Source of the DNA: a virus
Lineage: Duplodnaviria; Caudoviricetes
Reading direction: 5' to 3' (one strand)
Length of the DNA stretch: 64,000 nt
IMG/VR virus record: IMGVR_UViG_3300017565_000002
Location: 128,001 to 192,000 of that record
The stretch's first letter is position 1. Each line of letters begins with the position of its first letter. Under the pieces are notes generated by a model, which ran no database searches, was not told the origin of the DNA, and saw only the letters and a list, made by a program, of their open reading frames with translations. The position numbers were made by a program, and so were the translations under genes. Below, in pieces: positions 1 to 64,000 of the stretch.

Positions 1-507
1 TCGATAATTCGGGATGCACTGTCGACGAATAAGGGTATTCCAGTAAGTATCCTGAATATGTATGTGGATGAAATCCGTCAGAGTGCTAATACTTTGCTTA
101 GCGAGACTTTCGACGGTCAACTCTATCTACACAAATTCCTGATCAACGAAAAGGAGTTTACAATACCATATCAACACAATGGTGAAATCTCTGATGACAT
201 ATCCAGAGCATCGTCATCTGAGCGGTCGTTTATTTCGACTTGTCTATCAATGGCAATCATCGAGCAGATTATCTCAGCCTATGGGATATTGAATCTTGAC
301 GAGGTTGATGCGGCAATGTCGAACAGCAATAAAATGATCTACTGCCATATTCTGATGAAACAAGCTAGGCGTATCGGGATCAATCAGATATACATCATTA
401 CTCATTCCTATGAGTTCTATGAGGCTTATCAGGATAGCATTGCGTATATCTTATTCCCCGGTCACGAATTGAATGAGAAGGGTAAAGATTGCATTAAAGT
501 GTATTAA
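1..507 (+). CDS. sbcC: SbcC/Rad50-like SMC ATPase, C-terminal part (5'-truncated by window)
   Basis: Frame open from base 1; ABC signature-like SSSERSFI, Walker B/D-loop ILNLDEVDAAM, H-loop IITHS. Confidence 0.85.
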   Translation, partial: SIIRDALSTNKGIPVSILNMYVDEIRQSANTLLSETFDGQLYLHKFLINEKEFTIPYQHNGEISDDISRASSSERSFISTCLSMAIIEQIISAYGILNLDEVDAAMSNSNKMIYCHILMKQARRIGINQIYIITHSYEFYEAYQDSIAYILFPGHELNEKGKDCIKVY

Positions 508-539
508 TCCACCTAGGTGTCATTGTGTGATAATTTAAG

Positions 540-549
540 TATATATTAT
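540..549 (+). promoter_or_regulatory. Phage early-promoter motif TATATATTAT
   Basis: Exact 10-mer found at seven intergenic sites upstream of RBS+ATG; resembles the phiKZ early consensus TATATTAC. Confidence 0.7.
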
Positions 550-580
550 CGACAAGAGAAGAGACTAGGAGGAGATAAGC

Positions 581-1282
581 ATGAAAGATGGAAACATTGT
601 TCGCGTATTAAGCATGGATCAATACGAAGCTTTTGAATCTTCTATCAAAGTAGTAAAATGGATGATGAAGAAATTTACACAAGGAAAGAATCTTAACTGG
701 ATTGCGAATAGATTGATTGTCGATTCTTGGACCGTCGAGTTGTTCCAGCCACAGCTCGACGAGATGAATGAGAAATTCAATCGTTTAATGTCGCATATGG
801 ATAACATATGCCAACAGGTAGCAGAAGAACCACATAAGTTACCACGAAATATGAGAGATAGAGTCTATAACTCACATGACAAATTTTATAAGATGATGAT
901 GGTGAAAGGCAATATATTCAGCCTCCTCTATGCGGAGAAAAGAGTATTGGGTGAAGATAATAAACATGTAGTTATTTGGAAAGGGAAAAAAAGTGACGCC
1001 GGGATATTAAATCAGCTGTTCGAATTCGTCAATGAAGTTGGAGTTCTATACTTTCAAATTATTTGCGAAGCGGTGTCTAGGCTGAATGGGCGTATACCTG
1101 GCATCGGTGAAAGTAAAACTAATGTATGGTGGCGTTTCATACGTGAAGTAGATGAACAACTGCACAATCTTATGGAAAAAGTTCTTCCTGTTGTGCTATG
1201 GTGTGAGAAATATGATGCGCCTATATTTCCTATATCCAACTTCGATAACCAGCAAGACGATAATGGTAGTTATGTAATATAA
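581..1282 (+). CDS. Hypothetical early protein, 233 aa
   Basis: AGGAGGAG RBS, long ORF, early motif upstream. Confidence 0.8.
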   Translation: MKDGNIVRVLSMDQYEAFESSIKVVKWMMKKFTQGKNLNWIANRLIVDSWTVELFQPQLDEMNEKFNRLMSHMDNICQQVAEEPHKLPRNMRDRVYNSHDKFYKMMMVKGNIFSLLYAEKRVLGEDNKHVVIWKGKKSDAGILNQLFEFVNEVGVLYFQIICEAVSRLNGRIPGIGESKTNVWWRFIREVDEQLHNLMEKVLPVVLWCEKYDAPIFPISNFDNQQDDNGSYVI

Positions 1283-1305
1283 TTTACCAAGGGGCGGTGG
1301 TAGTG

Positions 1306-1506
1306 ATGTATCATGGTGAATATACAACTCGTGAGTTAGATATTCAGATAAGAATTGATAACATTCAACGTTCCCAGAACTACAAGTATCCTTTAAGCTG
1401 GTATGCAAGTCTATCGGATAGTCAAATACGGGCAATGCATACTCAGCTCATGGTTGAGTATGCAAAGTCCCTAGAGGGACAGATAGAGAACGGGACGTTC
1501 ACCTGA
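1306..1506 (+). CDS. Small hypothetical protein
   Basis: Fills the gap in the + strand operon, G-rich RBS. Confidence 0.6.
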   Translation: MYHGEYTTRELDIQIRIDNIQRSQNYKYPLSWYASLSDSQIRAMHTQLMVEYAKSLEGQIENGTFT

Positions 1507-1567
1507 CGAGATCTATGAATGCAAAGATTCTAAAGAAGTTAAATATGAGAGGAGTATTAAAACGATT

Positions 1568-2035
1568 ATGATTAAAATAATACCAACCTTGATTGAGACG
1601 GTTCGTCAGAAACGAGAAGAGGAACACCTCGCCGCGGTGAATCAGCTTTTCGACCAAAGCCAACAGGGTAAATTCCTGATGAAAGATGACATCGTCTACT
1701 ATCAGGATGAAACTGGGCGGATGGTATCTACTCGGACACCTAGCGCGGCATTCTTGGTTGCTGCAAAATATTCATCGTACTCAAACGTACTTGATGGGCT
1801 TAGTAGTAGAGCTGCAACCGTCGTGGATGTCGAGAATCTTTTCATTCGGATATTGGAAGAAGATGAAAGGCTTAAAGGAAAGTTCCGGATAATCGCTGGA
1901 GATCTACATCTCGTTCAGAACGAGGAAGCCCAGTTGGTATTAACCGGTGATGAAATCTTCTATTTTGTTGAGAATGGCTTCACCGAAGATCGTATTAGAG
2001 ATTTCATTGTATATTCGATAGAGGAAGAAGAGTAG
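1568..2035 (+). CDS. Hypothetical protein, 155 aa
   Basis: GAGGAG RBS; ends in TAG inside a terminator hairpin. Confidence 0.8.
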   Translation: MIKIIPTLIETVRQKREEEHLAAVNQLFDQSQQGKFLMKDDIVYYQDETGRMVSTRTPSAAFLVAAKYSSYSNVLDGLSSRAATVVDVENLFIRILEEDERLKGKFRIIAGDLHLVQNEEAQLVLTGDEIFYFVENGFTEDRIRDFIVYSIEEEE

Positions 2036-2056
2036 GATATCCTACTCTTCTTTTTT
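2027..2056 (+). terminator. Intrinsic terminator
   Basis: GAAGAGTAGG-atat-CCTACTCTTC followed by T6. Confidence 0.85.
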
Positions 2057-2059
2057 GTA

Positions 2060-2088
2060 TTGACAACGTACGTAAATTACCCTATACT
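2060..2088 (+). promoter_or_regulatory. Host sigma-A-type promoter
   Basis: TTGACA (2060-2065), 17 bp spacer, TATACT (2083-2088). Confidence 0.7.
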
Positions 2089-2092
2089 TGAC

Positions 2093-2102
2093 TATATATT
2101 AT
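2093..2102 (+). promoter_or_regulatory. Phage early-promoter motif TATATATTAT
   Basis: Exact motif upstream of the 2144 ORF. Confidence 0.7.
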
Positions 2103-2143
2103 ACATATGAAATACCACTACATATTAAAGGAGAAATGGAAAC

Positions 2144-2431
2144 ATGGCGAGAGAAGGGATAAACAGATTTCAAACTGTAGGTATCCAGCGTCAATTGGAT
2201 GCCAGTTCAAGACAAGATGCAAAGGTTGCATTCCATGTCTCATGTAGTATTTGCATGAGACGTGGGGATATGGATTGTCGCACTTGCCCGATAAAGGCAG
2301 CACATGAACAAACGCTTGCGGTATTCGATGATCTGGAAGAGTTCGACAGGATGAAACGGGAAAGAGAGCGGGCAACAACCATTTCGAAAGATAACGTTGT
2401 TTCGCTTGTACAGAATCGGGAATTGATCTAA
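2144..2431 (+). CDS. Small Cys4 (CxxC...CxxC) putative zinc-binding protein, 95 aa
   Basis: AAGGAG RBS; CSIC and CRTC motifs; own promoter and terminator. Confidence 0.75.
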   Translation: MAREGINRFQTVGIQRQLDASSRQDAKVAFHVSCSICMRRGDMDCRTCPIKAAHEQTLAVFDDLEEFDRMKRERERATTISKDNVVSLVQNRELI

Positions 2432-2448
2432 GAAATACATAACGGATA

Positions 2449-2481
2449 GAAGAGATGCCGCTTTGACATCTCTTCTTTTTT
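2449..2481. terminator. Terminator between convergent genes
   Basis: GAAGAGATG / CATCTCTTC stem plus T-run. Confidence 0.75.
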
Positions 2482-2482
2482 G

Positions 2483-3700
2483 TCAAAGATAAGGAACCGG
2501 AATGACTTGGAACACCTGGTCAGTACGGGAACACTTTGCAACGTCGTTTTGATCATCAAATCGAAGTTGATGGAATTTCTTCTTCGGGAGTACGCCCGGA
2601 TACTGTTCCTTGAACTTCCGAAGCTCCTTTCCATTATTGTCGATTGCAATGAATTCCCAATCATGGTTCTTGAATGATTTCTTTACGGCCACCTTATATT
2701 TGCCTTCCATATCTATGGATGCTTCATGAGGTGTAAATTCAATCTTACCCTCACGGATCAAATCCGTCGCACGCTCAGAAAACCTTCTATCGGATTCGGA
2801 TCTATTCTTTTTTCTCTTATCTTTGTCCTTATCCTTTTTCTCCTTCTCATCTTTCTCAGGCGCTAAGCGGGAAGATGTGTTTGCGACAAGGTGTGGGAAA
2901 ACTTTCGCCAAAAGTGCCACGTTTTGATTTTTGTCGTTTTGGTTTTCGGCGATTTCTTTCTTCCGTTTTTGTTCGATATCCACTTTTGTTTTTTGGAGGT
3001 CCCCTATACCCCGTGCGTTTGCCGTACGGTTAGATAAGAGACCGTTTTTGGCCATGAAAAGATCCTTGAGCATAACGCCACGGTTGCGGGCTCTGGATTC
3101 TTTCGTCTCTATGATGAGTTTATCGATTTCTTGGATCGTTTTATCTACTTCTAAGACTGTTTGTCTAAGCAGGGTGATAGGTTCTTCAAACTTCTTGTCG
3201 AATTCGCGGGCTTCTCGTTCTTTCCGTTTTCTTTCCTCTTCTTCCTCGTTCTTCGGAGCGGCTGTTCCACCTTTTGTTTTGGAGCTAACACCCTCAAAGT
3301 CCTTACGTTCATTCTTCTTATCTTTCTTGGACTTGTGGAATTTTTCCTTATAATCCTCGATAGCACCGAATAGTATTCGTGATGCTTCCGGGAGATCCTT
3401 CATCTTCTTTTTTTCTTTTTTCTTTTTCTTCTTGTCTTTCTTCTTTTCCTTTTTGGACCTCTTTTCAGATTTCACTTCTTCTTTCTCTAATGCCCGATGC
3501 CTAGCCTTCAGCTGCTCCAATTCCTTTTGCCGTTCTTCGATTTCCCGTTCTGTTGAACGAGCCATCATGGATGCACCCGTCGAGTTTAGACGGATTTTAA
3601 TATATCCACTGGATGAACGTTGATCGGCAAAGTAATCCGCTTTCAGACCGGCTTCTTGTATATCCTCTTCCGGTACACGGAATTTTTTAGGTCTAGCCAT
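2483..3700 (-). CDS. Lys/Glu-rich coiled-coil protein with globular C-terminal domain, 405 aa
   Basis: GGAGG RBS; low-complexity KKEKKKDKKKKKKE tracts; late motif upstream. Confidence 0.8.
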   Translation of the reverse strand: MARPKKFRVPEEDIQEAGLKADYFADQRSSSGYIKIRLNSTGASMMARSTEREIEERQKELEQLKARHRALEKEEVKSEKRSKKEKKKDKKKKKKEKKKMKDLPEASRILFGAIEDYKEKFHKSKKDKKNERKDFEGVSSKTKGGTAAPKNEEEEERKRKEREAREFDKKFEEPITLLRQTVLEVDKTIQEIDKLIIETKESRARNRGVMLKDLFMAKNGLLSNRTANARGIGDLQKTKVDIEQKRKKEIAENQNDKNQNVALLAKVFPHLVANTSSRLAPEKDEKEKKDKDKDKRKKNRSESDRRFSERATDLIREGKIEFTPHEASIDMEGKYKVAVKKSFKNHDWEFIAIDNNGKELRKFKEQYPGVLPKKKFHQLRFDDQNDVAKCSRTDQVFQVIPVPYL

Positions 3701-3731
3701 GTTCTAAATCCCTCCTAAATGAAGTTCGATT

Positions 3732-3743
3732 TATAGGACTGTT
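3732..3743 (-). promoter_or_regulatory. Putative late (nvRNAP) promoter AACA-N6-TA
   Basis: Minus strand AACA-gtccta-TA about 30 nt above the ATG; matches the AR9 late consensus. Confidence 0.55.
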
Positions 3744-3830
3744 TTTTCGGGTACATATTATTTACATAGGTTTTTAGAAAGGAGAAAACACTTTGATGAT
3801 CAAGAAATCAAGAAGGAGGAAATCACATTA

Positions 3831-6800
3831 ATGCTTCCTAAGCCGTTATTACAGGGAATCGAAGCTGGAGCTGATGTATTAATACTTAATGTGCAATATC
3901 TTAGAGCAAGGAAAAAAGAAGATGGGAGTTACACACCCGACTACCTACATGTCGTTTATCGTGATAATACCACGGGGAAGAAACATCTCCAGATTATCAC
4001 AAATCCGACTACGGATATCTATGTGGTTAAACCTGAACATCGGGATGATTTCCGTACTCCAAGAGAATATGTGCCATTTGCGGTACTAGACAAACACAGT
4101 GTACCGTACCGCGAAAAGGAGCGGTATCTTTATAAGTTATTGGGCAGTAACCTATTAAGTGAAAGGGATAAACTCCTCAAGCAGTCGATCGATCGTGCGA
4201 CGGAATTGGGGATATGGAACGCTAGGAATGAAGTCCATAAATGGCGTAATGTATATTTCTCAGACTATGATATTGAGAACTATGCTTATATTACAGCCAA
4301 TCTTCATTACAAGCCCACATCGTTTAAGTTGACAAAGTCCTTTATGGATATCGAGACCGATGTATACGGGAAGAGTCGACACGATCAAGAGACTGGTAAG
4401 TGTAAAATATCGGCAGTCACCATCATCTATGATTATGCAGTAGATGGGTCAAAAAATTATAAACCCAAAGTCTTTACTCTTCTACTCCGGGATTATAAAC
4501 GATACCCACAGCAAGAAGAATTCGAGCGGAATATCGATACATTCTACGAGAAAGTACATGAGGAGTTTGATAAAAAATATGGAAACGCAGATTATCATAT
4601 TTTATTCTTCGACCGAGAAGACGAAATGCTTCTCACCCTATTCAAACTCCAGCACACACTCAAGCCGGATTTTACAGGCATATGGAATATGTCCTACGAT
4701 ATCCTTTACATTCAGAAGAAACTTGAATATCTGGGTATAGATCCGGCAGCAATGTTTTCTCACCCCGATTTCAAGAATACCCACATTAACTACTATTTAG
4801 ATGAGAAGTTTAAGAATGATTATAAAAACCGCGGAGATTCGTTCAACTGTCTGTCTTACACGAAGTATGTGGACGATATGCTGACATATGCAGGTCGTCG
4901 TAAGGGTGGACAGGATTATGGTTCAAGTAGCTTGGATAATGTCGCTTCAATTGAACTAAAGGAGAAAAAGAGGACTTACGATAACCCAGGCGTCAACGTT
5001 ATCAACGCGGCGATTCGGGAATATGAAAACTTTGTACTATATGGTATTACGGACGTTTGGTTATTAACAGCTATCGAGCGTAAGACGGGCGATATCGATG
5101 ACGTTTTCTTGAAGGGTTATGAGTCCGGGACAAAAATCGATAAAGCCAACCGCCAAACAGTAAGTCTGAAGGGATTATGGGATATATCCCACTTCGAACA
5201 AGGGTTTGTATTCGGCAACAACCTTAACGTGAGCTATCTCACGAGAAAAAATACCAACGATGAAGAAGTAGAAGCTCCCCAGAGTGGTGCATATGTCGAG
5301 ACCCTCAAGGGTGCATTGGTGGGTGATCCTGTTGCAATCAACCCAATCGGCGTGGCATTATTTGATGGAGAACGAAGTAATCGTATTTTCAAGAATAATA
5401 TAGACCTCGACGCTAAGGCAATGTATCCGTCTAATAAACTCGTCAATAATACAACGAGGTCAACACAACACGGACGACTTATCATTCCAGATAAGGTATC
5501 TCCGTTGGAATATGGCGTAAGCCCTCACTTACGGGGTGGAGAGTTTGTAGATGATTTTGAAACCAAAGACTATATCAAAATCGGTATTAAATGGTTTGGT
5601 CTACGCCGGGTAGATGAGTATGTCAGAGAATTTATACTCTATCGGAATAAATCAACGAAGAAAGCACTGGTCAAGAAAAAGAAACTTGGCGAGTTCTACA
5701 AATTGTGGTCGGACAAGATGTATAGTGTACTATCGGTTATTTTCCCGGCTGATATTGCATTAATATATCCGTTCTTATCGAGGGTGTTTAAACGAGATCA
5801 TAAAGATACAGATTGTGTTCTCTTTAATAGCTACGAAGATATTGAATACGACACGACACTCCTTTCCATTGTAGATTGGATAATAGAAGTACGTCCGATC
5901 ATGACAGAATCAGGAACTTTCTTTAAGCGTCACGAGGAAGGTCCAATCAGCCCCGGACTGAAGACGATCGATGGGCTTATCAAGCAACGTGACGTTTTAA
6001 AGGAAATTGAAATCCAACATGAGAAGCGTAACGAGTTAGAGGAAGCCAAGGACTATAAACTTAGACAGAATCGTAAAAAGACGTTTACAAACTCTGAATA
6101 TGGGGTCTCCGGCGCTCCTTCATCGGCCTTTTACTCCTATCATGTCGCACAATCAACAACGTCCAAGGGACAGACGTATATCGCACTTGCGATGACAACG
6201 TTTGAGGATTTCCTCTGTGACACCATTCAGTTCTACGATATGGATGAACTGTTCCATTTTTGCGATAATGTCATCAGAGAAATGCCGAAGTTTAACGATG
6301 CTGTATATGTTACGAAAGATAAGACGAAGAAAGAAGTATTGGAACGTCTACTGCGTAAGTGTCAGAATATTAAAGATCTGGACACAACCATCATCAAAGA
6401 ATTACTATCCAATATCCCACAGACGGCATTGAACCGATTATATTACAAATCCAACATACATGCATTCATTGAAGAGAACGTTGAAATCCAAAAATTGATC
6501 CGAACGTTCTTTATCAATACGCCGTTGTTTATGAACCCGAATAAACCACCAGCGATGAGTGAAAGACATCTGAAGAAATTGACCGACGTCATATTGGAGT
6601 ATTGTCAATACAACTATCCGTATTATGGACGGGTAGATCGGTTGATCCGGATTAATCGAAATGCCGTTATTGTTATTGATACAGATAGTAATATCATCTG
6701 TGTCGATGATATGATGAATCGGTTGAATAATTACATGGAGACGAAGTCGATATCCCGTATCAGTAGAAAGGGTGAGAAGTCAGATCGGGTAGCAGAGGAG

Positions 6801-7634
6801 CGTCGTTTGAGATCGATGAATACTGTGGCCTACATTCTGACTGAAGTTATCAGTCGCGTATTGAACAAGTTTAAAGTGGATACCAACGCACAGAATCATC
6901 CGTTCGGCGACTATAAAATGAAGAATGAGTTTGGCATACTCTCTCTTCTGGTCGCGTCCGGTAAGAAGCGGTATCTGCAATCCATTATTCTCCGTGAGGG
7001 CGAATATCTCTGGCCACCTAAGAAACATATTGCCGGGTTTGACTTTAAGAAACTGTCGGCGGCTCCGAAATCAGTCGGTAAATTCATCGAGTCCACACTC
7101 TTTGAATATATCGTATGTGATAACACTGATATCCCTGAGGCTTTGAGGCAGTTTATGAAACTGGAGAATAAGCTAAGGGGTGCATTACAGAGTGGAGACA
7201 AAGAATATTTCTCGATTGAAAAAGTAAAAACCATGGATTCCTATAAGGATGCCATGTCCAATGGCACGTTTAAGGCATGCTATATTTGGAATGCGTTGTA
7301 CCCGGATAAGGAGATCTCATTCCCGAACAGTGTATCCTTGGTTAAGATCAATATCAAATCCACCAAAGATATTGCCGATCTGGCCTTGGATGATAGGGAA
7401 ATGTTTGATCGCATGTCTGAGATTTTGAAACGTCCTACAATGAAAACTGGTGTTACTCAGATCGCGATTCCCCTAGATGAAGATATCCCTGATTGGATTC
7501 TGAAGCGAATGGATATTGAAACGATGCTGAATAAGAACATGGGGTTAGTGACGCCGATCTTAGAGGAGATTGGTGTGCGACCAGTGTACAAACGTAAGAG
7601 TGATCAGTACATCTCTAATGTAATTTCAATATAA
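3831..7634 (+). CDS. Family B DNA polymerase, phiKZ/AR9-like, single 1267-aa ORF
   Basis: ExoI FMDIETD, ExoII WNMSYDILYI, ExoIII YGITDVW, motif A DLDAKAMYPS, motif B KTFTNSEYG, motif C IDTDS. Confidence 0.92.
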   Translation: MLPKPLLQGIEAGADVLILNVQYLRARKKEDGSYTPDYLHVVYRDNTTGKKHLQIITNPTTDIYVVKPEHRDDFRTPREYVPFAVLDKHSVPYREKERYLYKLLGSNLLSERDKLLKQSIDRATELGIWNARNEVHKWRNVYFSDYDIENYAYITANLHYKPTSFKLTKSFMDIETDVYGKSRHDQETGKCKISAVTIIYDYAVDGSKNYKPKVFTLLLRDYKRYPQQEEFERNIDTFYEKVHEEFDKKYGNADYHILFFDREDEMLLTLFKLQHTLKPDFTGIWNMSYDILYIQKKLEYLGIDPAAMFSHPDFKNTHINYYLDEKFKNDYKNRGDSFNCLSYTKYVDDMLTYAGRRKGGQDYGSSSLDNVASIELKEKKRTYDNPGVNVINAAIREYENFVLYGITDVWLLTAIERKTGDIDDVFLKGYESGTKIDKANRQTVSLKGLWDISHFEQGFVFGNNLNVSYLTRKNTNDEEVEAPQSGAYVETLKGALVGDPVAINPIGVALFDGERSNRIFKNNIDLDAKAMYPSNKLVNNTTRSTQHGRLIIPDKVSPLEYGVSPHLRGGEFVDDFETKDYIKIGIKWFGLRRVDEYVREFILYRNKSTKKALVKKKKLGEFYKLWSDKMYSVLSVIFPADIALIYPFLSRVFKRDHKDTDCVLFNSYEDIEYDTTLLSIVDWIIEVRPIMTESGTFFKRHEEGPISPGLKTIDGLIKQRDVLKEIEIQHEKRNELEEAKDYKLRQNRKKTFTNSEYGVSGAPSSAFYSYHVAQSTTSKGQTYIALAMTTFEDFLCDTIQFYDMDELFHFCDNVIREMPKFNDAVYVTKDKTKKEVLERLLRKCQNIKDLDTTIIKELLSNIPQTALNRLYYKSNIHAFIEENVEIQKLIRTFFINTPLFMNPNKPPAMSERHLKKLTDVILEYCQYNYPYYGRVDRLIRINRNAVIVIDTDSNIICVDDMMNRLNNYMETKSISRISRKGEKSDRVAEERRLRSMNTVAYILTEVISRVLNKFKVDTNAQNHPFGDYKMKNEFGILSLLVASGKKRYLQSIILREGEYLWPPKKHIAGFDFKKLSAAPKSVGKFIESTLFEYIVCDNTDIPEALRQFMKLENKLRGALQSGDKEYFSIEKVKTMDSYKDAMSNGTFKACYIWNALYPDKEISFPNSVSLVKINIKSTKDIADLALDDREMFDRMSEILKRPTMKTGVTQIAIPLDEDIPDWILKRMDIETMLNKNMGLVTPILEEIGVRPVYKRKSDQYISNVISI

Positions 7635-7639
7635 GAGAA

Positions 7640-7675
7640 AGAAGTAGAGCTTAGCGGCTCTACTTCTTCTTTTTT
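7640..7675. terminator. Bidirectional terminator
   Basis: AGAAGTAGAGC-ttagcg-GCTCTACTTCT plus T-run, between convergent genes. Confidence 0.85.
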
Positions 7676-8099
7676 ACGGATCAGGAGTTCTCTCTAAGTA
7701 ATGCGGAGCTTCCATTGACATCCCGTCATCTTGATCAGGTGTCAAATAGCTTGGCTTCTCATCAGTAGGGGGAGAATCTTGTTTAACCGGTTTTCTCTTT
7801 TTTGGCTTAGGCTTAGGGGGGTTTATTGTTTTCGCATGCAGATGAGCTGAGGTCGATGCAATGATGAAGGAATTAAAGAACGATAAGACATAGACCTTCC
7901 AGTCATGCATATTAGACCCGATAGCAGCCTGAGTCGAAATTACAACGGTGAACGATACGGCTATTGCGTAAATATCTGTAGGTATATTGACGTACTTGTC
8001 AACTACTGCTTTGGTGTATTGTACAAATAAGAATACGAGTAATGCAGAACTACTCACCGTGGCTAAAGACTCCCAAGTAAACAGTTGACCATCTGCCAT
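7674..8099 (-). CDS. Holin-like small membrane protein
   Basis: GGAGG RBS; three hydrophobic segments, FTWESLAT N-terminus, basic C-tail. Confidence 0.5.
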   Translation of the reverse strand: MADGQLFTWESLATVSSSALLVFLFVQYTKAVVDKYVNIPTDIYAIAVSFTVVISTQAAIGSNMHDWKVYVLSFFNSFIIASTSAHLHAKTINPPKPKPKKRKPVKQDSPPTDEKPSYLTPDQDDGMSMEAPHYLERTPDP

Positions 8100-8147
8100 T
8101 AGTATCCAACCTCCTTTTATAAATGTTTAGCTATTTTGTCATGCATC

Positions 8148-8157
8148 TATATATTAT
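8148..8157 (+). promoter_or_regulatory. Phage early-promoter motif TATATATTAT
   Basis: Exact motif upstream of the 8232 start. Confidence 0.7.
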
Positions 8158-8231
8158 ATCTATGAGTAATAATTAACAGCAATTGAAACAAGCTATTGAG
8201 AGTTTTCCAAATTATTCAAAGGAGAATGAGT

Positions 8232-9080
8232 ATGGCCACGAATAACGAAAGAGAAAGACAAAACATCCCAAGTAACACATATGGATACGTCAGTCGCAAT
8301 TACGAAACGCAGACTGCGCTTGCAGTCAACTATTTTAACAAGATGGCCAGTGTTTCTATCCATCTTCCGTCGTCGGACAAAAAGGGTGAATATACATCCT
8401 TTGATTACAGCTCGGGTGTGACCGCATATCTTACACCAAAGGACTGCAAACTTTTGGCCAAACGTGGCCACAAGGCATTGAAAGCGTTGGAAGAAACCGG
8501 TCAGTTTGACGGGTTCGCTATCCCACTTAAACGCGGCCTTGTAGAAATCATTCAAGTCGCAGAGCTTCGGAAAAAGATTCGGTCATTGACTGGAGATGCA
8601 AATCCGTCTGATGTGGCGGTCGTTATCTATACAGAAATGAACGAAGAGGACAAAAAGACCTCCAAATTCTTGGCACACGTATTCAACATGGACTTGGTCA
8701 TCAAGGGCTACAGCCCGGAAACTGGCGACTACGATAAAGAAAGAGAAAGTATTGAATTCGAATACTTCCTCTCGGCATTGTCGCAATTCGCTAATGCAAT
8801 GACCAATGGTTATGTGCATGCACAGAAAGAAGACTCCAAGTACGAACGAACCAAATGGGAACGAAATGTATTTGAACTGGCTGCTGCACTGAACGTTGAC
8901 CTTTCGAAGCCGGGCGCACGGAGCAACAATAACACCAATCGAGGCAAAGATGGTGGTTGGGGATCTGCTCCATCCGGCGATGAACGGTACGCGGGTGGTA
9001 AAGATACTACCCGATACAGCGCGGAAATCGTTAACGCATCGGAAGATGAGGTAGACAATATCATTAAACAAATGCTGTAA
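8232..9080 (+). CDS. Hypothetical protein, possibly ssDNA-binding (Gly-rich linker, acidic tail)
   Basis: AAAGGAGA RBS 6 nt above ATG 8232; sits among replication genes; SSB function is a guess from tail composition. Confidence 0.45.
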   Translation: MATNNERERQNIPSNTYGYVSRNYETQTALAVNYFNKMASVSIHLPSSDKKGEYTSFDYSSGVTAYLTPKDCKLLAKRGHKALKALEETGQFDGFAIPLKRGLVEIIQVAELRKKIRSLTGDANPSDVAVVIYTEMNEEDKKTSKFLAHVFNMDLVIKGYSPETGDYDKERESIEFEYFLSALSQFANAMTNGYVHAQKEDSKYERTKWERNVFELAAALNVDLSKPGARSNNNTNRGKDGGWGSAPSGDERYAGGKDTTRYSAEIVNASEDEVDNIIKQML

Positions 9081-9153
9081 GTCGACATGATGAATCCGGG
9101 TCAGATATACTGATCCGGATAATTCATTATTCTATAGAATGGGTGATTAGCCT

Positions 9154-9837
9154 ATGCTTACCATGGGACTATCCAGACCCGAACGAATATTGGTTCTCAA
9201 CTACAATACCATCTTTTTTCAGAGTGTCGGATTTGCCCGATACATGATGGAAAATGGCGCAGAGAATCCATTATTCGATGGATTAGATGAATTCGGCTAC
9301 TTTTATCTTTTTTGCAATGCCAAAGAGCGAAACTCAGCCAGCGTACTAGGGAATGATGTGAATGAACCTTCATATTTCAACTTTATTAAGAAGAAATATG
9401 TTGAGGTTAGCCAGTTATCTCCCGTGACAGATGTATACTCGGTTCTATCAGTCGTTGCATTGCAGAAATTCGTCGATAAAATATTCATTGCTTCTATCTC
9501 GCCTTTTGAACGTCTAGCCGATATGAAACGGTGTGAGCATGTCATGTTTGACATCTTCGACGTAAAAGAGGTTGAGCAATTTGTTGAAGAGAATAAAATT
9601 ACCACAATATTCCTACCCGACATTCGAATGGTACACGATATTGTATTCAACTTCAAGACAAATGTCGATAGCATGACGTTCATCGTCTCCAAACTCATGA
9701 ATAACTTCTCGGAGTTAGAAGATCGAATCGTCAGTCAATGTCAGCATGTATTTGATGCAAAGCAAGAGTATAATTACAACGTAGCTTATATCAACCTGCA
9801 TGATATTACAAGGGACTTTATTAAATCCGAAATCTAA
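9154..9837 (+). CDS. Hypothetical protein, 227 aa
   Basis: Long ORF filling the operon before the chaperonin. Confidence 0.75.
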   Translation: MLTMGLSRPERILVLNYNTIFFQSVGFARYMMENGAENPLFDGLDEFGYFYLFCNAKERNSASVLGNDVNEPSYFNFIKKKYVEVSQLSPVTDVYSVLSVVALQKFVDKIFIASISPFERLADMKRCEHVMFDIFDVKEVEQFVEENKITTIFLPDIRMVHDIVFNFKTNVDSMTFIVSKLMNNFSELEDRIVSQCQHVFDAKQEYNYNVAYINLHDITRDFIKSEI

Positions 9838-9850
9838 AGGAGAAATCGAT

Positions 9851-18539: not shown

Positions 18540-19334
18540 ATGAATAAATTTGTAGATACCGCAAATAACGTAAAGGTCGTACAGGTCGCAAAGGTCGAGC
18601 CAACTGAAGACTTAAGGATGTATCGCAGCGACCCTTCTACAATTATAGATGTTATTCGCCACGGGTTGGGAGAACTCGTATTAACGGATGATGAGTTGTG
18701 TAAAATCGTGGATGAAAATCCCATGATTATTCGCCTTATTGCAAATCCGCCCGAGAATGTGCAGAGAGCGGCTGTAACGAAAGACTACAGCGCAATTCAA
18801 TATATTCAGTACCCTACCCCGGAAATGCAAGCATATGCAGTATCAAATGATAGCAGTTTGATCTGTTATTTAGATGATCCTGACGAATATGTACAAATGG
18901 TAGCTGTCGAGAATAATCCATATGTAATTGCAGCTATACAATCACCGAGTGAAGATATTTGTATAGCTGCAATTAAGAAATCACCCTATGCGATTCAACA
19001 CATTCAAAACCCGAGCGAAGCTCTCCAGCTGATGGCAGTTAAGATGAAACCTGATGCAATAGGTTTCATCACAGAACCATCGCAGTTTATACAGTTGGTG
19101 GCTGTTGATTTAGACCCGATGGCTATTAAATTCATTAAAGAACCCGCTGAAATTGTGCAGATGGCCGCTGTGGCCGGAAATACGAACGCTGTTATGTACA
19201 TCGATAAACCTACTCCACTTATTCAAATGATGGTCGTCGCGATTGATCCATCGAATATTCTGTTACTTAAAGAAATTGATCATTCCACCGTCATTCCTTA
19301 CGTGGTCGAACTTACACATGGATACAAGCATTAA
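18540..19334 (+). CDS. Degenerate 22-aa helical repeat protein (I..P....Q..AV)
   Basis: Repeats such as IQYIQYPTPEMQAYAV, IQHIQNPSEALQLMAV. Confidence 0.8.
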   Translation: MNKFVDTANNVKVVQVAKVEPTEDLRMYRSDPSTIIDVIRHGLGELVLTDDELCKIVDENPMIIRLIANPPENVQRAAVTKDYSAIQYIQYPTPEMQAYAVSNDSSLICYLDDPDEYVQMVAVENNPYVIAAIQSPSEDICIAAIKKSPYAIQHIQNPSEALQLMAVKMKPDAIGFITEPSQFIQLVAVDLDPMAIKFIKEPAEIVQMAAVAGNTNAVMYIDKPTPLIQMMVVAIDPSNILLLKEIDHSTVIPYVVELTHGYKH

Positions 19335-19342
19335 AGAAAGAA

Positions 19343-19369
19343 GAGAGGAACCCTCGAAAGGTTCCTCTC
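19343..19369 (+). terminator. Hairpin, probable terminator
   Basis: GAGAGGAACC-ctcgaaa-GGTTCCTCTC; weak U-tract. Confidence 0.55.
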
Positions 19370-19404
19370 AATTATTTTATTTATATGGGAGAGATTAATC
19401 GATT

Positions 19405-20694
19405 ATGGACAAAGAAGCTATCGACCGTATTCGCTTATACTTAAAAAACGCACCATGGCTGACCCAACAGAACACTCAAAGCGAAATTGGGGCGCTTACA
19501 TCCACTATCTCGTCGATTCGTAAATATGTGGAAAAACACGATGACTACTCACCATTATTGATTGCATTCCCGGGTGGGGATGAAGATTATGCATGGTGTA
19601 TTTATGAAGACCTTACAAGTGGATTATCCCAATTGGTTTATATTATAAACAGGGATAAGCCCATTTTTGTCTCTAATTCTAACGATGTAAGAGAGGTTGC
19701 CGATTTACCGATTTTCTTCCTCAGAAATAAACTTATTTATCATCCAAAGTTCAATTTATACACAGCTGTGGTATCGTTATTCACGGTTAGCTACTATACC
19801 CATTTTTCGTTTATATTTGCACAAGACGAAGACAGTGCACAGGTATTTATGACTTATATAAAGGCAAAGAACGTTGAGCGAGTTAGAGGGAAGATTAAAA
19901 TACTTACAGATACACCAAGAGGTCTGAATACACAGATTGAGGAAGTGAAAAATATTATAGGTTCTTCCGACGTTTTGTTGGGGCAGACAATAAAATCAGA
20001 TATTTTCAGATCAGTTGAGTAGTTCTTTACCGACGAAGGATCTTTCTATCGGACACACAAAATTCCTTATCGTAGAGGCATTTTGCTATACGGGAAGCCG
20101 GGAAATGGAAAGACGACATTAGTCCGATCACTATTAAATCATATGGATGTACCGACCACTTACTGGCAGGTTACTGAATTTTCATCAAGTAATTCTATTC
20201 GCGAAGTCTTCTCCGGACTTCAAGGACTTCAGACACCTTCAATACTCGTTGTCGAGGATATTGATTCTCTACCTAGAGATTGTCGGTCGGCATTCTTAAA
20301 CCAACTCGACGGTATAAATACAATTGAAGGACTATTCATTATTGGTACGACAAATTATCCGGAACAAATTGATTCGGCGCTCATGAATAGAGCGGGTCGA
20401 TTTGACCGTGCCTACGAAATTAAACCACCCACAGCTGATACACGGCGCGAGTATTTAATCCGAAAAGGGATTATGAATTTCGTCGATGAAGATGGTTTGG
20501 CGACGATTGTGGCGGAAACCGAAGGATATTCCATGGCTGTATTGAACGAAGTCTATACATCATGTGCGTTATATTATCATTATGATGGCGTTGTAAATGT
20601 GTCTTCCTTAATGGATCAGCTTAGGGAGATAGATAAGAAACAGAAGAAGGGCGAATTCCTTACAACTGATAAAAACGCAGTCGGGTTTATTTGA
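19405..20694 (+). pseudogene. AAA+ ATPase interrupted by one in-frame TAG at 20020-20022 (pseudogene, readthrough or sequence error)
   Basis: [39 protein letters not shown] reads continuously across the stop; Walker B LVVEDID, GTTNYP, SALMNRAGRFD downstream. Confidence 0.75.
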
Positions 20695-20718
20695 CTGATA
20701 AAAAAGGAGATAATAGCC

Positions 20719-21942
20719 ATGAATATTAACGAGATTATTGAGGTAATTGGTAAGAAAAATGGTATCCTCACGTTGGAAGAACAGTATCTCGCTATAAAAG
20801 ATTCTAAGCGTTTAGTCAAATATATCAAGAATCCACATGTGGTTATACAATGTATGGTCATCCATGATGACGCCACTATGATACAATATATCGAAAACCC
20901 TGCCGAAGAAGTGCAGTTACTGGCCGTGATGATGAGGGGTCACACAATAAGATTCATTAAAAATCCGACTAAAAGGGTTCAATTAGCTGCTGTTACACAA
21001 GAAGGATATGCAATCAAATATATTGAAAATCCTGATAAAGACGACGTGCAATTGGCCGCTATTAAACAAGATGGGCTTGCAATCAAATATATTGAAAATC
21101 CTGATAAAGATGTACAGTTAATTGCCGTCCAAACCGATGGATATGCAATCGGCTACATCAAAACCCCCGATAAAGATGTACAGTTAGCCGCCGTTAAACA
21201 AAATGGGCGTTCAATTCAATATATTGAAAATCCTGATAAAGAGATTCAACTAGCCGCGGTTGAACACGACGAGCATGTAATTGAATTCATTGAAAATCCC
21301 GATAAGGACGTACAGTTAATTGCCGTCCAAACCGATGGATATGTAATTTGCTACATCGAAAATCCTGATAAGGAGATTCAACTAGCTGCCGTTAAACAAA
21401 ATGGTCATACAATTAGATATATCAAAAATCCCGATAAAGATGTGCAGTTAGCTGCTGTTGAAGAGGATGGATATGCAATTGAATACATCAAAAATCCTGA
21501 TAAAGATATACAGTTAGCTGCTGTTACACAAGAAGCGTACGCAATCGGACATATTCAGAACCCTGATAAAGATGTTCAGTTGGTCGCTGTTCGAGAAAAT
21601 GGATATGCAATTAAATATATCAATGACCCTGACAAAGAGGTTCAATTAGCTGCTGTTACACAAGATGGATACTCAATTGAATATATCAAAAATCCTGATA
21701 AAGATGTACAGTTAGCTGCTGTTACACAAAATGGGCGTGCAATTGAATATATTGAAAATCCTGATAAGGATATACAGTTGGCCGCCGTTAAACAAAATGG
21801 ATGTGCAATCGAATGCATTGAAAATCCTGATAAGGAGATTCAACTAGCTGCCGTTAAAGAGGATGGGTTTGCAATCAAATACATTGAAAATCCTGATAAA
21901 GATGTACAGTTGGTTGCTGTTGAGAGACAAGAGGAGGATTAA
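20719..21942 (+). CDS. Tandem 22-aa repeat (solenoid) protein, 17 repeats of NPDK(D/E)(V/I)QLAAVxx(N/D)GxAIxYIx
   Basis: AAAAGGAG RBS; 66-bp DNA periodicity with recurring aaaatcctgataaagatgtacag. Confidence 0.88.
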   Translation: MNINEIIEVIGKKNGILTLEEQYLAIKDSKRLVKYIKNPHVVIQCMVIHDDATMIQYIENPAEEVQLLAVMMRGHTIRFIKNPTKRVQLAAVTQEGYAIKYIENPDKDDVQLAAIKQDGLAIKYIENPDKDVQLIAVQTDGYAIGYIKTPDKDVQLAAVKQNGRSIQYIENPDKEIQLAAVEHDEHVIEFIENPDKDVQLIAVQTDGYVICYIENPDKEIQLAAVKQNGHTIRYIKNPDKDVQLAAVEEDGYAIEYIKNPDKDIQLAAVTQEAYAIGHIQNPDKDVQLVAVRENGYAIKYINDPDKEVQLAAVTQDGYSIEYIKNPDKDVQLAAVTQNGRAIEYIENPDKDIQLAAVKQNGCAIECIENPDKEIQLAAVKEDGFAIKYIENPDKDVQLVAVERQEED

Positions 21943-21943
21943 A

Positions 21944-22405
21944 GTGAAAGATTCGCATAATGAGCATAATGATAGATCTACTCATGGAAGAATAAAGGAG
22001 AAGCGAATCGAATATAGTAAGACTGTAGGTGATACAACCGAGATATATCGTGAAACCTACATCTACGCCGATGATGCTATAGAGGTAGATCAAACCACAG
22101 ATAAAGATGAATCGCCTGTATATGCTCGAAATGCGGATGGATTTATCAAAATATCTATGACATCATTGGAGAGACAGAGAAGACAATTCCAAAAAGATCT
22201 TCTTAGTGCTGAAAAGCAAGCGAATACTCATAAGATTGCGGTACAGAAACTTAAGTCGAAAGTAAAGAAGCTAGTCAAGCAGAATAAGAAACAAAAACCT
22301 AAACCGCGTCGGTTGGTTGATAGTGGACATATTGAGCAAGATGTGAAGTTGCCGTCCAACGTGGTTCGGTTTATGGGTCGTCGAAGAGAGGGAAGAGAAG
22401 CCTGA
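21944..22405 (+). CDS. Hypothetical coiled-coil protein
   Basis: GAGGAGG RBS before GTG 21944. Confidence 0.7.
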   Translation: MKDSHNEHNDRSTHGRIKEKRIEYSKTVGDTTEIYRETYIYADDAIEVDQTTDKDESPVYARNADGFIKISMTSLERQRRQFQKDLLSAEKQANTHKIAVQKLKSKVKKLVKQNKKQKPKPRRLVDSGHIEQDVKLPSNVVRFMGRRREGREA

Positions 22406-22423
22406 GAGAAACCTCAGGCTTTT
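22398..22423 (+). terminator. Intrinsic terminator
   Basis: AAGCCTGAG / CTCAGGCTT stem plus T-run. Confidence 0.7.
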
Positions 22424-22531
22424 TCCTAATATTTTAATACGGGTATTCAATATGGAAACCAAAGTCAACGATAATATTAAATATTATGATCACCATATAA
22501 AGAATATCGACACAAAATGAAGGTGAGTTAG

Positions 22532-23575
22532 ATGGATGGAAAGGCCGTTGTACTAGATATATTAATGAACCAGCTAGAACGTGCACATTATAATCTAGAT
22601 AAGACAAAGGTCTATGGTAGATGTCCATACTGCGGGGACAGTAGGAGTAATCGGAGTGAAACGAATTTCAATATTCGTATCCCTACAGATGATGACCCTA
22701 GATGGTTATATATCTGCTTTCGTGCAAGCTGTGGGCAACATGGTGCAATTACACCAGAGTTTCTACGAATGATTGGCAGTGACCGCCATGACGCCAACGT
22801 TTATCTTAATAGGATAAATGCAACGGCAAGGAAGGCTAAACGTTTTAAAGAAAAAGGGCGAAAGGCATTCGTCAATTTTCTAAGCCCAAACGACAAGCTA
22901 TCATTGGCAAAATTAGACTACATTAATGGCAGGCTTGGGACAAAATTGTCATTAGTCGATTTAATGAAACTAAAGATCCACACATCACTCAATATGCTAC
23001 TGAAGTCAAATGAGGTTGTTATACCAGTAAAGAAAGAGCGTTATTATAATGACTTATCCCTATATGGTATATGCTTCATTAGTGCATACGGGGATTATGT
23101 CGTTGTACGTAATACGACAAAGAGTAAGAAAATTGGACGGTATACGATGATCGATGTGTTTGAAGGGGATATGGTAGACGGAGAGAAATTTAAGTTTTAC
23201 ATTATCCCCACGAAGATTGACTTGATGTCCCCTCGCCCCACAGTCATTAATATGGCTGAAGGCGGGTTTGATATCTTATCAGTTTACCTGAATATTGAAC
23301 CAAGATTGTCTTATGAAAACCAGATACACGTGAGTGTATCCGGATCAAGTTATGAACGTGCGCTAATTCAACTAATCCGACAATATGGATTGGTTGATAT
23401 CGCAATTAACTTCTTTTCCGATGACAATATCCAACTGGATGTATACCAGAAGATTTGTAATCGGGTAAGACCCTATACAAACTCATTGGATGCAAGAGTC
23501 ATCTATAATGATCTAAACGATGATTTCGGTGTTCCAAAATCTCAAATCAAGATAAGGGAAATATACCTTACGTAG
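22532..23575 (+). CDS. DNA primase (zinc finger plus TOPRIM)
   Basis: RCPYCGDS...CFRASCG zinc finger; MAEGGFDILS and FFSDD TOPRIM motifs. Confidence 0.85.
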   Translation: MDGKAVVLDILMNQLERAHYNLDKTKVYGRCPYCGDSRSNRSETNFNIRIPTDDDPRWLYICFRASCGQHGAITPEFLRMIGSDRHDANVYLNRINATARKAKRFKEKGRKAFVNFLSPNDKLSLAKLDYINGRLGTKLSLVDLMKLKIHTSLNMLLKSNEVVIPVKKERYYNDLSLYGICFISAYGDYVVVRNTTKSKKIGRYTMIDVFEGDMVDGEKFKFYIIPTKIDLMSPRPTVINMAEGGFDILSVYLNIEPRLSYENQIHVSVSGSSYERALIQLIRQYGLVDIAINFFSDDNIQLDVYQKICNRVRPYTNSLDARVIYNDLNDDFGVPKSQIKIREIYLT

Positions 23576-23587
23576 GAGGAAAAATAT

Positions 23588-24310
23588 ATGACTACAAATT
23601 TTCAAGAATGGAATCAAGAGCAAGATCTGGGTTCGGCATACGCCCATGCAACTTGTGTGGATGATACGTTTTCGCTAACTATTAAAGATGTGAGCATCTT
23701 TAAATTCAAAATTTCAAAGATGGCATACAGACGCAAACTCGAAGAACTTGTCAACTTTACAAACTACTTCATAGCCGAATATGATACAGCCCAAGAGTTC
23801 GCTTACAGTCTGCAAAGGGTCGGTCTCAAAATTCACGAAACCAAAAACCTTACACTTGCAGAGTTTGTGGGCTATCTCTTTATGACTGTATTTACGCCAT
23901 CCATTAAGACAAAAATAGTGGATGTCGCATCAAATTTGTCAGCAGAGGAACGGGATTTAAAGATTGCAGCTACTGCAATCAGGTTGGTTATTCCAGTTAT
24001 GTCCGAATATGTTTCAGTAAACGAGTTGAGAATGAAAAGTACAATGTTTAAAATCATTGAACCAGTGTTCGAGTTATTCGAAGAGACTAAGAGAATTCCT
24101 AGCATCATCCGGAAACTCGTAAACGCTAGACTGAAGGATAGTCACACGAAAAATATTAAGATGTACGAAGTTCAAGGCTTAAATCTGGAAGAAACGAGAG
24201 ATCATATCTATCGGATGGTCTTAACGGATGCTATTTTCAAGACTACCGATTATACATCTATAAGCACTATCATTGACTCGCAAATCGTTTTCAATCTCAA
24301 TTCCCAATAG
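23588..24310 (+). CDS. Truncated paralog of the gp226-like specificity subunit (N-terminal domain only), 240 aa
   Basis: In-window alignment to the 12572 ORF: NYFIAEYD vs NLFMAYYD, VFTPSIKTKI vs MFSPTMVEKI, ATAIRLVIPVMSEY vs STAIKISIPIISHF, VFELFEE vs LFPLFED. Confidence 0.7.
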   Translation: MTTNFQEWNQEQDLGSAYAHATCVDDTFSLTIKDVSIFKFKISKMAYRRKLEELVNFTNYFIAEYDTAQEFAYSLQRVGLKIHETKNLTLAEFVGYLFMTVFTPSIKTKIVDVASNLSAEERDLKIAATAIRLVIPVMSEYVSVNELRMKSTMFKIIEPVFELFEETKRIPSIIRKLVNARLKDSHTKNIKMYEVQGLNLEETRDHIYRMVLTDAIFKTTDYTSISTIIDSQIVFNLNSQ

Positions 24311-24344
24311 TAAAAAGGTCATATCGAATTAGGAGGAAACGAAA

Positions 24345-24851
24345 ATGAAACTATATGTATCTTTCCACTGTGTCTTTACTTATTTGGGCGGTCATCTCGA
24401 ATTCAATAGTTTACCCGGAGAGAATACACCGGTGTTGCTACAGGTTAATACCGAAGAAGGAGTGACTTTTCGTGCGGAATTCCGCGAGTTTGATCGTGTA
24501 TCGAACCTCATGGAAATGGCATACCCCGATACGGATATATTCCAGGATATCAGATCAAGACTCAAGCATTCGGATATTCAGTTTTCAGATATAACCGATA
24601 GCATATATGCTATCGACTATAGCGAAACGAACCCGAATGTGTACTCGTTTGATATAAAGGCAATGTCACACACCGTCGTATTCGAACTGGATAAATGGAT
24701 GGAAAGGCTGGCCCAAGTGTGCAATATGAAAGATAAAGACCAGTTCGAGCTTGTTGGCTCCAACTCGTCGATCCAGAGCTTTATTGCGCTTGTATCAGCA
24801 TCCTCTAATTTCAGACGGGGCATCAAATGTAGGTTCGTATACATCGCGTAA
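24345..24851 (+). CDS. Hypothetical protein, 168 aa
   Basis: AGGAGG RBS. Confidence 0.75.
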   Translation: MKLYVSFHCVFTYLGGHLEFNSLPGENTPVLLQVNTEEGVTFRAEFREFDRVSNLMEMAYPDTDIFQDIRSRLKHSDIQFSDITDSIYAIDYSETNPNVYSFDIKAMSHTVVFELDKWMERLAQVCNMKDKDQFELVGSNSSIQSFIALVSASSNFRRGIKCRFVYIA

Positions 24852-24858
24852 TATGCAG

Positions 24859-24894
24859 AGAAGACTGATATATAACTATCAGTCTTCTTTTTTT
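24859..24894 (+). terminator. Intrinsic terminator
   Basis: AGAAGACTGATA / TATCAGTCTTCT plus T-run. Confidence 0.85.
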
Positions 24895-24900
24895 ATCAAA

Positions 24901-24912
24901 AACACATTATTA
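24901..24912 (+). promoter_or_regulatory. Putative late promoter AACA-N6-TA
   Basis: AACA-cattat-TA immediately before the RBS AAAGGAG. Confidence 0.6.
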
Positions 24913-24929
24913 AAGGAGCGTGAAATAAA

Positions 24930-26162
24930 ATGAGGGTATTGAACGTTGAAAATCTAATTGAGAATCAGAGTCAGAAGCATCGTGAACGACTCGTCTCTCA
25001 ATTTAGCCGTTTAACAGATTCTAATCCATCATTCGTCAGATATTATTCCATCGATGGGGTTAACTCTACGGCAGAACTGGGTACACGGGATATCATGCAA
25101 TATGTCGGAGATGATTCCCCGGTTCAGTTTAAACGCGTTGAAGGTGTTCCACTATTTGCCCGCAATCCCATTACGAGTGAAGTTGTATATGATGAAAGTC
25201 TAGGTAGTTATACGTCATTTAGTGATGAGGCTTTGATAAACGTATCGGTTATACGTCCACTACCCGGAGACCACTTTGTCGACCCAGACTTTAATCCTGA
25301 GGTTATCTTTATTATTACGGAGACGAAGATACGAGCAATCCGGGGTGAGGATCACTATCAAATTTCGTTTAGTGTTGTTCCGACATCAAGACTCCTGAAT
25401 ATTGAACGGCAGGTAACTGAACGCTATAAGACAATCTTTAGAAACATCGGCACAGAGGATACCGTCCTTATCAAAGAGCAAGATTACAATCTTCTCAATG
25501 AATGTGTGGCGGCATATTCAACTATCCAAGAACGATACCTGAATGAAAATCTTGATACCGATATCGCCTACCTTAAGACACCAGATTATTTGGATCTCGA
25601 CGGGTGTGTCGGCTACGGGACTTGCAAATACCTGATTCGGTTCTTAATGGAGAATCGTGTAATTTACTTTGACGAGATCTTGGAATCGATTTTTGCATTT
25701 GAGACGGTACTGCCATTCCAAGCGAAGCATAATATCAACTACTCAAGATCGTTCCCTCTTCATAAATTCCTTAAACGGAAGATAGTCAAGGGTACGCAGT
25801 ATGTAACATTCCGGGCATTACCCATGTCTTTATTCCGTGAAGTGTCCAACGAACTCATGGAGCAATCTATCGAGTTCAAGTTCTCACCGGGTGGATCTAC
25901 ACACACACCCGATATAAAGGAATTTGTTTTATACACAGAAGAATTTACGGATATTATTATTGATAAGGATTATGACAATGCTACACCGATGGAGAAAGTC
26001 ATTGCAAAATTCGTCAATGACGAAGATATTACGATAGAAGAATTTATGGATATTATTGACGATTATGACGTAACAGATCTGTTTAGATTCTACTTTATAC
26101 CGCTGATCCTTGTCATCCTAAAGGTAAAAATTAAAGCGCTACAGAAAATAGGCAACAATTAA
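24930..26162 (+). CDS. Probable virion structural protein, 410 aa
   Basis: Late motif and RBS; PLPGDHF beta-rich N-half reminiscent of neck/head-completion proteins. Confidence 0.55.
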   Translation: MRVLNVENLIENQSQKHRERLVSQFSRLTDSNPSFVRYYSIDGVNSTAELGTRDIMQYVGDDSPVQFKRVEGVPLFARNPITSEVVYDESLGSYTSFSDEALINVSVIRPLPGDHFVDPDFNPEVIFIITETKIRAIRGEDHYQISFSVVPTSRLLNIERQVTERYKTIFRNIGTEDTVLIKEQDYNLLNECVAAYSTIQERYLNENLDTDIAYLKTPDYLDLDGCVGYGTCKYLIRFLMENRVIYFDEILESIFAFETVLPFQAKHNINYSRSFPLHKFLKRKIVKGTQYVTFRALPMSLFREVSNELMEQSIEFKFSPGGSTHTPDIKEFVLYTEEFTDIIIDKDYDNATPMEKVIAKFVNDEDITIEEFMDIIDDYDVTDLFRFYFIPLILVILKVKIKALQKIGNN

Positions 26163-26165
26163 GTA
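26154..26165 (+). promoter_or_regulatory. Putative late promoter AACA-N6-TA
   Basis: AACA-attaag-TA about 35 nt above the 26201 ATG. Confidence 0.5.
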
Positions 26166-26200
26166 ATGACAGAGTTTATTCTAAAAGGAGGATATGCACT

Positions 26201-26503
26201 ATGTTTACAATGCTTGCACAAGAAAGACATAAAAAGTTGGTAGAGGCTGACCAAGCCCGTCTGATCAAGGAAGCTGCGGACGATGTCATCCCGGATGATT
26301 ACGAATCCGAACCGGTAAGCGGCGAAGATTTGGACTCTGTAACCGGGGCCGACGAAGACTCCGTAACTGAAGAAGAGATGAGCGAATTGGAAGATCTTTT
26401 CGACACTTGGATCGAGGGAACCGCTGATGAAGAACAAGTTGAACAGCTGTCTGACGACGAGTTAGAGCAGCTTGTAGCAGATCAAAGCGCCGACATGGCT
26501 TAA
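26201..26503 (+). CDS. Highly acidic small protein
   Basis: AAAAGGAGG RBS; Asp/Glu-rich. Confidence 0.8.
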   Translation: MFTMLAQERHKKLVEADQARLIKEAADDVIPDDYESEPVSGEDLDSVTGADEDSVTEEEMSELEDLFDTWIEGTADEEQVEQLSDDELEQLVADQSADMA

Positions 26504-26526
26504 TTCAACAAAGGAGGACAAGTGAA

Positions 26527-27252
26527 ATGAATAACACCGCTAACGGGAAATGGGTCGTAATCAATGATATTGGGAGGGAACTTACGCCCGTTGGGTTCGG
26601 GCTAAGGAGTCCAATCAATAGACCTTACTTTTTTCCATTTGAAACGATTTTTCTCCTTTTGACAAGATCCGGTGTCACGAATATGTGGGAAGTTTTCCTG
26701 AAAGACCCGGAACTCCGGGTAAAACTCGATGCCACCAACTTCCGGCGATCATTCTCGGAACTGTGGGATGAGCAATATCCTGAAACACCATTCCCATGGA
26801 CCGAGGCTGGTAACATGGAAACTGATCCGTCGTTTGCAATACCACCGGGCGAAAATCAAGAACCCTCGTGGGAGATTACCTCTCCCGTAGAAGAACAACC
26901 TCCGTTCGAGGGAGGAAATCCCGACGAAGGCGGCGACGAAATTCCACCGGCTGGCGAAAACCAAGCATCTACAGGAGAGAACACTCCTCCGGCAGATGAA
27001 CAACCTCCAGTTGTGGGTGGGGAGAGTGACGAAACTCCACCTGCCGGTGAAAATACTGAGGAAACTCCGACTGAAAATGAAGAGAATACCGAGACACCAC
27101 CGGAGCAAGAAACCAACCCTGAAACTGAACCTCCGGTTGAGACACCTCCGACGGAAGAAGAACCAGAAGAGGTTGCTGATGAAGTTATCACCGAGGAAGA
27201 ACCTGAGCCGAAGGTTGTCGAGAGGCAGCAAAAGAAGCAAAAGAACCGCTAA
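26527..27252 (+). CDS. Protein with small globular N-domain and Pro/Glu-rich repetitive tail
   Basis: AAAGGAGG RBS; duplicated EQPP..GG..DE.PPAGEN block. Confidence 0.8.
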   Translation: MNNTANGKWVVINDIGRELTPVGFGLRSPINRPYFFPFETIFLLLTRSGVTNMWEVFLKDPELRVKLDATNFRRSFSELWDEQYPETPFPWTEAGNMETDPSFAIPPGENQEPSWEITSPVEEQPPFEGGNPDEGGDEIPPAGENQASTGENTPPADEQPPVVGGESDETPPAGENTEETPTENEENTETPPEQETNPETEPPVETPPTEEEPEEVADEVITEEEPEPKVVERQQKKQKNR

Positions 27253-27276
27253 TCCGAACTTATTCGAATAAGATAA

Positions 27277-27300
27277 GAGGATGGGATAATTCCCATCCTC
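27277..27300. terminator. Hairpin between convergent genes
   Basis: GAGGATGGGA-taat-TCCCATCCTC. Confidence 0.7.
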
Positions 27301-27308
27301 CACTTCTA

Positions 27309-28898
27309 TTAAAATTTTGCAACCCGTGACAGGTTCTTGAATTCTGGTACGTCTGGATGCTGAGAAGGTCTTTTAGTTAATGCGTATAGCGTCTGGACAA
27401 AATCCCGTTGAACTATCCGAATATTTTCGTTTGTCAGTGTGAGAATATTCTTTTTATCCTTGGTCTGACGCTCAGCATCCGCATTTGCTTCGTTTGTGAA
27501 TACACCCAATACGGACATCATATCTCCATCAAAATCTGCGCCATATCCCGTGATATAGGATAGAGGTGGAGTCAATGTATCTATAAATAATCGATCGCTT
27601 GAAGTGTCAGGCTTTACCACTGGATAAAACTTGTATACTTTATCTCCAATGATTGCCGGTGTAGTTTCTTTCGTTGTGAGAATTGCGGTTTTAAATGGTG
27701 AGATACCGAAATTATCTTCAATCGGATACCGTGTCGAGTATACATGTTTGGAGTCCTGTATGATATCCGTACATACGATATACAAGATATCGGTCCATGT
27801 CATGTCCCGTTGAATACTCGTATTCTCTTTTCCAAACCGACCCGAGATCTTCAGCTTAAGTTTCAGATTATCAGCATTCTTCGGAATATCTATCGACTCA
27901 AACCGTGTAGATGTACCGAAGATGAATTTTTTAACCATTTTAATAATATACTCATCCGAGAATTCAGATTCTGGATCAATTAATGTCGTGTATTTCATTT
28001 CTCCGGTCTTGTCGTCTATATACCCATACTTCCCGCTATAGACGAACTCATTATGGAAGAATTCTCGTACACCGTATATAACCAGCGGGAAGAAATTCGA
28101 GCATATTGTGGCCAATGGCACACCCAGATGATTGAACTTTACATGCATGTCTTTAAACGTTTCTCCCTCAATCTTAGGAGCGGAGATAACTAATCGTGCA
28201 CCAAAGTCTACACTCTTACTTAAGATGGCTTTCTTATAAGTACCATGTTTAGATTTGAGATGTTTATCTACAATCTCGTCATGGATCTTATTGAGAAGTA
28301 GCTGGATTCTGCCCTTGGTTAGATCAGACACAAATCCATATTGCTCCTGCTGGGACACACTTGTTACCATCCGGATGATGTTGAGATAATCATCATTGAT
28401 TGCATCGGATGATGGTCTCCCTAATTCGTTAATATTCAAATCACGATAGAAGGCTGGGAGAACGATAAATTTATTGATCCATGTCTTGGGTGTGTCTTGC
28501 AAACTTTTCTGTCTCTCAGTACCAAAGATTGATTTTGTTTCTTTGAATTTAATCTTGCTCCAATTCTTATACAGGAAATCTAACCCTGTCTCACCCTGTG
28601 GATCTTCTTCAATTCGACCATCATCTGTAATACGGTAGCGTTTGGTACCCAGAATCAACGATTCAAATTTCCGATTCAAGGTTTTCAAGTTGTAATAAGA
28701 GAGAGGGTGTAGGTAATGGCCTTTTAGGTCAATGTATGCCGGTATTGATTTTCTTTCATACGCGGAGAACCCGAAGATGGAGTTACTAAATAGGCCATTT
28801 TCCGTTGGAACACCTCGATCGAGTAGGCTTAGGTCGTATACCCTTTTCAAACCATTTATTCGCACCACTCTTCCTATATCTGCACGATGTAATTTCAT
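27309..28898 (-). CDS. Multisubunit RNA polymerase beta-prime N-terminal half with catalytic loop (virion RNAP likely from late context)
   Basis: GLFSNSIFG, VLPAFYRD, KSVDFGARLVISAP, RYP and GADFDGD motifs. Confidence 0.9.
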   Translation of the reverse strand: MKLHRADIGRVVRINGLKRVYDLSLLDRGVPTENGLFSNSIFGFSAYERKSIPAYIDLKGHYLHPLSYYNLKTLNRKFESLILGTKRYRITDDGRIEEDPQGETGLDFLYKNWSKIKFKETKSIFGTERQKSLQDTPKTWINKFIVLPAFYRDLNINELGRPSSDAINDDYLNIIRMVTSVSQQEQYGFVSDLTKGRIQLLLNKIHDEIVDKHLKSKHGTYKKAILSKSVDFGARLVISAPKIEGETFKDMHVKFNHLGVPLATICSNFFPLVIYGVREFFHNEFVYSGKYGYIDDKTGEMKYTTLIDPESEFSDEYIIKMVKKFIFGTSTRFESIDIPKNADNLKLKLKISGRFGKENTSIQRDMTWTDILYIVCTDIIQDSKHVYSTRYPIEDNFGISPFKTAILTTKETTPAIIGDKVYKFYPVVKPDTSSDRLFIDTLTPPLSYITGYGADFDGDMMSVLGVFTNEANADAERQTKDKKNILTLTNENIRIVQRDFVQTLYALTKRPSQHPDVPEFKNLSRVAKF

Positions 28899-28979
28899 TT
28901 CCTCACCTCACGAGATCATTTATTGGCTGTTTTACATATTAAAAGCCTCTGTCCCTATAAAGAGACAGAGGCTAAATGG

Positions 28980-29339
28980 TTACCCATCTTCATTACGATT
29001 GAAACTTATACTCATCCCTTTGGTAATCTGCGTGACTGAAACGATGAATCGATCCTTTTTCAGATAGGAGACGGTGTGGTCTCTTTCCTTCAAGTATTCC
29101 ATACATCGTTTCCTCATACTAGGGGGGAGTTGAATGAAGATCGTCAGCTGTTCATTTTCTGCAAACTGGGGAGGTTCTACAAAATCACAGTGGTCGAGAA
29201 CTTCCGACTCATCCAGTATTGAGTAGAGAGAATAGAGTTCCCCGTAGCAGTTTGGAACCAATCTATCGAATAGGTCGGCATTTGGGTTTCCGTTTTCTCG
29301 AATAAGATCTACGAGTAGGTCAGCTCTATTCTTAGCCAT
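28980..29339 (-). CDS. Hypothetical protein, 119 aa
   Basis: GAGGGG RBS; followed by hairpin 28943-28972. Confidence 0.7.
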   Translation of the reverse strand: MAKNRADLLVDLIRENGNPNADLFDRLVPNCYGELYSLYSILDESEVLDHCDFVEPPQFAENEQLTIFIQLPPSMRKRCMEYLKERDHTVSYLKKDRFIVSVTQITKGMSISFNRNEDG

Positions 29340-29375
29340 GATTCAATCCATACACCGCCCCTCATCCACCGCGAG

Positions 29376-29687
29376 TCATCTATTTTGCGATTTTTTATTC
29401 CCAGTGAGTTGCTTTTCTAATTCCTTGGATTCCATCTGTGATTTATTCTTTTCCAGAAATAGTCGCCTACGTTCAAGTGCGTAAATCACTTCCCGATATG
29501 GCATGGTTATGATCTCTTCATGAGACATGATTTGACCGAGTATTTCGTCTGCACTATCCAAGAGCGAACGGTAGTCCTCTATTCGTCGTTCAGCGATCTT
29601 CCGCTGCTCAAGGATACTTCCTCTTTCTTCTTCAGTTTGCTGATCTCCCTCATCGCTAGATAGGACTGGGATAAAATAAAAAGGAAG
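29376..29687 (-). CDS. T4 gp51-like short baseplate/tail chaperone segment; frame opens at 29687 with no good start, candidate -1 frameshift extension of the upstream gene
   Basis: MSHEEIITMPYREVIYAL resembles the gp51-like SLTEIENMMPWER motif; -1 frame open for 103 codons starting next to CCTTTTT. Confidence 0.5.
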   Translation of the reverse strand, partial: LPFYFIPVLSSDEGDQQTEEERGSILEQRKIAERRIEDYRSLLDSADEILGQIMSHEEIITMPYREVIYALERRRLFLEKNKSQMESKELEKQLTGNKKSQNR

Positions 29688-31198
29688 TTAGCCATGTCAA
29701 TCTCTTTTTCTTTATGCTGCTTACCGCATTTCGGACATTTGTAAGCCCGGAGGCCGTAGCGCACTGTATCCTTGTTTGCATACTCGTCGATCTGCTCATC
29801 GATAACATCCAAGGAGTCTTCATCCATTGACAGCAGTTCCAACATTTCTTCAATGCTGTCGTATTTCACGTACAAGCCATCTTCATCCGGGATGGCAATG
29901 TAGTTGATATACAGCAAGTATCCAACCGAGGAACTGTATTTCGTGAGATCTGTTTTAGCGGCCATTTCTTCCAAAGTGTCATTCAACACGATGAAATCCC
30001 AGATCGTTGGGTTTCGGAATCCAACGACAAGACCGTTTGGAAGTAAAACGCGCTTTTCTTTGCTGACTGCGGATTGTGCTAACACTTGACTGATGTCCGT
30101 GTTTTTATACAGGATATAGTCTGACTGATCTCTAAACTGATCCGCGTTAAGAACCATATCCGCCGCATGGATATTCAGCTTGAGATCCTGACCACACTTC
30201 GTATCTTCACAGGTCACCGGGAACTCGTTATTCTCCGGGAAAGACCCAATGAAGAGGTTGAAGTACAACGTTTGTATGTCTTTGTAATATACGAGCTGTG
30301 CAAACTGAGACAGACTCATATGACGTCCCAGCGATGTATCAACCAGATGCTTCTTGATGAAGCCAAGTTTCTTCATCTCTGCTTCTGAGCGTTTCTTGGC
30401 AGTCATGTTATTCATCTGGATGATTTCCGGGATTGGTGCCCCAGATAGCGTAACATGGAAGCCGGAGTTGATCAACGGCATTGTGACATGAGGGTGCCGT
30501 TGGATGAAACTTCTCATGAGACCTTTTTTAAGGCCGCCCTTTTTCTTCGTATTGAATTTGATCCCGTTAGCATCCAATACAGACTTAACGGTTTCGACAT
30601 ATTCAGTACGATGATCAATCGTGAATTGTGTGGGGGCAGTTTTCGACTGGTTTACTCCGGGCTCGTCGAAGAAGATTGGGATAGAGTTCTCAAGCTGGCG
30701 TTCGAACTTTTTCAGCCGCTTGATTCGTTCCTCTTCCGTAACCTCTTGATCTTCTTCATCGGTGGTAGGAGCTTCGTCTTCATCGGTTTCATCCCCGCCG
30801 ATCCGATCCATCTGTCGGCGGAAAGAAACTACATCTTCATCATCGTCTGCTTCATCCCGGAGCTGCTCGCTGGCCTCCGTAAGAGTTTTTACGGTGCCCA
30901 ATCCCCGAGATTCACGAAGACTGTTTATTTCCTCCAATGCGCTCATTTGTGTATTCTGGAGCGCACTGTCAAACTCATCAGCGTCGGGGTCAACCCGACC
31001 ACTCAGCAATCGTTCTTTTTGTTCGTTTGTCAATGAACGATACACCGCATTGTCCTCAAGTCCAGAGCTAACTGACGGTGGGATGACATGTGGTTCAACC
31101 GTTTGTTCGTATTCTTCCTTATTTTCAGATTGTGAGGTATTGTGTTCCAACTGCTCCATAATTTCGGAGAGTTTTTTCGTACTCTTTTTCTCGGACAT
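29579..31198 (-). CDS. Baseplate hub assembly protein, T4 gp26-like, with acidic N-terminal extension
   Basis: PVTCEDTKCG and YKCPKCGK zinc pairs, GFRNPT motif; neighbour of the gp25-like gene. Confidence 0.65.
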   Translation of the reverse strand: MSEKKSTKKLSEIMEQLEHNTSQSENKEEYEQTVEPHVIPPSVSSGLEDNAVYRSLTNEQKERLLSGRVDPDADEFDSALQNTQMSALEEINSLRESRGLGTVKTLTEASEQLRDEADDDEDVVSFRRQMDRIGGDETDEDEAPTTDEEDQEVTEEERIKRLKKFERQLENSIPIFFDEPGVNQSKTAPTQFTIDHRTEYVETVKSVLDANGIKFNTKKKGGLKKGLMRSFIQRHPHVTMPLINSGFHVTLSGAPIPEIIQMNNMTAKKRSEAEMKKLGFIKKHLVDTSLGRHMSLSQFAQLVYYKDIQTLYFNLFIGSFPENNEFPVTCEDTKCGQDLKLNIHAADMVLNADQFRDQSDYILYKNTDISQVLAQSAVSKEKRVLLPNGLVVGFRNPTIWDFIVLNDTLEEMAAKTDLTKYSSSVGYLLYINYIAIPDEDGLYVKYDSIEEMLELLSMDEDSLDVIDEQIDEYANKDTVRYGLRAYKCPKCGKQHKEKEIDMANFLFILSQSYLAMREISKLKKKEEVSLSSGRSLNDE

Positions 31199-31251
31199 TT
31201 TAATCCTCCTACTATAATGATGGGATTTCTTGATTGTTTAAAGGATATTTT

Positions 31252-31614
31252 TTAAGAGTTCATAATAGATACCAATACGTTATCTTGATCGGTTCTAAAA
31301 ATAGCGATTTCTGAGAAAGATGGAGATGTAACTCCGACGATGAGTTCTGAATTGCGATACATAACTTCCACGTCAGACGTATCAAAGTCGCAGTATTTGG
31401 ATACCTGAGACTCGATAGCCGTCTTTAATTTATATGCATTATCGTCTGCATCTCCGATTCGGTACTGGAGCATGTTTATACCTTTCTCTGGATCATCAGG
31501 TGTATCACCAGGAACCATGGTCAATAGAATATATAACTGCTGGGCCATTGCCATAGCACCTGATATAATTCGATTACGGGAGAAATCGTCTAACTCCAGT
31601 GTGACGTCTTTCAT
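31252..31614 (-). CDS. Baseplate wedge protein, gp25-like
   Basis: LLTMVPGDTPDDPEKGI motif, 120 aa. Confidence 0.7.
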   Translation of the reverse strand: MKDVTLELDDFSRNRIISGAMAMAQQLYILLTMVPGDTPDDPEKGINMLQYRIGDADDNAYKLKTAIESQVSKYCDFDTSDVEVMYRNSELIVGVTSPSFSEIAIFRTDQDNVLVSIMNS

Positions 31615-31640
31615 TTTATCCTCTCCTACCCTTGGATTAT

Positions 31641-31652
31641 TAATGGATTGTT
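31641..31652 (-). promoter_or_regulatory. Putative late promoter AACA-N6-TA
   Basis: Minus strand AACA-atccat-TA above the gp25-like gene. Confidence 0.55.
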
Positions 31653-31716
31653 TTTTAGGGTTTATTTAACCCTAGGACATTACATTAACGCACCCATGTT
31701 CGAAAGGGGAATCAAT

Positions 31717-33108
31717 ATGAAATGTCCGATATGTCGTAAGTATATGCCATCCAAAAGAGATGTTCTTCATCATATGGATGCGCGCCATTTTGATCAAATC
31801 CCAAAAGAAATGTCTGCTTCAAAATACTACTATGCATTGAATCACGCAGGTGAAACTACAGGTAAATGCCGTATCTGCAACTCGCCTACAGAATTTGATG
31901 AACCCACTGGAAGAGTAAGGGTCTTATGTGGGAGTGAAAAATGTAAGACAGCATTTTCCGTTATGGCATCGGAGAGAAACATGAAGAAATTCGGTGTCCC
32001 TCATCTATTGAATTCTCAGACACATCAAATGTATATGCTGTCCAAACGGAAAATATCAGGAGAATATCTGTGGAGTGATGGTCATACCAAAATTCCTTAT
32101 GTGGGATCTTATGAGAAGCGGTTTTTGGAGTTTCTGGATAATTTCCTTTCGTTTTCTCCGTCAACGATTCACTCCCCCTGTCCAATTACAATCTATTATG
32201 AGTACAATGGGGAAATGTTATCTCACACACCCGATTTCTATAATGATATCTTAGATCTCATCGTAGAGATCAAACATGGTGGAGATAACCCGAATACACA
32301 TCCAAAGATCCAAGCAGTGGATGTTGCAAAGGATAAGGCAAAAGAAATGGCGATCAGGACCACAACGACACACAACTATATCAAGATCACAGATAATAAC
32401 TTTGCTCCGTTTATAAAACTTCTATTTAAACTTACAGAGAATGAACAAAACGGACGGAAAGAACGTTATGTGGTTATTAACGAAAATGTTTTAGCAGGGT
32501 TGGTTATCGGATATGGGCGTGTTCGAGATATTCAGGGTCAAGAACTCATGGATCTCGAACCTATCCTATACGATGAAACTCCACTACTTGAAGCTATTGA
32601 TCCGATGGATGTGTGGATGCATGACATGACCAGATATGCGAATAAGATGTTTGGGAATGATGACTCTAAGGGTCTATTCTTCCACTTCTTTGCCCATATC
32701 CTACCCACTGGAGTCGGGCACGTTACGATAACGATCACACTTCAAGACAGTTTTACGAATATGATTCACTATGACGGGGAAAGATTCTTTTACATCTCAA
32801 AAGATAAAGTAAATGAACTAAAGAAAACATTCCTCTCTACGTTTAGGTATAATGGAGACTTAGACGTCACGAAGGAAATCAATACATTGAAAGATATGAT
32901 TAAGAATAAGACGGTACTAAAAGAGCCGGATGACGTAAATGCAATTGCCCATGTATTCAAAATCCTATTTGACAAAAAGGCTCATTATACCCCAATGGAT
33001 ATTGCCTTGAGTCCGGATTTTGTGAAATACAGAGAGCTTAGAAGAAATAAGGGCATGGATGGTCGTAACGATGATGTTGATCTCTTATCCTTTGTAGACG
33101 TACATTAA
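31717..33108 (+). CDS. C2H2 zinc-finger plus PD-(D/E)XK (TnsA-like) endonuclease domain protein
   Basis: AAAGGGGA RBS before ATG 31717; CPIC...HMDARH, CRIC...CGSEKC, GSYE, TPDF...IVEIK. Confidence 0.7.
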   Translation: MKCPICRKYMPSKRDVLHHMDARHFDQIPKEMSASKYYYALNHAGETTGKCRICNSPTEFDEPTGRVRVLCGSEKCKTAFSVMASERNMKKFGVPHLLNSQTHQMYMLSKRKISGEYLWSDGHTKIPYVGSYEKRFLEFLDNFLSFSPSTIHSPCPITIYYEYNGEMLSHTPDFYNDILDLIVEIKHGGDNPNTHPKIQAVDVAKDKAKEMAIRTTTTHNYIKITDNNFAPFIKLLFKLTENEQNGRKERYVVINENVLAGLVIGYGRVRDIQGQELMDLEPILYDETPLLEAIDPMDVWMHDMTRYANKMFGNDDSKGLFFHFFAHILPTGVGHVTITITLQDSFTNMIHYDGERFFYISKDKVNELKKTFLSTFRYNGDLDVTKEINTLKDMIKNKTVLKEPDDVNAIAHVFKILFDKKAHYTPMDIALSPDFVKYRELRRNKGMDGRNDDVDLLSFVDVH

Positions 33109-33121
33109 GGAGGTAATTACC

Positions 33122-34129
33122 ATGAAAAAAGCAGAGTTAATGAAAATCCCGGCCAAGCATTTTGGTCTACCCAGTGCTCGCAAGTTCCCCATGCAAGATG
33201 AAAGACATCTTCGATCAGCAATTGCCTATTTCTATACGGCTAAGTCAAAAGATCGTAGAGAGCTTGCAAACAACATCGTTCGTCGGCATAAGCAACTGAA
33301 ATCCGGTGTACGTATCTCTAAAAAGAATCCACTGTTCAAGTATGTCCCTCCGAATATGAGGAAAGAACAGGAATCCTCCAAGTTAATGAGTGAAGCGACT
33401 GTAAATCTGCTGAAAGGTATTTTGAACGAAGAGAGTAGGCAGATCTTGGAGGCATTACTAAAACAAGACGGTATCACGACCGTGGATGATCTGGATTCGG
33501 CTGTTCCGGAGACTTATGCATCCCGTGAAAAATTCCTCGGTACACTGAAGAGTGTGATCATCAATGAAGATGAGGAAGAGGATTGTGACTATGTATTGAT
33601 GTACCGTGACTATAATGCCAATACTAACCTCATGAATGCAAATAATGGCGGGATAACCGAATCCTCGGCTCCTATCCTGCTTGTCTATGACGGTTCATTG
33701 AACGAAACAGCCGCTCTGAACCCTGTTGTAGACCGTGATCATATCCAATTCTCTGCAATCCTCAGGGAATGGAATGAGTTGTATGTAAATGGACACCGAG
33801 ATCTGTATTACGATCGCTTGATGATTGAAAGCTGGACTGAATATGCACAAACCCTGATGGATAACCATTCAAATATACCATCCAGCGAACTTGAGCAGAA
33901 ACTTGCAGATATCGGTTACGTTAAAACTCGCCATGGATTCCAGTTCAGTATCAATGATAAAGCAATTGAACTTGGATACCCATCTGATCTGCCCGACATG
34001 GATTTTGATGAAGAACAGATGTCGGATATCTATTCGAAGGCTATTACGTTGAATATGGTAATGAAGGGGGATAGAAATGCAGATACAAGCTACTACGACC
34101 ACTCGGTCAGAAGATCAGCAATCGACTAA
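33122..34129 (+). CDS. Hypothetical protein, probably virion-associated
   Basis: AAGGAGG RBS; basic N-domain FGLPSARKFPM, LxE motifs. Confidence 0.7.
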   Translation: MKKAELMKIPAKHFGLPSARKFPMQDERHLRSAIAYFYTAKSKDRRELANNIVRRHKQLKSGVRISKKNPLFKYVPPNMRKEQESSKLMSEATVNLLKGILNEESRQILEALLKQDGITTVDDLDSAVPETYASREKFLGTLKSVIINEDEEEDCDYVLMYRDYNANTNLMNANNGGITESSAPILLVYDGSLNETAALNPVVDRDHIQFSAILREWNELYVNGHRDLYYDRLMIESWTEYAQTLMDNHSNIPSSELEQKLADIGYVKTRHGFQFSINDKAIELGYPSDLPDMDFDEEQMSDIYSKAITLNMVMKGDRNADTSYYDHSVRRSAID

Positions 34130-35183
34130 CCCCAAATTCTATCCTTGCTATCTCAACGTAAATCGTGTTCGGTCTACAACTGCGTTCGGGTGGAACGGCC
34201 TCTATGGTGTTCGAGCCAAGGTTGAGGCTGAAGATGAACTTGTTACTCATCTTCGGTCTTTATCATGGATAACGGACAAGTTCGACGATTATAAGATACA
34301 GGAACTTGCAAGATTCTACTTGAATCATGCAATGGTAATTCGAGAACTCCAACGGTTTGCATATGCCTATATTCTAAACTTTATGTCTATTAGTAAGACG
34401 ATCGAGCAAGAGAGAAATCCGTATGATAACGATGAATTGATCGACACTTGGGAGCGTAAGTTGTTAGAGTGGTATGAACGCTATCGGACGGCCGAATCTT
34501 TAATCGAGAAAATATGCTACGAGCAAATGCTCTCTGATATTCTCTGGAATCCGGCGTTCGACCCGAGAGACCCTCGGATTGTAGATTTCAACCTAAAACA
34601 GTTGGAGAAATTCAAGCTAAAGGTCACAAACATGGTCCAAGAGTGGGATGACGACGTAATCACAGAATCATTCCAGCAGGTAGACATTCCTGATTTTCCG
34701 ATTGAGCTTTCGGAATCTATCAAAGAAGGTATTAAACGGATTAAAGCGAAACTGAGTCCGAAACGTTATACCTTCGATGTGGATGAAGAAGGTACGATCT
34801 TAATCAAGAAAAACTATCAAGCAGATCTAATTAGATATTATAAAGGTGCAAACAGACTCATGAAGCTTTATAAACGGCAGATGAAACTTGATGAGTTGAA
34901 AGCGGAATTGGCGAAGATTTACTTCATCAACGAACTGATCGAAACGAAGTACATCTTCAACCAACACATGACAGAGGAGGAAAGATCCAAGTATAAACAA
35001 TATGCGGACCTAAGGGCGAATGTACTGAGTACGTTCAAGATGAACTTGGAGTTTGTCCTCCAAAACGAGGATAACTTCAACTTCATGCATTACTATGAAA
35101 ACTCACCATATGCGAGTGTCTTAAAGGTATCACGGACACAGGTTAGTGGTGTTAAGAAGGTACTTAAGGCATTAATTATCTGA
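34077..35183 (+). CDS. Hypothetical protein, 368 aa
   Basis: GAAGGGGG RBS; overlaps the previous ORF by 53 nt. Confidence 0.75.
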   Translation: MQIQATTTTRSEDQQSTNPKFYPCYLNVNRVRSTTAFGWNGLYGVRAKVEAEDELVTHLRSLSWITDKFDDYKIQELARFYLNHAMVIRELQRFAYAYILNFMSISKTIEQERNPYDNDELIDTWERKLLEWYERYRTAESLIEKICYEQMLSDILWNPAFDPRDPRIVDFNLKQLEKFKLKVTNMVQEWDDDVITESFQQVDIPDFPIELSESIKEGIKRIKAKLSPKRYTFDVDEEGTILIKKNYQADLIRYYKGANRLMKLYKRQMKLDELKAELAKIYFINELIETKYIFNQHMTEEERSKYKQYADLRANVLSTFKMNLEFVLQNEDNFNFMHYYENSPYASVLKVSRTQVSGVKKVLKALII

Positions 35184-35187
35184 CGAT

Positions 35188-35222
35188 AACCAATATGGGG
35201 ATATCCCCATATTGGTTTATTT
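35188..35222 (+). terminator. Intrinsic terminator
   Basis: AACCAATATGGGG-atat-CCCCATATTGGTT plus T-rich tail. Confidence 0.8.
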
Positions 35223-35238
35223 ATAAAGGAGGTCGGAT

Positions 35239-35817
35239 ATGTATAAGCTACGAAGAAAGACTAGAACAGTTATTACCTTTACGGGTCATCGGCCTAATAA
35301 ATTATATGGATACCAATGGGATACACCGGGTAATAAAATTATTATGAACCGTCTTACAGTTGCTATCCTTAACTGTATGAGAGACAGTGGGCATACGGAA
35401 TTTTTATTTATCTGTGGCGGTGCATTGGGCATCGACCAAATGGCATTTCATATTCTGACGGAACTGAGGACGAAACTTTCATCTAAATATAAGATAAAAA
35501 TCCAATTGGCTATACCGTTTAAAGATCAACCAATCAAATGGAATGATCAACAAGATCGAAATCGATATCGGAAACATCTGCTACTCGCTGACGAGATTGT
35601 GTATGTAGATACGTTGGAAAAATATGATCGATGTAAGGATGTTCCACATGGCGCATATCATAAAGATAAGCTTTTAATACGTAACGAGTACATGGTAGAC
35701 CATGCAGATCATATCATTGCTACGTGGAACGGGGACAAACAAGGTGGGACAGCACATTGCGTGAGATATGCTGATAAAAAAGGTTGTTTACGCACAACGG
35801 TAAGTCCACTTATTTAG
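35239..35817 (+). CDS. YspA/SLOG-family protein
   Basis: FTGHRP, GGALGIDQ, AIPF..Q...W, RNEYMVD, GGTAHCVRYA. Confidence 0.88.
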   Translation: MYKLRRKTRTVITFTGHRPNKLYGYQWDTPGNKIIMNRLTVAILNCMRDSGHTEFLFICGGALGIDQMAFHILTELRTKLSSKYKIKIQLAIPFKDQPIKWNDQQDRNRYRKHLLLADEIVYVDTLEKYDRCKDVPHGAYHKDKLLIRNEYMVDHADHIIATWNGDKQGGTAHCVRYADKKGCLRTTVSPLI

Positions 35818-35829
35818 GGGGTTATTTAG

Positions 35830-36357
35830 ATGAATTTCGAAATGTATGGATATGTCGTTAAACAGATAGATCGTCTATATAGAATGAAAGAAGATATCAT
35901 CCAAGTTTACCGCAAGAAAAATGTTGAGGGATTATACGACTACGAAATAAAAATCTTAAACACTGATACTTGGGAACTTCCGGTCCACCTAAACAACTAC
36001 AATGTCGATTACGTCATAAACTTCTTGGACAACCCCGGCTATCTCGTAAACTTCTGCAATACCCTTAAGCAGACGATTCTGAGACATTGGCCAGCGGATG
36101 ATATGCACGCAAAGTATAGTGTCGAGTTACTTGACTACGTAGCCGCTCGTGTACAGACACTGGGATACTTCTTATTGAAGACCGAAGGCAATATCAGTGT
36201 TATCGCACAAGAGGATGATGATAATTTCCTTGAGGTGATGGATGACATCACTGTTGACTTATTGCAAGACCTTAAGAAATCGGATAAGGAATCACGGAAG
36301 GAACTTAGATATGGAATCAATCGTGCAATGCGATATTCACTCGCATACGTCAACTAG
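35830..36357 (+). CDS. Hypothetical protein, 175 aa
   Basis: AGGGGG RBS, operon with the SLOG gene. Confidence 0.75.
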   Translation: MNFEMYGYVVKQIDRLYRMKEDIIQVYRKKNVEGLYDYEIKILNTDTWELPVHLNNYNVDYVINFLDNPGYLVNFCNTLKQTILRHWPADDMHAKYSVELLDYVAARVQTLGYFLLKTEGNISVIAQEDDDNFLEVMDDITVDLLQDLKKSDKESRKELRYGINRAMRYSLAYVN

Positions 36358-36376
36358 TATCATTTATATTTTTGGC

Positions 36377-36386
36377 TATATATTAT
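36377..36386 (+). promoter_or_regulatory. Phage early-promoter motif TATATATTAT
   Basis: Exact motif about 130 nt above the 36515 ATG. Confidence 0.7.
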
Positions 36387-36514
36387 AGCTGTGAACATGT
36401 CGGACTATATAGTATTATATTATACGTCCTACATGTAATTAATGGATTATACATTATTTAGTCATCTGAATAATGTGTGATTGATAACCATATCCTGAAA
36501 GGAGATTTTTATCA

Positions 36515-37177
36515 ATGGGAGACGTGTTAGATCAACTGAAAGGTTCGGTTTCGCAACCGGATATCGAAATCTTCAAAATCGGTCCGGAGGCGGTAGATGA
36601 GTTCATCTCCAGACTTCTGGTTGTCATGGGTGCGATGCCGAATGATATTCGCCACATCATGGTAACGCACGAGCGCAAGAAATTGCGTATTGCAGCTGTG
36701 ATTGACAAAGACTCGGAAATCTTCAGCCGTGAAGAAGAGTTCCACAGCAATCTGTCCTTGCTCGGGTTCAATCAGTCGAAAGAACTGACGATGAACCGGA
36801 AGGCCAAAATGGCACTTCGCGAGTTCGGTTATTACTATCAACCGGATGAAGACGAAGACGATGGTGACCGGGGTATATACCTCGTGACGCTTGCGAAAAG
36901 CAAGAAAAGCGTCGAAATCGAGTTTGACACGGAAGTCACCATGGCCATCATCACCAACAGCGATTTTACCGATCAGTATTTCTCGATTGACGCCTCCGAA
37001 GAGGTTGTATACAAAAAGAAATACGAAAGAAAGAAATTCAAAGGCAAAAAGAAAACAGCGGTCTTCGCCCGGGTATACCGGAGCTATCAAGCCGACGGCT
37101 TCTATGATCCGGAGCAGGTTCAACGGTTCCACACTGGAGAACCACTGGATGACGAAGACGACGATGATGAAGATTGA
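36515..37177 (+). CDS. Hypothetical early protein with acidic tail, codon usage suggesting high expression
   Basis: AAAGGAG RBS; ends DDEDDDDED; C-ending codons (TTC, ATC, GAC) preferred. Confidence 0.8.
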   Translation: MGDVLDQLKGSVSQPDIEIFKIGPEAVDEFISRLLVVMGAMPNDIRHIMVTHERKKLRIAAVIDKDSEIFSREEEFHSNLSLLGFNQSKELTMNRKAKMALREFGYYYQPDEDEDDGDRGIYLVTLAKSKKSVEIEFDTEVTMAIITNSDFTDQYFSIDASEEVVYKKKYERKKFKGKKKTAVFARVYRSYQADGFYDPEQVQRFHTGEPLDDEDDDDED

Positions 37178-37193
37178 TCTGTTTCGAATCAGG

Positions 37194-37223
37194 GGAATAG
37201 TGGCGTGATGCCACTATTCCTTT
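37194..37223 (+). terminator. Hairpin, probable terminator
   Basis: GGAATAGTGGC / GCCACTATTCC stem, short T-run. Confidence 0.6.
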
Positions 37224-37267
37224 CGTTTGTAAGATATTCATTTTTTAAAAATTGAGGAGAGTTTACA

Positions 37268-38170
37268 ATGAGCGAAAAAGATATGGGTATTAGAAGATAT
37301 CGTAACTGGTATCCAACGGTAGAAACGTACGAATACTTACTCAGCTCCAAATATTCAAAACACATACTAAGCGAAATGATGCCTAATTCGAAAAATCCCC
37401 CACCAGCTAGAATGATACAGTATAACCACCTGCTATACTTCATGCAATTCTACGATACGGATGGGATATTTGCACAGTCGTATTCCAATCTCATCCGCGA
37501 CTTGGATGAAAATCCTGGCGTGTGGGATAACGCTCATTTCATGACGAGGTTGCTCGATGTATTTGCCACTGAACGTTTCAGGAATGCAGTTAAACAGTTG
37601 GTTGATCTCAATTTCTTCACAACATCCTCGGATACTCAAATGATGGCTTCAAGTATGCGGAAAATAAAGCAAAAACTACATCCTGAATGGAGCTATTCAG
37701 CCGACCAACTATTGTATCTGAGTTTTACATTAAGGATGTTACAGGATGTGTATGCACGCTATAGATATTATGAAACACGATTTGGTTCGAAAGCATTCGG
37801 TGAAGGAGAGTATGGTCAACATCTCTATCAGTTTAATTTGGCTCTATTGAAAATGATTTTACCGGTGCGTCCAGACATGGATTATGCCACATTACTCGAT
37901 CACTGCAAAGTGTGTATTAGGGGTCATGTGGTTGGCAACTATTTCATGAGAACACAGCCTGTGCCTAAAATTGCCGATGCGCTTGCTGTGATAATGATAA
38001 TGGAACTTCCGGAGTATCTTAGCCTTGACAAACCGGGCATTTATGGTGCCATGATGGCATGGTTAAAAGGTGCTCTACCATTTAGACTTACAGCACAACT
38101 AAGAGACAAGGATTCGACACTCGGGGCACCTGACGAAGTGTTGAGGGATAAAAAAGATGGCCAAAATTAA
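37268..38170 (+). CDS. Second diverged paralog of the gp226-like specificity subunit, 300 aa
   Basis: FMQFYDTDGIFAQSYSNL aligns with FMAYYDDDKELITCYVNM of the 12572 ORF; downstream helices keep register. Confidence 0.55.
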   Translation: MSEKDMGIRRYRNWYPTVETYEYLLSSKYSKHILSEMMPNSKNPPPARMIQYNHLLYFMQFYDTDGIFAQSYSNLIRDLDENPGVWDNAHFMTRLLDVFATERFRNAVKQLVDLNFFTTSSDTQMMASSMRKIKQKLHPEWSYSADQLLYLSFTLRMLQDVYARYRYYETRFGSKAFGEGEYGQHLYQFNLALLKMILPVRPDMDYATLLDHCKVCIRGHVVGNYFMRTQPVPKIADALAVIMIMELPEYLSLDKPGIYGAMMAWLKGALPFRLTAQLRDKDSTLGAPDEVLRDKKDGQN

Positions 38171-38573
38171 ATGTGATATTCGTAAAATGATTGGCACGCT
38201 CGGCGAGCCAGATAATAGCAATAAACAGCCGGTGGTCGCCATTGTCTCATGGAACGATGGGGATGAAAAGGTAAATATTCGTCACCAGAATATTGTAGAT
38301 GGGATGCTTCTTAAGGGTATCTCCCTAAGCTTCGAGGAGACAACACAGTTGATCTACAGGCTTTTGGGGAGCGAAGACATCGAATATGACCCAGATATGG
38401 CAATTCAATTGATTCAAAATCATATTTCACAGAGACAAAAGAATTCTAAAGATGATGTCCCATCCGATGAAGATGAGGTGGATATCAGCCAACTCATGAT
38501 GTCATTGGATCTAGAGGATAAGCCTTACGCGCGAACAGAGAGTGGTCATATCAAATTGGTAAGACGGAGGTAA
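38157..38573 (+). CDS. PC4/YdbC-like ssDNA-binding protein
   Basis: IGTLGE...VAIVSWNDG..KVNIR...KGISLSFEE pattern of the YdbC/PC4 fold. Confidence 0.65.
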   Translation: MAKIKCDIRKMIGTLGEPDNSNKQPVVAIVSWNDGDEKVNIRHQNIVDGMLLKGISLSFEETTQLIYRLLGSEDIEYDPDMAIQLIQNHISQRQKNSKDDVPSDEDEVDISQLMMSLDLEDKPYARTESGHIKLVRRR

Positions 38574-38615
38574 TTCTCCCGTCTTACCTTTATTTTTTAT
38601 AAAGGAGAATCAGAG

Positions 38616-39689
38616 ATGCTTCATAAAATTATCAACATGCATCGAATCAAGTTCGATGTATTGAATGAAATCTTGACACCATTGCAGCACCATCGGATGG
38701 TTAATATTCATATCGATTTACACAGCATTTTGGCTGATCTATATAGGGCTGATAATTACGAAGAGAGTAATTGGCTAGATACAAATAATACAGTGGCTAT
38801 ATCATCTTGTATTATTAACCTCGTAGCCCACTACCGTCTCTTCTTTCATAAACACTACAGGGCATCTGTGCGTGTATTCTTCTATTTTGCAGATGAAATT
38901 CCTCGAAATAATGCAGAATATCTGCCCGACTATGGCAGTCTATTCTTTGACAAGTATCGGAAAGACAACGAGAAGTTTAAACCTGTCAACCATGAAGTGT
39001 TTGGGAATCTGAAATTGTGTAAAGCAATAATGCCTTACATACCGGGCGCATACTACATCGATTGTCAGAATATTGAGCCGATTGTGGCGGCAACTCATTT
39101 CATGATGAAATACAACGAACCTAACGTTGTTATCACAAAAGATCCATACTGGTTCCAGTGTGTTAATGTTTTATCACCTACGGTAATCTTACGACTAAAA
39201 CGAGATGATTCCTATCTTGTGACAGTCAGAAATCTCTATCAAGTATTATTCCCCAAAGGAACTGCATATGAGGTCAAGTATATCCTCCCCGATATGCTAT
39301 CGATTGTCTTCTCTTTTAGCGGGATCTCATCCAGAGATATAAAGGGAGTTCCGGGATACGGCTATGTCAAGATCTGCAAAATGTTAGACATGGCTATTGA
39401 TCGACACCGAATAACACCGGGCTATACCCATATCAAAAATATATTAGATGAAATCTACTCTGGACCAGATCAAGAGACACTTATCAACACCTTCAAGGCT
39501 ATCGATCTGAGGTTTCAGATGAATGAATTAACCTCTGCTCAGAAAGAGAAGCTTAATAGTTGTATTGTGTATCGATACAACCGGAAAGATCTTCTCGGGC
39601 TGAACCAGAAATACTATACGGGGGAGAATTCATTAATGCTTCAAGAACTTTTCATAAATGTAGGGAAGTTCGATACATTATCATGGTAG
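38616..39689 (+). CDS. 5'-3' exonuclease/RNase H-like (FEN superfamily) protein, divergent
   Basis: IHIDLHSI N-motif, ITKDP, helix-turn-helix DIKGVPGYGYVK. Confidence 0.6.
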   Translation: MLHKIINMHRIKFDVLNEILTPLQHHRMVNIHIDLHSILADLYRADNYEESNWLDTNNTVAISSCIINLVAHYRLFFHKHYRASVRVFFYFADEIPRNNAEYLPDYGSLFFDKYRKDNEKFKPVNHEVFGNLKLCKAIMPYIPGAYYIDCQNIEPIVAATHFMMKYNEPNVVITKDPYWFQCVNVLSPTVILRLKRDDSYLVTVRNLYQVLFPKGTAYEVKYILPDMLSIVFSFSGISSRDIKGVPGYGYVKICKMLDMAIDRHRITPGYTHIKNILDEIYSGPDQETLINTFKAIDLRFQMNELTSAQKEKLNSCIVYRYNRKDLLGLNQKYYTGENSLMLQELFINVGKFDTLSW

Positions 39690-39700
39690 GAGGAGAATAA

Positions 39701-40921
39701 ATGCTACGACCGGTTGGTGAGTTGTATAGCTATCGTTATACAATCTCAGATATCAAGGTTACTGTCAAAGGATCGAATGAGAATCCGGTTATTCTATCCC
39801 AGAATGTACGATCAATCTTGATATCCCATCAGTATAAAAACAATATTATTCCTACAATACAGGTGACGGCAGCAGTTGAGAAGAATTTGTATACGCTCCT
39901 ATCCTCATCGGATAAAGAGATATCCATGCTTATTATTATCCATAAGTATGCAAAAGATTCAACCTCAAAGGCAAAGGAGCTTGTACTCTCTAAGACTTTC
40001 TCTGTATTCAACGAGAGTGATTTCCAACCGGACGAGATGAAGACCTTGTACGGGGATGAGGAACAATCCGATGGGTCGATAGATGGATCAACCACTCAGC
40101 AACTAATGAGTTCTTCTTTCTATCTGGTTGATACTGACGTATTGACACGCTATCGAGTTGTCCGATCTCTCTCGGCCAAGTCATCTACCATTACAGATAC
40201 CATTGGTGCGTTATTTGCATCAAGAGGATTTAAGTCGTTACTGATGAATAAAGTTCCTGAGGATAAGCAGCAGCCGATATTTATTCCATCATATAATCTA
40301 TATGGCTCTCTGGAATATCTGAATAATATGTATGGCATCTTCAATACAGAGTACATCTTCTACATGGATATGACTGAAAATTATCTGCTGGATAAAACCT
40401 CTTTAGGAAAAGCAGTTCGGGAAGGGAAACCTTCAACTGTGAATATGTATCTAGAGGAGTTTTCATCTGTGGAGTCAGCAGATTCCGGATCGACAATCCA
40501 TAATGGAGCATTTGTTATTAACTTGGAGCAACCACCCGTTATCAATAAGATTGACACTCACAGTGAATATGTCGAAGGTACAAATATCATCGGGGTAAAT
40601 ACAGAGGGTGATATCACACGATTAGAGGGACAAGAGAATGGGTTAGACCGGATGGTAATGGGGTATAATAAAAAAATCTTCCGGCAGTTACAGTACAATA
40701 CCAAAGAGAAACTGCACATCATTGCTGTAAACCTTAACGATATTGATATCACAGCAATTGCCCCTAATCTTCTATATACGATCACTGCTCACTCGAAGTT
40801 TCAGTCTGCAAATCCCATTAGTGGGAAGTACAGATTGAATGAAGCTACGATCATAATGAATAAAGAGACAGATAGTGATTTCGTGCTTCAGTGTAGCGCG
40901 ATGTTTATGAAACTACAGTAA
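39701..40921 (+). CDS. Probable virion (tail/baseplate) protein, 406 aa
   Basis: AGGAGG RBS; beta-rich, ends GKYRLNE...CSAMFMK like hub-fold proteins. Confidence 0.5.
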   Translation: MLRPVGELYSYRYTISDIKVTVKGSNENPVILSQNVRSILISHQYKNNIIPTIQVTAAVEKNLYTLLSSSDKEISMLIIIHKYAKDSTSKAKELVLSKTFSVFNESDFQPDEMKTLYGDEEQSDGSIDGSTTQQLMSSSFYLVDTDVLTRYRVVRSLSAKSSTITDTIGALFASRGFKSLLMNKVPEDKQQPIFIPSYNLYGSLEYLNNMYGIFNTEYIFYMDMTENYLLDKTSLGKAVREGKPSTVNMYLEEFSSVESADSGSTIHNGAFVINLEQPPVINKIDTHSEYVEGTNIIGVNTEGDITRLEGQENGLDRMVMGYNKKIFRQLQYNTKEKLHIIAVNLNDIDITAIAPNLLYTITAHSKFQSANPISGKYRLNEATIIMNKETDSDFVLQCSAMFMKLQ

Positions 40922-40960
40922 AGCTGAGAGGGAATCTCCCCTCTCAGCCTTTCTTTTTTT
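40921..40960. terminator. Bidirectional terminator
   Basis: GCTGAGAGGG / CCCTCTCAGC stem plus T-run. Confidence 0.8.
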
Positions 40961-41948
40961 GTGATCTTAACGCTGCTGACAGACATCTAACATAATCGTT
41001 ATATGCTGTCTCCATGGTTAACATTCGTGCACCGTTAACCTCATAGCATGCTCGGGCATACACCTGACGACTATTGGCCAAATTCTTGACACCCGTAGCT
41101 GTCTTTTCTCCTTCATTACCACCTGATTTAGCTGGATCATCCGATTTGTTTTCTTCTTTCTCCACATCACCTGACGTGGCAGGTTTGTCCTCAGTATCCT
41201 CCAGCATAAGCATGATGGATTCCATAATGAAGCTCGTTTCATTGATGGGTGCAGTCTTCACCTTACCGGCAGCCCTACCAATGATTTCAATTAGCTTTTT
41301 ATTCTGAGCAATTACCTTATTTGCATTCTGTTCGTAGTTTTCCACATACTGAATCATACCAGCCATATGACTCAATAATGTCTTTTTGTCTACGATGATT
41401 TTACTGGATTTCCCCCGGAAATAGGTCTTAGGATCATAGACTGTTTTGCCGTCTACCTGAATATAGAACTCTTTGAAGTATTTTTCCTGAAAGGTGGATT
41501 CGGATGAAAGAGAGTTCATAAACTCCTCATTCGATTCTTGAAATTCCGGGATTTGGTACGAGACAAGTTTAGATAGGTTCGTCCAGTATGGATACATTTC
41601 GTATTTGAAGTTATCGGCTACATTCGCATCTGCTAACTGAGACTTAACCCTTGTAACCCATTTCTTATTTCTCCCTGTTAATGATGCGACCAAGTGTTCA
41701 AACTTCCGTGTCAGCTTCTCAATGATCTCAACAATCCGTTTGAGTGCATTTGACAGGTTAGTTCTGATCTTAGCCGCGTCTTCAGTCAGGAGTTGAGTTT
41801 CCATTATGATATTTACACATGACAATGCAGAACCTTTGATTTCTAACATATAAGCTTCCCGTATGACATCCATGTAAGCAAATTCAAGCTCAAAGGAGGA
41901 GTAAGACTCCTCCAATGAGGTAGCTGGGAAGTCGAGTACCATATGCAT
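40944..41948 (-). CDS. Internal head protein paralog 1
   Basis: LLTE-D site followed by the amphipathic helix ALKRIVEIIEKLTRKF shared across the cluster. Confidence 0.65.
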   Translation of the reverse strand: MHMVLDFPATSLEESYSSFELEFAYMDVIREAYMLEIKGSALSCVNIIMETQLLTEDAAKIRTNLSNALKRIVEIIEKLTRKFEHLVASLTGRNKKWVTRVKSQLADANVADNFKYEMYPYWTNLSKLVSYQIPEFQESNEEFMNSLSSESTFQEKYFKEFYIQVDGKTVYDPKTYFRGKSSKIIVDKKTLLSHMAGMIQYVENYEQNANKVIAQNKKLIEIIGRAAGKVKTAPINETSFIMESIMLMLEDTEDKPATSGDVEKEENKSDDPAKSGGNEGEKTATGVKNLANSRQVYARACYEVNGARMLTMETAYNDYVRCLSAALRSQKKKG

Positions 41949-41966
41949 ATCAATCTCTCCCTACGC

Positions 41967-42725
41967 TTAAGATGTGCTGGAAATAAATTTGACTGTAGAT
42001 ACAGGTATAGCAGTAGGTGAGTCAAATTCTTTGGAGCCAGCACGATGAGTATAGCAGAAGTATTTTCCGGTCTCAGCATTCTTACCGAAGGAACACTCCG
42101 TTTCGCCATACTTTGCTTTAACTGCTTCTCTTTCATCTGGTGTCAGAGGTACAATTTCGCGCTTACGCTTCTTACGGCGGGTGGCCTCTTGGATTAACTC
42201 TACCCGTTCGGAACCAATGATACTTTCCAAAACGGATAAATCGTTAAACTCTTTCTCGGCGGCTCCTGTGTATACACCCTTGTAAACTTTAGTCTTCTTC
42301 GACCCGATGAAAGAGAGTGCTTCTTTACGATGATGACCATCGATCAGAATAGCTTTCCCATCAGATTGAGGTGTAATGCCGTGGAGTTTATCAACGACTA
42401 CCAATGGGTAATTATTGTCTCCACCTTCTTGTTTTATCGTAGAAGCAATTTCGAATACCTTGGTGTTATTGACCGGTTTATCAATACCCTCGATATTTTC
42501 AACATCCATCGTTGCTTCCGACCATTTATAATTCTTGGCAAAACTCAGTGCAGCTTCTACGTTGGGCTCATCGTATTCGTGACTTGTCGCAACGCCGTAA
42601 GCAACTGCTTTTCCAATTGGGTCATTCTTAAATGCGTCTTCCAATACAGGAATCTTCCCAGCCTTATTACGTTTAGTAGGAAGTTCTTTTGCTTCACGTA
42701 GCAGATTACTAAACATCCGAAACAC
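41967..42725 (-). CDS. ParB/Srx-like domain protein in the head cluster
   Basis: YPLVVV...ILIDGHHRKEAL motif; MF N-terminus and LLRE-A site. Confidence 0.65.
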   Translation of the reverse strand: MFRMFSNLLREAKELPTKRNKAGKIPVLEDAFKNDPIGKAVAYGVATSHEYDEPNVEAALSFAKNYKWSEATMDVENIEGIDKPVNNTKVFEIASTIKQEGGDNNYPLVVVDKLHGITPQSDGKAILIDGHHRKEALSFIGSKKTKVYKGVYTGAAEKEFNDLSVLESIIGSERVELIQEATRRKKRKREIVPLTPDEREAVKAKYGETECSFGKNAETGKYFCYTHRAGSKEFDSPTAIPVSTVKFISSTS

Positions 42726-42729
42726 CTCT

Positions 42730-43665
42730 TTACTTATTATTTAAGGACTTTTCGTGCTGTATGGCCAAATCTAAGATGTTAAACATCTGGTGATGGCCGT
42801 ATAAGATTGCGCCAAGGAATTTATGACACAATTGAATGATGCCGTTATACATATCTTGTAGGAAGCCAAGACGTTTATTGATGTCTCCTGCATCCACCGG
42901 CCCGGATTTTACTGCATTGTGGAATCGGTTAGAGGTGTCATCCATCTTACTGGCAATTTGGTTAGCCAGTGTTTGTATCTGATTAATCTCGGAACCGATG
43001 CCCTTTATATAGTATTCGGTCATATGGTTAAGATCCAGAGAAGCAATGGATACTTTCCGGAGCTGCCCAAAGATTGTCGCTTCAAGACTATGCCCATTTA
43101 TCATGTACGATTTATTACCAAAGATAAAGGTTAAAGCGCCATTGACAATGTGGACAACGTTTTGACCACCCAAGGTAAACTCTTGGTTGAAAGGATAGTT
43201 TCCGGGTCTACCTTCGGCAATTGAATCACAGTATCTGAGGATACGGTCGATTGCTTCGTAGAACCGTTTGAAGTTGATTGCTGGTTTATCGAGAACACTG
43301 GGTGCAGAGATGTAGATAATATGCGGGTCTGTCTTCCCTCGTTCTTGGTAGCTTTGAATCAAGTGTCTATTTTTCATGATATAAGCCATATTATCTTCTT
43401 TTCTACCACGGATTTTCTCGACCAGATTGCGGAAGAATGCCTTGACGATATTGATAATCCGTTTGAAGAATGCTTTGATTTTAGCGGCCAAACCATCTGA
43501 GGCCTCTTCCGCCGCTGATTCAGTGAGCAGCTGTTTAGCCGTCGTACTGATCAGTGAGATCGCTTCGTAAATATCACACACATCGACAGTGCTTTCGAAA
43601 AAAGCCAGCTCAGTTTCGAGCTGGCCTTCCCGTATCAGTTGGATACGTTCTGCCAAGTTATCCAT
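42730..43665 (-). CDS. Internal head protein paralog 2
   Basis: LLTE-S site, helix KIKAFFKRIINIVKAFF. Confidence 0.65.
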   Translation of the reverse strand: MDNLAERIQLIREGQLETELAFFESTVDVCDIYEAISLISTTAKQLLTESAAEEASDGLAAKIKAFFKRIINIVKAFFRNLVEKIRGRKEDNMAYIMKNRHLIQSYQERGKTDPHIIYISAPSVLDKPAINFKRFYEAIDRILRYCDSIAEGRPGNYPFNQEFTLGGQNVVHIVNGALTFIFGNKSYMINGHSLEATIFGQLRKVSIASLDLNHMTEYYIKGIGSEINQIQTLANQIASKMDDTSNRFHNAVKSGPVDAGDINKRLGFLQDMYNGIIQLCHKFLGAILYGHHQMFNILDLAIQHEKSLNNK

Positions 43666-43688
43666 TAATGTAACTCCCCTTCCAAAGT

Positions 43689-44375
43689 TTAGGTAAGGCC
43701 CTCCAAGTATCCACCGCTATAGAATAACCCTGCATCGATGATTACATTCTGTGGAACTTTTTCTGCTAAGGATTTTATTTTCTCAACCACTTTCCGTTCG
43801 TCGTAGTGTGCGCTGATACCTTTAATAACAAAGTAGAACGTCTTAATCTTTGCAATGTCACTCGGTCTAACCAGTGTAGATTTCTTGCTCGTTCCGGCAT
43901 TTCCAACCTTTAAGATTGTATCCACGAATTGAGAGCAGAAATAAGATTCTCCATCTTCGCCTCTCTTGTGAGGAATTTTGAATGCATTATAGAGTAACCC
44001 GATAAAGTTGTATTTCATTTCTCTAGATGTATTTTCCTCGGTTAAATCCATTAGTCTGTCTAACATCGCATCTCGCTCTTGCTTAGGTATAAACGAAACG
44101 TATAGCGCATAATTTGTACCCGGAGAGAATAAATCAATGTCTGTGAAATTCTCTTTCGCAAATCCACCAACCAATCGATTAATCTGCGAAAGTTTGCCTG
44201 ATCCAAAGCTATACATATTCTTTAGCGATGAATCAAACGAGATCGATACATGTGAATAGGTTTCACCTGTGACTCGTCTTATGATGTTTGAAACTGTGGA
44301 GCCTGAACGGCTCATAACGACGAATACTGGGTGATGTTCTCCGACTGGAGAATTATTCACAATGTCTGCGAACAC
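43689..44375 (-). CDS. Permuted papain-like NlpC/P60 (YiiX-like) amidase
   Basis: YSHVSISFD (His), YNFIGLL, YFCSQFV (Cys) in permuted order. Confidence 0.85.
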   Translation of the reverse strand: MFADIVNNSPVGEHHPVFVVMSRSGSTVSNIIRRVTGETYSHVSISFDSSLKNMYSFGSGKLSQINRLVGGFAKENFTDIDLFSPGTNYALYVSFIPKQERDAMLDRLMDLTEENTSREMKYNFIGLLYNAFKIPHKRGEDGESYFCSQFVDTILKVGNAGTSKKSTLVRPSDIAKIKTFYFVIKGISAHYDERKVVEKIKSLAEKVPQNVIIDAGLFYSGGYLEGLT

Positions 44376-44392
44376 AGTAAATCAACTTCCTT

Positions 44393-45343
44393 TCATCCTT
44401 GAATTAGGTAGATAATCTGTCGGATTGTGTCTCGTTGACGCTCGTACTTTTCCTTCAGAGCAGCGATCTTAGCGTCAAATACTGAGGAATATATCTTTAC
44501 AATATCCATGATGAAATTTGTGAGTACCGATTGATACTCTCGGTACATTCCGCCTTCCACCACGTTTACTGTAAATGGCGCATTGGTCGATGGCTTTACC
44601 GTTACATCATACGATCCAGAGCTAAACTCTAAAGAGTAGATGCGACCGATTTGTGCTTTATAGTCTATAAGAATACTATTGATCATCCGATGGGAGGATC
44701 GAACAGCTTTCTTGGCTACCTCATAAGTACGAAGATCTGCAATTTGTGCCATCAAATCTTCTCTGGTCAATTTGGTTTCGTATTCAGCAGATGATGGTTT
44801 GAATACCTTCTTGAGCACATCATCGAATTGTCCCTCGGCAACGGGACCGTTTACACCCATGATTTGTGCTCGAATGAGTGGGAGGTTATCCTGTATTTGA
44901 TCCTTGAGGTCTTTCAATGCCTTAGAATCAACCTTCCCACCCATAACAGCCATGGCTGACGTAATAACATCTAAGCTAATCGTGGCTGGTACGGTATTGG
45001 TAAGATTGTATTCTACCTTACGATATCGGATGGATTCAATCTTTTTGTCATCCATCTTCTGAAGAAGAGGTTCATATTTCTTCAAGAGCGATTCCGTCGT
45101 CCGTACCGTCACATCCAGAAGTGCGGTAATTCTTTCATAGGTAGATTTGATATAGTATATGATAGCGTCAATCATCTGGATAAACTTTTGTTTAATAAAG
45201 GAAGTTTCATGAAGAATTGCGATACGTCCGGTTTCGTTGAAGCATTGGACCCCTAATGTATACTCTTCGTAAGATTCTCTAAGGAGATCTGTCAGATTCA
45301 AGGATTCATTCAACACCGGTTCACTTGGATGATAACCAAACAT
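44393..45343 (-). CDS. Internal head protein paralog 3
   Basis: GGGAGG RBS before MFGYH; ILHE-T site plus amphipathic helix. Confidence 0.65.
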   Translation of the reverse strand: MFGYHPSEPVLNESLNLTDLLRESYEEYTLGVQCFNETGRIAILHETSFIKQKFIQMIDAIIYYIKSTYERITALLDVTVRTTESLLKKYEPLLQKMDDKKIESIRYRKVEYNLTNTVPATISLDVITSAMAVMGGKVDSKALKDLKDQIQDNLPLIRAQIMGVNGPVAEGQFDDVLKKVFKPSSAEYETKLTREDLMAQIADLRTYEVAKKAVRSSHRMINSILIDYKAQIGRIYSLEFSSGSYDVTVKPSTNAPFTVNVVEGGMYREYQSVLTNFIMDIVKIYSSVFDAKIAALKEKYERQRDTIRQIIYLIQG

Positions 45344-45367
45344 ATTCAAGCCTCCCAACTTGCATGT

Positions 45368-45379
45368 TAATGCAATGTT
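45368..45379 (-). promoter_or_regulatory. Putative late promoter AACA-N6-TA
   Basis: Minus strand AACA-ttgcat-TA. Confidence 0.55.
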
Positions 45380-45428
45380 TTATTTATCGAAATAGAACAC
45401 ACTACCTCTGGAAGGTAGTGTGTATCCG

Positions 45429-46592
45429 TTAAATAATTCCGATCAACCCTACACCTTTTATTGTATGATCATCCAAGTCCAAGTAGGCGGTGTAAGGTTC
45501 AATGAATGCATTTTCGGTTACTTCTTCCGCGTTCTCATTCACTGGGTTTGTCAACGCATTATTCTTATATCGATAGGCATAGACGATAAATCGTCTAGCT
45601 TCGGTATATTGCTCAAGAATTGCATTGATCTTTACTTGAGTCAATCGTGTATACACCAGCATGGCGGTGTTTATAATCCTAATCCGTGCTCGGTGATAAG
45701 CGATTCGCTCAGTTGCCAATATACGAGGATTTCCGTTATAAATATTCTTGGATCGATTATCGATCGATATTGCATTCATGAGATTTGACTGGAGTTCATG
45801 GACTTGGCGTACAAGCTCACCATGTACCCGATTGATATCCGCTTGAGCCCGTGAGACATTCTCCACGATTGTAAACAGATCCGGCGTGAATAATACCGGC
45901 TTACGTTTACTATTATTCCGAAGTGCTTTATTTGCACTATCTTGGAGATCGTCAAGCGATTTTGCATTTGTAGCGAAGATGATGTTAGCTGCCTTATTGA
46001 TCAGGTAGCCGTCATCAATCTTTTCGACGGTTTTTACATTATCCGATAAATGTTTCTTTTTGTCGTCGGGTAATGTGTCGCTGAATTCTTCCGTCAGGTC
46101 ATACTTGAAATCAGAGTAGAGCGTTCCCCAGCTACCTTCGATCTTTGTTAGATCGATTGCGCGGAAGTTGTACTCATGCATCTCGGCTTTCAATGTCCTA
46201 ATTACACTACGCGGGTTATTGTATAACTCGGTAAGTACAGGACGCATTTCTTGGAAAATCTTTTTGTCAGATAGCAACTTAGTTTGAATCTTTGCTATGA
46301 TCATATTGAAGAATTTGACGATCCAATTTTTGATTGCGTCGAGGATCTTTAAGAGTTTCTTATAGACACCATCGACTGCGCCTTCCATAATCAAATCTGC
46401 TTGCTCGTTAATTATCCCACCCGTCTCATTAAGCACTTCAGTCATCCGTTGACGATAAAAACTGACCGCAGTATTTAAACTGCGGTCAGCCTCTGTCACC
46501 AGGATTTCGAAGTCGCTTGTATCAAAGTCGAGCCTGCTATCCAGACCAACTACTTTGACGGGATCACCCATTTGCGCTTCAAAATCAAACAT
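45429..46592 (-). CDS. Internal head protein paralog 4
   Basis: Close paralog of 46637 (DFDTSDF/NFDSSDF, AEMHEY/AEVHEY); LIME-G site. Confidence 0.7.
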   Translation of the reverse strand: MFDFEAQMGDPVKVVGLDSRLDFDTSDFEILVTEADRSLNTAVSFYRQRMTEVLNETGGIINEQADLIMEGAVDGVYKKLLKILDAIKNWIVKFFNMIIAKIQTKLLSDKKIFQEMRPVLTELYNNPRSVIRTLKAEMHEYNFRAIDLTKIEGSWGTLYSDFKYDLTEEFSDTLPDDKKKHLSDNVKTVEKIDDGYLINKAANIIFATNAKSLDDLQDSANKALRNNSKRKPVLFTPDLFTIVENVSRAQADINRVHGELVRQVHELQSNLMNAISIDNRSKNIYNGNPRILATERIAYHRARIRIINTAMLVYTRLTQVKINAILEQYTEARRFIVYAYRYKNNALTNPVNENAEEVTENAFIEPYTAYLDLDDHTIKGVGLIGII

Positions 46593-46636
46593 GGTGGAAA
46601 CCCTCCTATTATGTGATAGGCCGGCCAGTGTTTAAC

Positions 46637-47800
46637 TTACCACGCGTCGTTAGCGGATTCGTTAAACGGATACGGAGTATCGGCAACTTCGTCCGAATCC
46701 ACATCGAGGTATGGTTCGTATAGATCTTCTGCCGCTTCGTTGATGTTCTTCGGTGCCTTGTAGTGATACGCTTTGACAACGAACTGCTTTGCTTCGCGGG
46801 CTTGTTCAACCGCTGCTTGCAGCTTGATGTTGTTCAGCAGGATAGCCGTATCCAAAGCAACGCTCAGAATTTTGCGCTTTGCGTTGAAGTATGCAACTTG
46901 ACCGGAGTGGAACGACTTAGCAGCCGTCACATGGTCTTTGTTTTTCGGATCGGTTTTGATGGAGCTGCTGGTGGAAGTTTTGGATTCCTTGACCTTGGAT
47001 TTGATCTCTTTGATCATGTCATCCACTTCCTTGACCATACCCTTGAACGCCTTGTCGATTGGCTCCTTAACCTTTTGGAAGTTCTCGACAACGGCAGCAT
47101 AGTCCATGCTGAATTCCTTCGCTTTGCGTTCGCCGCCTTTGCGGAGCAACTTGCGTGCTTCCACGCCGACGTCTTTCATCGATTTTGCATTGCCAGTATA
47201 CATACTGCGAACCGCACGGAGTGCGATGTCTTCGCGGGAAGTCGACTCGACCGCTTTAACGGACTCGTCGAGCTTTTCGCGGCTGGAATCTGTATAGTCC
47301 GGAGTCAAATCATACGCCGAAGCTTTGTACTGATCGTTCCATTTGCCGACGATATTTTCGATTTTGATTACACCAAGATCGTATTCATGAACCTCGGCTT
47401 TCAAACCTTTCAGTTCGCCGTTGTTAAGTTTCTTGGCCACTTCCGGTTTGATTTTGTCAATGACCTTTTTGTTGGTAACCATGAACGTTTGAACTTTCAG
47501 GATGATCGTTTGCGCCGTTTTGATCAGCCAGTTTTTGATGGCTGTCAAGAGTTTGACGATGCGTTGGCCGATGGTTTCATTTGCGTTTTCCATGACCAGC
47601 TCAGCATCTTCGTTCAACACACCGGCACTTTCCGTCAAGACTTCGCTCATAAGCGAGCGGAAGCCGCTCATGCGCTTAGTGATAGCGTCGTCTGCCTCGG
47701 TGATCATACTGGTGAAATCGCTGCTGTCGAAATTGAACGTCGTAGCCTCAAGAGCTAAAACGTTCGGTTGGGATTCTTTTGTGCTGGTGAAATCAAACAT
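46637..47800 (-). CDS. Internal head protein paralog 5 (likely the most abundant)
   Basis: AGGAGG RBS; VLTE-S, LVME-N sites; strongly biased codons. Confidence 0.7.
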   Translation of the reverse strand: MFDFTSTKESQPNVLALEATTFNFDSSDFTSMITEADDAITKRMSGFRSLMSEVLTESAGVLNEDAELVMENANETIGQRIVKLLTAIKNWLIKTAQTIILKVQTFMVTNKKVIDKIKPEVAKKLNNGELKGLKAEVHEYDLGVIKIENIVGKWNDQYKASAYDLTPDYTDSSREKLDESVKAVESTSREDIALRAVRSMYTGNAKSMKDVGVEARKLLRKGGERKAKEFSMDYAAVVENFQKVKEPIDKAFKGMVKEVDDMIKEIKSKVKESKTSTSSSIKTDPKNKDHVTAAKSFHSGQVAYFNAKRKILSVALDTAILLNNIKLQAAVEQAREAKQFVVKAYHYKAPKNINEAAEDLYEPYLDVDSDEVADTPYPFNESANDAW

Positions 47801-47872
47801 GTTTCTACCTCCTAAAGGATGGATTATAAGATTTATCCTATGTTTGTACTACTTACATATATCAATGAAATG

Positions 47873-48979
47873 TTACTTGGGATAAACACTATTTGTCTTG
47901 AATAATTGGTCAGGAATTGCACATTCGGTATACAAGATGCCGATTTCGGAATCTGCATGAGGCAGATAGCTCTCATTGAGTTTATTGAACGGATCAGCCC
48001 TGTTCTGAACTGTGTCGTAGGTGTTGATAACAATCCTACGATAGTTGACGCTCAATTCTTCCAAAATTTCAGATTTTATCCGGATGACTTCGACAATCAG
48101 GGAGAGTGTGTAACACATAGCCATCTTCCGATTGACGAAAAATTTGGTGATGATCGACCCGGCATATTCATTTCCTTCATCGAGGAAAATCTTTTTGCTT
48201 TCTTGGCAGTTGATGATTTCATTCTCCAACTCCAAGATGATGGCATTGATTTCGTCGATATTAATATAGCTATCTACACTCAGTAACGTTGCAAAAACTT
48301 CATCTGTGAAATAGCGAGTTTCGGTTGCCGTTGGATCAACCAAGCTGTCACGAACTCTTGTATACATACTATCTCCAACGGTTATCGTCGAGGGAACGCC
48401 CAAGAGCGCTTTTTTCAACGTCTCGGTGATATTACCCATCCCACATTTATAGTAGGCATCGTTGATGCGTTCGATTTCATCAATCGGCTTGGTGACATTT
48501 TTGGTGTCTAACTCCAATACATCCTCAATAACCGCTTTTGCTCTGGATAGAAGCTCGCTGGTTGAAAGTGTATCCAAATTATACCGAGGTACGGTATAAG
48601 ATACCTTGCTTACATCCACCTGCTTCAGAAGTGGTTGATAGCGATGAGTGACATCGGAGTTTGCTTTCTTCAATGTATCCAATGTCATCTTAACGCTACT
48701 GCGAATTTTTTCAAATCCGCTGATTGTTTCGTTTGCATCATTGATGACATCCTCGATAATATCCTTGGACGCTTCTGTCAGGATGGTAGTTACAGATTCA
48801 TCATATACACCGTCATTCTTACTCAGTGCTTCAGACAGAAGTCCGCCATATAGCTTAACTTTCATCGATGTAATATGGTTGGATTCAATCATTGCATGGT
48901 TTAATTGATCCACCGCTTCTTGGATAGACGTTCTTGGATTGTGGTCACGATGAATTTTACCTTTGATATCATTAAACAT
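47873..48979 (-). CDS. Internal head protein paralog 6
   Basis: AAGGAGG RBS before MFNDI; ILTE-A site. Confidence 0.6.
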   Translation of the reverse strand: MFNDIKGKIHRDHNPRTSIQEAVDQLNHAMIESNHITSMKVKLYGGLLSEALSKNDGVYDESVTTILTEASKDIIEDVINDANETISGFEKIRSSVKMTLDTLKKANSDVTHRYQPLLKQVDVSKVSYTVPRYNLDTLSTSELLSRAKAVIEDVLELDTKNVTKPIDEIERINDAYYKCGMGNITETLKKALLGVPSTITVGDSMYTRVRDSLVDPTATETRYFTDEVFATLLSVDSYINIDEINAIILELENEIINCQESKKIFLDEGNEYAGSIITKFFVNRKMAMCYTLSLIVEVIRIKSEILEELSVNYRRIVINTYDTVQNRADPFNKLNESYLPHADSEIGILYTECAIPDQLFKTNSVYPK

Positions 48980-48995
48980 ATTTAAACCTCCTTGG

Positions 48996-49850
48996 TTAAT
49001 TTGGATGTGCCATGAAAGAAGCAACTTTAAACATCCGGTCATACCCATACAAAATTACCGAATGGATAAGTGTTACACCCCTGAGTATCCCCTCGAATAA
49101 TGCAGAGATGATTTTAAGGGTCAGAGGAATATCATTGTCACTCATAGTCATTTCGGCTAATCCGTATTTCTTAGCGACTCGTCCCATTCGATCGTTAATA
49201 CCCTTTAACACCTTGTCGATGACGGAAAGGAACCTATCGAATTCGATCAGACGCTTGATAACGGTTGCCGTTGGTAAAGTGTTCAATTGTACATAATCAA
49301 ATGACCCATATACCATGGTATACAAGGATATCCGCCCATCAGTTCCTCGGAAGGGAACACCGAATGAATCCTTGATAATGGTTGTTTGGATCTTATTTGT
49401 AAGATCTGGAAGATTGTTTCGATAAGTTAATAGCTGAGGGAAGCGCTGAAGGACTTTATCATCATTCGCGCCTCTCTCCAACTCATCGATATCCTCCAAC
49501 CAGCTATTAACCGCTTTTTCGATATCATCAAAATCAATATCCGCTTTAAATAGCCGAACCGGCATTTCCATCTTATGCGCTCCGTCATAGGAAAGAATAC
49601 GGTTCCTCATTGCCAGTAGAGATTGGACATTTTTTGCTTTGACCATCCCTAGTCGTCTCCGAATCCACTGAATGAAAGCCACGATCTTTTCTTGAAGATA
49701 GCGAATGAATGCTTTAATTCTTGACTGATCTTGGGCTTCGACCAGAACTAAAGACCTATGCTCCGCCAATAAGTTCATGTCCTTCAATGATTCATAGAAG
49801 GTAACAATTTCACATTCTTGCAATTGAAAGTGTCGTATAGGTGGGAACAA
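48996..49850 (-). CDS. Internal head protein paralog 7
   Basis: GAGGTGA RBS, TTG start; VLVE-A site plus helix. Confidence 0.6.
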   Translation of the reverse strand: MFPPIRHFQLQECEIVTFYESLKDMNLLAEHRSLVLVEAQDQSRIKAFIRYLQEKIVAFIQWIRRRLGMVKAKNVQSLLAMRNRILSYDGAHKMEMPVRLFKADIDFDDIEKAVNSWLEDIDELERGANDDKVLQRFPQLLTYRNNLPDLTNKIQTTIIKDSFGVPFRGTDGRISLYTMVYGSFDYVQLNTLPTATVIKRLIEFDRFLSVIDKVLKGINDRMGRVAKKYGLAEMTMSDNDIPLTLKIISALFEGILRGVTLIHSVILYGYDRMFKVASFMAHPN

Positions 49851-49872
49851 ATTGACTCACCTCGCAATCCTC

Positions 49873-50742
49873 TTAAGCGCCTTCAACGCGCGCCATTGTA
49901 TTCGCAACCCGAATAAGTGTTGAATAAGCAGACAGAACCAATGCATATACTTTGGTCAATCCCGCTATGATTCCATCAAGAACGACGATGATAAGATTGG
50001 CCAACTTATTTGCAGACCTTAGATCCTGTTCTTTCAATCGTCTAGTCTGCATAAAGTTATTTAAGCCAGTATTCACATACGTTCTTAATGTGGAAACCGT
50101 TTCAACCACCAAACTATAATGGTCAAGTTTCTGATTGACTGTGCGACCTCCGACTGTACCGAGATTCACATCTATCGATTGACCATATACTTCGGAAACC
50201 AAATCTTCACTGTCTAAGTTTTTCTCATCAATATCATACATGGATGTGACAATATCGGCAGCTATCTTATTTTTCAAGCCTTCCAAATCATCCATATACA
50301 TGGCGATACCCACATACTTATTCATACCTTCAGGGTTAAGTCCATCTCTGGCAAACATACCAATTTCGGTCATATACTCACCGATCCGACGGTCAAGTGC
50401 TTTATTGTCCGGGGTGAGCAGGAATAATTTCTCAGGAATTCTAACGATGTCATTACCATTGTAGTTAGCAATGGCGTTTGTCATCGTCCGACTCCTCTTA
50501 CCTCTGGTAAGACTGAGTTTGTTCAATAACCAATTGAAGAAGTCGATAACTTTCTTTCGCATGAACTCAATCGCTTTTTTGATAATATCTATTGCTGAGG
50601 TTTCAGTTAGTAAATCCGTTTCGATAAGGTATTGGCTACATTCTTTCATGAGCATGTGATAGACATGTGATTCTTCTATCCGCCCATCCAGTTCCACCAT
50701 ACCCTCTCGAATAAACTGAATGCGAGTGTTCAAATCAAACAT
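49873..50742 (-). CDS. Internal head protein paralog 8
   Basis: RIQFIREG shared with RIQLIREG of 42730; LLTE-T site. Confidence 0.65.
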   Translation of the reverse strand: MFDLNTRIQFIREGMVELDGRIEESHVYHMLMKECSQYLIETDLLTETSAIDIIKKAIEFMRKKVIDFFNWLLNKLSLTRGKRSRTMTNAIANYNGNDIVRIPEKLFLLTPDNKALDRRIGEYMTEIGMFARDGLNPEGMNKYVGIAMYMDDLEGLKNKIAADIVTSMYDIDEKNLDSEDLVSEVYGQSIDVNLGTVGGRTVNQKLDHYSLVVETVSTLRTYVNTGLNNFMQTRRLKEQDLRSANKLANLIIVVLDGIIAGLTKVYALVLSAYSTLIRVANTMARVEGA

Positions 50743-51641
50743 TAAAGAGCCTCCTTTAGCCCTTTATTAGCTTTGATCATATAGGATAGTACACCGAATA
50801 GCATATAGTATACTTTCGAATAAACGGATAGGAAGGTTGTGGAGACATCCAGAATTGCCATAATGGAGTTTGCGATGTAACTGATGGCTGTATTCGATTC
50901 CGGTGCTTCCTTCATCTTCTTCTCATAATCCGTTAACAATCCTGTCAAGCTTACATTCATATCTGATTTGAACCGTTCGATGTAATCAATCGAGTCAGAT
51001 AACTCAGTAAATTTAGAGAAGAGTTTCTGCTTATCAATTGATGACAAAGGAATCGGCTTCACTTCACCGTAGATATACGCAAGAATTGCATCAACCCTTT
51101 CGGCATCACCCAGTGCGACACTTGCATTTGCCAATATCGTTCGCATCAACGTTTCGGACAATTCGGCGGAAGTTGGAACACCATTAGGAGTTTTCTTACT
51201 GGTAGATGCAGAGCCAGATATAATATTCATCGATACTTCATCTTGGAATTTATGGATGTAAGCTATGACACTGGTCAGACTAATATCACTTGTAGGAGAT
51301 AGAATCTTCTCCGGAAGATTTACTTGTGTTGTATTATCGATTGGGAAACGGATGATAGCCGCTCTATTCTTTATGACCCAGTTCGTCTTCTGCTTCTTGT
51401 CACCCTTTATCCAAGCAATCCATTTTTTCAATACAGCGATGACCTTTTCAATGATCATGCGGATAAATTTCTTACCTCTTTCCAACCAATTGCCACCATC
51501 TTCATTTGCAGCTTCCATGATATAAACATAGGAAGCCTCTCGAATACTCATAACAGCCTCGTGGAAGGTAATCGGTTTAACACTTTCTCTGCTAGGTACA
51601 ATTAGACCGTTTTCATATATCAGATGATCATACATTGTCAA
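50742..51641 (-). CDS. Internal head protein paralog 9
   Basis: YIME-A site plus helix KKFIRMIIEKVIAVLKKW. Confidence 0.65.
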   Translation of the reverse strand: MTMYDHLIYENGLIVPSRESVKPITFHEAVMSIREASYVYIMEAANEDGGNWLERGKKFIRMIIEKVIAVLKKWIAWIKGDKKQKTNWVIKNRAAIIRFPIDNTTQVNLPEKILSPTSDISLTSVIAYIHKFQDEVSMNIISGSASTSKKTPNGVPTSAELSETLMRTILANASVALGDAERVDAILAYIYGEVKPIPLSSIDKQKLFSKFTELSDSIDYIERFKSDMNVSLTGLLTDYEKKMKEAPESNTAISYIANSIMAILDVSTTFLSVYSKVYYMLFGVLSYMIKANKGLKEAL

Positions 51642-52558
51642 CCTACTCCCTTCCTGACCTTAGCATGGATAACCATTGCAGATGCGGTGGATACAATAGA
51701 AGACATAATTTGAAGTGCTGTATTTGCAATCAGGTGTACATTTCGGTTGAAGAATGACGTAAAGTAATGAACGACAGTATTGAACATGTGTTGAGGGTTT
51801 GGTCCAAGCATATTCAACTTGTCCGTTACCTTCGTCGCTGTGTTCAACGTATTGAGAATCTTGGTATATTCCTTCGAGAACTCGTCGAATTCAGTTTTGA
51901 ACTCACCCGTCTTGAGGAATACATCATAGAACTTGTCAACATGTACACCTTTCATCACTTTCTTTTCTCCAATCAATTCAGCCCGAATTTCATCAGCCGA
52001 ACGATGGTTGAATTGAGATAGGGATGGGACATAGCCTTCGAATCTCTTTGCAAGGGATTTCCCTTTGGTTGCGATAGCTTTGGTTACCTCGACGCCTTTT
52101 TGGAGAGTGCTCATCGAGGAAAGTAATTCGTCTAAACTGTTGATACGGTGGTTCTTAAGTTCTGCACTAGCTTTCTTAAGTCTATCCAATACAGAACCGA
52201 ACGAGTTGATATTCGAGTACGTTTCAACCTCGATTTTACTATAATCGACTTTACGGAGTATCTTCTGATACCGGTTAAGCCGAGTTTGCGTGATTTTGAA
52301 CGTACGATCGAAGAAATCTTTGATCTTTGTGATCATCTTCTTGAATACTTCGATCAGTCGGGTGATGATACCCTTCCGCTCTCCTTCGGTGTCAGCTTCG
52401 GTTATGATCATTCCATGAGAAGGTGTTGTTTCGTACAATGAGACGATGGATGATTCCAGAAAAAAATGGGATTGATTGAATCTTAACTCCCCCACCGACT
52501 CTTGGATCAGTTCCGCAAAGTTCAACCTCTGAGATTCTTGGATAATATCATTAAACAT
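51638..52558 (-). CDS. Internal head protein paralog 10
   Basis: AAAGGGG RBS before MFNDI; IITE-A site plus helix. Confidence 0.65.
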   Translation of the reverse strand: MFNDIIQESQRLNFAELIQESVGELRFNQSHFFLESSIVSLYETTPSHGMIITEADTEGERKGIITRLIEVFKKMITKIKDFFDRTFKITQTRLNRYQKILRKVDYSKIEVETYSNINSFGSVLDRLKKASAELKNHRINSLDELLSSMSTLQKGVEVTKAIATKGKSLAKRFEGYVPSLSQFNHRSADEIRAELIGEKKVMKGVHVDKFYDVFLKTGEFKTEFDEFSKEYTKILNTLNTATKVTDKLNMLGPNPQHMFNTVVHYFTSFFNRNVHLIANTALQIMSSIVSTASAMVIHAKVRKGVG

Positions 52559-52636
52559 TCCGGGAATTCCCCTTTCTTGAGCGATTTTCACAATGCTTTT
52601 TAAATTGTTCTACAATACAGAATTAACTTCACACGT

Positions 52637-52676
52637 AGAAAACCATCCCTCTGCGGTTTAGGGATGGTTTCTTTTA
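52637..52676. terminator. Terminator hairpin
   Basis: AGAAAACCATCCCT / AGGGATGGTTTTCT. Confidence 0.75.
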
Positions 52677-52686
52677 TAGACAAGTC

Positions 52687-53154
52687 TCATTCCTTACCAA
52701 GCTTAGCAAACTTAGAAGGAATGTAACGACCAGTGTTAAGGAGAGTTGCTACATCATCTAACGTATCAACCCATTTTGCACCATTCCGAATCACCATTTC
52801 ACCAACGGCTTTCATGGATCGAGTTTGACTTTCGTCAAATTTCTTATCCCCGTCAGCAGGTAAGAAACAGAAGATGGTGGATTCCGGGCGTTTATTACTA
52901 TCATCGATAACTTCCGCAATGGAATAGACGCCGGTCATGGTTGGCGAAATCACATACAATACAAACGCAGCATTATCTCGCATTTGTAGCTCCAGCTTCT
53001 TATGCGCTGGTGTCCAATCTTTAACGACCGGGTTAAAATATTTGATTTTCAATTTGGGGATGAGCTGATCTCTCCAATTATTCTTCTCTGCCCCTGCTGT
53101 TGTACCACCAAGGAATACAAACATATTACTCTTGATGATAATTTCATTGAACAT
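52687..53154 (-). CDS. Nucleoside 2-deoxyribosyltransferase-like protein (Nuc_deoxyri_tr2 type)
   Basis: VFLGGT...WR..LIP.L...YFNPVV.DW...TGVYSIAEV pattern. Confidence 0.82.
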   Translation of the reverse strand: MFNEIIIKSNMFVFLGGTTAGAEKNNWRDQLIPKLKIKYFNPVVKDWTPAHKKLELQMRDNAAFVLYVISPTMTGVYSIAEVIDDSNKRPESTIFCFLPADGDKKFDESQTRSMKAVGEMVIRNGAKWVDTLDDVATLLNTGRYIPSKFAKLGKE

Positions 53155-53167
53155 GTGACTTCACCCC

Positions 53168-54130
53168 TCAAAAGAGAACGACGTCGGACTGTTGTACCTT
53201 CTCTTTTGCTTCTCTCTCCGCCTGCTTCTCGCTCTTTTCATATTTGAACGCAAAGACTTGCGAGATTTGACTCAGACGATCTGCAATCCAAGATTGAATA
53301 CGGATTGTCTTGGACGCCGAAGATCCTCTCGTTGCTTGTAACGTTTCAACGTTTGCCTTAATCAGGCTTGCTTGAACTTCAGCAGCATCACTAAGTTTCA
53401 GTCGGCTATAGTAGAACAGGAAGATCAATTCTTTGGTCAATGGGATAATCTTAAAGATACCCATGATTGCACCAATGATAACCAAGACTGGCACAACTGA
53501 AGCTCCGACGCCTTCATGAATCGTACTTGGCCGGTTGGTCGCTTCCAATGTTTTACTGAATGATCCATCGGCAACTTGCTTATTGAAATGATTGAGCGAG
53601 TCGATCATGAGGTACGAGTTACTCTTGCTATATTTCTTATTCATAATAACTTGGACAGTATCCGTATTCCCAGCATGAACGAAGTCAACTACTGTGGAGA
53701 TCATGAGTGATGCCCCACAGAAGAGAGACATGGTCAGGATATTATACATCATGATAGCCGTCGCATTTTTCTTGATAAATCCGGTGTAGAATTTCGGGCC
53801 GAGCATTTCGATATTGGCAAGTGCTCGACTCAGAATTTCAACTTCCGGGATAGTTTGATTCGAACTCGAAGCAATATCCTTCAGCATCTCGATTGATGCC
53901 TTCAGGTTTTTATACTCGTCCATATTAATGATATAGCCCTTGGAATCTGGTATGGAGGAGAAATCAATCATATTGTATTTCTCCGCGATTGCCACATAGA
54001 TACGGTCAATCAAGTTTCGACTAACCGAAATCTTTTCGGCCTCCGTTAATTGCATGAACCTTGTGCGGCTCGGTGTTTCATAGTGCTCCTTGATGCATTC
54101 AAAAAGTAAAAGTTGATCATTAGAGTTCAT
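53168..54130 (-). CDS. Probable virion structural protein, 320 aa
   Basis: AGGAGG RBS; late operon; IHE-G site followed by a hydrophobic segment. Confidence 0.6.
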   Translation of the reverse strand: MNSNDQLLLFECIKEHYETPSRTRFMQLTEAEKISVSRNLIDRIYVAIAEKYNMIDFSSIPDSKGYIINMDEYKNLKASIEMLKDIASSSNQTIPEVEILSRALANIEMLGPKFYTGFIKKNATAIMMYNILTMSLFCGASLMISTVVDFVHAGNTDTVQVIMNKKYSKSNSYLMIDSLNHFNKQVADGSFSKTLEATNRPSTIHEGVGASVVPVLVIIGAIMGIFKIIPLTKELIFLFYYSRLKLSDAAEVQASLIKANVETLQATRGSSASKTIRIQSWIADRLSQISQVFAFKYEKSEKQAEREAKEKVQQSDVVLF

Positions 54131-54159
54131 CGATATTTCCTCCTATTCGGTTGAGATGG

Positions 54160-55329
54160 TTAACGGCCGACACCCATTGCCTTGATCATATCTTTCAATA
54201 CACGATCCTGATTTGCAGCCTCTCTCTCCAGTGTTTTGTAGGGGTATTCTTGGAAGCCAGGTTGAGAGTCGAATTGTGTATATACAATCTCATTCACCTG
54301 ATCCACAATGACCAGACCCAGAAGATAATAAGCTTTCATAATCTTCTCAGCCTGTTTAAACACGTCGATACCATACTTGGTCTTCAGTAAGTTAACCTCG
54401 TTCACCGTCAAGCAGATTGTAGCGATCGGCTTAAAGCTATTAACCAGTGTTCCCTTAGCCAGATCCGCCAACCGTTGACGACGTTTGAATGCCTCAATCC
54501 ATGGATTTGCCTTTTGGTTCAGCAGGTCGAATTTCATCTGGGAGATGCCGAATAGGAAATCAGCGGCTGATTTTTCTTCCCGAGAAATAAACTTGACGAA
54601 CCCAAGAAACCCTTTCTTGGCATTAACCGTATTTGCAATATCACGAACCAATTCATTGGAAGATGTCTTGTGCATAGTCGCCTTGATATTGACCATAATC
54701 TCCACGGTGTTCGTAGCCACGATGGCATCCTGTGCATTCCGTGTTACGAACCGTACAGGAATTTGCAATGTCGTTGGCAAAAGCTCGTTAGCTTTCTTCC
54801 AGTCCAAATCTGAAAATAACGACTTCGAAGTAGACTTAAACTGCGAAACATCATTGGATACCGTAGAAAATTCCGCACCCGTTTTGTTCAGCGAATCCAA
54901 TGGTTCGGTTTTCGGCATATACGGTTTATCCGCTTCATTCAGTGGTAGCATATTGAAATCCTTATCGCTACCTGCCGACTCAAACGTTAGGGTCACCCCC
55001 GCATTAGGTCGGATACCGATATTGGTGTGGAATTGACTCAGATAATCCCGTACAGTAGACGACGAGAATGAATCTACCTCAACTGCCGGAATTAGTGCGA
55101 AAGCAGTTCTTGCAAAAACGGCATACGCCCTTTCCAATGCGCGTATGACCATAACTAACTCTTCAGATGCCATATATTCTGAAGCCACGACTGGAAAAAA
55201 ATAAGTGCTATCATTGGCAATGGACGATAAGGACTTTGCACGCCCGCCACCAACAGTGAGCCTTTTTCCGAGAAATTTCCGTTCCTTTTTGATCATTTTT
55301 CCTAATGTGACGATTTCCTCAATAATCAT
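54160..55329 (-). CDS. Probable virion structural protein
   Basis: GGGAGG RBS before MIIEE; late motif upstream; FPVVAS and LLPTTL blocks recalled from jumbo-phage virion proteins. Confidence 0.6.
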   Translation of the reverse strand: MIIEEIVTLGKMIKKERKFLGKRLTVGGGRAKSLSSIANDSTYFFPVVASEYMASEELVMVIRALERAYAVFARTAFALIPAVEVDSFSSSTVRDYLSQFHTNIGIRPNAGVTLTFESAGSDKDFNMLPLNEADKPYMPKTEPLDSLNKTGAEFSTVSNDVSQFKSTSKSLFSDLDWKKANELLPTTLQIPVRFVTRNAQDAIVATNTVEIMVNIKATMHKTSSNELVRDIANTVNAKKGFLGFVKFISREEKSAADFLFGISQMKFDLLNQKANPWIEAFKRRQRLADLAKGTLVNSFKPIATICLTVNEVNLLKTKYGIDVFKQAEKIMKAYYLLGLVIVDQVNEIVYTQFDSQPGFQEYPYKTLEREAANQDRVLKDMIKAMGVGR

Positions 55330-55359
55330 ATATTCCGGCCTCCCATTGACGATTAAGTA

Positions 55360-55371
55360 TATTACACTGTT
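55360..55371 (-). promoter_or_regulatory. Putative late promoter AACA-N6-TA
   Basis: Minus strand AACA-gtgtaa-TA. Confidence 0.6.
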
Positions 55372-55411
55372 TAAGGGGTGAAAATACAAGCCTAAATTCT
55401 TCGTTTACAGG

Positions 55412-55447
55412 AAAAAAATAGGTCAAGGGGATTGTCCCTTGACCTAT
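55412..55447 (-). terminator. Intrinsic terminator
   Basis: ATAGGTCAAGGG / CCCTTGACCTAT plus T7 on the minus strand. Confidence 0.85.
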
Positions 55448-55455
55448 CCCTACCA

Positions 55456-55530
55456 TTAGACATGGTAGTAAATCTTCTTCAGTTTCTTCTTTCCTCGAAT
55501 CATATTGAAGAATACGAAAATTGCGCCCAT
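55456..55530 (-). CDS. 24-aa micropeptide MGAIFVFFNMIRGKKKLKKIYYHV (not in ORF track)
   Basis: GGAGGG RBS 6 nt above ATG, terminator directly after the stop. Confidence 0.55.
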   Translation of the reverse strand: MGAIFVFFNMIRGKKKLKKIYYHV

Positions 55531-55697
55531 AGTAAGCCCTCCACCATGTTATTTACACAGTCGAGGGAGTAATGACGTATGGATTCACACATATAGTGTA
55601 TAATCGTATACGAAGCTATATTAGTTCTCCCCCGAGCAGCGTAGTTTATTTGCTGTCGTCAGCACGTTTAAAGGTGGGCTGGGCAGAGAATAATAAG

Positions 55698-55886
55698 TCA
55701 ACGTTTGGAGAATATCTGTAAGATTTCGCGAAGAAGTTTAGCGGCTTTCCCACCTTTACCAGGAGCAAGGATTTCTGCTGTTTCCAGCACTTTATCCGTG
55801 GTCTTGATTACAGTGGATTTAATCCGTCTTTTTCGCCTATCTCTCAGAAACTCTTTTTTAAATACGAGTTTAACTATACGACTCAA
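55698..55886 (-). CDS. Small basic hypothetical protein (start uncertain)
   Basis: AAGGAGG present and early motif upstream; TTG start abuts the RBS so the true start is unclear. Confidence 0.45.
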   Translation of the reverse strand: MSRIVKLVFKKEFLRDRRKRRIKSTVIKTTDKVLETAEILAPGKGGKAAKLLREILQIFSKR

Positions 55887-55915
55887 CCTCCTTATAGTAA
55901 GTGAGATTCACGAAA

Positions 55916-55925
55916 ATAATATATA
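55916..55925 (-). promoter_or_regulatory. Phage early-promoter motif TATATATTAT
   Basis: ATAATATATA on the plus strand. Confidence 0.6.
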
Positions 55926-56005
55926 TTTGATTATAAAATCGATACTTCTTACACTAAAAGACATACCATAAACGGTATCCTAACGAGAGAGGTGAGTAAA
56001 CCCCT

Positions 56006-57055
56006 ATGCCAATGTCAGAAAAGAATCCGACGAAGTTCACAGGTTCTCTTTCTAACTTCTCCGACAATGAAGATGGCTTTGCTATGCTACATCCGGGCAA
56101 ACAGCTATCTTCTACGGACTCTTCAAATACAGAAGGGAACATGTATCATCTGACGAAATTCAACCGGTTTAATCTACCGGAAGGTTTCCTATTCATGGGT
56201 GGGTTACGAGGATATATCTTCATGACCAGACCAGATTTAAATATTTATAATCAAGATAATCTATTAAGTCTTAAACTGGGGGAACAAAGTGCCTCCAAGC
56301 TTGCATTACGGGAATTGATCACCAATGGTACAGTGATTGATAAGGAAACAATGTCCATGCTACAAAAGGATACCGGGTTTCCGTCCGCTTATATGCCCGT
56401 ATTCACAAATCTTTGTTCTGGATTCTCACCCGAGGATCAAACGCTTGATGTATTGGAAAAAGGAGAAACCCACCATGGCGCTAAGGTGAAATACGGGAAA
56501 CATGCGATCCATTCAAGATCGGCGGGTTCGTTTACCCTAAATTTCTCCGATAGCAAGTTTCTACCTATATATAAGGCATTAGCTGTATGGACAGATTATA
56601 TCGAAATGGTATTCATGGGAGATATGGCCCCGAAGGAATACTATCTCAAACAGGGCATATTGGATTATGCAGTGTCTATGTATTATATCGTCACAAAGGC
56701 GGATGCAGCGGAAATTGTCTATTGGGACAAGAAGGTTGGCGTCTTTCCCAAGACACGCCCAGATAGTGCATTTGCCACAACTAAAGATGCACTCACCCAT
56801 CCTGAATACAGTGTCACATTCGAATACTCGATTCAGTCTAAGGGTGGTGTGTTAGATCCAATGATTTTATCCGAGATGAATACCTTGGCCGGATATACGA
56901 AGCTTGACCGAAATACATCGGCAGGTACAATCCTAAAAGATCAAAACACCTATTTCCCAACGTATGATCATGTCAATAATCGTATTGGTTCCCCATTGGT
57001 AAACGGCCCTAAAATCGAATATGTAAAAGGCCGCTTCTATCTCAGATGGATTTAA
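56006..57055 (+). CDS. Tail-tube-like/baseplate tube initiator protein
   Basis: YIFMTRPDLN, GSFTLNFSD, DYAVSMYYIV, VGVFPK pattern of tube-fold proteins; precedes the wedge gene. Confidence 0.6.
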   Translation: MPMSEKNPTKFTGSLSNFSDNEDGFAMLHPGKQLSSTDSSNTEGNMYHLTKFNRFNLPEGFLFMGGLRGYIFMTRPDLNIYNQDNLLSLKLGEQSASKLALRELITNGTVIDKETMSMLQKDTGFPSAYMPVFTNLCSGFSPEDQTLDVLEKGETHHGAKVKYGKHAIHSRSAGSFTLNFSDSKFLPIYKALAVWTDYIEMVFMGDMAPKEYYLKQGILDYAVSMYYIVTKADAAEIVYWDKKVGVFPKTRPDSAFATTKDALTHPEYSVTFEYSIQSKGGVLDPMILSEMNTLAGYTKLDRNTSAGTILKDQNTYFPTYDHVNNRIGSPLVNGPKIEYVKGRFYLRWI

Positions 57056-57074
57056 AGAAGGAGGAGTAAGGTAT

Positions 57075-59729
57075 ATGATTATCAAAACAGACTTGGTTGA
57101 AAAGGTTATCAACGAGATTGCACCGAAGTTTTTTGACGCGGACGAATACTCGGAGATTACAAAATCTCGTACAGGTCTTTTCGGAGTAATATCCGAGACG
57201 ATGGGTACGATATTTGAGAATTCCACCATTAATAATGCAATAAAGTCCAGAGAACGTTTAACGATAACAGCATCTCGTGAAACACTGATCCAAGAAGCTG
57301 CGTCTTATCCGGAATTGACGATTCCTCATGCGATGCCTTCTAAGATTAATTTGTTTATCGGTATACCAACCAACTACCTGAAGTCTAATTTCATGGTGAA
57401 CCTGTCTGCAATTGAGTTTATACTAGAATCTGATACGGTGATCTCAATCTCGGATGTAAAGTTCCTGTTGGATTACGACATAAAGGTGATTGGTCGGTTG
57501 ATCAATGGTAAGTTTAGTTATAGTGCACAGTATATTCTGACCAAAGAGAACCCACTTAATCCAAACGTGAATCCGTACCTTATCACTTCTCCTCGGTTGA
57601 TCAATAACGAGGAGTATATCATGATAAATGTAGCGGTAACACAACTCGAAAAGAGTTATCAATACTACAATATCATCGAGACAGATTCAGTAATGTTGGA
57701 TGGCATTGATTTCAAGTATACCGGACAGTTGGCCTACTTCAACGTTTTCTATAAAGAGACGGGTACTTCCCAGTATATACTGATTGATAAAGTCGATTAC
57801 TTCTCCAAGCTTGATCCGGGTGGAAGATATGTCCGATTCAACGATGCAACAGACGGGGTACTCAGACTTCATATTCCGAATACCTTTGGATTTACCTTTA
57901 ACTCCGAACTTCGGTTGGATATCTATACGACAAATGGAGCAAAAGGAAATTTCACTTATCGGACAGGTGATGTGTTAATCCTCCCTGTATCTTACGAGGA
58001 CCAGCATGATTATACCGGTTCATATTTCTACCCGATTGTGGTGTCCGATGCAACCGGAGGTTCTGATCTTCTGACGACGGATCAGATTCGGAATATGGTT
58101 ATCAACTATAAGTCTACACTTCGAAGTGTAGATACCGAACAGGACTTGAATAACTTCTTTACCGAGACAGATAAAATCGATAACATGGTGTTCATCAAGA
58201 AACGAATCGACGTCTTCGAGAAGCAATATACAGCATTCATGATCATGCGGGATGAGAATTCCAATATCATTCCGACCAACTCGCTCAATATGCATTTGAC
58301 CGAAGATGATATCGACGTCTATTATGTACAGACGAAACGACGGGTGATCAAACCTAATGCCGCATACTCACTAAAGGCCGGGGAGGAATTCTTAGTTGTA
58401 AAGAACACAACAACGCTGAACCCTGCGGTGATTCAGACATTAGAAAATGATACATCCAAGTTCCTATTCAGCTGTCCGTATCTAATTGTAATCAATGAAG
58501 ATCCGCCATCGACCTCTTTCTATTTAAATAGTGTCAATAACTCGAACATTGCACTTCTTGATTATGCGAACGAAGATGCACCTCTTCAGTTCATCATAAA
58601 CAAGATGTCGCTAACGAGAAATGCAATCATCGGCGAAGACGCATATAAAGTGGTCGTGAATTTGACGCCTGCAAGTGAACTCCCGGATGGTATCGTTGAT
58701 GCTAATGGAAATATTATTGACAACACCGCCATCAAGGTTTACGGATATGTATATTCTGACGAGACCGAAGAAACAGTTTTCGGATACTTTGACACGACAA
58801 TCACTTCCTATAATAAGACGGATAACTATTTTGTCGTTGAAGCATTGCTGGAGACGGATGATTATATCACGCTTGAAGATAAGCTGAGAATTATCAACTC
58901 GGTATATCTGAGTGGTGAATCTGTAACGTATAACCACATCACGAGTATCACAGATGTTCGGTTAGGATTCGGCGTCTATTTCAAAAGTCCAACTTTCACG
59001 GATAAGGGAGATTATGAAAATATTGTACCGGGTATGGATGACTATGGCTTAGTTAACGTCTACTCCAACCGGTTGGATCGGTCTATCCTATTAATGGATA
59101 TGAGTAAGATGGTTAACTGTGTAGTCTCGTTCATAGACGAGGGTGGCGGAGATATTTCGTTCGATCTTAAACAAATCCCACTCGTTCGCTACAGCGATCT
59201 CCGGTCCCAAATTGCTCGGATCTCGGATATTATTTACAATACAAATACCACGATAACGTCAATGCTGAAACTGATTAAGAATAACTCGTCAATTGACTAC
59301 AAGTTTTATGCAACCTACGGAAGATCCAGATACTTTACCATGGAAAATACCGCAACTCGTCTGGATCGGCTGAATATTAGTCTTAACTTTAAAGTACGTA
59401 TCCTGGCTTCTAGAAGTGATCCGACAATCGTCAATGATATCCGGGCATTGATCAAGCCACTCGTGGAAGAAATCAATACACTGGAATCAAACAAGAGTAT
59501 CTATTTCTCGAATATCATCACACAAGTTGAGAATGAGTTCAAATATGCACAAGGTCGGATACTATCTTTCGAACTTGCGAAGATTAACGATTACAGTACG
59601 TTGTATCAGTCAATCGTTAATACAACAAAACCGCTTACCTTGATGACCAAAACCGAACTTCTCGAATATGTGGCGGAATTTGTTAAGCTGGATATCGATA
59701 AGATCAATATTCAGATTATCCCAGTTTAA
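57075..59729 (+). CDS. Baseplate wedge subunit, T4 gp6/baseplate-J-like
   Basis: IYTTNGAKGNF and ATGGSDLLTTDQIR motifs, 884 aa. Confidence 0.7.
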   Translation: MIIKTDLVEKVINEIAPKFFDADEYSEITKSRTGLFGVISETMGTIFENSTINNAIKSRERLTITASRETLIQEAASYPELTIPHAMPSKINLFIGIPTNYLKSNFMVNLSAIEFILESDTVISISDVKFLLDYDIKVIGRLINGKFSYSAQYILTKENPLNPNVNPYLITSPRLINNEEYIMINVAVTQLEKSYQYYNIIETDSVMLDGIDFKYTGQLAYFNVFYKETGTSQYILIDKVDYFSKLDPGGRYVRFNDATDGVLRLHIPNTFGFTFNSELRLDIYTTNGAKGNFTYRTGDVLILPVSYEDQHDYTGSYFYPIVVSDATGGSDLLTTDQIRNMVINYKSTLRSVDTEQDLNNFFTETDKIDNMVFIKKRIDVFEKQYTAFMIMRDENSNIIPTNSLNMHLTEDDIDVYYVQTKRRVIKPNAAYSLKAGEEFLVVKNTTTLNPAVIQTLENDTSKFLFSCPYLIVINEDPPSTSFYLNSVNNSNIALLDYANEDAPLQFIINKMSLTRNAIIGEDAYKVVVNLTPASELPDGIVDANGNIIDNTAIKVYGYVYSDETEETVFGYFDTTITSYNKTDNYFVVEALLETDDYITLEDKLRIINSVYLSGESVTYNHITSITDVRLGFGVYFKSPTFTDKGDYENIVPGMDDYGLVNVYSNRLDRSILLMDMSKMVNCVVSFIDEGGGDISFDLKQIPLVRYSDLRSQIARISDIIYNTNTTITSMLKLIKNNSSIDYKFYATYGRSRYFTMENTATRLDRLNISLNFKVRILASRSDPTIVNDIRALIKPLVEEINTLESNKSIYFSNIITQVENEFKYAQGRILSFELAKINDYSTLYQSIVNTTKPLTLMTKTELLEYVAEFVKLDIDKINIQIIPV

Positions 59730-59741
59730 TTCAGTCTTCGA

Positions 59742-59753
59742 AACATCCAATTA
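59742..59753 (+). promoter_or_regulatory. Putative late promoter AACA-N6-TA
   Basis: AACA-tccaat-TA about 30 nt above the ATG. Confidence 0.6.
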
Positions 59754-59784
59754 AAAACGACTCATTCGAAAGGAGTAACACGAC

Positions 59785-61977
59785 ATGTTCGATACAGATA
59801 CGTTAAAACTGAATGAATCATTGCGTAAAGCCCATAACGCTAGGCTATTGGAGGCTCAAAGACAAAAAGAAGAGGATGACAGGAAAGTTATTAAACTCTT
59901 CGTTGAAACTTTGACCCAACAATATCAAGCGATGAGAAACCCGGCGATTGAAAGTGTCATTGACCGGTTTCAAATTATCGAGTCGGCAACCATCCATGGC
60001 GTTCGCGATACTCTTTATAGGATCTTCGAATCTGCATTGCTCATAGACGAATCCCATAAAGGATTGTATCAAGGCGTTTTCAAAAACTTATTCAACGAAA
60101 AGTTTAATGCGGTGCTCAAGGAGAATGGTGTAAACACTCTGAAAGATTTTCAGGCTCACCTGAAAAATGGTCATCCTATTCTCCAGACAATCACAGAGTC
60201 GGTAAAGTCTTTCGTTACAAATAGTGCGAATATCTATTCGGAGCTTTTGAAGACGCAATATAACCATACAACGGCGAATAGAGCGATCTTGGAAGCTTAT
60301 AAAACAATATCTGCTGATGATTCGGCAGACGACAAGAAGGAAGCACTGAATAAGTTGGGTACGACAATTATGCAAGAACTCAACACCTATGATTCCAGTA
60401 CCGAGTTGAAAATCGGCGAGCATGTAAAACAACTTCTCATCCTGTGTAATAAAGCAAACCAAGTAGGGATCACTCAAATCCTACACGTGAATAGTTACTT
60501 GGCATGTGTAGAAGGCGTGATCGGCGACCCACGTCACACGAAATATCTGCCTACGTATAAGAAACATCTCATCGCCATTCGCTCTGAAATATTGGCAATG
60601 GTGAAGGCGAAATATGCGGAATCGGTACACGATACACGGTTACAATCGATCATTAGTCGTATCAATACCATCTTGGCGACGATTGAAAAACCTGTTCAAC
60701 TGGCAGAGACATCCTTCATGGAACTGATCACCGAAGTTCATGCTGCTACCGCAGAAAACGATGATCAAAAAATCAAATTTGCCTTTGCCAAGATCAAACA
60801 GAAACTCCGGGAAGTTATTGAACTCTTCAACCCATATACCGGTCTTGAAGGATTGAGAATGGTTAACGAAATCATGATCGATAACTTCAACGCTGCGACA
60901 TACGGCGCGATTCCGTTAGTTGGGCCGTTTATCTATGTAGCAATGAGCATTACAAATTCTTCTAAAGTTTCACCAGCGATGGCAACTCAAGCTGTAAAAG
61001 AAGCCGAGACATTCTTGGCTACATTGGAGCAGCAAATCAGAAGATTGCATAAGCTTAATGATCATGCAAATGCTCGTAAACTTGAACGTCAATACAAACG
61101 GCTAGATTCCTTTATCTGCGAATATCGAGATGACACCCGGAAGAAAAGAATCAAGTTTATGAGAGAGAATGATATGCCATTGGAGGATTTGGTTGAATCT
61201 GCTATGGAGATGGCCCAGTATCTTCTGGTGTATGAAGTTACAGTTGAAGATCTGACCACCATGTTCGAAGCAGTGATTGAATCCGCTGATGATTCGGTAG
61301 AGGATCGTGAACTTCTCCTTAAGACTGTACGTTGCGAAACCTGTGGACAAGAAACAGTACAGGAATCGGATCTCGTAACGCAGTGTAATTGCATAGAAGC
61401 TGCGCTATATGAATCCATCCACTTCGGTTCACCCGAAGGATTAACCGAATCTGCTCACAAGCGTCTATTGGAAGGTCAACTTCCCTCGGAAGATGATTAT
61501 CTGGATGACGAAGAAAAAGATTTGGTTGACTCCATTGCGAATGTAAATGGTAAAGGGCGAGCTGTAGATATCATCAAGACAAAGGTTATTGCCGTTATCG
61601 AATCCGAGGAAGAACGGGCTCGTAAACGCGAACAAGAGGAGCAAGACATCCTCAACCGAATGAGTCCTGATGATATTGAAAACCTGAAGAACACTATGAA
61701 CGAAAATGCGGGTTCTCCGATCAGCATTGGTAAACAGGGGTTGAACGCACCGGAATCTCTGTTCGAGGCTATCGTGATGAACCGGTCTAAGAAATACATC
61801 CAAGAATCTACGCAGAACGGTGATAAGTTTGATATCCTGGGACGTAAAGAAACCATCCAAGCAGAATCCTTGGTTCTCTTTACGATCCATGAAACTTTCA
61901 ACGTACTTGGCTTTGAGAAATATACAATGGGTAAACAAAATAAATTGATGAACGATTACTATTACGGTAAATTGTAA
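59785..61977 (+). CDS. Helical head/scaffold-like protein with many LxE-S/A sites, 730 aa
   Basis: AAAGGAG RBS, MFD start; LNES, IIESA, IFESA, ITES, LVESA, VIESA, LYES, LTESA, IQES. Confidence 0.55.
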   Translation: MFDTDTLKLNESLRKAHNARLLEAQRQKEEDDRKVIKLFVETLTQQYQAMRNPAIESVIDRFQIIESATIHGVRDTLYRIFESALLIDESHKGLYQGVFKNLFNEKFNAVLKENGVNTLKDFQAHLKNGHPILQTITESVKSFVTNSANIYSELLKTQYNHTTANRAILEAYKTISADDSADDKKEALNKLGTTIMQELNTYDSSTELKIGEHVKQLLILCNKANQVGITQILHVNSYLACVEGVIGDPRHTKYLPTYKKHLIAIRSEILAMVKAKYAESVHDTRLQSIISRINTILATIEKPVQLAETSFMELITEVHAATAENDDQKIKFAFAKIKQKLREVIELFNPYTGLEGLRMVNEIMIDNFNAATYGAIPLVGPFIYVAMSITNSSKVSPAMATQAVKEAETFLATLEQQIRRLHKLNDHANARKLERQYKRLDSFICEYRDDTRKKRIKFMRENDMPLEDLVESAMEMAQYLLVYEVTVEDLTTMFEAVIESADDSVEDRELLLKTVRCETCGQETVQESDLVTQCNCIEAALYESIHFGSPEGLTESAHKRLLEGQLPSEDDYLDDEEKDLVDSIANVNGKGRAVDIIKTKVIAVIESEEERARKREQEEQDILNRMSPDDIENLKNTMNENAGSPISIGKQGLNAPESLFEAIVMNRSKKYIQESTQNGDKFDILGRKETIQAESLVLFTIHETFNVLGFEKYTMGKQNKLMNDYYYGKL

Positions 61978-61986
61978 CAAAAAGAT

Positions 61987-62008
61987 CCGGTAGCCGTTTG
62001 GCTACCGG
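61987..62008. terminator. Hairpin between convergent genes
   Basis: CCGGTAGCC / GGCTACCGG. Confidence 0.65.
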
Positions 62009-62024
62009 GTTTACTGTATTTTTT

Positions 62025-62597
62025 CTAGGAGACGGCATAGGCATCATGCATACCATCCAATATATTAACAACTTCGAAATATGTTTTTGCAGCAGTGATC
62101 GTGTCATGGATGGGATTATGTTTCACCAAGTTATTGCAGTTGGTGAACTTAAACCTATCGAGATCAGGGTCAAAGTCTGCACACGCAAGCACTGTGCCGA
62201 GATCTATGATAGGGTATGGACCCAACCATTCTCTCTCTTTCAGATTATCCAATACGCACTTAGTGAAGAATCCACTTTCACATGGGTATTGAAAATCAGC
62301 GAGAATAATAGATGATTCCCGATACTGCATATAAAGCGTCCAGAACGCATCGCGCATCTCTTTTCGCGTATTAAATTTTACAAAATCACCACGAAATTGT
62401 TCGGAGATAGGAGGGACGATGTTTGCATTACACCACGGGGATACGACTCGATCAAGCTCGGCAAATCCTCCGACGGTTCTAACGATTTCCTTTGTTCCCA
62501 TGTCCCAGACGGAAACTCCCCATGCAAATGTATCACCATATAAGTCGTCAGTTTCTACGTCTATTGAAAATAAGTGAGTTTTGTTTTTTGAAAACAT
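62025..62597 (-). CDS. DEDDh 3'-5' exonuclease
   Basis: FSIDVETD (ExoI), ADF (ExoII), HNPIHD (ExoIII with His). Confidence 0.8.
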   Translation of the reverse strand: MFSKNKTHLFSIDVETDDLYGDTFAWGVSVWDMGTKEIVRTVGGFAELDRVVSPWCNANIVPPISEQFRGDFVKFNTRKEMRDAFWTLYMQYRESSIILADFQYPCESGFFTKCVLDNLKEREWLGPYPIIDLGTVLACADFDPDLDRFKFTNCNNLVKHNPIHDTITAAKTYFEVVNILDGMHDAYAVS

Positions 62598-62613
62598 CCT
62601 ATTTCCACCTTTC

Positions 62614-63000
62614 TTATATTCTCCATCGTTCTACATAATAGAATGCGTACGGCGTCTCTACCGCCTTCAACGACCGTTCCAAATGGAAGAATAACTCCGA
62701 GTCAGCATTTCCAATGATGCGCATAGCTTGGTCGCGATCGATACGCAGGTCTTCTTTAAGCATATCCTCATCTAGCGTTGCTGCATAGGTTGAGAAGCTA
62801 CGTAGTATAATAGATTTGAGTTCATCTGCATCAACCGAGGAGTCCGTGAGTTGAATATAGATGTGGGAGTCACAATCTGGCGATTCTTCAATTTGCATAC
62901 GGTGTGGTTCTTGGCCCACCGCATCTTTGATAATATCGTTGAGTGATACATTATACAGGATAAGCTCCCTCAATGCGATTTGCGTTTCAATTGTTGTCAT
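62614..63000 (-). CDS. Hypothetical protein, 128 aa
   Basis: AGGGAGG RBS, coupled to neighbours. Confidence 0.7.
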   Translation of the reverse strand: MTTIETQIALRELILYNVSLNDIIKDAVGQEPHRMQIEESPDCDSHIYIQLTDSSVDADELKSIILRSFSTYAATLDEDMLKEDLRIDRDQAMRIIGNADSELFFHLERSLKAVETPYAFYYVERWRI

Positions 63001-63812
63001 GTATGATTATCCTCCCTTTTTTTCTCTTCCTCGTAGATTCGATCTACGATATATTTTGCGATTTCTTGTGGGGTTCTAAGATCTCCATTTTCATCTTCTG
63101 TATCTACAGACATCCAGCCGAACTTCTCCGTGAAATGTGCCATGGAAGCACTGACCTCTGACAAGAAGTACTCGGTTTCGTGGATGTCTAACTTATCTCT
63201 GGACTTTTGCATATTAGATATGCATCTAGCCACAGATGTATTCAAGACGATGACATAATCAGGTCTAGGTATACGAAAGATTGTATATTCAATAAAAGTA
63301 ATGAACTTTGAAATCCGATTTTTCTTACTATAAGTATCTGCCTTCACTGCTTGATAGTAGATACTACTCGTCGTATAGCGGTCAAATATCATGTAATCGT
63401 ATTTATGATAGTCAATCTTCAATTTGAACCACGCAAACAACCTGTCGATTGAATAGGTTAAAGATGAAAGGTAAGGACTGACTTTCATCGGATCTTTGCC
63501 AAATTTCCCATTTAAATACCATTTAACCAATAAAGAATGCCACTTGTCATACATGGGAAATGACCAGAAAGCAATATGGACTGGATTTTGACTCTCTTCT
63601 TGTCGAGTCAATAACTCTTGCCATAGTTTATTTGTGATGGTTTGCTTTCCACTACCATCTAGACCTTCGATTGCAATGATGATAGGTTTCTTACGTTTAT
63701 TATACGAAGCGGTACTTGCAGTAAACCATATAATCATTGGAATAAATAAAAGGATGATACATAACGCCAACCAAGTCTGCTCGTTATTAGTTAGCTGAAG
63801 CTGGATTTCCAT
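62997..63812 (-). CDS. tmk: Thymidylate (dNMP) kinase with N-terminal transmembrane helix
   Basis: IAIEGLDGSGK P-loop, SFPMY, IFDRYTTSSIYYQ, RPDYVIVL; WLALCIILLFIPMIIWF N-terminal segment. Confidence 0.9.
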   Translation of the reverse strand: MEIQLQLTNNEQTWLALCIILLFIPMIIWFTASTASYNKRKKPIIIAIEGLDGSGKQTITNKLWQELLTRQEESQNPVHIAFWSFPMYDKWHSLLVKWYLNGKFGKDPMKVSPYLSSLTYSIDRLFAWFKLKIDYHKYDYMIFDRYTTSSIYYQAVKADTYSKKNRISKFITFIEYTIFRIPRPDYVIVLNTSVARCISNMQKSRDKLDIHETEYFLSEVSASMAHFTEKFGWMSVDTEDENGDLRTPQEIAKYIVDRIYEEEKKREDNHT

Positions 63813-63823
63813 CCTATTCCCTC

Positions 63824-64000
63824 CTATATGATCGTCGACATATCCATATGTCGTACTAAACGCTTAAAGCTTTCCCGCTTTCGAATTCGGTTGTATACGT
63901 ACTTAGAAGTAAACTGATCCTGATAATATACGCAGAGTTCTACGCGGGGTAAAAACGAATATCCCTTTTCGATCTTTGCTTTATATACCAAATCGTCATC
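63824..64000 (-). CDS. C-terminal fragment of a gene entering from the right edge
   Basis: Frame open from base 64000 (DDDLVYKAKIEKG...) to TAG at 63824-63826, which overlaps the tmk RBS. Confidence 0.55.
   Translation of the reverse strand, partial: DDDLVYKAKIEKGYSFLPRVELCVYYQDQFTSKYVYNRIRKRESFKRLVRHMDMSTII

Follow-up and report, generated by a model that had tools for sequence, protein, structure and literature searches.

An orphan gene next to a PC4/YdbC-like gene is a probable diverged relative of the NTD of the gp226 promoter-specificity subunit

Genes and transcription signals at the locus

The window, i.e. the whole stretch of 64,000 nucleotides of DNA from an uncultivated AR9-like giant phage that was analysed, hosts three neighbouring plus-strand genes encoding a protein with an acidic tail, an orphan protein and a PC4/YdbC-like protein, respectively (Table 1). 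ORFs are denominated by the position of their first nucleotide.

Table 1. Features of the locus and members of the gp226 family used for comparison (positions in the window, unless a genome is named)
Feature	Coordinates	Strand	Description
AR9-type early (virion RNAP) promoter-like motif	36377..36393	+	TATATATTAT-N6-G
Acidic-tail gene (36515 ORF)	36515..37177	+	220 aa; basic patch; C-terminal tail DDEDDDDED
Terminator-like hairpin closing the acidic-tail gene	37191..37223	+	14-bp hairpin, then TTTCGTTTG
37268 ORF	37268..38170	+	300 aa, orphan; probably a diverged relative, NTD only, of the nvRNAP specificity subunit of the gp226 type
gp226-aligned block of the 37268 ORF	37427..37765	+	residues 54-166; hhalign/hhsearch, HMMER
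PC4/YdbC-like gene (38157 ORF)	38157..38573	+	138 aa; predicted N-terminal domain, residues ~1-70, and variable acidic tail
Terminator-like hairpin and T-run after the PC4-like gene	38560..38600	+	fold -17.5 kcal/mol, z -3.9
gp226 ortholog (12572 ORF)	12572..14062	+	full length; orthologous to AR9's promoter-specificity subunit of the nvRNAP; comparison reference
Firm NTD-only paralog of the gp226 ortholog (23588 ORF)	23588..24310	+	240 aa
NTD-only gp226 paralog of G003	G003 212015-212794		259 aa

The acidic-tail gene, conserved in all relatives, is preceded at a distance of 122-138 nt by a putative early promoter. The motif reads TATATATTAT-AGCTGT-G, with GGC in place of the upstream AAA, and by its letters fits the consensus of AR9 early promoters, AAATATATATTAT-(6N)-G (PMC5312081). 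Sequences of the type ATATATTAT-N6-G precede many plus-strand genes genome-wide, and the window contains 15 copies of TATATTAT, where 5.5 would be expected. An early motif is also featured by the gp226 ortholog, and TGGCTATATATTAT is common to this motif and to that of the 36515 ORF. In the related genomes G003 and G004 the motif is kept upstream of the ortholog of the 36515 ORF, and it is present in G002 as well. The hairpin found at the end of the gene (fold -26.5 kcal/mol, z -5.8) had been missed by a simple terminator scan because its T-run is interrupted; comparable hairpins stand behind the orthologs in G002, G003 and G004, where the T-runs are longer. The acidic-tail gene would be an early unit of its own, closed by a strong hairpin kept in all relatives.

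The 37268 ORF has GAGGAG as ribosome binding site, and no promoter motif was found directly upstream of it. It is overlapped for 14 nt by the 38157 ORF, predicted to carry a PC4/YdbC domain. The latter matches phrog_26484, described as 'DNA binding protein' (E 1.6e-6), and the Pfam PC4 family (PF02229) is matched by 4/4 orthologs (best E 3.8e-7); the copy in the window, at 17.9 bits, stays below the 25-bit cut-off. A profile of the orthologs retrieves the structures 3PM7, 2LTD, 2L3A and 4G06 (E 1.1e-4 to 9.4e-3). Matches of the YdbC type cover residues ~4-70 of ~80, and the N-terminal ~70 residues of the 38157 ORF correspond to nearly full ~80-residue chains (2LTD, 3PM7, 2L3A). The protein differs from bacterial YdbC for an additional acidic C-terminal extension of ~65-90 residues, variable and known from sequence alone. 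TAL-effector rows also returned by the profile search were rejected as repeat artefacts.

Similarity of the 37268 ORF to the gp226 family

No ortholog of the 37268 ORF was found in any collection searched. Megablast and tblastn detected no homologue (50,697 phage records, GenBank), a word index of 5.8 billion clusters yielded only the protein itself, and a full phmmer search of 1.84 billion representative proteins only the protein itself and P0002, a tandem-repeat artefact. The ORF has no match among PDB sequences, fits no Pfam or PHROG family, gave nothing from ESM Atlas features, and is unmatched in five related virus records (G001-G005) translated in six frames.

Two members of the gp226 family are firmly established in the window. 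The full-length 12572 ORF matches AR9 gp226 (PDB 7S01_A) with E 6.6e-20 over residues 28-467, phrog_25005 with E 1.3e-27, and AR9 g226 by tblastn. The shorter 23588 ORF is related to the 12572 ORF by BLASTP (E 3e-9), hhalign (probability 97.4%) and HMMER (64 bits). In both the 23588 ORF and the 259-aa paralog of G003 the whole NTD is matched, the sigma2-like part included (64-79 bits). Short paralogs evolve very fast, as those of G000 and G003 are 27% identical, against 61.5% for the full-length orthologs, so that a third copy, only just detectable, is to be expected. AR9 itself has no paralog of this kind, and such paralogs are not described in the literature searched.

A preliminary description, made from the sequence of the window, had proposed the 37268 ORF as a third, sigma-like member on the basis of short motifs shared with the 12572 ORF. 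All were found, at residues 58-75 (FMQFYDTDGIFAQSYSNL), 91-116 (FMTRLL...VKQLVDLNF) and 147-156 (LLYLSFTLRM), their counterparts in the 12572 ORF being residues 66-83, 99-124 and 152-161. Pairwise comparison of the two ORFs is not significant by BLASTP (E 0.098 and 0.4), nor by phmmer. Profile comparisons return a weak match at the very positions of the motifs, significant at genome scale only. The alignments pair residues 54-166 of the 37268 ORF with residues ~62-170 of the 12572 ORF (about residues 53-157 of AR9 gp226), the HMMER envelopes spanning residues 54-117 and 54-166. The 37268 ORF is the top non-family ORF for every gp226 profile, in the same register (four related genomes). A profile devoid of either short paralog scores it 17.6 bits (E 3e-5, about 450 ORFs; E 1.2e-4 among the 1533 ORFs of four genomes), and one including both 21.0 bits (E 1.4e-5, 1533 ORFs); in the HMMER ranking of the 1533 ORFs it comes directly after the four orthologs and the two short paralogs. 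Two non-overlapping profiles, one made of distant clades and AR9 (17.0 bits, E 1.7e-4, residues 54-166 aligned), the other of the close clade alone (8.9 bits), both place it at the top of the non-family ORFs in the same register. A six-frame genome search hits G000 165427-165618, corresponding to positions 37427-37618 of the window, with E 8.7e-5.

Similar results were obtained with hhsearch (1016 ORFs), where the 37268 ORF ranks next after the six established members, and its probability increases from 64.7% (E 0.063) to 81.5% (E 0.012) upon enrichment of the profile. P values range from 6e-5 to 1e-5, against a noise of ~5e-3 that stays unchanged while the score of the ORF grows. Among 20,000 shuffles none reached the score of the 37268 ORF, the best attaining 9.5 bits. 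The aligned block is equally far from the N-terminus in the 37268, 12572 and 23588 ORFs and in the 259-aa paralog of G003. Scores of 17-21 bits are significant at genome scale and insignificant at database scale, and the family-invariant proline (P164 in the 12572 ORF) is replaced in the 37268 ORF by aspartate. Iteration of a profile to which the 37268 ORF and a 279-aa ORF of G004 had been added recruited no further members. Taken as sequence evidence, these data indicate that the 37268 ORF is probably homologous to the front part of the gp226 NTD. Of the three family members counted in 64 kb by the preliminary description, the 12572 and 23588 ORFs are firm and the 37268 ORF is a probable one.

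The similarity is limited to ~65-110 residues, which make up the phage-specific front of the gp226 NTD. With AR9 gp226 (PDB 7S01, 7UM0 and 7UM1, chain A) collinearity extends over residues ~53-157 of the AR9 protein, with significance at genome scale. No signal for the sigma2-like helices (AR9 residues 184-264) was observed beyond residue ~166 of the 37268 ORF, even with greedy alignment, which left the score no higher, and no profile match past position ~180 of the 496-position model; the 134 residues that follow the match would leave room for a sigma2-like domain. The sigma-finger and the CTD (AR9 residues 265-464), the latter bearing the pseudo -35 binding motif, are absent, as the ORF ends at residue 300. 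Its length fits an NTD-only paralog, since the NTD of AR9 gp226 measures ~264-290 aa (PMC9209446). AR9 gp226 has sigma2-like helices, finger and CTD, and only the front of its NTD is recognisable in the 37268 ORF; of the proposed sigma-like nature the weak but real likeness to gp226 stands, but the term says too much for a match that stops short of the sigma2-like helices. Structure predictions were of low confidence: a single-sequence AF2 model is all-helical with pLDDT 42.5, the ESM Atlas model scores 0.38, and Foldseek run with the AF2 model retrieved only generic helical-repeat rows (E>1).

The 23588 ORF and the 259-aa paralog of G003 resemble the 37268 ORF in size, in the lack of finger and CTD and in their very fast divergence, and the three share a (L/I)xYFMxxYD(T/D)...F(V/M)xxL...KIKxxV block in the same N-terminal register. 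Unlike these paralogs, matched over the whole NTD, the 37268 ORF matches about a third of it. Similarity to phiKZ gp68 is not expected at the sequence level. This protein, the fifth nvRNAP subunit of phiKZ, belongs by structure to the same functional family as gp226, and identity between gp226 and gp68 is only 8.6-11% (PMC9209446).

The locus in related genomes

The slot occupied by the 37268 ORF, which lies behind an early transcription unit, is hypervariable, its content being different in seven relatives. It is empty in two of them and hosts unrelated ORFans in the others. A gene like 37268 is missing from 6/6 relatives examined, in all of which promoters and core genes are unchanged, and no NTD-like gene was found in the corresponding slots of three more relatives. 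gp226 is conserved among relatives, whereas the 37268 ORF is not.

The three genes had been regarded as a transcription-control module that reprograms the specificity of the nvRNAP. Several elements of this picture hold: the gp226 similarity, the early motif and the acidic tail of the upstream gene, and the PC4/YdbC-like gene overlapping the 37268 ORF. Given the hypervariability of the slot, the proposal is only partly supported; a conserved module is contradicted by the changing content of the slot and by the separate early unit formed by the acidic-tail gene, and the change of specificity is not borne out.

Possible roles of the 37268 protein

In giant phages the non-virion RNA polymerase (nvRNAP) is believed to rely on one sigma-like subunit (gp226 in AR9, gp68 in phiKZ), and the timing of its transcription programme is poorly understood. 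The 37268 ORF is fast-evolving and lineage-specific. That it is a very diverged copy of the gp226 NTD, probably acting as an accessory modulator of transcription, is the favoured reading, with chances that may be put as even. The accessory role is suggested because the protein cannot be a complete specificity subunit. Any action on the nvRNAP is purely conjectural: the protein might occupy the docking surface of the NTD on the nvRNAP core, or alternatively bind the non-template strand, and might compete or cooperate with the full-length subunit. The 37268 and PC4/YdbC-like genes would probably be co-transcribed, by read-through of a leaky hairpin after the acidic-tail gene.

Three other explanations deserve consideration. 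The 37268 ORF may be an unrelated orphan accessory gene, involved for instance in host takeover or anti-defence, and its likeness to gp226 a chance helical match; it would then add another orphan to an early-gene slot that is hypervariable, and be of little interest. This is possible, though less likely, and is in keeping with the lack of homologues in 1.84 billion representatives and 5.8 billion clusters and of any family assignment, with the presence of other ORFans, or of nothing, in the slot of six relatives, with insignificant pairwise statistics and hhsearch E values of only 0.012-0.063, and with the shortness of the similar tract. A fortuitous match squares less well with the top non-family rank of the ORF for all profiles, two disjoint ones included, with the constancy of register and N-terminal distance, with the failure of all 20,000 shuffles to come near its score, and with a signal that rises as true members join the profile. 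Accepting the homology, one may regard the ORF as a copy of the N-terminal region of gp226 in decay, still open but unselected and functionless. Extreme divergence, loss of the invariant proline, lack of orthologs and rapid gene turnover in the region would all fit. A frame of 300 codons open at 41% G+C, an intact GAGGAG site, and a start/stop overlap with a conserved downstream gene, hard to maintain without selection, make such decay the least probable of the explanations considered.

It is likewise improbable, if slightly less so, that the protein is a true third sigma-like subunit, forming its own nvRNAP holoenzyme and serving, with the PC4-like protein, a separate promoter class. Probable homology to the gp226 NTD and translational coupling to a PC4/YdbC-like ssDNA-binding gene would agree with this. 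However, both sigma-finger (residues 265-294) and CTD (residues 295-464) of AR9 gp226 take part in promoter recognition (PMC9209446), and 300 aa are too few to accommodate them; similarity to finger, CTD and sigma2-like helices is wanting, the gene is missing in 6/6 relatives sharing promoters and core genes, and no extra promoter class is known. The protein is more likely to be a rapidly evolving accessory modulator; as an independent third sigma it is unlikely.

Provided that the core or promoter DNA is bound by the NTD-only paralogs, these would rank as the first regulators, themselves encoded by a phage, of a multisubunit RNAP that is also phage-made, and would provide a natural dissection of the gp226 NTD acting alone. 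A broader view, which must be considered doubtful, is that AR9-like jumbo phages repeatedly spin off fast-evolving, NTD-only sigma-like copies. These would serve as anti-sigma factors or decoys, or as alternative modules for strand capture, and so adjust or redirect the phage's own multisubunit RNAPs. If so, the copies would add to the control of these RNA polymerases a level as yet undescribed. Copies counted in this view are the 23588 ORF, the 259-aa paralog of G003, the 37268 ORF, and perhaps the 279-aa ORF of G004, which is located in the same slot as the 37268 ORF. By extension, NTD-only copies could even be the specificity factor of the virion RNAP.

Profile similarity of the 37268 ORF to the gp226 family

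The virus record is complete (215.8 kb, with terminal repeats; the window covers bases 128001-192000), and the phage is distantly related to Bacillus phage AR9. In AR9, the non-virion RNA polymerase (nvRNAP) owes its promoter specificity to a sigma-like subunit, gp226. Its ortholog, the 12572 ORF, matches AR9 g226 (tblastn), PDB 7S01 chain A (E 6.6e-20, residues 28-467) and phrog_25005 (E 1.3e-27), and full-length orthologs with 57-76% identity are found in metagenomes. Three complete relatives from IMG/VR (G002, G003 and G004; 207-247 kb) served for comparison with the phage genome (G000).

The N-terminal half of the 12572 ORF has a clear paralog in the 240-aa 23588 ORF (BLASTP E 3e-9, hhalign 97.4%). 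The preliminary description had added the 37268 ORF as a third, weaker member. The strings it quoted are all found in the 37268 and 12572 ORFs, at the relative positions reported, and the similarity is indeed the weaker one: BLASTP comparisons of 37268 with the 12572 and 23588 ORFs are not significant (E 0.098 and 0.4, respectively), and phmmer gives nothing significant within the genome. No homologue was found in phage records, large protein collections or related virus genomes, and PHROG comparison gave no PicA-like signal. The sole non-self match among 1.84 billion representatives, protein P0002 (500 aa, nine identical repeats of ~54 residues), was discarded as evidently an assembly or translation artefact.

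A gp226 alignment of 17 sequences (A2), with neither short ORF in it, was scored on all 1533 ORFs of at least 70 aa in four genomes. Only four orthologs and two short paralogs (23588 and a 259-aa ORF of G003) stand above the 37268 ORF, which reaches 17.6 bits (E 1.2e-4); the top noise match has 10.4 bits. A six-frame genome search recovered the same stretch (E 8.7e-5), and once the two firm short paralogs had been added to a profile of the N-terminal domain (NTD), the 37268 ORF reached 21.0 bits (E 1.4e-5). In hhsearch against 1016 ORFs it has a probability of 64.7% (E 0.063) at first and of 81.5% (E 0.012) with the enriched profile, its aligned range widening to residues 1-166 with an unchanged noise floor (P~5e-3). 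When A2 was divided into two disjoint sets, the 37268 ORF was the top non-family ORF with each, in identical register; it scores 17.0 bits (E 1.7e-4, residues 54-166 aligned) with the set of distant clades plus AR9, and 8.9 bits with the close clade. The best of 20,000 shuffled versions of it scored 9.5 bits, and the distance from the N-terminus to the shared block is equal across all members. Because of profile scores, disjoint sets, shuffles, register and N-terminal spacing, the 37268 ORF is probably homologous to the gp226 family.

Features of the window and of related genomes
Feature	Position	Strand	Size	Remarks
gp226 ortholog	12572-14062		496 aa	matches PDB 7S01 chain A, phrog_25005, AR9 g226
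YpsA/SLOG-family protein	35239-35817		192 aa	Pfam PF06908, E 1.3e-16
Early motif	36377-36393			TATATATTAT-AGCTGT-G
Second, poorer early-like motif	36416-36423			ATTATATTAT-N6-T
Acidic-tail ORF	36515-37177	+	220 aa	C-terminal end DDEDDDDED
37268 ORF	37268-38170	+	300 aa	
PC4-like ORF	38157-38573	+		14-nt overlap with 37268 ORF
G003 NTD-only gp226-type paralog	212015-212794 (L049:12015-12794)	+	259 aa	family profile 78.7 bits
G004 ORFan	L010:3528-4364 (G004 222524-223363)	-	279 aa	carries YFTMQHDTSKELLRLY block

Extent of the match and possible role

In gp226 the NTD (1-264), which includes a sigma2-like unit (184-264), is followed by a sigma-finger (265-294) and a C-terminal domain (CTD, 295-464) (PMC9209446). 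The matched block of the 37268 ORF corresponds to AR9 residues ~53-157, a phage-specific peripheral part. Greedy alignment downstream of it gained no score and the protein is too short to hold finger and CTD; it can therefore be no more than an NTD-only relative. Both firm short paralogs, 23588 and the one in G003, are also NTD-only, but are aligned over the whole NTD. The G003 paralog is located 3.3 kb downstream of that genome's gp226 ortholog and is only 27% identical to the 23588 ORF, against 61.5% for the full-length gene in G000 and G003. Judging from these identities, gp226-type short paralogs diverge far faster than the full-length gene, so that a third copy changed almost beyond recognition is plausible. 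The G003 paralog has no clear counterpart in G002 and G004, no short gp226 paralog was found in AR9 by six-frame profile search, and the literature searched makes no mention of paralogs of gp226 or gp68.

Chances are about even that the 37268 ORF is a diverged NTD-only gp226 paralog that modulates phage transcription in an accessory role; sequence comparison supports the homology, while the mechanism is what we infer. The profile score stays low, as do those of the protein models (AF2 without alignment, pLDDT 42.5; ESM Atlas, 0.38); a Foldseek search with the AF2 model gave only generic helical repeats (E>1), which carry no meaning. An orphan that looks like gp226 by chance is an unlikely though sizeable alternative. 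The complete third specificity factor for nvRNAP originally proposed shares the profile similarity, but finger and CTD are missing and the gene is not conserved, and we regard it as improbable; a duplicate in decay is rated slightly lower still.

Neighbouring genes, transcription signals and the variable interval

The upstream gene carries the acidic tail and early motif previously ascribed to it. Its product has a confidently modelled alpha/beta core, for which neither family nor fold match was found. The motif agrees with AAATATATATTAT-(6N)-G, the consensus of the AR9 early promoters that the virion RNA polymerase reads (PMC5312081). With the same TGGC flank, it also stands in front of the gp226 ortholog and about two dozen further genes of the phage, and TATATTAT occurs in the window more often than expected (15 times against 5.5). 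A second, poorer early-like motif follows 37 nt further downstream, still ahead of the acidic-tail gene; doubled early promoters are found in AR9 ahead of some genes, g226 among them (PMC5312081).

In all the phages compared, early motif, acidic-tail gene and a strong hairpin with T-run make up an early unit complete in itself. The window hairpin is very stable (-26.5 kcal/mol), its T-run being interrupted. Neither an early motif nor the late motif AACA-N6-T(A/G) was found between hairpin and 37268 start; co-transcription of the 37268 ORF and the PC4-like gene by read-through would be the simplest guess, unproven as it is. The overlapping gene, described earlier as PC4/YdbC-like, is so by sequence: Pfam PC4 is found in all four orthologs, and the profile matches the YdbC-type structures 3PM7, 2LTD, 2L3A and 4G06. 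The G004 copy of the PC4-like gene comes with a motif of its own, AACAACTTCTTA, which fits the AR9 late consensus AACA-N6-TA and is located with a terminator hairpin ~60 nt upstream (locus L010). The PC4-like gene of the window lacks AACA-N6-TA because the 37268 ORF overlaps it.

The YpsA/SLOG-family protein encoded two genes upstream is absent from that place in G002 and G003; G004 carries an ortholog.

Six relatives share, in syntenic order, the acidic-tail gene, the PC4-like gene and the gene that follows (38616), but not what separates the first from the second. This interval measures 360 bp with no gene in G002 and ~740 bp without ORFs of at least 80 aa in L060, and hosts two ORFans each in L059 and L061, three ORFs in G003, one with a MerR-type HTH, and four ORFans in G004. 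Of the latter, the 279-aa ORFan weakly matches that part of the gp226 profile which the 37268 ORF matches too (E 0.008-0.056), and may be a positional counterpart of the latter; we regard this as unproven. Window positions 36515-38573 and the syntenic loci L010, L011, L012, L059, L060 and L061 form a gene-turnover hot spot, in which seven related phages carry 0 to 4 unrelated ORFans, always right behind the conserved terminator hairpin.
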